A stretch of 63,850 bases of DNA, the filler included, from Octopus bimaculoides (Eukaryota), in assembly GCF_001194135.2 (NCBI RefSeq). It is 6 parts of 6 records of this genome, joined end to end, with 100 filler letters (N's around TTAATTAATTAA, not from the genome) between each part and the next. Parts side by side here need not be neighbours in the genome. Positions count along the whole stretch, not along the records: positions 1 to 9,294 come from NC_069010.1; 5 more parts are not named here. One strand, written 5' to 3'. Under the pieces are notes generated by a model. That model had not been told where the DNA came from and did not search any database. It saw only the letters and a program-made list of their open reading frames with translations. Positions within the stretch are counted from its first letter, which is position 1, and every line of letters begins with the position of its first letter. Made by a program: the position numbers and the translations under genes. Below, one piece after another: positions 1 through 63,850 of the stretch.

Positions 1-345
1 CATGTCAACGAAAGCCAGGTACAGAGGTTTATCCTTAGCTAGGTATTTCTCCTGCAACTGTCTCACTAGAAATAAGGCATCAGTAGTGCTTTTACCTGGC
101 ACGAACCCAAACTGCATCTCATCTAAATTGATTTGCTCCCTAATTAGTTGGGCTATGACCTTCTCCGTAACTTTCATAACCTGATCTAACAGCTTGATGC
201 CTCTGTAATTATTTGCATCTAAAGCGTCACCTTTACCTTTGTAGCAGTTGACTATGATGCTGCTACACCAGTCATTGGGTATGACTCCTTCGTGTATCAC
301 CTGGTTCGTAATACGGGTGACTAGGCTGTAGCCAACACTGCCAGA
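1..345 (-). mobile_element. RTE-clade LINE reverse transcriptase fragment
   Basis: Minus-strand frame reads IPNDWCSSIIVNCYKGKGDALDANNYRGIKLLDQVMK...EMQFGFVPGKSTTDALFLVRQLQEKY...LAFVDM. Confidence 0.9.
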
Positions 346-528
346 TATTTTATATATATATATATATATACAAGAGTAATATCTAGTAATATAGTCACAA
401 AACAAATATGCTTATAAAGTTCTATATAATGTTAAGCCTTTGTAAACAAATGAAAAAATATACATGTATGTGAGTGTGTGTGTGTTTACATATATATACA
501 CATACACACACATACATACATACATATA

Positions 529-576
<48 letters not shown>

Positions 577-578
<2 letters not shown>

Positions 579-898
579 AGCACTCTGTCGGTTATGACGA
601 CGAGGGTCCCATCTGATACAATCAACAGAACGGCTTGCTCGTGAGATTAACATGCATGTGGCTGAGTATTCCACCAACACGTGCACCCTTAACGTAGTTC
701 TCAGGGAGATTCACCAAGACACAGAGTGTGACAAGGCTGACCCCTTTGAAATACAGGTACAACTCAATTTTGCCACTGGAGTGGACTGGAGCGACATGAA
801 ATAAAGTGTCTTGCTCAAGGACACAACGCGTCACCTGGAATTGAACTCACGGCCTTACAATCATGAGCCGAATGACCTAACCACTAAGCCATGCGCCT
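577..898 (-). mobile_element. tRNA-derived SINE (family D)
   Basis: tRNA-like head ggcgcatggcttagtggttagg...gagttcaa and body tgtgtccttgagcaagacact; homologous to 21407-21728. Confidence 0.8.
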
Positions 899-970
899 TC
901 ACATACATCCATATATATATATATATATACACACACACATACATATATATATACATACATACATATACAC

Positions 971-1135
971 AGGTGCAGGTGTAGCTGTGTGGTAAGAAGT
1001 TTGCTTCCCAATCATATGGTTCCAGGTTCAGTCCCACTGCGTGGCACCTTGGGCAGGTGTCCTCTACTACAGCCGACCAAAGCCTTGTGAGTGGATGTGG
1101 TAGACGGAAACTGAAAGAAGTCCATTGTATTTATG
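971..1135 (+). mobile_element. tRNA-derived SINE (family A)
   Basis: gctgtgtggtaagaag...ggttcagtcccactgcgtggcaccttgggca...gtagacggaaactgaaagaag; many copies in the window. Confidence 0.85.
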
Positions 1136-1139
1136 TGTT

Positions 1140-1172
<33 letters not shown>

Positions 1173-1944
1173 NNNNNNNNNNNNNNNNNNNNNNNNNNNN
1201 NNNNNNNNNNNNNNNNNNNNNNNNNNNNNNNNNNNNNNNNNNNNNNNNNNNNNNNNNNNNNNNNNNNNNNNNNNNNNNNNNNNNNNNNNNNNNNNNNNNN
1301 NNNNNNNNNNNNNNNNNNNNNNNNNNNNNNNNNNNNNNNNNNNNNNNNNNNNNNNNNNNNNNNNNNNNNNNNNNNNNNNNNNNNNNNNNNNNNNNNNNNN
1401 NNNNNNNNNNNNNNNNNNNNNNNNNNNNNNNNNNNNNNNNNNNNNNNNNNNNNNNNNNNNNNNNNNNNNNNNNNNNNNNNNNNNNNNNNNNNNNNNNNNN
1501 NNNNNNNNNNNNNNNNNNNNNNNNNNNNNNNNNNNNNNNNNNNNNNNNNNNNNNNNNNNNNNNNNNNNNNNNNNNNNNNNNNNNNNNNNNNNNNNNNNNN
1601 NNNNNNNNNNNNNNNNNNNNNNNNNNNNNNNNNNNNNNNNNNNNNNNNNNNNNNNNNNNNNCACTAATATAAAAACAGGAATAAATCCGAAGTGAGGAAC
1701 TAGTGTATAACACATATTTTACTCAGGGAAAAAATTTTAAAAAATAAAAATAAGGACGATCCCGAAATATAACAATATCTGTTTCAACACGATTTCGCAT
1801 TAGGAATCTTGCAGAACAAATCCATAAATGTAATTGTTATTATTCAATCTCTTATTTTACATGTAGTTTATGCCACTTAGTACCAAGTTAGAAATAATTT
1901 TGGTCTGTGCCATGTTAGGCTGATAGTCCAAGTACTTTTACAAT

Positions 1945-2218
1945 CTTGCTTCCCAACCACATGGTTCCAGGTTCAGTCTCACTACATGGCACTTTCGGCA
2001 AGTGTCTTCTACTGTAGCCTTGGGCTGACCAAACCCCGTAAATGGATTTGGTAGATGGAAACTGAAAGAAGCCCGTCATATATACAACGGACTTCTTTCA
2101 GTTTCCATCTACCAAATCCACTCCCGAGGCTATAGTAGAAGACACTTGCCCAAGGTACTACACAGTGGGACTGAACCCAGAACCATGTGGTTGGGAAGCA
2201 CACAGCCACTCCTGCACC
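1945..2218. mobile_element. Two family-A SINEs tail-to-tail (inverted repeat)
   Basis: + copy at about 1947-2076 and - copy at 2087-2218, separated by 10 nt. Confidence 0.85.
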
Positions 2219-2237
2219 TATATATATATATATATAG

Positions 2238-2700
2238 TTGAGGGAACCTGTGGAAGAAACAGTTGAGGGAACCCATGGAAGAGGTAGGCCCAGGAAGACC
2301 TGGGCTGAGGTGGTGAGGCAAGACCTTCGAACATTGGGCCTCACCGAGGCAATGACTACTGACCGAGACCTTTGGAAATGTGCTGTGCGTGAGAAGACCC
2401 GGCAAGCCNNNNNNNNNNNNNNGAGCGAGATCGTTGCCAGTGCCCCTGGACTGGGTCTTGTGCGGGTGGCACATAAAAGACACCATTTCGAGCGTGGCCG
2501 TTTTCGTGCGGGTGACACGTAAAAGCACCCACTACACTCTCTGAGTGGTTGGCGTTAGGAAGGGCATCCAGCTGTAGAAACTCTGCCAAATTAGATTGGA
2601 GCCTGGTGTAGCCATCCGGTTTCACCAGTCCTCAGTCAAATCGTCCAACCCATGCTAGCATGGAAAGCGGACGTTAAACAATGATGATGATGATGATGAT
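2238..2700 (+). mobile_element. RTE LINE 3' end with (TGA)n tail
   Basis: VEGTHGRGRPRKTWAEVVRQDLRTLGLTEAMTTDRDLWK C-terminus, then 3'UTR ending in tgatgatgat. Confidence 0.85.
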
Positions 2701-3356
2701 ATATATATATATATTGATCCACTGGCTGATAATTGATGAGGAGTTAGTGACCATCTGTGTCTGTTTCCCATTTGTTCCTGCATTTATTATGTTTTTTTTT
2801 AACTAATTATATATATATGTATATATATATATATTGTGTATGTCTGTATATGTATGCATACATATATGTATAGACTTGCACACACACACACACACATGTA
2901 TTTATGTACAATTTCATCTCGTTTCACTGCACCTGTATATACAACACAAATCCATTGCACACTCACGCATACAACATAACATTTCATATTGTTTTTGCTA
3001 AAAGATATTTTTCCATCAACGCCCACACTTAAGCTCCATTGTACTTCAGTAACGGTCGGTACTCTAATGTCTCTCACTCTCTCTCTCTCGTTTCATACAA
3101 TTAGATTTCCTGTTTCTTGCACAAACAACTCTGCTAGGAAAACGTAACATCAATGTAATCTTGTGGTGTTATTATGTTTGAGATGATAACCGGAGTGAAA
3201 AACAAAAAAATGTCAGAAGGCTTGGTAACTTGAGAAGAATGGAAGAACATGTTGTGTGGCTTTGTTTCTTGTCCTTGAAATTTAATTAAAGGTGTATAGC
3301 AAGGTGTATCTAATGATAAGCAAGTGACATCTTATGCATCACTGTGACATATGTCT

Positions 3357-3556
3357 CTTATCTTTTGCATGTTTCAGTCGTTGGACTGCGGCCATGCTGG
3401 AGCACCACCTTAAAGTGTTTGGGCCGAAGAAATCGACCCCCCCCCCGGACTTATTCTTCATTAGCGCAGTACTTATTCTATTGGTCTCTTTTGCCGAACC
3501 GCTAAGTTACCATGGATGTAAACACACCAACACTGGTAGTCAAGTGGTGATGGGTT

Positions 3557-3560
<4 letters not shown>
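3357..3560 (-). mobile_element. SINE 3' module (family B)
   Basis: tttcagtcg...gactgcggccatgctggagcaccacc...ttttgccgaaccgctaagttac; repeated many times. Confidence 0.8.
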
Positions 3561-3592
<32 letters not shown>

Positions 3593-3736
3593 CTCCTGTC
3601 TTTCTCATATTCATTTAATACAGTAGTACCTTGGTTTACAAACTCCTGATTGTGAATAAATTGTGCTTTATATATATATATCTATATCTATCTATCTATA
3701 TATATATATAGAAAGCATGATACCAGCATAGGTATA

Positions 3737-4204
3737 GGTACCTTTTTTACATGTCGCCATCAGTGGTACCTTTTTTACACGTCACCATCAGCGGTGCCTT
3801 TTTTACATGTCGCCATCAGTGGTACCTTTTTTACATGTCACCATCAGTGGTACCTTTTTTACATGTCGCCATCAGTGGTACCTTTTTTACATGTCACCAT
3901 CAGTGGTACCTTTTTTACATGTCACCATCAGTGGTACCTTTTTTACATGTCACCATCAGCGGTACCTTTTTTACATGTCACCATCAGCGGTGCCTTTTTT
4001 ACATGTCGCCATCAGTGGTACCTTTTTTACATGTCACCATCAGTGGTACCTTTTTTACATGTCACCATCAGTGGTACCTTTTTTACATGTCACCATCAGT
4101 GGTGCCTTTTTTACACGTCACCATCAGCGGTGCCTTTTTTACACGTCACCATCACAGGTGCCGTTTTTACACGTCACCATCACAGGTGCCTTTTGCATGT
4201 CACT
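3737..4204. repeat. 28-bp minisatellite (about 16-17 copies)
   Basis: Unit atgtcaccatcagtggtaccttttttac; produces the 28-aa periodic ORFs in all three frames. Confidence 0.95.
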
Positions 4205-4445
4205 GTCCACGGCTACAAACTCATTTGGCCTGACAATTTCTTCTCAAGCACAGCGGATCGCCAAAGGTCTCGATCATTTGTCATCGCTTCTGTGAAACCC
4301 AACATCTGAAGATCATTCTTCACCACCTCGTCCCATGTCTTCCTGGGTCCACTTTCTCCACAGGTTCCCTCTACAATTTGTGATCGGCACCTCTTGACAC
4401 AGCTGTCCTCGTTCACATGCATCACGTGACCATACAAAGCTTCTC
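4205..4445 (-). mobile_element. RTE LINE C-terminal fragment
   Basis: YGHVMHVNEDSCVKRCRSQIVEGTCGESGPRKTWDEVVKNDLQMLGFTEAMTNDRDLWR; same family as 2238-2700. Confidence 0.85.
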
Positions 4446-4497
4446 TCTTGCAGTCGTGATGGTTGTCGTTACTTCCGTATTTATCTTTGCAGGAACC

Positions 4498-4923
4498 ATG
4501 AGTTTTTCGGGCGGATTGAAACATTTCATACTTCTACAGCAGACAATTGGTAACCAGAAAACAACACTACCTCATCTTTCTCAGAAGATCGACGTCCTCG
4601 CTGGCGAATTATTAACCGGCGATGACCAGATGAATGATGATACTTACCTTCTGTATAATTTGAACCCAGAAAATCCAATTGAATTGCAGTGTGAAGCCAA
4701 CAATGTGAAACTATTGAGTCAGGATGAGTTCCATTTACTTCTACCAATCGCTGCTTGTTCTGAGCGTCTTAAAGTGTTTCGGAATTGGCTCGATGAAGGC
4801 AAGTCATTAAAAATAGGGGACACGGTGACCCTGTATCTGATGAAGCATGAAGTGAATGGAAAGTTGCGGTTTAAAGGGCGCACAGAAGATCAACCAGGCA
4901 CTTTGTTTGGGGTTGAATTAAAT
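4498..4923 (+). CDS. CYLD: CYLD-like deubiquitinase, first coding exon (N-terminus and first half of CAP-Gly 1)
   Basis: Acceptor ttatctttgcag ends at 4492, ATG at 4498, donor AAT|gtaagt at 4924 (phase 0). Translation MSFSGGLKHFILLQQ...LLLPIAACSERLKVFRNWLDEGKSLKIGDTV...GKLRFKG...GTLFGVELN matches, from memory, CYLD motifs FYLLLQE, LLLAITNCEERFSLFKN, GVVRFRG and GIFFGVEL. Confidence 0.88.
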
Positions 4924-5726
4924 GTAAGTTTTTTTTTTTTGTTTTTTTCTTTTTAAGGTTTTATTATGTTCTGTTTTGGTTTGAGTTTTTCATTAATTTT
5001 ATCAGCTGGACAGCGTATATATATATATATNNNNNNNNNNNNNNNNNNNNNNNNNNNNNNNNNNNNNNNNNNNNNNNNNNNNNNNNNNNNNNNNNNNNNN
5101 NNNNNNNNNNNNNNNNNNNNNNNNNNNNNNNNNNNNNNNNNNNNNNNNNNNNNNNNNNNNNNNNNNNNNNNNNNNNNNNNNNNNNNNNNNNNNNNNNNNN
5201 NNNNNNNNNNNNNNNNNNNNNNNNNNNNNNNNNNNNNNNNNNNNNNNNNNNNNNNNNNNNNNNNNNNNNNNNNNNNNNNNNNNNNNNNNNNNNNNNNNNN
5301 NNNNNNNNNNNNNNNNNNNNNNNNNNNNNNNNNNNNNNNNNNNNNNNNNNNNNNNNNNNNNNNNNNNNNNNNNNNNNNNNNNNNNNNNNNNNNNNNNNNN
5401 NNNNNNNNNNNNNNNNNNNNNNNNNNNNNNNNNNNNNNNNNNNNNNNNNNNNNNNNNNNNNNNNNNNNNNNNNNNNNNNNNNNNNNNNNNNNNNNNNNNN
5501 NNNNNNNNNNNNNNNNNNNNNNNNNNNNNNNNNNNNNNNNNNNNNNNNNNNNNNNNNNNNNNNNNNNNNNNNNNNNNNNNNNNNNNNNNNNNNNNNNNNN
5601 NNNNNNNNNNNNNNNNNNNNNNNNNNNNNNNNNNNNAGTCCTCAGTCAAATCGTCCAACCCATGCTAGCATGGAAAGCGGACGTTAAACGATGATGATGA
5701 TGATGATATATATATATATATATATA

Positions 5727-6331
5727 CTCTTACTCTTTTTACTCTTTTACTCTTTTACTTGTTTCAGTCATTTTGACTGTGGCCATGCTGGAGCACCGCC
5801 TTTAGTCGAGTAAATCGACCCCAGGACTTATTCTTTGGATGCCTAGTACTTATTCTATCGGTCTCTTTTTGCCGAACCGCTAAGTTACGGGGACGTAAAC
5901 ACACCACCATCGGTTGTCAAGCGATGTTGGAGGGACAAACACAGACACACATACACAGACATACATACATATATATATAAACTGTAATTTTTGTATAATT
6001 ATTATAATTATTTAGACACTTTAGAGACTGGATACTATAAATTCATTTATTGATTCTTGAAGGAATTGAACACACATATTGTATCTTGCGTTGGACATAT
6101 GGTATTGTTCCTGTGATTTTCCACCCTTATGTATCCTTTTTTACATATATATATATATACATATATACGACAGGCTTCTTTCAGTTTCCGTCTACCAAAT
6201 CCACTCACAAGGCTTTGGTCGGCCCGAGGCTATAGTAGAAGACACTTGCCCAAGGTGCCACGCAATGAGAATGAACCCGGAACCATGTGGTTGGTAAGCA
6301 AGCTACTTACCACACAGCCACTCCTGCGCCT
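5727..6331 (-). mobile_element. Composite A+B SINE (minus) upstream of CYLD exon 2
   Basis: B module at about 5727-5940, microsatellite and about 165-bp insert, A module at about 6168-6331. Confidence 0.8.
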
Positions 6332-6392
6332 ATACGTATACATATCAAACTATGCCTTTCTAATATTTTATTTTATTTCTCTTCCAATGTAG

Positions 6393-6617
6393 TCTCCAAT
6401 AGGCCATAATGACATCAGCAACAGCAACCGATATTTCAACACGGAGCATCCCAACACTGCCATCATTGTGCCCCTCAACAAAATACGGAAATATAACTTG
6501 CCTCTGCAAATCGGAGACCGGGTGGTGTGGATAAGAGACGAAGGAAATGAAAAGGCCACTGTGCGATGGATTGGGAATTTGGACAATAATCCTGAGATCA
6601 CCGTAGGGGTTGAATTT
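6393..6617 (+). CDS. CYLD: CYLD-like coding exon 2 (end of CAP-Gly 1 and first half of CAP-Gly 2)
   Basis: Acceptor tttctcttccaatgtag, 225 nt, phase 0-0, donor TTT|gtaagt. Translation SPIGHNDISNSNRYF...PLQIGDRVVWIRDEGNEKATVRWIGNLDNNPEITVGVEF. Confidence 0.88.
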
Positions 6618-6634
6618 GTAAGTATTCTTCACTA

Positions 6635-7030
6635 TTGCTTGTGGTAAGGAAGCTTGCTTACCAACCACATGGTTCTGGGTTCAGTCCCACTGCGTGACAC
6701 CTTGGGCAAAGTGTCTTCTAATAAAACCTTGTGAGTGGATTTGGTAGACGGAAACTAGAAGAATCCTGTTGTATGTGTGTATGTATGTATGTATGTATGT
6801 ATTTGTTATTTGTGTATGTCCCCCCCACCACCACCACCACCACCATCACTTAACAACCGAAGTTGGTGTGTTAACGTCCACATAACTTAGCGGTTCGGCA
6901 AAAAGAGAACCGATAGAATAAGCACCAGGCTTACAAGCAATAAGTCTTCGGGTCGATTTGTTTGGCTAAAAGCAGTGCTCCAGCATGGCCACAGTCAAAT
7001 GACTGAAATAAGTAAAAGAATAAAAGAAAG
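6635..7030 (+). mobile_element. Composite A+B SINE (plus) downstream of CYLD exon 2
   Basis: A module at about 6635-6772, (GTAT)n, B module at about 6805-7030. Confidence 0.8.
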
Positions 7031-7136
7031 AACATGTGTGTGTGTGTGTGTGTGTGTATGATGGTGGGATGGCTGTGAGGGGTGTCAGCGCAGTTGTGAC
7101 TGAGGCACCCGTGTAGCTGTTTGACTGTAAGGAGTA

Positions 7137-7290
7137 TTGGTGTGGTTGTGAGAAGTTTGCTTCTCAACCATATGATTTCAAGTTCAATTCCACTGCTTTG
7201 CACTTTGGATAAGTGTCTTTTGCTATAGCTTCCATGCTGACCAAAATCTTATCTGTGGACTTGGTAGACAGAAAGTGAAAGAAGTCCATC
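7137..7290 (+). mobile_element. Degenerate family-A SINE
   Basis: gtggttgtgagaagtttgcttctcaaccatatg...ttggtagacagaaagtgaaagaag. Confidence 0.7.
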
Positions 7291-7315
7291 TCTTTCTCTC
7301 TCTATATATATATAT

Positions 7316-7347
<32 letters not shown>

Positions 7348-7779
7348 GAATTTAAGGATTGGAGAAAACGCATGTTATAATTGCATACTTTATTCCTACA
7401 TATGTTTCAAAGGATTACAACCTGTGTGATCCATAGGGATCTTTGATATTAAAATTGTAACCTTCTCATCAGGGAAAGCATGGGAATCANNNNNNNNNNN
7501 NNNNNNNNNNNNNNNNNNNNNNNNNNNNNNNNNNNNNNNNNNNNNNNNNNNNNNNNNNNNNNNNNNNNNNNNNNNNNNNNNNNNNNNNNNNNNNNNNNNN
7601 NNNNNNNNNNNNNNNNNNNNNNNNNNNNNNNNNNNNNNNNNNNNNNNNNNNNNNNNNNNNNNNNNNNNNNNNNNNNNNNNNNNNNNNNNNNNNNNNNNNN
7701 NNNNNNNNNNNNNNNNNNNNNNNNNNNNNNNNNNNNNNNNNNNNNNNNNNNNNNNNNNNNNNNNNNNNNNNNNNNNNNN

Positions 7780-7810
<31 letters not shown>

Positions 7811-7824
7811 TACATACATACATT

Positions 7825-8207
7825 GTTGGCACTCCGTCGCTTACGACGTCGAGGGTTCCAGTCGATCCGATCAACGGAACAGCCTGCTCGTGAAATTAAC
7901 ATGCAAGTGGCTGAGCACTCCACAGACACGTGTACCCTTAACGTAGTTCTCGGGGGATATTCAGCGTGACACAGTGTGACAAGGCTGACCCTTTGAATTA
8001 CAGGCACAACAGAAACAGGAAGTAAGAGTGAGAGAAAGTTGTGGTGAAAGAGTACAGCAGGGTTCGCCACCAACCCCTGCCAGAGCCTCGTAGAGCTTTT
8101 AGGTGTTTTCACTCAATAAACACTTACAACGCCCAGTCTGGGAATCGAAACCGCGATCCTATGGCCGCGAGTCCGCTGCCCTAACCATTGGGCCATTGCG
8201 CCTCCAC
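7825..8207 (-). mobile_element. tRNA-derived SINE sharing the family D 3' half but with a different head
   Basis: Head gtggaggcgcaatggcccaatggttagggcagcggactcgcgg...tttcgattccc; 3' half matches 577-780 and 21550-21728. Confidence 0.75.
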
Positions 8208-8394
8208 ACATACATACATACATACATATATATTATCATTATTATTTATAGGATTGTAAATCTCAGTGCCGTATAAAAAAACCATTCACACAGAAAGCAT
8301 ATAGAAGAGTTTGTTTACATAAAAACAAATACAAACTAATCTATAGTTCTTAAATTTGACAGAAATGGGGAGGCTGATTCTGTCTCTCTTTCTC

Positions 8395-8413
8395 TATCTA
8401 TCTATCTCCATCC

Positions 8414-8485
<72 letters not shown>

Positions 8486-8544
8486 GTCTATCTATCTATC
8501 TATCTCTATCTATCTATCTCCATCAATCTATCTATCTATCTATG

Positions 8545-8579
<35 letters not shown>

Positions 8580-8638
8580 GTCTATCTATCTATCTATCTC
8601 TATCTATCTATCTCCATCAATCTATCTATCTATCTATG

Positions 8639-8673
<35 letters not shown>

Positions 8674-8828
8674 GTCTATCTATCTATCTATCTCTATCTA
8701 TCTATCTCCATCAATCTATCTATCTATCTATGTCTATCTATCTATCTATGTCTATCTATCTATCTATCTATCTATCTCTGTCTATCTATCTAGCTCTGTC
8801 TATCTATCTATCTCTGTCTATCTATCTA
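8395..8828. repeat. (TATC)n microsatellite with higher-order structure, abutting the CYLD exon 3 acceptor
   Basis: About 430 bp of TCTA units; the interruption ctccatcaatc recurs about every 95 bp. Confidence 0.95.
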
Positions 8829-8831
8829 CAG

Positions 8832-8991
8832 GACAACCCTTGTGGTACTGGTACAGGGCTGTACAACAAAGAAAGACTATTTAAAACAAAACCAGGCCAT
8901 GCATCACTCCTACCAATGAATGGCCTTCTCAAGGAATCGGTACTTATGGAACAAACTGAAGCACCAAAGCCGTATATTGGTGTATACGATG
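8832..8991 (+). CDS. CYLD: CYLD-like coding exon 3 (second half of CAP-Gly 2)
   Basis: Acceptor ctatctacag, donor G|gtgagt (phase 1). Translation DNPCGTGTGLYNKERLFKTKPGHASLLPMNGLLKES...; it continues GVEF|DNP as in CYLD CAP-Gly 2 (GVDMDNPIG). Confidence 0.85.
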
Positions 8992-9038
8992 GTGAGTTGT
9001 TCTTCTCAACATTAATTCTGCAGTTTGTTATTACAGCT

Positions 9039-9110
9039 GTTGTTGTCACTTTGTTTGTTGTTGTCACTTTGTTTGTTGTTGTCACTTTGTTTGTTGTTGT
9101 CACTTTGTTT
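9039..9110 (+). repeat. 18-bp tandem repeat x4
   Basis: gttgttgtcactttgttt x4, 47 nt past the exon 3 donor. Confidence 0.9.
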
Positions 9111-9338
9111 GTTGTTGTTCTTGATGTTGAGGCCATTATTACTGTAGCAGATAATTTGGCAAGTTGGCAGAATTTCTTCTCACTTTTAATGTCTTGCGGT
9201 TCACGTTCTGCCAAGGTCAGTTTTGCCTTTCGTCCTTTCAGGGTCAATCGAGTAAGTGCCAGTGAAGCACTGGTGGGGTGGGGGTGGGGGCAGTNNNNNN
9301 NNNNNNNNNNNNNNNNNNNNNNNNNNNNNNNNNNNNNN

Positions 9339-9350
9339 TTAATTAATTAA
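9339..9350. other. Assembly linker TTAATTAATTAA in a 100-bp gap
   Basis: 44 N + 12-mer + 44 N; identical constructs at 25990, 33702, 59068 and 62641. Confidence 0.9.
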
Positions 9351-11344
9351 NNNNNNNNNNNNNNNNNNNNNNNNNNNNNNNNNNNNNNNNNNNNCGAATG
9401 TAAACAAAAACAACGACGAAAAAAAAAACGAACAATGTTACACAAATAAAGTATGAATAATAACAGGACATAACTCTTTAATTCTTTTGTCCCTCTGCCT
9501 CTACCTCTTTCTCTTCTCTTCCTACGTGACCGGTGTTCGGCCAAGCCTGATCTTTCTTGAGCCGCCGTTGTGCGTGCAACATCGTTATTCCTCCCTGTGC
9601 CTGTGAAATCTTGTATCCCTTCTGTAAGGCCTTATTTCCATACACGCCAGCTTAATTTAATTCGTCCTTAGTCGAAAGACATCTGTTGTTATGTCTGTGT
9701 TGTGAGGGAGTGTTTATTTTTTTGAAACACTGTATGTGTCTTGTAATGTTTCAATGATTCGTATGTGTGATGGAATACTATTCGTGTATGCGATTTAGTT
9801 ATTATAGGACATAGTTATTAATATTATTATAAAAATACATCATCTTGTATTTTAGTGTATGTGATCCATTAGTTTCTTTTTATAGTTTATGTTTACGGCT
9901 GTGTCGTTAATGAATTCTTGCTTTTATTTTCGTGTTGGGGATGTGTTCTGACTGTGTGTAAGTGATCTGGGTTGCGCTTGTGCTTGTGGGGATGGGTATC
10001 TCTGGTAGCGGTAGTGGTGGTGACGGGGATGATGGTGTTCATCGTAATGATGTAGCTGCTATTGGCGGCGGTGGTGTTGGTGCGTCGTTTTTTAAAGGCA
10101 CCTCCCCTATTTGTTCGAATTTTTGTTACCTTTCCTTTCTTCGATCTGTTACTATTTGCCATTTGGTGTTCTCCCAGTCATATTCACAACACGACAGATC
10201 TGTGTTGCGAGATAGTGAGGAGGTGGGGAGAGTCTGTCATGGGGGGAGGTTTCTGGTGTTGTTCTGTTTTTGATATTGTTGTTGTTTTGGATATGTTATT
10301 GCGCTTGTTGTTGCTTCTGTCTGCAACGCTGTGGCCGTTGACGGTGGTGTATTTCCCGTTTTTTGTTTGCTTGTTTCTCTGTGGTTTGTACTTCCACTTG
10401 TTGTTGCTGTAAGTGTCTCTTCTATTTTGAAGCTGGAGCTGCTGTCACCGGTGCTGCAGTTATTTGCCTGCTTATTGCTATTGCTGCAGCACCTGCTGCA
10501 GTTGTTGTTGTTGTTGTTGTTGTTGTTCCTTGTGCTGTTGTTGCTGCTGCATTTCGTAGCTGCTGGTATTACACTTGCTATCGTTGATGTTGTCGTAGCT
10601 GCTGTTGCTTCGTGCCACTGTTGGTGCTACTGATGTTTGTCTTTTTTCTTTGCTGTTGGCGTTGTTGCTTTTGTGTTGGTGGTGTCGGCAGAAGTAATGG
10701 TTCTCCTCTTTTCCTTTGCTGTGGATTGAAAGCCTTGAGATGATTTGTGTCGCAGCACAAATGACACCTCAACTTTCTTCCACAACGGCCACGTATAGTT
10801 TTGTGCCGTCTGACAGATTGATCGGACAGGGGATGGATTCCATGCTTCAGTGATCCATTTGAATGGATTGTTCCATTCCTTGACCCGAACAATTTTGTTT
10901 CTGCAACCTCTGGACCTGCAGAATATCAGTTTTATTCTCTATATATCGAAAAGAAAAGCTTCCACCAATCAGCAGATATTCATTTCTGTAGACACATCCA
11001 CTGTTTTTATTTTAAATAATCTACACCCAAGGTAGATTGATATGAAGAACATAAAATCAAGTAAAATTATGAAGAAAAAATATTATTTACATGGAAGCTA
11101 ACCGTTCTCACAGCGACAATGCTCTTTTCAATACGTGTGACGTACTTGCTAAAAGAATCTTTTGCCCTTCTTCCAGGAATGATAAGCCAGAGCCCTTTCT
11201 CAAATAATTATTTTTAAAAATAATTTTGTTTGTTTTAATGGCCTATCAATGTATACAGTGAGTTTCTTTGACCTAGGTGTCGAGAAGACACTCGGCAAGA
11301 ACTGTAAGAAATGGAAGCAAAACTGAAAGAAGAAGAAAAATAAT

Positions 11345-11542
11345 TATCCTTTCAAGGTAAACGGCCAGAAATTTTCGAGGGGAAAGGGTCAGTCGATTAC
11401 ATTGACCCTAGCGCTCAACTGAAATGATAAAAGACAAAGTTGACTCAGGCAGAATTTGAACTCAGAATGTAATGAGTCGGAAGAAATACTGCAAAGTGTT
11501 TCTTCTGGTGGTTTAGAGATTCTGCCGGCCCAGCTTGGCAGC
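11345..11542 (-). mobile_element. SINE family C
   Basis: gtcgattacattgacccta...gacaaagttgactcaggcagaatttgaactcagaa...gattctgcc; homologous to 49997-50212. Confidence 0.7.
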
Positions 11543-11670
11543 AACTAGTCTTCGTTCACTGGGGCTTTCGGTTCAAGTTCAACCTTGTGCGCTTTTCTCT
11601 GAAATGAAAATAAGAATGTACTATATTGATGATAGATTTTGTATGTGTGATGTGATGTGATGTGTGTGTA

Positions 11671-11735
<65 letters not shown>

Positions 11736-12517
11736 AGTTTTGATTTAAATTATTCACTAGTCAATTGTCTGACAAATAATACAAATCATATTAACGTTGT
11801 ACTTATAATAGATTCTGTCTTCGGCACCGTTCCATAATTTACCACTCAGCTGTCTTAAGAATAATATCAACGTTATATGCATAAGAGATTATGTCATCGA
11901 TTTCCTTCTATTAGCTGAGATAGCGTTTGCTTGAAGTTTTATATACCAAGATCATACAAAAGTATAATAGATAAGTCAAGCAGTAGACTTAAATCGCTTT
12001 TAGCAGAAAGCAATCTCTTGCAAACATACTTAGGTCCCTCTCACCGTTCTTAGAAGCCCTAGAAATCGACGCTGCTCTTCCTGATACGACCAAATTATAA
12101 TTGTACGAACACATTTCAAAGATTTTCACTAAATTCTCTGAATTATGGCTTGTTTATTGATCTTTCCTAATTAATTTGAATAATTTCTTTATAGATACGA
12201 GATAATTATCCAAAAATAACTTCTCATGGAGCAATAAAAAGCATTAAGGGAGAGATAATGTTTGCTAACAAAGTAACAGCTTCGTCTGATTTCCACGTTT
12301 AATAAGAGTCTTTGGGATTGCGTATTGTTTTACATCAATACTTTTTGTCTTTGTTTTCGTGGTCTACACTTGTCTTTATGATACTGGAATATTGATTAAA
12401 AACAACATCTGTTACACCATTGCACGAAAATGGAATGATAACTTCTTAGTTGAGGACGGTTTGGTAGCATTTTCTAAACAGTCTAAACACGCTGTCAGCG
12501 CATTTTACCTTCATGTT

Positions 12518-12596
<79 letters not shown>

Positions 12597-12599
<3 letters not shown>

Positions 12600-12810
12600 G
12601 ACCCTGAGATATGTAACACACTACCTAAATTCCATTCTTGAGAAATTAGGCTTCTTAAACCCAGAAAGGAGAAACCTAATTCGAAGACTACAGATCCAAG
12701 CCATCACTGGAACTGCAAAGATCTGTAAAACATTCCAGAAGTTTATCATTTAAATATATATGAGCTTGTCTAGGTATGCAACTATATGCATGAGAATACA
12801 TACATAAAAC
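12597..12810 (+). mobile_element. RLE-type non-LTR retrotransposon 3' fragment
   Basis: GTLRYVTHYLNSILEKLGFLNPERRNLIRRLQIQAITGTAKICKTFQKFII* resembles the RLE element C-terminus; 5' end abuts (TC)n. Confidence 0.6.
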
Positions 12811-13069
12811 GAAACATACAAATCTGCACGTATACATACATACATACATACATACATACATACATACAAAAATACTCTGTTGTTGATGTAGAAATTCCAA
12901 TGACGGAGCCTTGGATCTTGGTCAGAATGTAATGCACATTTATAAGTAAAGTTAAGAAAATTTAGATACATACAAGTACACACGCATATATCTACACACA
13001 TACATACATTCATCCGTACATCCATATATATGTTGTCCCTAATATTATTATATATATATATATATATAG

Positions 13070-13151
<82 letters not shown>

Positions 13152-13360
13152 ATATATACACAGTGACTCACATTATACTTACTCTATAGCGTTTCGAGGG
13201 AAGTATATTTTTTCCCCTTTGAAGATATGCTCAGGGCATATGAATTTAATATTTAATTAATTCAACGAGTTTTCATCGAAACAGCTGTAAGGGATTATGA
13301 TTGTTCTGTTGTTAATAATAAACAGTTATTAACTTTCCAATCGCCTTTTTCTTTTTCTTC

Positions 13361-13429
<69 letters not shown>

Positions 13430-13479
13430 CACACGTGTTTGTGTGTATGCATGTATGTATGTAAATGTGTGTGTCCTTG

Positions 13480-13680
13480 TGTTTGTGTTTGCGCCCCCTC
13501 CCGGTGTTAGTCTGTTTACGTCCCTGTAGTTTAGCGGTTCGGCGAAAAAGCCCGGTAGATTAAGTACCAGATTTTAAGAAAAAAATTAGTAGTAATGGGG
13601 TCGATTTACTCAGCTAAACCTTTCAAGGTGATGTCCCAGTATGGCCCCAGTCTAATAACCGAAACAAGTAATAGATAAAA
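13480..13680 (+). mobile_element. SINE 3' module (family B)
   Basis: tttacgtccctgtagtttagcggttcggcgaaaa...atggccccagtctaataaccgaaacaagtaa. Confidence 0.7.
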
Positions 13681-13681
13681 G

Positions 13682-13713
<32 letters not shown>

Positions 13714-14104
13714 TCACACACATTTCACATGCAAATGCATATACATATACATATATACTTATGCACACACACACACTAACATGCACGCGCACATACCGCC
13801 CCCACTAAGTTACGCAATTAGAATGACAAAGCGATACTTTGTTACTTTAAACGTGGCATTTCAAGAGAAGAGACAAAAATCACAGGAATGAATTACAAGA
13901 CGTGTTTTAAGTGATAAAAAAAAAATCAATGATTCGCTTCGTCATCTGTATGTGTGTGTGTGTGCGTTCGTATGTGTGTGTGTGTGCGTTCGTATGTGTG
14001 TGTGTGTGTTTGCTTATTTGTGTATGTATGTGTGTGTCGGTGGAGATGGTGGAACGCTGCTTGATTGGAATTGCATTCTTAGCTAACCGTTATTACTCAG
14101 AGCA

Positions 14105-14142
14105 CGAGAGAGAGAGCGAGAGAGAATGAGAGAGAGTGGTGT

Positions 14143-14182
<40 letters not shown>

Positions 14183-14481
14183 ATGTTTGAAACCCAAACT
14201 CCTACCATCTCTAGCGATCCTCCTTCCTCCCCCTATCCCTCTTCCTCCTTGAAGTCTTTTACTCACACGGTACACTCAACAGTTTCACTTTCGCTATCCT
14301 CTTCCCTCATCTCCCTCTCTCCCTCTCTCATTCTCTCTCTCACACAACCACTTTCTTGCCGTCTCTCATTATCTCTCTCTCTCTCTCTCTCTCGCTTTCA
14401 CTCCTCTTTCATTCGACCTTTCACGTTCTCTTTCTTTCATTTTCTCTATCACTCGCTCTTTCTCTCCCTCTTTCTCTCTCC

Positions 14482-14514
<33 letters not shown>

Positions 14515-15488
14515 NNNNNNNNNNNNNNNNNNNNNNNNNNNNNNNNNNNNNNNNNNNNNNNNNNNNNNNNNNNNNNNNNNNNNNNNNNNNNNNNNNNNNN
14601 NNNNNNNNNNNNNNNNNNNNNNNNNNNNNNNNNNNNNNNNNNNNNNNNNNNNNNNNNNNNNNNNNNNNNNNNNNNNNNNNNNNNNNNNNNNNNNNNNNNN
14701 NNNNNNNNNNNNNNNNNNNNNNNNNNNNNNNNNNNNNNNNNNNNNNNNNNNNNNNNNNNNNNNNNNNNNNNNNNNNNNNNNNNNNNNNNNNNNNNNNNNN
14801 NNNNNNNNNNNNNNNNNNNNNNNNNNNNNNNNNNNNNNNNNNNNNNNNNNNNNNNNNNNNNNNNNNNNNNNNNNNNNNNNNNNNNNNNNNNNNNNNNNNN
14901 NNNNNNNNNNNNNNNNNNNNNNNNNNNNNNNNNNNNNNNNNNNNNNNNNNNNNNNNNNNNNNNNNNNNNNNNNNNNNNNNNNNNNNNNNNNNNNNNNNNN
15001 NNNNNNNNNNNNNNNNNNNNNNNNNNNNNNNNNNNNNNNNNNNNNNNNNNNNNNNNNNNNNNNNNNNNNNNNNNNNNNNNNNNNNNNNNNNNNNNNNNNN
15101 NNNNNNNNNNNNNNNNNNNNNNNNNNNNNNNNNNNNNNNNNNNNNNNNNNNNNNNNNNNNNNNNNNNNNNNNNNNNNNNNNNNNNNNNNNNNNNNNNNNN
15201 NNNNNNNNNNNNNNNNNNNNNNNNNNNNNNNNNNNNNNNNNNNNNNNNNNNNNNNNNNNNNNNNNNNNNNNNNNNNNNNNNNNNNNNNNNNNNNNNNNNN
15301 NNNNNNNNNNNNNNNNNNNNNNNNNNNNNNNNNNNNNNNNNNNNNNNNNNNNNNNNNNNNNNNNNNNNNNNNNNNNNNNNNNNNNNNNNNNNNNNNNNNN
15401 NNNNNNNNNNNNNNNNNNNNNNNNNNNNNNNNNNNNNNNNNNNNNNNNNNNNNNNNNNNNNNNNNNNNNNNNNNNNNNNNNNNNNNNN

Positions 15489-15545
<57 letters not shown>
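14105..15545. repeat. (GA)n/(CT)n purine-pyrimidine tract spanning a gap
   Basis: GA runs followed by long CT-rich runs on both sides of the N-run 14515-15488. Confidence 0.85.
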
Positions 15546-15547
<2 letters not shown>

Positions 15548-15868
15548 ACCCCTTCACATCCTGTTCTTGTTCTCCAACTGCTACCATTCTTCACACCGTC
15601 GTTTCTTCTTCGGTGCGTTTCCATCTGCAACCGATGCATCGAAAAGCAACACCAAAAAGGACACTTGCATCAAGCGAAATCGTTACCATAACAACAAAGA
15701 AGAGAAAAAGCGATGCAACTACCTTATGCAGTGCATCTTCAGCGTGGCACTTAGAGAGGACGACTCGGTAGTTCCATTATCGTACCGTACCAGCTACACA
15801 TCTCAGCGTTCGCTTGTTCGTACTCTTTTTACCTCCAACTTTTCTCTTTTCATCTACTTCTCCGTCTG

Positions 15869-15936
<68 letters not shown>

Positions 15937-16494
15937 CCTGTTTGTCTACCTGTTTGTCTGAATCTCTCTCTCTCTTTCTCTCTCTCTTCCTCGCCTCTCT
16001 ATCTGTCTATCTTTATTCCGGAGATGTACTTGTTTGGTGATTTGATCTGAGTCTGCGTGTTGACACTAAAACTAGTACGACATCGAAGACATTATCATTC
16101 AAAAACACAAAGACGGTTAACTTTACTTTAAAATTTATTATCCAGTGTTACGCTTTTCGTCGCACCAACTGCAACCTGGTCACTGACACCGTTCCCCTAC
16201 CCCGTCCTTCTTCGTCTCTTATTTGTTCTCTCTCTCAAACATTCTTCCTAGACACCCTTTAAAATCCACCCCCTCTTCTCACAACCGCTTTACCTCTCTC
16301 ACACATCTCCTCCTCCTTCTCCTCCTCCTCCTGTTGCCTCTTCCTTGCTTATTGAAGAAGTTTGGTCAGCACCAAACTTCACACACACGATGAGAACAAC
16401 ATCACGTGCTCTCTACCGCTGCGACGCCGCTGTCCTCCCCTTCTGCCGTCTGCTCTGACCACAAACCGACGACATTATACCACCTGGTCAGAAG
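15545..16494 (+). promoter_or_regulatory. Candidate promoter/5'UTR island
   Basis: Non-repetitive, CpG-rich sequence flanked by (CT)n tracts, directly upstream of the putative first exon. Contains a 22-codon uORF at 16390-16458. Confidence 0.3.
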
Positions 16495-16570
16495 ATGTCT
16501 ACTCACTGGAATCTAAAGACAAACTTGGTCAACAACGATTCCTCATCGTCACTTACTCCAATTTTAAATG
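16495..16570 (+). CDS. Putative first coding exon (possibly of the TMC gene)
   Basis: aagATG at 16495 with an in-frame upstream TGA at 16456. Translation MSTHWNLKTNLVNNDSSSSLTPILN, donor G|gtgagc, inside a CpG-rich non-repetitive island. No homology recognised. Confidence 0.45.
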
Positions 16571-16665
16571 GTGAGCATCGTTAGCCCTTTTTTTTTTTCT
16601 CTTCTCTTCATTTCTTCTTTTTCTTCTTCTTTCTTTCTGTCTGCTTGTCTCTCTTATCGTTGCAG

Positions 16666-16676
16666 ACAGAAATCAG
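16666..16676 (+). CDS. Putative 11-nt microexon (ACAGAAATCAG)
   Basis: About 75 nt of nearly pure pyrimidine tract ending ttgcag, then CAG|gtaaca donor. Lies after a 95-nt intron following the 16570 donor. Confidence 0.45.
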
Positions 16677-17090
16677 GTAACAATATTGTGTGTTAAAGGT
16701 GTCATGCTACCTGTATTTTGAACAAAAAATTGGATAGCCATATTCCGTGCTGTTAAAATTCTGAACCCAAGCAGGGTACTTGTATTGTAATTGTAGAGTA
16801 CCTTACCTTAAATCGAGTTGGGTACTGGATACTTAAGATGAGGACTGATGTCGATCACCTGTATTCTTTCGAGAACGGGGTATATATATTCTGTGCTTAA
16901 ACAAGGTATACCTACAACAAAAACATACTCACACACGCGTACATATTCTGAATGCAAACTGGATACCTGTAGAACACCTCTATTAACACAATTGATTAAA
17001 GTTAAGTACCATCAAAGTGAAATAATATCGGTTGCCTATATTTCTCTGGGAATATGGTGTATACATTCTATATTAAAGCAATACTTATAA

Positions 17091-17147
<57 letters not shown>

Positions 17148-17963
17148 GTAGCTGGGCGACTATTGTGTATGAAAGCGGGATATCTGTATTGCGTGACATA
17201 GTAGGGTACCTGCTTTGTGTACCACAGCGGGGAATAATCGCTTTGTGTACCATAGCTTTGAATATCAAAGTTGAGTCCCTGTATTGAGTACCAGAGCAAG
17301 GTGTTTATACTGTGTATTTAAAGATGCGTATTTCTACCCAAAAATGGGTACCCAAAATTGGTACAAATATTGTATTATGTCAACGGGTAATATTTGTGTA
17401 TATAGCAAGCAAGAGAAATGTGTGTAGGTGTGGGGGGATGCTATGATATCCACGTAGATCGATAGTTAGAAGCAGTACCACTACCAACCCATAGACCGAA
17501 GAGTGAATGGCAAATTCTTCGTGTATTTGCTGAAAAAAAGTGTGCACATTGTATTACTTGTATGTTTGTGTAAATAAATGTTTACATGCAACTCACGCAC
17601 ATTCATACACACACGCACACACATTTATCGATATATGCATACATTTGTCCGTCTATACATATAAACACATCCAAACATACACACGCATACGAGTTCTTTT
17701 GTCTTAAACATTACAGCCATGTGTGTGTGTGTGTGTGTGTGTATACATATACACACACACACCTGTGTGTATATGTGCATGAGTATTTCTGCTTGTATTT
17801 GTCTTTTTCGACACAATTTCAAATCTATCTAATCGTGTCTGTCTGTCTCTCTGTTTGTCTATCTATCTATTTGTGTCTACCTCTCTATTTATCCATCTAT
17901 CTACCTATCGACCTACCTACCTACCTACCTACCTATCTATCTATCTACCTATCTATCTATCTG

Positions 17964-18027
<64 letters not shown>

Positions 18028-19065
18028 GCTCTCTGCTCATCTTTGTCCATCTGTTTGTTTGCCTGTCACTCTCTATGTAAGCAATATACACGTGCGCACG
18101 CGCACGTGTATGTATGTATGAGAACATGGATATATGTACATACGTACGTATATAAGCATGTACCTTGTTTTGTTTTGCCCCCTGCCCCCTTTTCCTCATT
18201 ATTCCGTTCGTGCTTCCGTCCTAAAACACCACAGGCCTCAACAGCCCCAAACTTGATGTCTTCGAAAATAATTCTCCGAGAATAAACAAGATCATGCACA
18301 ATATGCACAGTGCTTGTGGACGTTGACAGGTCACAACCACACACACACGGTTAATACGTATTTATCCATGTAGACCAGTGGTTCTCATGTGGTGGTGGGG
18401 GGGGGGGCCGTATGACCCTTGTGAGTCCGTATGTCCCTTGGACGTCCATATAAGATTTTGATGTTGTTAAAATGTATGAGCAACAAACTTGTTCTCCCTT
18501 GAACAATTCACAGAATATTTTAACAAACTTTATACAATTCCAAACAATATTTTAATTATAAAAATGCTACAGGATNNNNNNNNNNNNNNNNNNNNNNNNN
18601 NNNNNNNNNNNNNNNNNNNNNNNNNNNNNNNNNNNNNNNNNNNNNNNNNNNNNNNNNNNNNNNNNNNNNNNNNNNNNNNNNNNNNNNNNNNNNNNNNNNN
18701 NNNNNNNNNNNNNNNNNNNNNNNNNNNNNNNNNNNNNNNNNNNNNNNNNNNNNNNNNNNNNNNNNNNNNNNNNNNNNNNNNNNNNNNNNNNNNNNNNNNN
18801 NNNNNNNNNNNNNNNNNNNNNNNNNNNNNNNNNNNNNNNNNNNNNNNNNNNNNNNNNNNNNNNNNNNNNNNNNNNNNNNNNNNNNNNNNNNNNNNNNNNN
18901 NNCATACTGTCACGTGTTTCCGTAAATCGTTTATAACAAACCTATTACTGCTACTTCAATGGACTTATCAGAAATAGCAGCTGAATGAGCTCTCTGGCCC
19001 CCAACTCTGTCAACAAGGCCGAATTAAGAACCGTAGAGGCCCTAAACACTTGAAAGATTTCGGTG

Positions 19066-19106
<41 letters not shown>

Positions 19107-19639
19107 GTAATAAAAACAATAATAAGCTATAAAATAATGATGGAAGATAAGGTTTCTTTTTGCGTATTTCCTCTTTATTTATATTTGAAAAGTTTTCTCT
19201 TACTTTTCTTAATTGCTCTCTTTGGTCAGATCCTTGCTTTGGAATTATATTTTCCATCATGTAAACCACATCGAATTTTATTTTAACAAGTTTAAACCGA
19301 TTTCTTTTGTGCCGTAAACCATTTACCATTTCTGTGGTTCCCCTCCTTCCCTTGATGCCCTTAGCACACATTTTACTTAACGGTCAACCCAGCGCTGACC
19401 CCCAACATTCGGCTTTCAGACCTACTTCTCCTCACGTCCAACAACAGCCATTCCTTTACAGACCATTCCATTTTTCCTGTCGTTCCTCCTTAACTTTCCA
19501 CGTGCAACCTAGACATCTCACGTGAAATCTGCGCAAATATTCCGCACCGCATCCTTCAATCCGGCCATGCCATCTGCAAAAACACACAATCACTTTACAC
19601 TTCTCGGTTTCAGAATCAGGCACGAGTCCGGCGATATTG

Positions 19640-19802
19640 AAGTGAAGGAATAAGTCGATTAAATCGAGCCCAGTGTTCAACTGGTACTTCATTTATCGAC
19701 CCTGAAAGAGTGTAAAACGAAGTCGATTACAATGGGATTTGAACTCAGAACGTGAAGGCGAACGAAATGCCGCTAAGCATTTTCTTCATCTCGCTAACGA
19801 GT
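19640..19802 (-). mobile_element. SINE family C
   Basis: ctggtacttcatttatcgaccctgaaag...tttgaactcagaacgt...aaatgccgctaagcatttt. Confidence 0.75.
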
Positions 19803-19837
19803 CTACCTTAATTACTATGCGCATATCATGTGATCAT

Positions 19838-19871
<34 letters not shown>

Positions 19872-20094
19872 GTAGCACACAGAATTGTCAATGTCTCTAC
19901 AAATGCTAGGAAGTCTTACCATCGCTGAGAATCATTTCTAGGCAATACACATCTTCCTTCCAACCATCCCCACTCCACCCATTATTCCTAAGAGGGACCT
20001 GGAGATAGAATCCTCAGGCCCCTCATCCATAAGGACCTACCAGAAGCAACAGTCATTACATCTTTTCGCTAAATTCCCAAGCGTGACCAACTGA

Positions 20095-20400
20095 GACGAT
20101 GGATGTCATCCAACCAACTCGTTCTTGGTCGACTCCTCGGTTTCCTGCCAGTTGTCTCGGCTTCAAGAATCCATCTTGAGATATTTTCCACCAACATTCT
20201 AATCACATGGCCACAGAACTGGAGCTTTGACTTCCCAATGCGGAGAAGTAGTGGTGTGACTTGGGAATGGCTGCCTTTTCTCCAAGATAGGCACTCTGTT
20301 GAGTTACGTTACTCCAGAAATTCTTCAGAGGAACCCCACTACAAAGACTAGTCTTCCTTTTCGATTCCAGCTAAAACTTGAGCTCTAATAACCATCCCTG
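20095..20400 (-). mobile_element. RTE-like LINE C-terminal remnant
   Basis: Minus frame GKSKLQFCGHVIRMLVENISRWILEAETTGRKPRSRPRTSWLDDI. Confidence 0.65.
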
Positions 20401-21406
20401 TATAAAGCTGAAGCGAGAACTACAATTCCTGAATGCCCATGCTACTGCAGCTACACCTGCACGCATGCGCACACAAGCGCGCGTCCAAAGCAAGTCCACC
20501 TGACTGACAAACACTAACTTGCTGACACACTCCATCCTCTGCTCCACAGACGCCTTGTCTCCTCTTTCAATCAGTTTTTGCTGCTACTACAGCAGCCTTT
20601 ACTCGTGTTGGCTCGCTGATTCTTGTATCATCGCCAATCCGAGTTGTTTGTCTTTCTCATCTTTTCTTCGTCTATATCCTGTCAACATGCCAAATGCACC
20701 CAAACTCTATGGGACCATGCGCCTATGGTAGAAAGGAATACGGTATCATCATCATCATCGTCGTCGTTGTCGTTTGACGTCTGCTTTTCCATGCTTGCGT
20801 GGATCAGACAGATTTTGCTGAGGTAGATTTTCTCCGACCGAATGCTGTTCTTGTCGCCAACTCTCAACTTTTTCCAAGCAAGGTAATATTTCCCCGCAGC
20901 TTGACATATTTTTATGGAATATGCAAAACGGACAGCACCGCTTGTATGGCGGTGATGCTCGTTTACTACCGTCATATTGGCCAAGCAAGCCACCTCAGGA
21001 CCCACAAAGATTAAAGCTGCTAACCAAAGGTATGAAGGGCGAACGTGTGTAGTTGCAGCAGCAGCGCCCTACATGTGAGGGGAGCAGCATTCCATTGAGT
21101 GCATTACCTAAGGTTTTTCGTGGATAAGTGACTAAAAGTGGCTTGAGTAGTTTATGGCTTTTAACAACAAAATCGGCCTTAATAACGTGTTTCTCAAGTT
21201 TGGGTCAGATCCCAATAGAAACGTAGAAATTAAAGAATTTGGCTCTGGGACTCACCGTGTGAGTCAAGGACCTCGTTGGTTTGAAGCAACCCGAGGTACT
21301 TTCGCATTTGATGAGTACATGTGAGAGTACGTATACGGTTTGTGTAAGTGAAGCTGGTGGAGTTGAGGGGGACAGTCTGTGAGTGTTGATCGAATGTTTG
21401 CTGTGA

Positions 21407-21728
21407 AGGTGCGTGGTATAGTGGTTAGGCCATTCGGCTTACAGTCGTAAGGCCGAGAGTTCGATACCCGGGCGGCGCGTTGTGTCCTTGAGCAAGACAC
21501 TTTATTTCACGTTACTGTAATTCACTCAGTTGGCAAAAGTGAGTTATACCCGGTATTCAAAGGGCTGGCCTTGTCACATTCTGTGTCACGCTGAATCTCC
21601 CTGAGAACTACATTAAGGGTACACGTGTCTGTGGAGTGCTCAGCCACTTGCACGTTAATTTCACGGGCAGGCTGTTCCGTTGATCGGATCAACTGGAACC
21701 TTCATCGTCGTAACCGACGGAGGGCCAG
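21407..21728 (+). mobile_element. tRNA-derived SINE (family D)
   Basis: ggtgcgtggtatagtggttagg...gagttcgatacccggg...tgtgtccttgagcaagacactt...cgtcgtaaccgacgg. Confidence 0.85.
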
Positions 21729-22154
21729 TTCTATCGTGTGGAGTTGGGTTCAAAGTGGGCAGTAAATGAGGGACTCTTTCAACGGGAAGTTCTGTTTGAA
21801 GAACCACCAGGATTAAGAAATAGCAAAATGGNNNNNNNNNNNNNNNNNNNNNNNNNNNNNNNNNNNNNNNNNNNNNNNNNNNNNNNNNNNNNNNNNNNNN
21901 NNNNNNNNNNNNNNNNNNNNNNNNNNNNNNNNNNNNNNNNNNNNNNNNNNTACAAAGGTATCATTTGAGTTTTGGGATGATAGAATGCTTTGGATGCGAA
22001 AAAGATATTAAGAGCTTTTGGAATGTCTGTGTTCCAGTCAGAAATACATATTTACGCTGAAACTAATCGATGCAAAACGTAAAAGATTGCAAAAGATTCT
22101 GTTTCTGCACCACCACTACCATCTTCATCATCATCACCATTTATTATTATTATT

Positions 22155-22204
<50 letters not shown>

Positions 22205-23463
22205 AGAGGAATAATTCCCGCGAGCAACAAACCGAGTAAAGTTCAATGGCCAACATTGGAAATCAAATCTCCCTGCAAACATAGTTGTATGTAGTTGCCG
22301 TCTGTCGTCTGCTTACGTTAAGACGTCTCTGTTACATTCGCGCCAAAATTCTAACAAACAGAGCACTGAAGTGCAACCATTCCAGCCTAAGAGTCTTCTA
22401 TGATAAAAGAACAGTCTGGTTATATTTTGTCTTGTTCAAGTTCTTATCCTAGATTTCCAGAAATTCACGTTACTTAACTTTTCAGAAAAGCCAACTATTT
22501 TTATCTCATTATATTCTTGAATANNNNNNNNNNNNNNNNNNNNNNNNNNNNNNNNNNNNNNNNNNNNNNNNNNNNNNNNNNNNNNNNNNNNNNNNNNNNN
22601 NNNNNNNNNNNNNNNNNNNNNNNNNNNNNNNNNNNNNNNNNNNNNNNNNNNNNNNNNNNNNNNNNNNNNNNNNNNNNNNNNNNNNNNNNNNNNNNNNNNN
22701 NNNNNNNNNNNNNNNNNNNNNNNNNNNNNNNNNNNNNNNNNNNNNNNNNNNNNNNNNNNNNNNNNNNNNNNNNNNNNNNNNNNNNNNNNNNNNNNNNNNN
22801 NNNNNNNNNNNNNNNNNNNNNNNNNNNNNNNNNNNNNNNNNNNNNNNNNNNNNNNNNNNNNNNNNNNNNNNNNNNNNNNNNNNNNNNNNNNNNNNNNNNN
22901 NNNNNNNNNNNNNNNNNNNNNNNNNNNNNNNNNNNNNNNNNNNNNNNNNNNNNNNNNNNNNNNNNNNNNNNNNNNNNNNNNNNNNNNNNNNNNNNNNNNN
23001 NNNNNNNNNNNNNNNNNNNNNNNNNNNNNNNNNNNNNNNNNNNNNNNNNNNNNNNNNNNNNNNNNNNNNNNNNNNNNNNNNNNNNNNNNNNNNNNNNNNN
23101 NNNNNNNNNNNNNNNNNNNNNNNNNNNNNNNNNNNNNNNNNNNNNNNNNNNNNNNNNNNNNNNNNNNNNNNNNNNNNNNNNNNNNNNNNNNNNNNNNNNN
23201 NNNNNNNNNNNNNNNNNNNNNNNNNNNNNNNNNNNNNNNNNNNNNNNNNNNNNNNNNNNNNNNNNNNNNNNNNNNNNNNNNNNNNNNNNNNNNNNNNNNN
23301 NNNNNNNNNNNNNNNNNNNNNNNNNNNNNNNNNNNNNNNNNNNNNNNNNNNNNNNNNNNNNNNNNNNNNNNNNNNNNNNNNNNNNNNNNNNNNNNNNNNN
23401 NNNNNNNNNNNNNNNNNNNNNNNNNNNNNNNNNNNNNNNNNNNNNNNNNNNNNNNNNTTGCAG

Positions 23464-23506
<43 letters not shown>

Positions 23507-23606
23507 CCACGTTAACTCGGATCAAGTAGACTTATGATCGAAAGACGTCCCAGCAGTGATCATCCCATCGTCCTTTTTTTTTCTTCCATCTTTTTTTCGG
23601 ACATAC

Positions 23607-23772
23607 ACGCATGCATGGCTGTGTGGTTAAGAAGCTTGCTTTGCAACCACATGGTTCCGAGTTCAGTCCCACTGCGTGGCACCTTGGGCAAGTGTCTTCT
23701 ACTATAGCCCCGGGCCAATTAATGCCTTTATGAGTAAATTTGGTAACAGGAAACTGTATGGAAGCTTGTCGT
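23607..23772 (+). mobile_element. Family-A SINE
   Basis: ggctgtgtggttaagaagcttgc...gagttcagtcccactgcgtggcaccttgggcaagtgtc. Confidence 0.8.
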
Positions 23773-24502
23773 ACATAACAACAACAGTGGCGTCTCATAC
23801 TGACAAATACCCACCATCCATTCTACTTTTCCTATCCAAAGGGTTTCGAAACCAATATTATTGATAGTTTTACGAGTTCAACCGTTAAAAATTCTTATGA
23901 TATAAACAGCATACAATTCAGTGGAGTAATGTCGAAGGAGTGCTTTGGTCAAATCGTTGAACGTCTATCATGTTTACAAATGATGCGGGTTCTAGTCCAA
24001 CGGGCGTCATTCGACTTTTTCTACTCAAAACGTTTTTATCCCAATATATACACGCTAGTATTTATAGCTTTATTTCCTTCGAGTTCCACAGTTAGAGTTG
24101 TGATTTTTGTTTGTTTTTATCTGCTGAGTGTTGGGGAAAGAGAAGTAGTCATAGATTTCCCAGCCCCACCTTCGAAGGATGCGATTACTGTCATCTGTTC
24201 TGGAGTCTTTGTAAGACAAGATTTGCAGGAGAGATATGAGGGGGGAGGGGATTAGGGGAAGGAAGGAAGGAAGGAAGGAAGGAAGGAAGGAAGGAAGGAA
24301 GGAAGGATTAGGCGTGGTGATCAGAGGTGGGCCTGGAGTGTTGGACACAGGAAGGAAGATAAGAAGAGACACGAGTAAGATAGGAACACCTGAATGGGTG
24401 CGGTATGAACTTAGTTGATTCTGAGGAGGAGATGTCATTATTGGAGCGGCAAGAGAGGCAAAGGTAGTTTGCATTCATATAATTCTTCTTCCTTCGCCAT
24501 GC

Positions 24503-24669
24503 GCAGGCATGGTTGTGTGGTTAAAAAGCTCATTCTGCCACCATGTGGTTTCGGGTTCAGTACAACTACGCGGCACCTTGGGCAAGTGTCCTCTATTATA
24601 GCCCACTCGCCACCACGGACGACTAATACCTTGTCAGTGTAAAAGTGGAAGATAGGAAACTGTGTGGAA
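24503..24669 (+). mobile_element. Family-A SINE
   Basis: gcgcaggcatggttgtgtggttaaaa...gggttcagtac...caccttgggcaagtgtc. Confidence 0.75.
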
Positions 24670-25989
24670 NNNNNNNNNNNNNNNNNNNNNNNNNNNNNNN
24701 NNNNNNNNNNNNNNNNNNNNNNNNNNNNNNNNNNNNNNNNNNNNNNNNNNNNNNNNNNNNNNNNNNNNNNNNNNNNNNNNNNNNNNNNNNNNNNNNNNNN
24801 NNNNNNNNNNNNNNNNNNNNNNNNNNNNNNNNNNNNNNNNNNNNNNNNNNNNNNNNNNNNNNNNNNNNNNNNNNNNNNNNNNNNNNNNNNNNNNNNNNNN
24901 NNNNNNNNNNNNNNNNNNNNNNNNNNNNNNNNNNNNNNNNNNNNNNNNNNNNNNNNNNNNNNNNNNNNNNNNNNNNNNNNNNNNNNNNNNNNNNNNNNNN
25001 NNNNNNNNNNNNNNNATGACTGAAGCAAGTAAAAGATAAAAAATGATTCCTGGACAAGTTTCAAAGGTTTGAAACCGACATCAGTTTCTTGAGACATGGC
25101 AACTTGACCCGCCTTCCCGCCTTTTTTCCAATTCTCCCATTCCCCCATACCCAAGGAGGGAACATACGAAGCATCTTCTATGAGAAACCTTACGTTAATC
25201 CCTGGTGGCAGGCGTTCATTTCTCAAGCATTGGCACCAGCAATTCGTCTCCTCCACCCCTCATTTTATTTTAATCCTTTCCAATTTTTATTTGAATTAAC
25301 ACGAAAAATATTTTTATCATAGCATTTCATGATTTTTTTTTTTTTTTTTGGCAGATTTCGTCTTCTGCTGTGATTTTTGTTGATCGTTTTAGAAATTTGT
25401 ATAAATTCTACCTCTTTACAGACATTTGACAATGGAGTGCCAAGTAGGAACAAAAACCAATAATTTTATCTGACAACCGAATATGTGTGTGTGGGCGTAG
25501 GGGTGTGTGGTGGGGATGCATGAGTTTGTCTGTCGGTCAGTCTGTATGTATGTATGTATGTATGTATGTATGTATTAAACTGCATCAGGTGATGAGTCTC
25601 GAGTTCGGAAGCTGTGGGGAGTGTGGAGTTGCCCCTTAACGACCATTACTCTCAGATCCGTTCTGACCCGAAACAGTAGTACCTACCAGGGTCCTGCCAA
25701 TGGGCTAAATAGATTTTCCAAGGGCCAGAGGAGACTCCTGTTACATTTGGCAAAGTCGTGAGGACGGCAGCTCTTTTAGAAGAAAGATACTCTGGCATAA
25801 AACTTGCGGTCATCTTGCAATGCTGGTCAGTGGAACCTAGTATGGTGACCGAGAGAGTGGCAAAAGTGTTGTTGACCAAGCTTTTGCCACTTCAATCCAA
25901 TGACCTATGGGTGCCGGACTATCATTTCGTTTTATGAAGTCCAGTNNNNNNNNNNNNNNNNNNNNNNNNNNNNNNNNNNNNNNNNNNNN

Positions 25990-26001
25990 TTAATTAATTA
26001 A
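25990..26001. other. Assembly linker TTAATTAATTAA
   Basis: Same N-flanked construct. Confidence 0.9.
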
Positions 26002-29000
26002 NNNNNNNNNNNNNNNNNNNNNNNNNNNNNNNNNNNNNNNNNNNNTATATATATATACATATATATGTGTGTGTATACATACATATATATATTTATATAT
26101 GTGCAAGTGTGTGTGCCTGATTGTACTGTATCCACGGGTGTGTACGTACGTGCTTGTATGCGTGTGTACATACGTGCGTATGTACGTGAACGCGTTGTAA
26201 AAGAAATAAGAGTATGTTTTAATAAATCGATTTATATGTCGTGTGACGGACATGTCTGATGATTATCATATTAAGCAGGCATATGCGAAGTATTCGGTTA
26301 AATGTGTGGGTGCTTTAACCTATTCCTTTCTGTAAATACTAACCTTAATACGTTTTGTTTTCTTTATTTGTTTCATTCATTGGGTTGCGGCCATGCTGAG
26401 GCACCACCTTGAAGTATTTTGTTGTACAAATTGACCTCAGCATTTATTTATTTATTTATTTTATTTTGAAGTCTGGTGCTTATTCTATCAATGAATTTGC
26501 CCAACAGCTAATGTTACGGGGATGTAGACAAGCCAACTCCTGTCGTGAAGCGGTGGTCGGGGTGATACACAAACATACACAGACATACATACGCACAGAC
26601 ACGCACACATGGTAGACGGAAACTGAAAGAAGCCCGTCATGTATATATATATTTAAAAACTGTAATTATGAACATAATTATAATCAGGGTCAGCTAATTG
26701 CTTCGCCACGCACCGAATTTGGAAATTGGAGTTAAATACCTTTTCTACTACCATAAAGATCTCTCAGATAGTAACACACTTTTTACGTAGGCAAAAAGAA
26801 AAAATAACGATTCCACACGACTCAGATTAGCTACATACGCGTTTCGAGATTAAAGTAAAGTTATATATACTTACTTATTTCTCATATTCAGTGCAACATT
26901 TCGAAATATAAATTTGAGTGTTAGGATTTAATATGTTCGCGATCAAGCGCCATCGCATAACCGATATTCAACCAACACTTCCCAAAAAATATACAGCCGA
27001 ATGTGAACACATATTTAACCTCAATACGAGGTGTCTGCGTTTTGTCCCCCAACCATTGCTTGATGGCCGATGTTGGTGTGTTTGCGTTCCTATAACTTAG
27101 CGGTTCGGCAAAAGAGGCGATAGAATAAGTGCTAAGCTTACAAAGAATGTATTGGGGTTGATTTGTTCGACTAAAGGTGGTGCTCCAGCATAGCCGCAGT
27201 CAAATGACTGAAACAAGTAAAAGAATAAATGGTGAGTTATTTGTATGCTCACAGCGTGTGTACAATGTATATTAATCGGTGATGTTTGTGAGTGATTAAG
27301 TGAGTGGCTGAGTTAGTGAAGGTGGGTATGCTTGGATAAATGAGTGAGAGTGTCTTTGTGTATGCGTGAGTTTTGTGCTTGTATGTGTGAACACATGTGC
27401 GTGTATGTGTACGTGTTTGCATACGCGCGAGCGTATGCCTGTTTACATGCTTATATGTGAATGTTTGTATGCGAATGAGTGGAGGAGTCTATAGTTAAGA
27501 AGAAGTTTGTGTGTTGTAGGGAGTGAGAGCGTGTGTATATGCGCGTGCGCGTTCGTGCATGCATAAATAATTGATAAAATTAGTGAGAATCTCTATCTGT
27601 ATGCGTGTGTTGTTTATGTAAATATGTATATAAAGCGTGAGTGTATGCTTATGCATCTATGTATGTATGTATACGCGTGTGTGTATGCATGTGTGTGTAT
27701 GTTTGTGTATGTATGAGTAGTTGCATAAGAAAGAAAAGGCCTACCAATGACGGACTGAGAGAGTGCATGCACATGTGTATGTATGTGTGCGTATGAGTGC
27801 ATACGTGTGTGTGTATGTGTGTGTGTTGTGTGCGTGTGTGTGTGTTGTGTGCGTGTGTGTGTGTATGTGTAGGGATGCAGGTGAATGAATTGATGAGGGA
27901 ATAAGATAGGAAAAAAAAGGTGTGTGGACGTAGGATAGAGTAAAGTGATTGTAAATCATCACATTCTATTTCTAGTCTCTCCTCAGTGATGGGAAGAGGA
28001 GATAGCTAGGAACTGACCACGTGATTAATAAAAGCAAAGCCAAAAGTAGCCATCTTTACTTGTCTTGTTTAACAAACGAACGACTATATTATAACAAATT
28101 TGAAAGGCAAACAACTATATTTGTTCGTTGCAAAAACACCAATTGAACGTCAAGGAAGATATTATTAATTAGACTTGTCCTAGCAGATGTGTCATTCAGA
28201 CCACTTCAGACAGTTTCGTCTTAATACCGAAATAAACAAAATTTTTCATTTCTTTTATTCTGAAGCTTCTGGCTACTTCTAACTTCTACTGTTACAAATT
28301 CACAAACAACACTTACACTTCTCTATCTCAAGCAGTTGATAACATTTTTTCGTTCGTTATTGTTGTTGTTGTTGTTGTTGTTGTGCTTCTTGTTCTTGTT
28401 CTTGTTGTTGCTGTTGTTGTTGTTCTTCTTCTTCTTCTTCTTCTTCTTCTTCTTCTTCTTCTTCTTCTTCTTCTTCTTCTTCTTTTTCTTCTAATTATTA
28501 TTATTATTCGAGTGCCGCCAAGCTCTCACCGCCCTCAGTCAGGCGGGCAGTGCGATCGGTAGTAGCTCCACTCTAGCGTTCTATAGAGGGTTAGTGGGAG
28601 NNNNNNNNNNNNNNNNNNNNNNNNNNNNNNNNNNNNNNNNNNNNNNNNNNNNNNNNNNNNNNNNNNNNNNNNNNNNNNNNNNNNNNNNNNNNNNNNNNNN
28701 NNNNNNNNNNNNNNNNNNNNNNNNNNNNNNNNNNNNNNNNNNNNNNNNNNNNNNNNNNNNNNNNNNNNNNNNNNNNNNNNNNNNNNNNNNNNNNNNNNNN
28801 NNNNNNNNNNNNNNNNNNNNNNNNNNNNNNNNNNNNNNNNNNNNNNNNNNNNNNNNNNNNNNNNNNNNNNNNNNNNNNNNNNNNNNNNNNNNNNNNNNNN
28901 NNNNNNNNNNNNNNNNNNNNNNNNNNNNNNNNNNNNNNNNNNNNNNNNNNNNNNNNNNNNNNNNNNNNNNNNNNNNNNNNNNNNNNNNNNNNNNNNNNNN

Positions 29001-29402
29001 NNNNNNNNNNNNNNNNNNNNNNNNNNNNNNNNNNNNNNNNNNNNNNNNNNNNNNNNNNNNNNNNNNNNNNNNNNNNNNNNNNNNNNNNNNNNNNNNNNNN
29101 NNNNNNNNNNNNNNNNNNNNNNNNNNNNNNNNNNNNNNNNNNNNNNNNNNNNNNNNNNNNNNNNNNNNNNNNNNNNNNNNNNNNNNNNNNNNNNNNNNNN
29201 NNNNNNNNNNNNNNNNNNNNNNNNNNNNNNNNNNNNNNNNNNNNNNNNNNNNNNNNNNNNNNNNNNNNNNNNNNNNGTTTTCTTCCTCTGTTTAGACGAA
29301 CTTTCCTACCTTTTCGGACAAAACCTTTTGTAACCTTCGTCCTGTCTTTGTCCTTATATGTTTTTAATTGATATTAGCCCTTGTGACCAATAAAACGAAT
29401 TA

Positions 29403-29446
<44 letters not shown>

Positions 29447-29494
29447 CATTATTATTATTATTATTTTCATGAAAACTCTCAGCTTATTTTGCTA

Positions 29495-30326
29495 GATATG
29501 ATTGAAAAGGTCAGCTGCTCACAGCCAGCAGACTAAGGCGACACTTCTTTACTGACCATGCTTCAAGAACCCTGCGGAGAACTCTTTCAGTTCCAAGCAA
29601 CGAAGATTTTTGTACGTGTTCTATTTTTACATTTGTACCAATCAATTTGAGCCGCGCTGGTAGTTGAGTGCTGATACTTCCAAGAGCACCATTTACTTCT
29701 GGTATCACGTTCACTTCCTTAATTGCCCACAACCAGCGTATTTCCCACTTCAATTCATCATAGTTGTTCACTTTTTATTCTTCTTTCTCTTCGTTCTTGT
29801 TATCAGGACATGCTAAGTCGATTATCAGGCATGCTTTTTTTCTTTTCTGTATACCACAACAATATCAGGTTTCTGGTGTCTCATCTGATGGTCACACCGA
29901 ATCACTGCATCCCACAGGATTTTGCAATATTTGTCCTCAGTAAACTCCCTCTAAGATTTGGTCATACCACGTCTTTGATCTTTCTATGCCATAGTTTATT
30001 ACACAGAGTTCCTAATGGATCATTCTTTCCACATTGTCATATCAGCTTTTGTATTCACGCTGTGCCAATTTCGCGCATTCATGAACAATGTGCCACACTG
30101 TTTCGCCCCTCTCATCACACATTCTGCATTTGTCGCTCTCAGTTGTGTTATCAATCCTGTACTTCACATAGTTTGTCTCCAATGCTTGTTCTGATGCCGC
30201 CCATATAAGTGCTTCTGTTTCTATCTTCAAGTCACTTTTTCGCATCCGAAACCACCAGCCTTCTGCATGTCTTTGCACTCGTATTTCTTGCAAACTAACC
30301 ATGCATTTTTTCCTTTCCACACCGTT

Positions 30327-30372
<46 letters not shown>

Positions 30373-30855
30373 CTTTTTCTTTTTTGTGGTCTTTTCCTCT
30401 TTAAATTTCTCTTTAACACAATTATCAGTTTTGATGGTGCGGAACTTCTTCTCATTCATCAACAATGGTTCCATTGCATTTTTTACATACCACCCGAAAC
30501 TGTCTTCCTTTGATTCACCATAATCCTGGAAACTGATCAAACCTCTCCCACCCTTTCTTCTGGACAACTACAACTTATCTGCGTCACTCTTGGGATGGAA
30601 CGCTCCATGCACAGTCAATACTTTCCGTGTCTTCGTATCTACACTCATCAGTTCTTTCTTTTGCTAGTTTATGATTCCAGTTCCATACCAAAGTGATACT
30701 ATTGCCCATGTATTTATTGCTTGGAATAAAAATTCCATCCAGTCAACTTTGAGCGCAACACCAATCTAAGTCTTCGGAAATATTCTTTCCTTAGTTATTC
30801 TTTCATTTCTTTCTCCATGATTTCATTGAACTCTAGTATGCCAAGGTATTCATAA
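29495..30855 (-). mobile_element. RLE-type (R4/Dong-like) LINE, 5'-truncated, with (AAT)n 3' tail
   Basis: CCHC knuckle DKCRMCDERGETVWHIVHECAKLAQREYK, C-terminal GALGSI...LLGTERVLRRVLE, and (AAT)n tail at 29400-29465; frameshifted. Confidence 0.85.
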
Positions 30856-31384
30856 CACTCAAAACTCTCTCGACGTTTTGTTGCTCGTAGTAACGATAGT
30901 ATTTGCTTTTTGCTTATGGAAAGAATAAAAATTTAGTTTATTAAAAATCCAACTAGATTTCCGTCGAAATATTATATATATTATATANNNNNNNNNNNNN
31001 NNNNNNNNNNNNNNNNNNNNNNNNNNNNNNNNNNNNNNNNNNNNNNNNNNNNNNNNNNNNNNNNNNNNNNNNNNNNNNNNNNNNNNNNNNNNNNNNNNNN
31101 NNNNNNNNNNNNNNNNNNNNNNNNNNNNNNNNNNNNNNNNNNNNNNNNNNNNNNNNNNNNNNNNNNNNNNNNNNNNNNNNNNNNNNNNNNNNNNNNNNNN
31201 NNNNNNNNNNNNNNNNNNNNNAAATACTTTCCAAGCATATAAAATGTAGCAAGTTTTAAAATGCAATAAAGTACATTAAATTATAAGTAATAATCGAAAA
31301 TATTATGACAAAAGCATGCTGAATATATGAAAATATGTTTAAGTGGTTCAAATCCACCTTTAAACTATCATAGATGCCAGCGCA

Positions 31385-31548
31385 CTGGCAGAACCGTTAG
31401 TACCTCGGAGAAAATGAGTTCAAATTCCGTCGAGGTCGACTTTGCCTTTCATCCTTTCGGGGTCGATGAAATAAGTACCAGTTGAGTACTGGGGTCGATA
31501 TAACCGACAAACCCCCTACCCCCAAATTGCGGGCATTTTTCCTATAGC
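31385..31548 (+). mobile_element. SINE family C
   Basis: ctggcagaaccgttag...gagttcaaattccgtcgaggtcgactttgcctttcatcctttcggggtcgat. Confidence 0.8.
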
Positions 31549-32011
31549 TATAAAAGAGATGATCAAAAGTTGAGTACCATGAACTGTAGGGATACCATGA
31601 GGAAAAGAAGGATTATCGTTTCAGATGGAGATCTTCGCAAGGGACACGATTTCCTCCACTGGAAAGTTTACCCCGCTGAAAAGTTTAATTTTCCATTCCT
31701 CACGATACACTAACAAATTTCCTCTTTTTGCTTATTTTCTGCATTGAATCTTGCTGACACGGACAACAATTAATTTCCTTGAATTTTATTGATTATATTT
31801 AATTATACTGTTGGCTATAATTGAGGATGGCCTTTTTTGTTTGCTTGTTTGTGTTTTTTTTTTTCTTTTCTGTAAGTGAAAGTATCAACGCAGAAAAAAA
31901 CAAACATCTATATCCTTCCACCATTCATTGACATTTGCAAATAACTCAGGAAAGTTAAGGGACTGAATAATACATGAATTTGCAGCCGATTATATGTGGG
32001 AGCATGTGAAT

Positions 32012-33290
32012 ATAGAAGGGAGTACCGAAATTAATGCAAAACAGGGCATAACGTTTTTTATTAACTGACACAGGTCGTTCAAATTGCACATGTTTGTAGA
32101 GTAACTCGTCCTCTTTAGGTACTCTGTTCTTCTTCAGTGCAGGCAAATAATGGCCTCAAAGTGTAAGCAACGTGCCGATAGTGTCTCGATAAAGAAAGAA
32201 TGCAGGCTGTCCAACATTTACAGAAGTCTACAGTTTGTTTACAGAGATGACGCCAGTGACAAAAGCATTGTGCAAAGACTAATAAAGAATTTTAAAGAAG
32301 GGAAAAACCAGCATTGAAGTGAAGCCACGGCGTGGGTTAATATCAGCTACGACCACTGACACGAACTGCCGCAAGTGGAAGAAACTATTCACTTGAACAG
32401 ACGAATGACAATCCGCAAACTTCCTGCACAACTGCTCTGTGGTCACATTGTATTAAAGATGATGAAAGGCTTCGAGTATCGGAAAGTGTCTGCAAAATGG
32501 GTACCTCGGTAGTTGACATTCAGTTTGAGGGAGCGAAGGGTGAAAGTTTGCTGTGATCTGCTGGAAGCCTTCGAAGCCAGTGCAGATACGTATTTTTTCC
32601 GGTCTGGTGACAAGAAATCAAAAGTGGATGTATCTTTATGAATCGGAAACAGAGATTCAGTCTCTGGATTGTTTTCACACGTCTTCTACGAGGCTCAAGA
32701 CTCCCAAAACTCAGCAATCGGTACAGAAAGCCAAAGTGACTTTTTTTAAATGCCATGTTTAAAGCGTCACTCTCTTTGATTTTGTGGATGTACCGTGAGC
32801 ACCGAGCAGTACATTGAAATAATCAAGAAACTGGGAGAAGCCACTGGGAAGGAGAACAAAAATCTGAAAACGATCAACATTCATTATGACAATGCGCGAC
32901 CACACACATTTTTGGTAACAAATCAGGGAATGGAGAGATAGGAGGCAATGATTCCCCACCCATGATAAAGCCTGGATCTCATACCTTTCCAATTTCCACC
33001 TTTTCGGTCCAATAGTGGACAGTCTTCGCAGAGAACGATTTGATGACACAGATGGGGCAAAAGTGCTTGGGAGAAAGTAAATGCAACTGTGCATATCTGA
33101 ATTTTGGGGGAGAGGATTCGACAGTTAGGTCAAACGACGGCACAAATACACTGCCTATGATGGAGACTATATTATATAGTTTTGTTTTTATATAGAGGCT
33201 GATTTATTCTATGTCCAGTTCAAACGACCTATCTTAGTTAGTACAAAAGTTATGCACACCTTTTACATTATTTTCTATATAAACATCGTA
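32012..33290 (+). mobile_element. Mariner DNA transposon fossil with degenerate TIRs
   Basis: Decayed transposase MASKCKQRA...FKEGKTSIE...KWVPR*LT...SLDL.PSNFHLFGP; inverted repeats 32032-32091 vs 33211-33269 (taatgcaaaacagggcataacg...caggtcgttcaaattgcacat). Confidence 0.85.
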
Positions 33291-33701
33291 TATACACAGC
33301 TCTTACTTCTCTTGAATGCCAAGATTGAATACCGGAAGATTGAGATAATCGGTCGTTTAGAATCCAGTGATTTAAGATAGGATACCTACTATAATATCGG
33401 TTACTTATATCGGTACAGTTTTTTGTTGGGGAGCAACCGCTTATATCAATCCTACAACTTTACTAGAACTTAACTTATCGAATGCGGAAAGAGAAAAGTA
33501 AACGTCTTTAGGAGTATTTGAAATAAGAATGAAAAGTAACACACTTTTCCGACTCTGTACCGATTCTTTTGCTACACAGCCTTCTTTTACCAGAATAATA
33601 ATATTAAAAGTGAATGTTCTTAAGGGTGTTTTCTTTCTTTTTTTTTTTTTTTTTTTTNNNNNNNNNNNNNNNNNNNNNNNNNNNNNNNNNNNNNNNNNNN
33701 N

Positions 33702-33713
33702 TTAATTAATTAA
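33702..33713. other. Assembly linker TTAATTAATTAA
   Basis: Same N-flanked construct. Confidence 0.9.
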
Positions 33714-33757
33714 NNNNNNNNNNNNNNNNNNNNNNNNNNNNNNNNNNNNNNNNNNNN

Positions 33758-33990
33758 ACTACAAAGTCTGCGTAGACGGAGGAATTGGGAATAGGGGATG
33801 GAAAGTTTTGTGTGCTTAGGGTGGGAGGAGGAGAAGTTGAGATAGGAGTGTGAGTCTGTGTGTTTGTAGTGGATGGAGGTGCTAAGAGTGGAGTGAAGGA
33901 TGCTGACCGAAATGTCGAGAAAGGGGACAGAGGTGTCAGAGATAGTACAGGAGAAGTGGAGGGCAGGATGGAAGGATTGAACGAAAGAGA
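33758..33990 (-). mobile_element. Penelope-like element RT C-terminal fragment
   Basis: FHPALHFSCTISDTSVPFLDISV...HYKHTDSHSYLNFSSSHPKHTKLSIPYSQFLRLRRLCS is the typical PLE motif. Confidence 0.85.
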
Positions 33991-34034
33991 GGAACGAGAT
34001 ATATATATATGTATGTATGGATGGATGGATGTAT

Positions 34035-34245
34035 TTGTGTGTTTGTGTTTGTCCCTCTCTCACCATCGCTTGACAACCAGTTTTGGTGTATTTACGTCTC
34101 CGTAACCTAGCGGTTCTGCTAAAGAGACTGGCAGAATAAGTACTAGGCTTACAAAGAATAAGCCCTGGGGTAGAGTTGTTCGATTAAAAGCGGTGCTCCA
34201 GCATGGCCGCAGTCAAATGACTGAAACAAGTAAAAGAGTAAAGAG
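34035..34245 (+). mobile_element. SINE 3' module (family B)
   Basis: catcgcttgacaacc...cctagcggttctgctaaagaga...gcggtgctccagcatggccgcagtcaaatgactgaaacaagtaaaagag. Confidence 0.8.
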
Positions 34246-34253
34246 TATATATT

Positions 34254-34287
<34 letters not shown>

Positions 34288-34397
34288 CGTGTGTGTGTGT
34301 GTATGTGTGAAAGACTACATACATAATATTTATATGTGCACACGTAAACACACACATACATACATACACACACACACATACACACACACACACACAC

Positions 34398-34431
<34 letters not shown>

Positions 34432-34929
34432 GCATGCATACACATATGTATATTGACATCGTAAGAGCTTAGAAACTTCGAGAGAACGTGAAATAATCTG
34501 GGGGGGGGTGTTTCTTTGAACTGTGAAACTCTAAGCAAATAATGCTATGAATATTAGCGTGTAAAATTAAGTTTAAAAGGAAAAACTTTGGATAGATACA
34601 AATTCATGTACATATCCATACATACATTAAAATAATATTTTTCTGAAAAAAATTGTAATTCACTCCCACATCAAGAGGGAATTCACGAATTTTTAAGTTA
34701 GATTAATAAGTGCAATGTACGAAATTTTTCTTTCTTGAATCACTAACTTTAAAGCCAAATGATATATATGTGTGTGCGTGTATTGGTTCCATCTGTTTTT
34801 TTCCTGGCTATTGTACAGCGCCTGCACCTATCAAAACTGGAAGCTAAACCGGCTTTATGTTGATGTTTTTCACCCGATGAAATTACTTACAACGATTCAT
34901 TCCGAAGCAAGCTAACACGTGTGCGCGCG

Positions 34930-35017
<88 letters not shown>

Positions 35018-35163
35018 AACAAACAAACAAACAAACAAACAAACATCAAACAAACACACATTGCTATCAACGGCGTTATGATGTAGATTTATATTTTTCG
35101 GCCTCAAGAGAAAACTGATATAAAACAATGTAAGAGAACATAGTTGTTTATAACTAAATATGC

Positions 35164-35204
35164 TGAAGAAGAAGAAGAAGAAGAAGAAGAAGAAGAAGAA
35201 GAAG

Positions 35205-35287
<83 letters not shown>

Positions 35288-35290
35288 CTA
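35164..35290. repeat. Compound (GAA)n(GTA)n microsatellite
   Basis: Direct reading of the sequence. Confidence 0.95.
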
Positions 35291-36461
35291 TCACCACCAC
35301 TACCACCACCACTAACAGCAGCAGCAGTACCTGTAATTGTTGTTATTTCATCCCTCTCAGCTCTGACTGCATACATACACACAAACACATCACACACAAA
35401 CACATCACACACATACACGCACATACATACCAACTCCCACAGGCACACCCAGTCATGCATTAGTTTACCTAGGAAATAATCGACTTGGGATTAGTAAACA
35501 TAGTAACGAACGATATTTTTCATTTGATTCTATGATGAATGAAAGACCAGGTGAGATACAGAGATAAATACGTACACATGTACAAACATGCACACATAGA
35601 AAGCGACGTGCGAATACTCACGTACTTAACCACAGACATCAGCATACATAATTTCAAAAATATATACTTCCGAAACATTCTCCCCACCAAACACCCACCC
35701 ACCTACACACACACGCATGCACCGCATGCACACATACATACACAAACGCACACACATACATACACACATACAGTTGCACTCATACAAACATACATCCAAA
35801 TGTGTAATGCTTTACATTAAAATGTGTCAACGGATATTTCTAAAGAATCACGAGGGCACCGAAAAGAACGACCTCATTGAGGGAATCTCTACGTGGCTAC
35901 TCGATATGTTAGAAATAGCAGCCAACTCACTCTCAAACGTACCCTACCGTCTACAATAATTCTGTGAATGTGTTTCTTTGTAAACATATATATAAGGCGC
36001 AGGCACGGCTGTGTGGTAAGAAACTTGCTTCCCAACCACATGCTCCGAGTTCAGTCCCACTGTGTCACACCTTGAGCAAGCGTCTTCTACTATAGCCTCA
36101 GATCGACCAAAACTTTGTGCTTGTACTCGGCGTTGCGTAGGGATAAAGATCCCTACGCAATCCCGAAGCAAATATGGTATATAAACAAAACACATGCACT
36201 ATGTATATGCGATAGATAATGTTTACATTATTAGGGCTATTTTTATTTCGTACTACCACTTTAAGCAATCTATACGCGCGCGCACGCACAAACTCACACG
36301 TATGTATATTAAACACAATGGGAAGTCACAAGTTATCCGTACTTCCACCCAGACTTTTGGGTTGGCCGCGCGGTCACGTGATAAAAGATGGTACTTTTGT
36401 GGTTACATAACCAAGGTCTGACCTTGATCACTCCAGTTTTCTTTCTTTTGTTAGAGTTAAC

Positions 36462-37140
36462 ATGGCTATGTGTACCAAAGAAGAATAGGAATCTGTGATT
36501 CGATTTTTCTGGCCTGAAAGTTTCAGGGACTGAAATTCATTGCAGGCTTTCAATACCATACGGGGACAGTGATCTATCGCGGAGAAGCGTATATGAGTAA
36601 ATCCAGAAGTTTTAAATTGGCCAGACAAGTGTGGAATACGAAGAGAGAGCAGGACGCTCATCAACCTCCACTACTGACATGAAGATTCAACAAGCTCGAG
36701 AGAGAGAGTTCTGGTGAACTGACGAGTGACCATCGATGAGGTGGCATATTCTCTGCAAATGAGTCATGGTTATGTAAACGAAATCATCCGCAGAAAGCTT
36801 CGCACCGTGAAGTGCTTACCAATGCGCATAAGCGCGATTGCGTGGAGATCTGTCAACGCTTACTCGACCTCTACAAGAGGAAGGCGAAGCTCTTTTGGAG
36901 AGAATAGTCACAGAAGATGTGACTTGGGTCCATCACTTTTGAGCTAGAATTCAAAAGGAAGCACTCAAAATCGCAAGTGAAAAAGCAATTCATGACCCAA
37001 ACTTACGCAAAAGTAAAGCTAACCGTTTTGGGGGGGACGCAAAAGGGACTGTAGACTTGAAAAAGAGGATCTACATTCACCAATGTACGCTGCAGTAAAA
37101 TGCCTGCCAGCAAACTGACACCAGCAGAAGTCTATTGTGA
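36462..37140 (+). mobile_element. Second mariner transposase fossil (partial)
   Basis: MAMCTKEE*ESVIRFFWPE...EIHCRLSIPYGD...SRRSVYE...VTIDEVAYSLQMSHG...RIVT.D.TWVHH; multiple stops and frameshifts. Confidence 0.8.
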
Positions 37141-38039
37141 AAACAAACTGGTATGGCGGCGATATTTATTGTGGCATTTTATGTTCAAATTCAGTCCGTC
37201 GATGAAATAAACCATCTGTTAATATAGTTACACACACTTCCTCTGTTTCCGAATTCTTTATTTTATTATTACAATTATTAAATTATAGACAATTTATAGA
37301 CAGTACAGGCCTGAAAAGATTTACGCTAAAATATATTTATGTCAAGTTCTTTTCTTATTATATCATATATCTAGCGTCCCGATCACTTTGACGTTAGTAA
37401 TGAAATTAGTTAACAGAGTACAGAGTTCACTGTTCTATTGACCTACAACACACAAAAGTGAAACTCTATCGATCTGTATCGGCAGTCCAGTACATGGCAC
37501 GTTATTTTCTTGACTACCGTGGAAAATAGAATTGATCAAAATGGAATGAGCATATGGCGATTGGATGACGTTGAATATTAAATGTGCTTAAAACCACAGA
37601 TGTCACTGAAATCTGGAATGGAAATAACTCTGCAAATCAATCATACTCACTCGTGCACACACACACGCATACATACGCACGCACGCACAAGCACGCACGC
37701 ATACATACGCACATACGCACACACGCACACATTATGCGTATGTGTGTGGGTATAAAAAATATATATGTATGTATATGTATATATAGTAGAAATAATATAT
37801 GAGTATATGCATATATAGGTACATATATGTTCATACCTACATCTACATGTATATATAGATGCATATCTGGGTACAGGACGTTGCAAGAAACGTGGACAAA
37901 ATGATAAACGGAGTACAGAAAGCACTCAGGCCACATAGAGAACATTTCCTTCATCAGCTGCCCCCATTCTAAAACTAAGCGTTTCGAAGAGATACATACA
38001 TATACGTGTGTTTGGGTGTATATAATTAAACAGACAGTC

Positions 38040-38102
<63 letters not shown>

Positions 38103-40284
38103 AGAGAATTGGTTTCGGGGTTCAAGATCGACTGGATCTTATAATGAATTGTGCCTTTTAATGATCTCTTTATCATACATTATTATGAAATCTATCGAAC
38201 ACTTGAACATTTTACCATTTTTTGATACTGTGAAATTTACTGAATATTTGAATTTGCATGAATATATAACAGAGCTCGTCACCCGAAGAGACACTTATAC
38301 TACTATTGTTGAGTGATATTAGTGCAATGTTGTTAATGATATATGTAACATTCAGTAATGAACACGCTGAAACAATTGTAGGCATTTGTAATAAAGCCAA
38401 ATTCTCATATTAATCCTCCTCCTCCTCCTTCATCCCCTTTTACTCTCTACTCTTGCCTTTCACTCTTTTTCGTCTTCTCATTCTCTAAACGAAAGAGGAG
38501 GAGGAGGAGGAGGAGAAAAGAAGAAGAGGAGAAAAGAAGAGGAGGAGAAAAGAAGAGGAGGAAGAGAAAAGAAGGAGAGGAGAAGAAAGAGCGAGAGCAA
38601 TATATATAAAGTCGGTAGATCAGTAGTAAATCATAGCTATAACTAGTGCTATACCGTGATGATAAAGTAGTATTAATAATAACAGCAACAACAAAATAAT
38701 AAACTCTTCGTAGTAATAATTTTAAACAATATTATTTCGAAATTTTTATGTTTTCTTCAATACCAGATATCAACACTATACTGGCTGCTCATAATGCATT
38801 TTCATTCCATAGGGGACCTCTGAACTGACCATGGTGTTTTTAACGCCGTTTTCCTTTAGTGAAAATTTTCTCTATGACACACCACGGCAGTGAAATTGCC
38901 TTTGAACTCATCAAAAAGTTTGTTTGCTTCAAACCATTGCTTTGAGCGCTAACCATATATCAGCCTGGCGTCCTTTGTGCAGTATTGTTTATTAATATCT
39001 TGCAAGAGCGAAACTTCAACTCGGTTTAGAGCTGTACCACTGGTATCTGGTACTGATGAGAGCGTAAAGGGTAGAAACTGAAAATACCTAACATTGGTGT
39101 TCTTAACACCATTTACCTAAAGCAAAAATTTTTCTCCATGAACAAACAGCACTGAAAATGCATTTTTTACAGGTCGAAATCTATAAGTTTGTTAATTTTG
39201 CTCATTGCTTAGCAAGGCAGCGCTATATANNNNNNNNNNNNNNNNNNNNNNNNNNNNNNNNNNNNNNNNNNNNNNNNNNNNNNNNNNNNNNNNNNNNNNN
39301 NNNNNNNNNNNNNNNNNNNNNNNNNNNNNNNNNNNNNNNNNNNNNNNNNNNNNNNNNNNNNNNNNNNNNNNNNNNNNNNNNNNNNNNNNNNNNNNNNNNN
39401 NNNNNNNNNNNNNNNNNNNNNNNNNNNNNNNNNNNNNNNNNNNNNNNNNNNNNNNNNNNNNNNNNNNNNNNNNNNNNNNNNNNNNNNNNNNNNNNNNNNN
39501 NNNNNNNNNNNNNNNNNNNNNNNNNNNNNNNNNNNATATATATATATATATATATATACTATTTATTTGTTTAAGGGTTGTTCTGGGCAAAGTGCGAAAA
39601 TAATCCTGACAGTTCAAAAACCGTAAAAACCCATGTAATTTGCTCACTTGTGTAATTTACGCAGGTGATTTTTCAGGATAAAATTTATTAAAAAAAGCTT
39701 CTCATGTAAGATTCGCATCCAAAGGTTTTTAGAATTGCAGATATGGCCAGGGGAAGAGTGTTTTCAATTTAGTTGTATTTAGCATAATTTCACTTTTGAT
39801 TAGATTTTATTAAATTTTCATGAAATAAAAAATAATTTCCGTTTAACAGGTATCACATTGAAAGCTATTAAATTACAAAGTATTTGTGTTGTTTATAATA
39901 ATCTCTATTTTACATTTCTTGCCCACAAGAGATTATATCCGATCTTTGGCATACTGCTGTATATCTTCATAAATCACCACAGGAAAAGTTATTGCTAAGA
40001 ATTATCAACCAAAACAAAGCTGATAAATACGCACAGGTGTTACAAATTAAGTTTAATTACCAATAAACATCAACTTGGATGACACTTTACTCAACCGACA
40101 GAGGAAGGTGACCGATAAAACTGATTATGTAAGCAGAATTCTGTCTTCTTGGCTCAAGTTCTGATTTCCCCATATTCTTGTGGGAACTTTTGATACGGAG
40201 TATCGAAATTTTAATCCCTTTCACACTTATAAAATGTCAAATAAACTTTAAAATTTGTCATTACCGTTATTGTCGGTATCGGCA

Positions 40285-40450
40285 GAACTTATGAATCGTT
40301 TACTGCGAAGGAAAAATTAAATATGTTGAATATGCATTTGAATACAGCAATAGAGCTGCCGGGAGGCATTTTAATGTTAACGAAGCTAATGTTCGAAATT
40401 GGCGTAAACAGTACGACAAACTTAAAACTATGCCTAGAAATAATCAGACA
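40285..40450 (+). mobile_element. pogo/Tigger-type transposase N-terminal (Brinker-like DNA-binding) fragment
   Basis: YESFTAKEKL / YVEYAFEYSNRAAGRHFNVNEANVRNWRKQYDKLKTMPR with one frameshift. Confidence 0.7.
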
Positions 40451-40846
40451 AAAATAAAACCATACAATCAAGATTATCCATATCATTACATTTTTTCCAG
40501 TCAGGAATATCCATATCACTATGTATGTCAATGCTGCTCCATTGCAATAGGTAGAAACTCAAAGCAATGTAAAATTTGGCCTGGAGCGTGATTACCAGCA
40601 TGAACGTCATACTTCAAAAAGTAACCACTAGCAAGCGGTCACTCTAATGATATTGCTTCTCTAATAAATGGAGGGAGAAATGACAAAAGAGAAAGATAAA
40701 GAAAAACAGATGGGTTATTTCCCCTTGGCGATTAAAGGAAAATAGATGGGCTATATCTGGACCCCTTCTAGGGAACCTAGCCGTCCAATTATAGATTTTT
40801 ATTGAACTGCAATGAGCCTAGTGACAAACTGGATGTTGGTTTAACA

Positions 40847-40886
<40 letters not shown>

Positions 40887-41039
40887 GATTTGACTCAGGT
40901 TCGGTCCTATTCCAGGTAGGATTTATGTGGGTGGCGGGTAACTAAGTGCTTAGAACCCTCCTGATAACCTTTCCTATCCCTGAAAGGCAAACTTTCTGTA
41001 GAAGCTCTACAGGTCATTCTATTCCAATCTTCGAATCTA

Positions 41040-41728
41040 GTACTCTTTCGACTCGATGATTGTGCCATGTGTTTCCAGCTTCAAATCCTCATTTCTGGCA
41101 GTTTCCAGTGTAAAACTTTTACAACTTGGTCGTGTTGCCGTTTTTTTATATTCTTCGTGTGCCAACTTGGGGCATTCTTCCATGAAATGTGCCACTGTCT
41201 CGTTACAAGTTACATTTTTCTGACACATTCTCTCCATATATATTTTTTCTCAAGTTGTCTGTTTTTATCGCTTGATTTTGGGCTGCTACAATCAGGTTCT
41301 CTGTTTCTTTTTTTAATTGCCCCTTTTTTAACCAAGCTCAGGTTTTTGTTTCACATACGTTTTCAGTGTCTCTCCAAAATTGGCCATGCAAAGGTTTCTC
41401 TGCGATCTGTTTGATGTGCTCTCTTTGTATTTCATTTTTGTCCTTTTCTCCTATTATGCGCTCCATCACCTGTTCTTAACTATCTTTAGTAATTTCCCAG
41501 TGCTACTCTGTAAATACTCTACTAGACATTTTATTTTCATCCGCACACATTCTTCTACGGCTATTAAGCCTCTTCCACCCTAGTTTCTCCTCAAATACAG
41601 TCAGTTGATATCAGCTTTCGGATGATAAGCTTCATGCATCGTCAACAACTTCCTAGTTTTCCTGTCAAGCTTCTTTACTTCGTTTCTGGTTCAGTCTATT
41701 ATTCAATTCCATATCTAATTAAGGGTAC
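41040..41728 (-). mobile_element. RLE-type LINE remnant
   Basis: NETVAHFMEECPKLAHEEYKK knuckle remnant and YHPKADINxLY.RRKLGWKRL-like motif; 5' end abuts (ATT)n at 41730-41798. Confidence 0.7.
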
Positions 41729-41798
<70 letters not shown>

Positions 41799-41869
41799 CA
41801 TCTGATTGGTTTTTTGCTTTGTACTTATATAAGTTGTCTCTAAGTCTCACTCAGAGACTTCAAGAGACA

Positions 41870-42365
41870 AGTTAGTAGTTTAAGTCGGTATTATGACTGG
41901 GATGCCATACTTTTGGCTAAAAGTTTGTTTTAAACGTAATTTGATGATAAGGGCTAGATGACAGTAAAAGATGTTTCCTATTATGTACATTAAAAAGTAC
42001 TTTTGATAATGTTTACAGATTAAAATGTTTTTGGACAATATATTTCGTAGGATATGAGCAGTCCCCATGAGGACTATTTTTTGAATTTCTCCCATTTCTT
42101 TAAATTTCCCGGTATCTGAGATAAGGAGCAATCAGCCTCTTTTGCTATCATTCCTAGGGCTCCTATGACAACAGGTGTTGAACTAGTCTTAAGCTTCCAC
42201 AGTTTGCCTATTTCTATTTCAAGACCTTTATATTTACTCAGTTTTAGTAGGTCTTGACAGATACATTTATGTCGATTGAGACAGTCATATCAATAAAGAG
42301 GCATGCTTTTTGTCTGAAATCCTTCGGTATTATGTCTGGCCTATTTATATCTATATTTTTTGTCA
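41870..42365 (-). mobile_element. RLE-type LINE 3' fragment
   Basis: PD.IPKDFRQKACLFIDMTVSIDINVS...LSKTE*I*GLEI...VVIGALG...EIQKIVLMGTAHILRNIL; flanked by (ATT)n at 42368-42437. Confidence 0.8.
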
Positions 42366-42366
42366 G

Positions 42367-42441
<75 letters not shown>

Positions 42442-42759
42442 AACAGCAAAAGTAATAATAGTTCCTAATTTATGTACAAGGCCAGTACGTTTGAGAGAAT
42501 GGGCTTAGTCGATACCATGAAACACACTACTTGACTGGTATTCTATTTTATTGGCCTAAAAAGGATAAAAGATATAGTTGACCTCATGACCTACCGAGAT
42601 CAACTTTGCCTTTCTTACATCCGTAGTCGATAAAATAAGTACCAGTCAAGTACTGGGTTTTGAGGTAATCGATTAACCTCTTCCCCATCAAAGTTGCTGA
42701 ACTTGTGCCAAAGTCTGAAACCATAATTGTTGTTATTTTTATTATTATTTTCATTGCAG

Positions 42760-42826
42760 GCGAAGGGAACAGGAAGGAGAATTAAAAAAAGACGTTGATC
42801 GCAGTGCCAAAGGCTTAACTAAGCAG
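42760..42826 (+). CDS. TMC: Probable TMC N-terminal exon
   Basis: Acceptor ttttcattgcag, donor CAG|gtacgt. Only the phase-2 frame is open (RREQEGELKKDVDRSAKGLTKQ). It ends in phase 0, compatible with the 48849 exon. Confidence 0.65.
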
Positions 42827-42894
42827 GTACGTAAAAAAGTATTCTAATCGGTTTAATTTATTATACTCAATGATAGAAATACTGCGGAGATTAG

Positions 42895-43228
42895 ACGTGG
42901 CTGTGCGGTAAGCCGTATCTGGGTTCAGTTTCATCGCTTGGTAAGTGTTCTCTACTATAGCCCCAGGCCGACTAAAGCCTTACGAGTGGATCTGGTTGGC
43001 GGAAACTGAAAGAAGCCAGTCGTGTGTGTGTGTGTGTTAATTTGTACCCCACCACCGCTTGACAACCGGTGTTTATGTCTCTGCAACGTAGCGGTTCGGC
43101 AAAAAGAGTTCGATAGAATAAGTACCAAGCTTAAAAGATAAGTGTTGGGATTGGTTTGTTCGATTAAATCTTTGAAGGCGGTGCCCCAGCACGGCCACAA
43201 TCTAATGAGTGAAACGAGTAAATGATAA
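42895..43228 (+). mobile_element. Composite A+B SINE
   Basis: ggctgtgcggtaag...cggaaactgaaagaagcc (GT)n cgcttgacaaccgg...gcggtgccccagcacggccac. Confidence 0.75.
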
Positions 43229-43910
43229 AGATAAGATACACTTTGTGAGAAGATATTACATTATTGTTTATATTACTGTAGAAAGGAATATCCAACAACA
43301 CTGTTATAGGCTGTTTATATTAGAATATAAGCTAGTAAAAACAATACCACCCTATTACATTACAGCAGACATATTCATTAGCCTCATTTGGTCGTAGATG
43401 TGTATTGCTCTGCCTGAAGAGCTGAGATGGCTATATGCAATTCAATTAGCTCTCCCCTGAGAAAACATAACTCAATTAAATTGATGCCCATCTAACAAAC
43501 CGTCCTGTTCAACAACTAATTGTATTTTTATACAATTTAGTCGGAGGAGGAACGGCAGCACACGAAACCCTTTCTAAGGGTCTCCCTGAGTAGTGGAAGT
43601 AAAAGAGGTTATCCTCAAACAATTGGCCTGACATGAATCCTAAAAATAATACCGACTTCGCTCACAAGAACCGGATGATGGCCTTGAATAGGATTACGGT
43701 TGAAAGCCACCACCTATGAACAAGAACGGTCTCTCGACGGGCTGACACAGTTTCCGCCAATCAATTTTTACTCACGAAACTTTGGTCGACCTAACGATAT
43801 AATGGATGTCACTTGCAGAGGTTGATGTTCTTTTTCTTGTTTATACCCTAATCAGCCCTGATCCAGCAGACTTATGGTCAAGAGAATTCCAGCCATGACC
43901 ACCCTGGTCT

Positions 43911-44350
43911 GCAACCATACTGCCGTGTCTGCAACCACGCAACTCAAATGGTAACCACAGAGTCATACATGTAATCACACAACCATGTTGATAACCATAC
44001 AGTTATACCTATAACCATATAGCTATATCTGTAACCTCACTATCGTGCCGGTAACCATATAGCTTTTAACCTGTGGTCACTGCACAAACTATGACGGTAA
44101 CTAGGTAACCGCACCTTTACTCACGAAGCTTGTTACCACACTGCCATACCCGTCACTCTGCTGCCAAACCTATCAGAACACAATCATGCCTGTAACTTGA
44201 AAGCTATATCTGTAATCGAGCAATGTGGCATTGATCTCTGGCCTGGATTGGTCTTACTCTACCTAAAATAACATAACTTTACATATAACAACATAGCTTT
44301 ACATATAACCATGTAATCTTACCTATAACCTCACATACACACCTATAACT
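43911..44350. repeat. Degenerate 20-bp minisatellite
   Basis: Units gcaaccatactgccgtgtct / gtaaccacagagtcatacat / ataaccatacagttatacct / ataaccatatagctatatct in exact 20-bp register to about 44060, then irregular. Confidence 0.75.
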
Positions 44351-44724
44351 ACATACCTCTTGTTTTCTCTGTATGTGTATGCATGCACGCGTGTGTGTGC
44401 GTGTGTGTGCATAAGTTGTATTGATAATTGGTAGGGTGCTTTAAACAGAAAATTGGTTGTTAGTTTTTTTTTTATATGACAATGAGAGATTTCGTGAACG
44501 AGAAATCAGAGCAGCAGATGATGATGATTAAGTTATTCATCATTCACTTTAATTACGTTTTAAGTATTTAATTATACAATTAAAAATGAATCCTGAGATA
44601 GCCAAATTGTCACAAATCTATAGAAGATCGTGATAACTTTTCTCAATCCTGCAGTTTATTTTATTGATCCCCAGTTGATGACAAAGAATGACTCAGCACG
44701 ATTTGAATTTGGGTTATTACTTTT

Positions 44725-45248
44725 TTACTCTTTTACTTGTTTCAGTCATTTGGCTGTGGCCATGCTGGAGCACCACCTTTAGTCGAGTAAATCGACCCCA
44801 GGACTTATTCTTTGTAAGCCTAGTACTTATTCTTTCGGTATCTTTTGCCGAACCGCTAAGTTACGGGGACTTAAACACACCAGCATCGGTTATCAAGCGA
44901 TGTTGGGGGGACAAACACAGACACGCAAACATATAGACACACACNNNNNNNNNNNNNNNNNNNNNNNNNNNNNNNNNNNNNNNNNNNNNNNNNNNNNNNN
45001 NNNNNNNNNNNNNNNNNNNNNNNNNNNNNNNNNNNNNNNNNNNNNNNNNNNNNNNNNNNNNNATATATATATATATATATATATACGACGGGCTTTTTTC
45101 AGTTTCCGTCTACCAAATCCACTCACAAGGCTTTGGTCGGCCCGAGGCTATAGTAGAAGACACTTGCCCAAAGTGCCATGCAGTGGGACTGAACCCGGAA
45201 CCATGTGGTTCGTAAGCAAGCTACTTACCACACAGCCACTCCTACGCC
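44725..45248 (-). mobile_element. Composite A+B SINE across a gap
   Basis: B module at 44725-44920 and A module at 45085-45248, both minus strand. Confidence 0.8.
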
Positions 45249-46260
45249 TATTATGGCTATTTTAAGTTTTCCAATTTGTGGTATTCGATCATTTATACAT
45301 AATATCTATTCTTTATTCTTATGTTTAAGGTGATATCAAATAAGATGTTGCGAAATTTATTACTTTGTCAAGTGTGTAGGAACGTAAGGGATTAAAACCA
45401 AATATTGAAACCGCATTGCAATGTCGAATGAGCAAAAACATAGCTCTGCTTTTACTGCCCTTGTATGAAATAGTAGGAGAAACTAAAAAAGGACAGTCTG
45501 TCCATTGAAAACTGACAGATACTGAAATTTCATGCGTATAGGATATCGCCAGAGCAACCTTGATCGAGAAAACCTATGAGCAAAGACGTTCCAGCAGTGA
45601 TTATTCCATCCTCTTTTTATTTTAGGCATTGTATATAAGAACCAAGTTATCTAAAGCCTTCGTTATTTCTCCAAACTAGTACAATGTATGAGTCGAGGAG
45701 GATTGAGCTACTACTTCTAGTAGCTCATGTAACCGCAGATATACTCCTTTGTTAGTTTCTCTGCATGTTTGTCGGTCTGTATACATTCACGCCTGTACAT
45801 ATGCATATGTGTATGCCTGTATATCTGTATATCTATACGTTTGGTATTAACCACAATAGAAGTGAATGAGATGGATTCCGTCAGAGCCCAGCATCCACTG
45901 TTCCTCAGCACATATCCAGTGTGAATTCAGTCCCAATACACTGCTTTGCAGATGAGGAAGCTATTAAAGAATGTTGCTATATATGTATGTACTTACACGG
46001 TCGATAACCTGTTAGAAATAGCTCCCAAATTTCCTTCAAACTTAAACCTTGTATTGTTAAGATGATAACTATTCGCATAACTTCGTTCTGGATATACCAG
46101 CAATAAAAAAAGAAACGTTACTTGATCAATGAACATGAGAGAGTGACATAAGTTTATAAATTATTCAATTGGCTTAAGCCAAATATGCCTGGGATCATTA
46201 GGTCTTGTGAACCAGTGCTGCTCTGGGGAAAACAACATACAAATACGTGCAAGCAGGTAA

Positions 46261-46295
<35 letters not shown>

Positions 46296-46337
46296 CGTGC
46301 GTGTTCATGTGCGTATGTGCGTGAGAGAGAGAGAGAA

Positions 46338-46378
<41 letters not shown>

Positions 46379-48128
46379 GCTTGCATGTTTCTGAATTGGC
46401 AAAGTTGCGGCTCCCTGTGTTTTGGGCTCAAATCCCACCAAGGTCAACCTTTGTTCTTTCGGGGTTGATGGGATGATGTACCAGTGGAATGGAGCCGTCT
46501 GGTGGAATCATTGAGCAGCATTTTCTCCCGCTCTCTTTTGTTTTGCTTTTTGCGTTAAGTTCTGGATGCTATGCATAATCCCTTGCCCGATTTACCACCA
46601 CCTCCTAGTTTAAACGCGTCATTAGCAGGGTTCACTTTGTTGAAAGCTTCAGGATAACTTTCTCACACTTCTCACTAGCCTCGGAGGCCCTGAAAAAATG
46701 AAGTTTCATATGCCCTACTTTTCCCTGTCGATAAAATATCAATCGTTCGTTTTAACCATCAAACCCGAAGCTATGCTATAGCAACATCATCACAGTTAAA
46801 TGTTTGTTTGTTGGTTTGTTGTTCGTTTGTTCGTTCGTTTGTTTGTTTCGTTGTTTGTTTGTGTCATCACTATATATATATTTAGATATCCAATGCTTTG
46901 GTTAAGTATATCATGTCATCTCTAGTTGGTGTATACATGGCATCATCAGTTATTGACTCAACGAATTAGTGGACGTTGGTCCCTTTAGGTTATAGCTTTC
47001 TGTTGAAGGCTGATTTAGTATGTGATAAATGTAAAGAACTTTCAAAGGACTTTAAGTTAACTTTGGTCCCATTTTATAATCTTTTTAGTAGGAAGTTATT
47101 CAACTGAGAACCTTTAAATGCCAGAGTCTTGTTGCATAGGGTACTGGCGTGAGAGTTAGTGAAAGGCAATGTTGAGATTTGACAGTAAATGCAACTCATT
47201 CCTCTTATTTTTCTCTCTTGTATGACAAACTTTAAAACTCAGAAACATCATTTACGAGAATGTTCCAAACATACACACATATTCACTGTGCGTATATATA
47301 TTTATACGTATGTATGTATGTATGTATGTATGTATTATGTATGTATGTATGTATGTATGTGTAAACAGATACATACACACACACGCACATGCACGCACAC
47401 ACATACACACCCACAAACTATGATTTTTATATATCTAGAAGAAAGTGTAACAGGTGTCTTCTTTATTTGAGATTAAATAATGTCTATGGTATTGATTTAA
47501 GTTTTTAAAGAAAGACATAAAATGGACACGCTGAACGCAGTGGGGAGACAGAAGGGTTGGGAAGAGAGAAGGGTTGGGAGACAGAAGGGAGAGAAAGAGA
47601 GAGAGAGAAAGAGAGAGAGAGAAAGTGGATGTTCTGGTATCCTTGTCTTACGTTCTTTTATTCTTTATTTGTTCATTATCCGTGCTGGTTCCTCTCCACA
47701 CCCACATATTCACTCTCTTAAATATTATATTCTCCAAGCGTTAAGTATATATATATTGTTGCAATAAACAGGCAACTGAACCCCACTTTTGCAATCAATA
47801 TGGCTACCCTACAGCTTTTATGTCTCCGTTGGCAGAAAAATTGGACTCGTTTCTAGTCTCCTTATACCGTCATCAGAGAAGGTGTAACTATATTCTATCA
47901 GAGATTATTAGTTTATGGGTATGTATTGAGAATAGAAACTGAAAGCTAAATAAATCTCTCTATTATGAATAACAGTGCATGCGCTGACGATATGGGGATT
48001 TTAATTTTTAATGCACTGCACAGCGTGTTTTGATTTGTGCACTGTGTGTGTATGTACATATATATGATTATGCAACTAAACATTCATGCATAAGTAAGCA
48101 CACACACATACACACAACAACACACACG

Positions 48129-48163
<35 letters not shown>

Positions 48164-48717
48164 GCACACACGCACACAATAATACCCCGTTTGAGCTTAA
48201 AAGGTTGTAGTTCTCACTGTGTATGTTTTGCCGTGTCCATTAGCAAATTCTAGAAGTATGTACTAAAGACGGTCGGATTATGGGATTACAAAGGAAAACA
48301 AGAGAAGATTGTTTATAAAAAAAGCTTTAATGTAATCTAGATTGCTTTGTAACTTATATGGTACATTCACGCATAATTATGTATATGTGTATGTGCGTAT
48401 GTGTGTGTGCTTTCGTGCGTTCGCGCATATGTGTAAACATACTTAAATTTAGTATTCTGCATATTTTTCTTCCTATCCTCTTATTTTAATTCTCTTTGGT
48501 TTAACTGAAATGTTAGAATCTCTTCTATTTCTTCTCATTTGGCATATTCGTTTTCACTGTACACATTCTATGGTTTTAAAAGTTTTGTTTTATATATCTC
48601 TGTTTTTCCAACCATGTGTTTTATTTGTGTACATGTTATCTATTTGCTTGTCTCTTTGCTTATCTTTTCTCGTTTTACTGGTGTGATTTTCTTTCTCTCT
48701 GTCTCTGTCTCTCTCTG

Positions 48718-48774
<57 letters not shown>

Positions 48775-48848
48775 TATATATATATATATATATATATATC
48801 AATATATTTATATATGTCCCAATATATAGCCATTTTAATTCATTTCAG

Positions 48849-48930
48849 AAATGGAACAAATTCAAACGAGAACTGCGGGAAATTTCCTATAAACTGGAAC
48901 CTTGGAGAGCGTCTATCAAAGCTGTGGAAG
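48849..48930 (+). CDS. TMC: Transmembrane channel-like (TMC) protein exon
   Basis: Acceptor attcatttcag, donor AAG|gtaata (phase 1). KWNKFKRELREISYKLEPWRASIKAVEG resembles the TMC pre-TM1 motif (W..F.....LELW...I..IEG). Confidence 0.85.
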
Positions 48931-49392
48931 GTAATATATAGCAGATTATATCAAGGGTTGGCATTTATCTGACAGCGTCAGTATAAATAATAGAAAGTCC
49001 CAGTGCTTGTGCATGTTGTTCTCGATGTTCACGTGTAACTTATAGTAATAATAGTGTTAACAATACAGCCCAGGGGATAATCCTCTCTAAATTAGACACA
49101 AGACTAGCAATTTTCAAGGGATTGGAAAGTCGATTACATCAACCCCAGAGCCCAACTGGCACTTTATCTAATCGATTTCGAAAGAATGAAAGGCTAAGTC
49201 GACCTCAATGGAATTTGAACTCAGAAAGTAAAGAACCTGAAAAAAAAAAAAAAACGCCGCTAAACTTTTTACCCGGCGTGCTAAGGTTTCTACCATCTCA
49301 GCAGCTTAGCCTAGTCGGGTAATAAGATGTTTTTACTTAAGCTTTCTTGATTTTAATATTTGCAATTTTTAAACAACACACACACACACACA

Positions 49393-49429
<37 letters not shown>

Positions 49430-49464
49430 ACGCACGCACACAAACAGACATACACTCACACAAG

Positions 49465-49860
49465 CGCGCATCCAGTCGTTAGATGTTTTAAGATATTTGT
49501 CCAGTGCAATAGTGGTGGTTTTGTAAGAGATTTCAAACTGGATCAAGTCTCGACCTCCTCGAGCTCTGAGGAGGTAAAGACGATCTGCGTCTGCCTTTGG
49601 GTGGTGCATCTTATTGCAAGTCAGCAGCTTACGTATTTTCCAGTCAATTTTCCTTATTTTGTTAATATTCCAGTTCAACACGTAGAAACTATGAATAACA
49701 ACTGGAACTGCTGAGGAATTTATGGCTAACACCTTGCTACGGGGCGTTTTAACTGAGATTTTAGGACTGCTCGAACTCTCCTGTAACATTCCTTCCTGAT
49801 CCCTTTCATGCATGCATGCTGAATGCCAGAGCCCTCATTTATTCCGCAGTATTTGTTTCT
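49465..49860 (-). mobile_element. RLE-type LINE remnant
   Basis: GIRKECYRRVRAVLKS...SKVLAINSSAVPVV...LLTCNKMHHPKADADRLYLLRARGGRDLIQ. Confidence 0.8.
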
Positions 49861-49927
49861 TCCTGTTTTATTATTGTTGTTGCTGTTGTTTATTTTTAAT
49901 TTGCATGTTTGATGCATTCACTTGCCG

Positions 49928-49995
<68 letters not shown>

Positions 49996-49996
49996 A

Positions 49997-50212
49997 GACG
50001 AGCGAGCTGGCAGAATCGTTAGCGCGCCGGGCAAAATGCTTAGCGACATTTCGTCTGTCTTTACGTTATGAGTTCAAATTCCACCGCGGTCGACATTGCC
50101 TTTCATCCCTCCGGGAGCGATTAAATAAGTACCAGTAAAACACTGGGGTGTATGTAATTGACTTGCTCCCTTCCCCAAATTTCAGGCCTTGTGCCTATAG
50201 TAGGAAGGATTA
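49997..50212 (+). mobile_element. SINE family C
   Basis: gcgagctggcagaatcgttagcgcgccgggcaaaatgcttagcg...gagttcaaattcc...aatttcaggccttgtgcctatagtag. Confidence 0.85.
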
Positions 50213-50221
50213 TTATTATTA

Positions 50222-50490
50222 CTATTGAGTGAGAGAGCAGTGCATATCATCAAAGTGACACTGGGATACAACTATACGAAGCTCAATATACCCATTATAA
50301 CTACCCGTCTGACAAAGGCATATAAGGCATCACAACCATCATATGTGCACGATATTGTGCTCTTATATTAAGATAAACACTACATGACCTTGAAGGTGGG
50401 GCCCAGTTAGAATCTTCTTTAGGTTGAGTAGCCCATCCCGCACAAAAGGTTCCTGAATAAGGTTTGTTTAAGGATGATGAACGAAATGCC
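50222..50490 (-). mobile_element. Interspersed repeat (family E, retroelement 3' end with AAT tail)
   Basis: Near-duplicate at 56318-56575; on the minus strand it ends ctgctctctcactcaatagtaataat. Confidence 0.7.
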
Positions 50491-50584
50491 CCTAAGTTAC
50501 TAGTGTAAGTTGAGATAAACTTTATCATGACGCTGCTTACGTTCTTTTAGCGCTAACATTTTTCACGACCTACTAAAGTTATTC

Positions 50585-50723
50585 GATCATCATCATCATC
50601 ATCATCATCATTATCATTATCATCATCATCATCATCATCATCTTCATCATCATCATCATCATCATCATTATCATCACCATCATCGTCATCGTCATCGTCA
50701 TCGTCATCATCATCATCATCATT

Positions 50724-50758
<35 letters not shown>

Positions 50759-50829
50759 TATCATCATCATCACCGTCATCATCATCATCATCTTCATCAT
50801 CATCATCATCATCATTATTACCATCACCA

Positions 50830-50864
<35 letters not shown>

Positions 50865-50906
50865 ATCATCATCATCATTATCATCATCATCATCATCATC
50901 ATCATC

Positions 50907-50939
<33 letters not shown>

Positions 50940-50997
50940 TTCATCATCATCATCATCATTATCATCATCATCATCATTATCATCATCATCATCATCA

Positions 50998-51028
<31 letters not shown>

Positions 51029-62704: not shown

Positions 62705-63850
62705 CTAGCAGTATAACCCGACCTTGTCCGGGTGTGACTTATTATGCCATCTACGATAAGTCTTGCTAGGTGAAAATCAACTAAAAAAGAAAACCTTACA
62801 ATGAAAAAACCCTTATGATATAAATATGTTCATAATTCAAAAGATGATGAAATTAATAGGGAAAGTCTGAAGGCTGTTTTGCCTAACATTATTAAGCGTA
62901 CGTAAATTTCATCCGTCTAATTGGTTATAGAAATGCTTATGCAAAACAACTTTTTGTGCTGCCCTGATTATACATAGTAGGGTAATCCCTTTTAGCAGGA
63001 GCTAGGACGGCAATTTGTGATGAAGCAATTCCTGGCGATTTGTTGCTACACAGTTTTGCCAGAATTCTATCAGATTAGGCAGAAGATGTTGATGCACCAT
63101 TTTGCATTATGTTCAAAGTAGCTTCTGGAATGTGTTGAATTGCTGCAGTTTGTTGCTGTCATTTTAAACTGGTTGCTTTCTTTCCCCAGCAAACTCTCTT
63201 CTTTGGAGGCATAATCTATGTATATATTAAACAGAACAACAAAAGTCATAATAGATGGCAGGGTCGGTAGTTTTCACATTTCTGTAATATTTCAGATTAA
63301 CACCCGTACAATTACCCAACCCTAATCTTAAACCTAATCCTAACACTAACCCTAACACTAACCCTAAACCCTAACCCTAACCCTACAACCCTAAACCTGA
63401 CCCTAAAACCGTAACCGTAACGCTAATCCTAACCCTAACTGTAACCGTAGCCCTAAACCCTAACCCTATCACACTAGTGAAAATCGTGGTATACTTACAA
63501 AACATTGACGAACATGAGTTATATTTTACTGAATGATTGTGTACTTGCACGTGTATGCGTTTGAGAGAACGAGAGAGGAAGAGGTAGAGAGAGGGGGAGA
63601 AAAGAATAGAGGTAGTTAAAACTTTTCTTATGACGGCTTCTCTTCACTGCCTATTACTTCATTAGAAATCTACGGATGCACATAAGCACATAATAGAGAA
63701 AAATGAAACAAATATGGACGACTTGTTCCGAAACACCACCGAGTAGGGAACACTTCTCAAAAATAACCTGCAGTTGTTTCCTTCAAAATTCCTACATGCT
63801 TGAAATGTACATATATCAAGGTATATTTGTAGAAAATTTCATGAAAAAAT
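62705..63850 (-). mobile_element. Probable non-autonomous Helitron (3' end at 62705)
   Basis: Minus strand ends ...ACCCG-gacaaggt-CGGGT tatactg CTAG|T, i.e. subterminal hairpin, CTRR terminus and T. Internal extent is inferred. Confidence 0.5.
63315..63468. repeat. Interstitial degenerate telomeric repeat (CCCTAA)n
   Basis: About 25 units of ccctaa/cactaa/ccgtaa/cctaa. Confidence 0.85.

What the first reader, a model, noticed from the sequence alone, without database searches (positions are those of the whole stretch)
5727..7030. In-frame CYLD exon 2 tightly bracketed by inverted composite SINEs: candidate circRNA or skipping switch giving a chimeric CAP-Gly
Seen: a minus A+B SINE ends about 60 nt before the acceptor, and a plus A+B SINE starts about 18 nt after the donor, so the two flanking introns are reverse-complementary over about 350 bp. 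Seen: the exon is 225 nt, phase 0-0, and both introns fall at the homologous position just after GVE[L/F] in CAP-Gly 1 and CAP-Gly 2. Inference: skipping fuses ...GTLFGVELN to DNPCGTGTG..., yielding one hybrid CAP-Gly instead of two. Established: inverted repeats flanking an exon promote back-splicing, skipping and ADAR editing.
Basis: partly seen in the sequence, partly recalled or inferred. Interest (0 to 1): 0.72.

Follow-up and report, generated by a model that had tools for sequence, protein, structure and literature searches.

The report
CYLD exon bracketed by inverted repeats
An in-frame 225-base exon of a CYLD-like gene really is flanked by two nested pairs of inverted short repeats that could fold the pre-mRNA into a long hairpin, but this is an expected by-product of a repeat-crowded genome and nothing shows that it acts as a splicing or circular-RNA switch.

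Summary
The anatomy is real. Exon 6393-6617 is 225 nt, phase 0-0, with canonical splice sites. Its flanking introns hold two nested inverted-repeat pairs:
- B arms: 5743-5933 against 6837-7027, 86% over 192 nt.
- A arms: 6142-6318 against 6637-6797, 80% over 179 nt.

In silico the arms form about 360 cross-exon base pairs that loop the exon out.

- A and B are separate repeat families lying tail-to-tail, not one composite SINE.
- The two CAP-Gly introns are one codon apart, so the skipped product carries an extra loop residue.
- The arms match no better than unrelated copies of the same family, so selection for pairing is not indicated.

The CYLD name is supported through a collinear homologue whose USP domain matches human CYLD.

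One inverted pair around an exon is about a 13% event at the local repeat density. The nested double pair is about 0.2%, so many such loci are expected genome-wide.

No transcript data could be reached, so skipping, back-splicing and editing remain untested. Published work found only 296 high-quality circRNAs in octopus and very heavy hyper-editing of inverted repeats. The likeliest reading is an incidental intronic dsRNA that ADAR edits, around a mostly included exon. Interest is low.

The parts
4498..4923 (+). First coding exon. ATG at 4498 with an acceptor-like ttgcag just upstream. It encodes the N-terminus and the first half of CAP-Gly 1, ending ...GVELN|gtaagt.
   Evidence: The N-terminus is collinear with the CYLD homologue P0002.
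5735..5979 (+). B-family interspersed repeat, upstream copy, sense on +. About 205-nt core plus a (CA/CATA)n tail at 5934-5979. This is the outer upstream arm.
5980..6140 (.). Unique AT-rich spacer between upstream B and upstream A. It becomes the large side of an asymmetric internal loop.
6141..6331 (-). A-family SINE-like repeat, upstream copy, sense on -. (TA)n tail at 6141-6167. This is the inner upstream arm and ends 61 nt before the acceptor.
6332..6392 (+). Repeat-free 3' splice-site region with a CTAAT branch-point-like motif, a pyrimidine tract and the AG.
   Evidence: by inspection
6393..6617 (+). Second coding exon, 225 nt, phase 0-0. It encodes the second half of CAP-Gly 1 plus the first half of CAP-Gly 2.
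6636..6820 (+). A-family copy, downstream, sense on +. It is 5'-truncated, has an internal deletion and carries a (TATG)n tail. This is the inner downstream arm and starts 19 nt after the donor.
6821..7030 (-). B-family copy, downstream, sense on -. This is the outer downstream arm, and its tail abuts the tail of the A copy.
7138..7316 (+). A second downstream A copy. It is a weaker alternative partner for the upstream A arm: 75% identity, cofold -183.8 kcal/mol.
8832..8990 (+). Third coding exon, encoding the second half of CAP-Gly 2 (DNPCGTGTG...). Its acceptor is preceded by about 440 nt of (CTAT)n.

Best explanation
SHOWN
- Their order is B-> <-A [exon] A-> <-B.
- The nested inverted arms are there, and the computed cross-exon duplex is strongly favoured.

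INFERRED
- The four repeats inserted independently.
- On each side the two repeats lie tail to tail. One plausible cause is that one element integrated into or near the simple-repeat tail of the other.
- The pre-mRNA can therefore form an imperfect, interrupted duplex of about 360 bp. It closes a loop of about 305 nt holding the exon and both of its splice sites.
- The arrangement is most likely an incidental product of repeat saturation of the introns, not a selected device.
- Its main molecular consequence is probably ADAR binding and A-to-I hyper-editing of the four arms. That editing weakens the duplex.
- The exon is probably spliced in constitutively or nearly so, with skipping or back-splicing at most a minor by-product.
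For: - Arms and distances.
- Duplex energies far below shuffled controls.
- The MFE fold pairs the arms across the exon even with a third A copy present.
- A and B are independent families: 6 and 3 copies in about 7.9 kb, 66-86% identity, 5' truncation and simple-repeat tails.
- The arms match each other no better than unrelated copies do.
- Chance model.
- Splice signals look strong.
- Literature:
  - SINEs make up 11.6% of the O. vulgaris genome (PMC13282606).
  - O. bimaculoides shows the strongest hyper-editing signal of the species surveyed, and hyper-edited dsRNA structures are mostly formed by neighbouring inverted repeats (PMC5625713).
  - Octopus editing lies mostly in introns and 3'UTRs, and circRNA levels are low overall (PMC9699675).
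Against: - No RNA data for this locus could be reached, so inclusion level, editing and back-splicing are all unmeasured.
- The arms lie unusually close to the splice sites (61 and 19 nt). In humans, Alus within about 100 bp of exons are depleted by selection (PMC13019027), and inverted pairs are enriched around skippable exons. A real effect on splicing is therefore plausible.
- N gaps at 5031-5636 and 7490-7779 hide part of both introns, so competing partners cannot be excluded.
- The chance model uses only this window's density and assumes independent placement.
Confidence: 0.62

Rival explanations
1. The inverted repeats act as a regulated loop-out device. It produces a functional CYLD isoform lacking exon 2, with one hybrid CAP-Gly in place of CAP-Gly 1 and 2, and/or a functional exon-2 circRNA. 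ADAR or helicase levels may tune it.
For: - A stable cross-exon duplex sits right next to both splice sites.
- The exon is symmetric and phase 0-0, so there is no frameshift or NMD.
- The skipped product still scores as CAP-Gly, at 43 bits.
- Loop-out skipping by inverted Alus is documented in primates (PMC13019027, PMC2533698).
Against: - There is no transcript evidence.
- The arms are ordinary diverged family copies with no excess complementarity.
- The hybrid has a one-residue insertion (GVEL-N-D-NP) absent from the six natural CAP-Gly domains aligned with it.
- The circle has no in-frame AUG.
- Octopus circRNAs are few (296) and lowly expressed.
- Splice sites look strong.
- The first-stage scan selected this locus from many windows, so a look-elsewhere effect applies.
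Confidence: 0.07
2. The duplex causes appreciable but unregulated splicing noise. That would be more than 10% exon skipping or a readily detectable circRNA, tolerated rather than used.
For: The anatomy is the same as above. In human cells, inverted pairs are statistically enriched around skippable exons.
Against: High ADAR activity in cephalopods is expected to melt such duplexes, and circRNAs are rare there. CAP-Gly 1 and 2 are retained in all nine top homologues scanned, which suggests that loss of the exon is costly.
Confidence: 0.2
3. The long intronic duplex serves as an ADAR-recruiting 'editing inducer' that boosts recoding at sites inside exon 2.
For: In the MFE fold, 46 upstream-intron x exon pairs form next to the long stem. 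Cephalopods recode extensively (PMC9989829).
Against: This is pure inference. No editing data exist for this exon, and the exon-intron pairs in a 1.85-kb MFE fold are unreliable.
Confidence: 0.05
4. Assembly artefact: the inverted arrangement comes from misjoined repeat-rich contigs in a gapped draft assembly.
For: The window carries several N gaps, at 1173-1661, 2409-2422, 5031-5636 and 7490-7779.
Against: All four repeats and the exon lie in one gapless 1,853-nt stretch, 5637-7489. The arms differ by 14-20%, so they are not a collapsed or mirrored copy.
Confidence: 0.02

Closest known systems
Inverted Alu pairs flanking exons (IRAlus): loop-out exon skipping and circRNA biogenesis in primates
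   Same: Both have short interspersed repeats in opposite orientation in the two introns flanking an exon. Both are predicted to form a long imperfect dsRNA stem that loops the exon out. Both have the same expected consequences: skipping, back-splicing and ADAR editing.
   Different: Here the repeat families are different and unrelated, and the host is presumably a cephalopod. Two nested pairs from two families replace one Alu pair. The arms lie far closer to the splice sites (61 and 19 nt). No transcript evidence exists here, whereas primate cases have been validated experimentally (PMC13019027).
Hyper-edited intronic dsRNA formed by neighbouring inverted repeats (Porath et al. 2017, PMC5625713)
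   Same: Both are reverse-complement blocks of about 180-190 nt at 80-86% identity within about 1.3 kb of one pre-mRNA. That study scored putative dsRNA from 65% identity upward and found O. bimaculoides the most hyper-edited species.
   Different: Editing at this locus was not measured. Here the duplex encloses a coding exon rather than lying within a single intron or a 3'UTR.
CYLD (cylindromatosis deubiquitinase; three CAP-Gly domains plus a USP domain)
   Same: The N-terminal region and the two CAP-Gly domains are collinear with homologue P0002 (44% identity over residues 8-261). P0002 has 3 CAP-Gly plus UCH, and its USP domain matches human CYLD 2VHF at 3e-113.
   Different: Only the first three coding exons are in the window, so the third CAP-Gly and the USP domain of this gene were not seen. 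No PDB chain named CYLD appeared among the hits for the window's CAP-Gly domains, even at E up to 10.

Membership tests
Exon flanked by intronic inverted repeats (loop-out / circRNA-type architecture) | Reverse-complementary sequences in the upstream and downstream introns | tested here: met
   Two blocks: 192 nt at 86% and 179 nt at 80%. Cofold is -263 and -249 kcal/mol, against about -96 for shuffles.
Exon flanked by intronic inverted repeats (loop-out / circRNA-type architecture) | Cross-exon pairing is favoured over pairing within one intron | tested here: met
   The MFE fold of 5637-7489 pairs the arms across the exon, with 386 upstream x downstream pairs. No inverted same-family partner is visible inside either intron. 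Caveat: N gaps hide about 600 and 290 nt.
Exon flanked by intronic inverted repeats (loop-out / circRNA-type architecture) | Back-splice junction (6617->6393) or skip junction (4923->8832) observed in RNA | not testable with these tools
   No cephalopod transcript data were reachable. CYLD is not mentioned in the supplements of the octopus circRNA survey that are held as text.
Composite (dimeric) A+B SINE | The parts co-occur in fixed order, orientation and spacing, as one retroposed unit | tested here: not met
   A stands alone in 3-4 of 6 copies and B in 1 of 3. The spacing is 39 against 208 nt. A and B lie in opposite sense, tail to tail.
tRNA-derived SINE (A family) | Short, dispersed, multi-copy, with 5' truncation and a simple-repeat 3' tail | tested here: met
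   Six copies of about 130-175 nt, 66-86% identical, with (TA)n or (TATG)n tails. A_dn is 5'-truncated.
tRNA-derived SINE (A family) | tRNA-like head with pol III A and B boxes | tested here: inconclusive
   By eye, the consensus has TGGCTGTGTGG and GGTTCAGTCCC motifs that resemble box A and box B. ARAGORN and Rfam report no tRNA match.
CYLD deubiquitinase | N-terminal CAP-Gly 1 and 2 collinear with CYLD orthologues | tested here: met
   Pfam finds two CAP-Gly stretches, 92.5 bits in all. Residues 8-261 align to 8-262 of P0002.
CYLD deubiquitinase | Third CAP-Gly and a CYLD-type USP domain in the same gene | not testable with these tools
   These lie outside the window. They are inferred only from homologues.
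ADAR hyper-editing substrate | Long, nearly perfect intramolecular dsRNA | tested here: met
   The identity and length exceed the thresholds used in PMC5625713 and PMC9989829.
ADAR hyper-editing substrate | Clusters of A-to-G mismatches in RNA reads | not testable with these tools
   No RNA-seq access.

The most novel reading that the evidence does not exclude
Lineage-specific SINE insertions created an ADAR-tunable loop-out around CYLD exon 2. When editing is low, octopus cells would make a CYLD isoform whose first two CAP-Gly domains are recombined into one hybrid domain, or an exon-2 circRNA. That would change how the deubiquitinase is targeted to microtubules.
Probability: 0.06. Interest if true: 0.55.

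Novelty: new member of a known kind. Interest (0 to 1): 0.2.

Why it matters
If the loop-out were used, it would be a cephalopod example of transposon-driven isoform innovation. It would remodel paralogous domains by exon skipping, and it would couple the high ADAR activity reported for cephalopods to splicing choice. It would parallel inverted-Alu exon skipping in hominoids.

As things stand, it illustrates how densely SINE-populated introns generate long dsRNA around exons by chance. Its practical value is as a well-defined test locus. Four junctions and four editing arms can be scored in existing octopus RNA-seq data.

Tried and rejected
1. A word-indexed protein search with the 270-aa product found nothing. 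Cephalopod CYLD isoforms could therefore not be inspected for a skipped form.
2. Exact-product look-ups were run for the exon-1 ORF with two different starts and for the exon-2 read-through ORF. The aim was to fetch the locus from other assemblies or species. Nothing was on record.
3. Two metagenome scans with conserved A and B cores, meant to collect more copies and test the composite idea, gave 0 matches.
4. A full-text search for four repeat-core strings in papers gave 0 hits. The families remain unnamed.
5. AlphaFold2 was run without an alignment on the hybrid domain and on the normal two-domain segment. Mean pLDDT was 34.9 and 31.7, so both runs are uninformative and no conclusion is drawn.
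6. Rfam and ARAGORN gave no tRNA or other credible RNA family in the arms. The only hits were sub-threshold miRNA-like matches on microsatellites.
7. The idea that the mirror symmetry reflects selection or gene conversion was rejected, because arm-to-arm identity is typical of the family.
8. The assembly-artefact reading was rejected, because the stretch is gapless and the arms have diverged.
9. The octopus circRNA paper's supplements held as text contain no mention of CYLD.

Full report
**Gene and exon**

Reading the window and translating it gives three coding exons on the + strand:
- 4498-4923. The ATG is at 4498 and is preceded by an acceptor-like ttgcag, so a 5'UTR exon probably lies upstream. 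The exon ends ...GVELN|gtaagt.
- 6393-6617. This exon is 225 nt, 75 codons, phase 0-0, with acceptor ...ttccaatgtag| and donor |gtaagt.
- 8832-8990, which begins DNPCGTGTG.

Pfam finds two CAP-Gly stretches in the joined product, 92.5 bits in all. PDB chains of CLIP-170, CLIPR-59 and TBCB CAP-Gly domains match both.

The CYLD name was not supported directly by PDB. No chain named CYLD appeared among the hits, even at E up to 10. An exhaustive HMMER search of 1.84 billion representatives gave 476 hits:
- The best collinear hit, P0002, is 835 aa and 44% identical over residues 8-261.
- P0002 has three CAP-Gly domains plus a UCH domain.
- Its USP domain matches human CYLD 2VHF at 3e-113, and its third CAP-Gly matches CYLD 1IXD.

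I therefore accept 'CYLD orthologue, second coding exon'. The caveat is that the third CAP-Gly and the USP domain of this gene lie outside the window.

**The inverted repeats**

blastn of the upstream flank against the downstream flank gives two reverse-complement blocks:
- 5743-5933 x 6837-7027: 85.9% over 192 nt, 2 gaps.
- 6142-6318 x 6637-6797: 80.4% over 179 nt, 7 gaps.

The inner upstream copy ends about 61 nt before the acceptor. The inner downstream copy starts about 19 nt after the donor.

RNAcofold gives the following:

| Pair | Cofold energy (kcal/mol) | Gain over the two monomers | Shuffled partners |
|---|---|---|---|
| A arms | -248.5 | -166 | about -96 |
| B arms | -262.7 | -172 | about -96 |

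I folded the whole gapless stretch 5637-7489, which also contains a third A copy. The MFE structure has 386 upstream x downstream pairs:
- 198 pairs in the B arms.
- 33 pairs between the simple-repeat tails.
- 55 + 77 pairs in the A arms.

This encloses a loop of about 305 nt that holds the exon and both of its splice sites. The donor GTAAGT stays unpaired in that fold.

**What the repeats are**

A and B are separate families, not one composite SINE.

Family A has six copies in the window: 965-1135 +, 1946-2071 +, 2077-2200 -, 6160-6331 -, 6637-6774 + and 7141-7289 +.
- Its consensus is about 170 nt, and every copy with a readable 3' end carries a (TA)n or (TATG)n tail.
- The copy just downstream of the exon is 5'-truncated and has an internal deletion. 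That fixes the sense strand as + downstream and - upstream.
- By eye the head has box-A-like and box-B-like motifs. ARAGORN and Rfam give no tRNA hit, so the tRNA origin is only an inference.

Family B has three copies: 3354-3544 +, 5735-5935 + and 6837-7027 -.
- Its core is about 205 nt, and all three copies are followed by a (CA)n-type tail on the same side.
- Its sense strand is therefore + upstream and - downstream.

So each side of the exon carries an A and a B lying tail to tail:
- Downstream they are 39 nt apart, with only simple repeat between them.
- Upstream they are 208 nt apart, including about 150 nt of unique sequence.

A occurs without B in at least three other copies, and B occurs without A once. 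The repeated tail-to-tail layout may reflect integration into simple-repeat tails. That is my inference and was not tested.

**Chance**

A and B alone cover about 20% of the non-N bases of the window. I ran a Poisson model at that density with random orientation.

| Event, within 700 nt on both sides of an exon | Probability |
|---|---|
| At least one inverted same-family pair | 0.13 |
| Nested A and B inverted pairs | 0.002 |
| Nested A and B pairs at one third of the density | 6e-5 |

An animal genome holds exons on the order of 10^5 (my own rough figure). O. vulgaris has about 900 recently active SINE families, and SINEs make up 11.6% of its genome (PMC13282606). Many such loci are therefore expected by chance, and this one was picked by a scan.

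A_up and A_dn are 80% identical, in the middle of the 66-86% range for all A pairs. B_up and B_dn are 86% identical, against 74-77% for pairs that include the third copy. With only three copies, a shared subfamily explains that as well. Nothing indicates selection or conversion that maintains pairing.

**The intron-position claim**

BLASTP and MAFFT align GVELN-SPIGH of CAP-Gly 1 with GVEFD-NPCGT of CAP-Gly 2.
- Intron 1 follows the N.
- Intron 2 precedes the aligned D.
- Both introns are phase 0, but they are one codon apart.

The skipped product GVEL-N-D-NPCG therefore carries one extra residue in a loop. That residue is absent from all six natural CAP-Gly domains aligned with it. Pfam still recognises the hybrid as CAP-Gly at 43 bits.

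AlphaFold2 without an alignment was uninformative for both the hybrid (pLDDT 34.9) and the normal two-domain control (pLDDT 31.7).

A 225-nt circle would be open in the CYLD frame all the way round but has no AUG in that frame. The longest AUG-initiated ORF is 41 aa.

**Function**

No transcript or genome data from cephalopods were reachable. The word-indexed protein search, three exact-product look-ups, two metagenome scans and a literature string search all returned nothing. The functional question therefore rests on anatomy and published work.

Points in favour of an effect on splicing:
- Inverted Alu pairs promote loop-out skipping and are enriched around skippable exons.
- In humans, repeats within about 100 bp of exons are depleted (PMC13019027; PMC2533698). 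The distances here are 61 and 19 nt.

Points against a switch:
- An 18-tissue octopus survey retained only 296 high-quality circRNAs. It reports low circRNA levels, in line with repression by ADAR. It finds no departure from other invertebrates in alternative splicing or back-splicing (PMC9699675).
- CYLD does not appear in that paper's supplements held as text.
- O. bimaculoides shows the strongest hyper-editing signal of the species surveyed. Hyper-edited dsRNA structures are mostly formed by neighbouring inverted repeats (PMC5625713).
- The exon's splice signals look strong.
- CAP-Gly 1 and 2 are kept in all nine top homologues scanned.

**Verdict**

The anatomy is real and well defined. 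It is an ordinary instance of a known kind: an exon inside an intronic inverted-repeat duplex.

| Reading | Confidence |
|---|---|
| Incidental dsRNA that ADAR hyper-edits, with the exon largely constitutive | about 0.6 |
| Appreciable unregulated skipping or circle formation | about 0.2 |
| Editing-inducer role for exon 2 | about 0.05 |
| Assembly artefact | about 0.02 |

The decisive test is simple and uses existing data. Count the four junction types and call A-to-G clusters in the four arms. Then compare the orthologous introns across octopods.

Noticed in passing
window 3737-4200: A 28-nt minisatellite (about 17 copies at 91-96% identity, unit like GGTACCTTTTTTACATGTCACCATCAGT) lies about 300 nt upstream of the ATG-containing exon (family D3).
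   Followed up: no
window 8390-8830: About 440 nt of (CTAT)n microsatellite, with higher-order periodicity, runs to within a few bases of the exon-3 acceptor AG. It effectively forms that exon's pyrimidine-rich tract.
   Followed up: no
window 1946-2200: Two A-family copies lie head-on as a near-contiguous inverted dimer: 1947-2024 x 2123-2200, 85% complementary. This makes a strong local hairpin upstream of the gene, and sub-threshold miRNA-like Rfam hits fall on it.
   Followed up: partly
window 1-345 (- strand); 2245-2408 (+); 4239-4379 (-): These look like LINE remnants. A reverse-transcriptase fragment lies at 1-345 on the minus strand (Pfam RVT_1, E = 4e-6, below gathering). Two inverted copies (76%) of what looks by eye like a LINE ORF 3' end (...GRPRKTWAEVVRQDL...DRDLW...; no Pfam hit) also occur. 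The second copy ends about 120 nt upstream of the CYLD start codon.
   Followed up: partly
window 580-900 and 7825-8205: A third interspersed family (C) is 84% identical over 186 nt. The reverse complement of its right end reads like a tRNA head (GGCGCATGGCTTAGTGGTTAGG...GAGTTCAATTCC), so it would be a tRNA-type SINE lying antisense. No tool called a tRNA there.
   Followed up: no
window 2423-2690 and 5637-5700: An element ending in a (GAT)n tail occurs twice, 98% identical over the 64 nt visible after the N gap. At 2245-2690 it follows the LINE 3' ORF piece, so it is probably a LINE 3'UTR. The upstream CYLD intron therefore also holds a LINE 3' end just before repeat B.
   Followed up: no
homologues P0056, P0099, P0112, P0114, P0122, P0138 and others: Many short predicted proteins from other organisms match only exon 1. 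They break off one residue after G[VI]EL into V-initial junk, the signature of read-through of a GT donor. The CAP-Gly 1 intron therefore seems old and conserved. A few break two residues after GVEL, or directly after it.
   Followed up: partly
protein P0001: The top-scoring library hit is not a CYLD. It has a CYLD-like N-terminus and three CAP-Gly domains, the second CAP-Gly being duplicated almost exactly. A SAM domain and a U-box follow in place of the USP domain.
   Followed up: no
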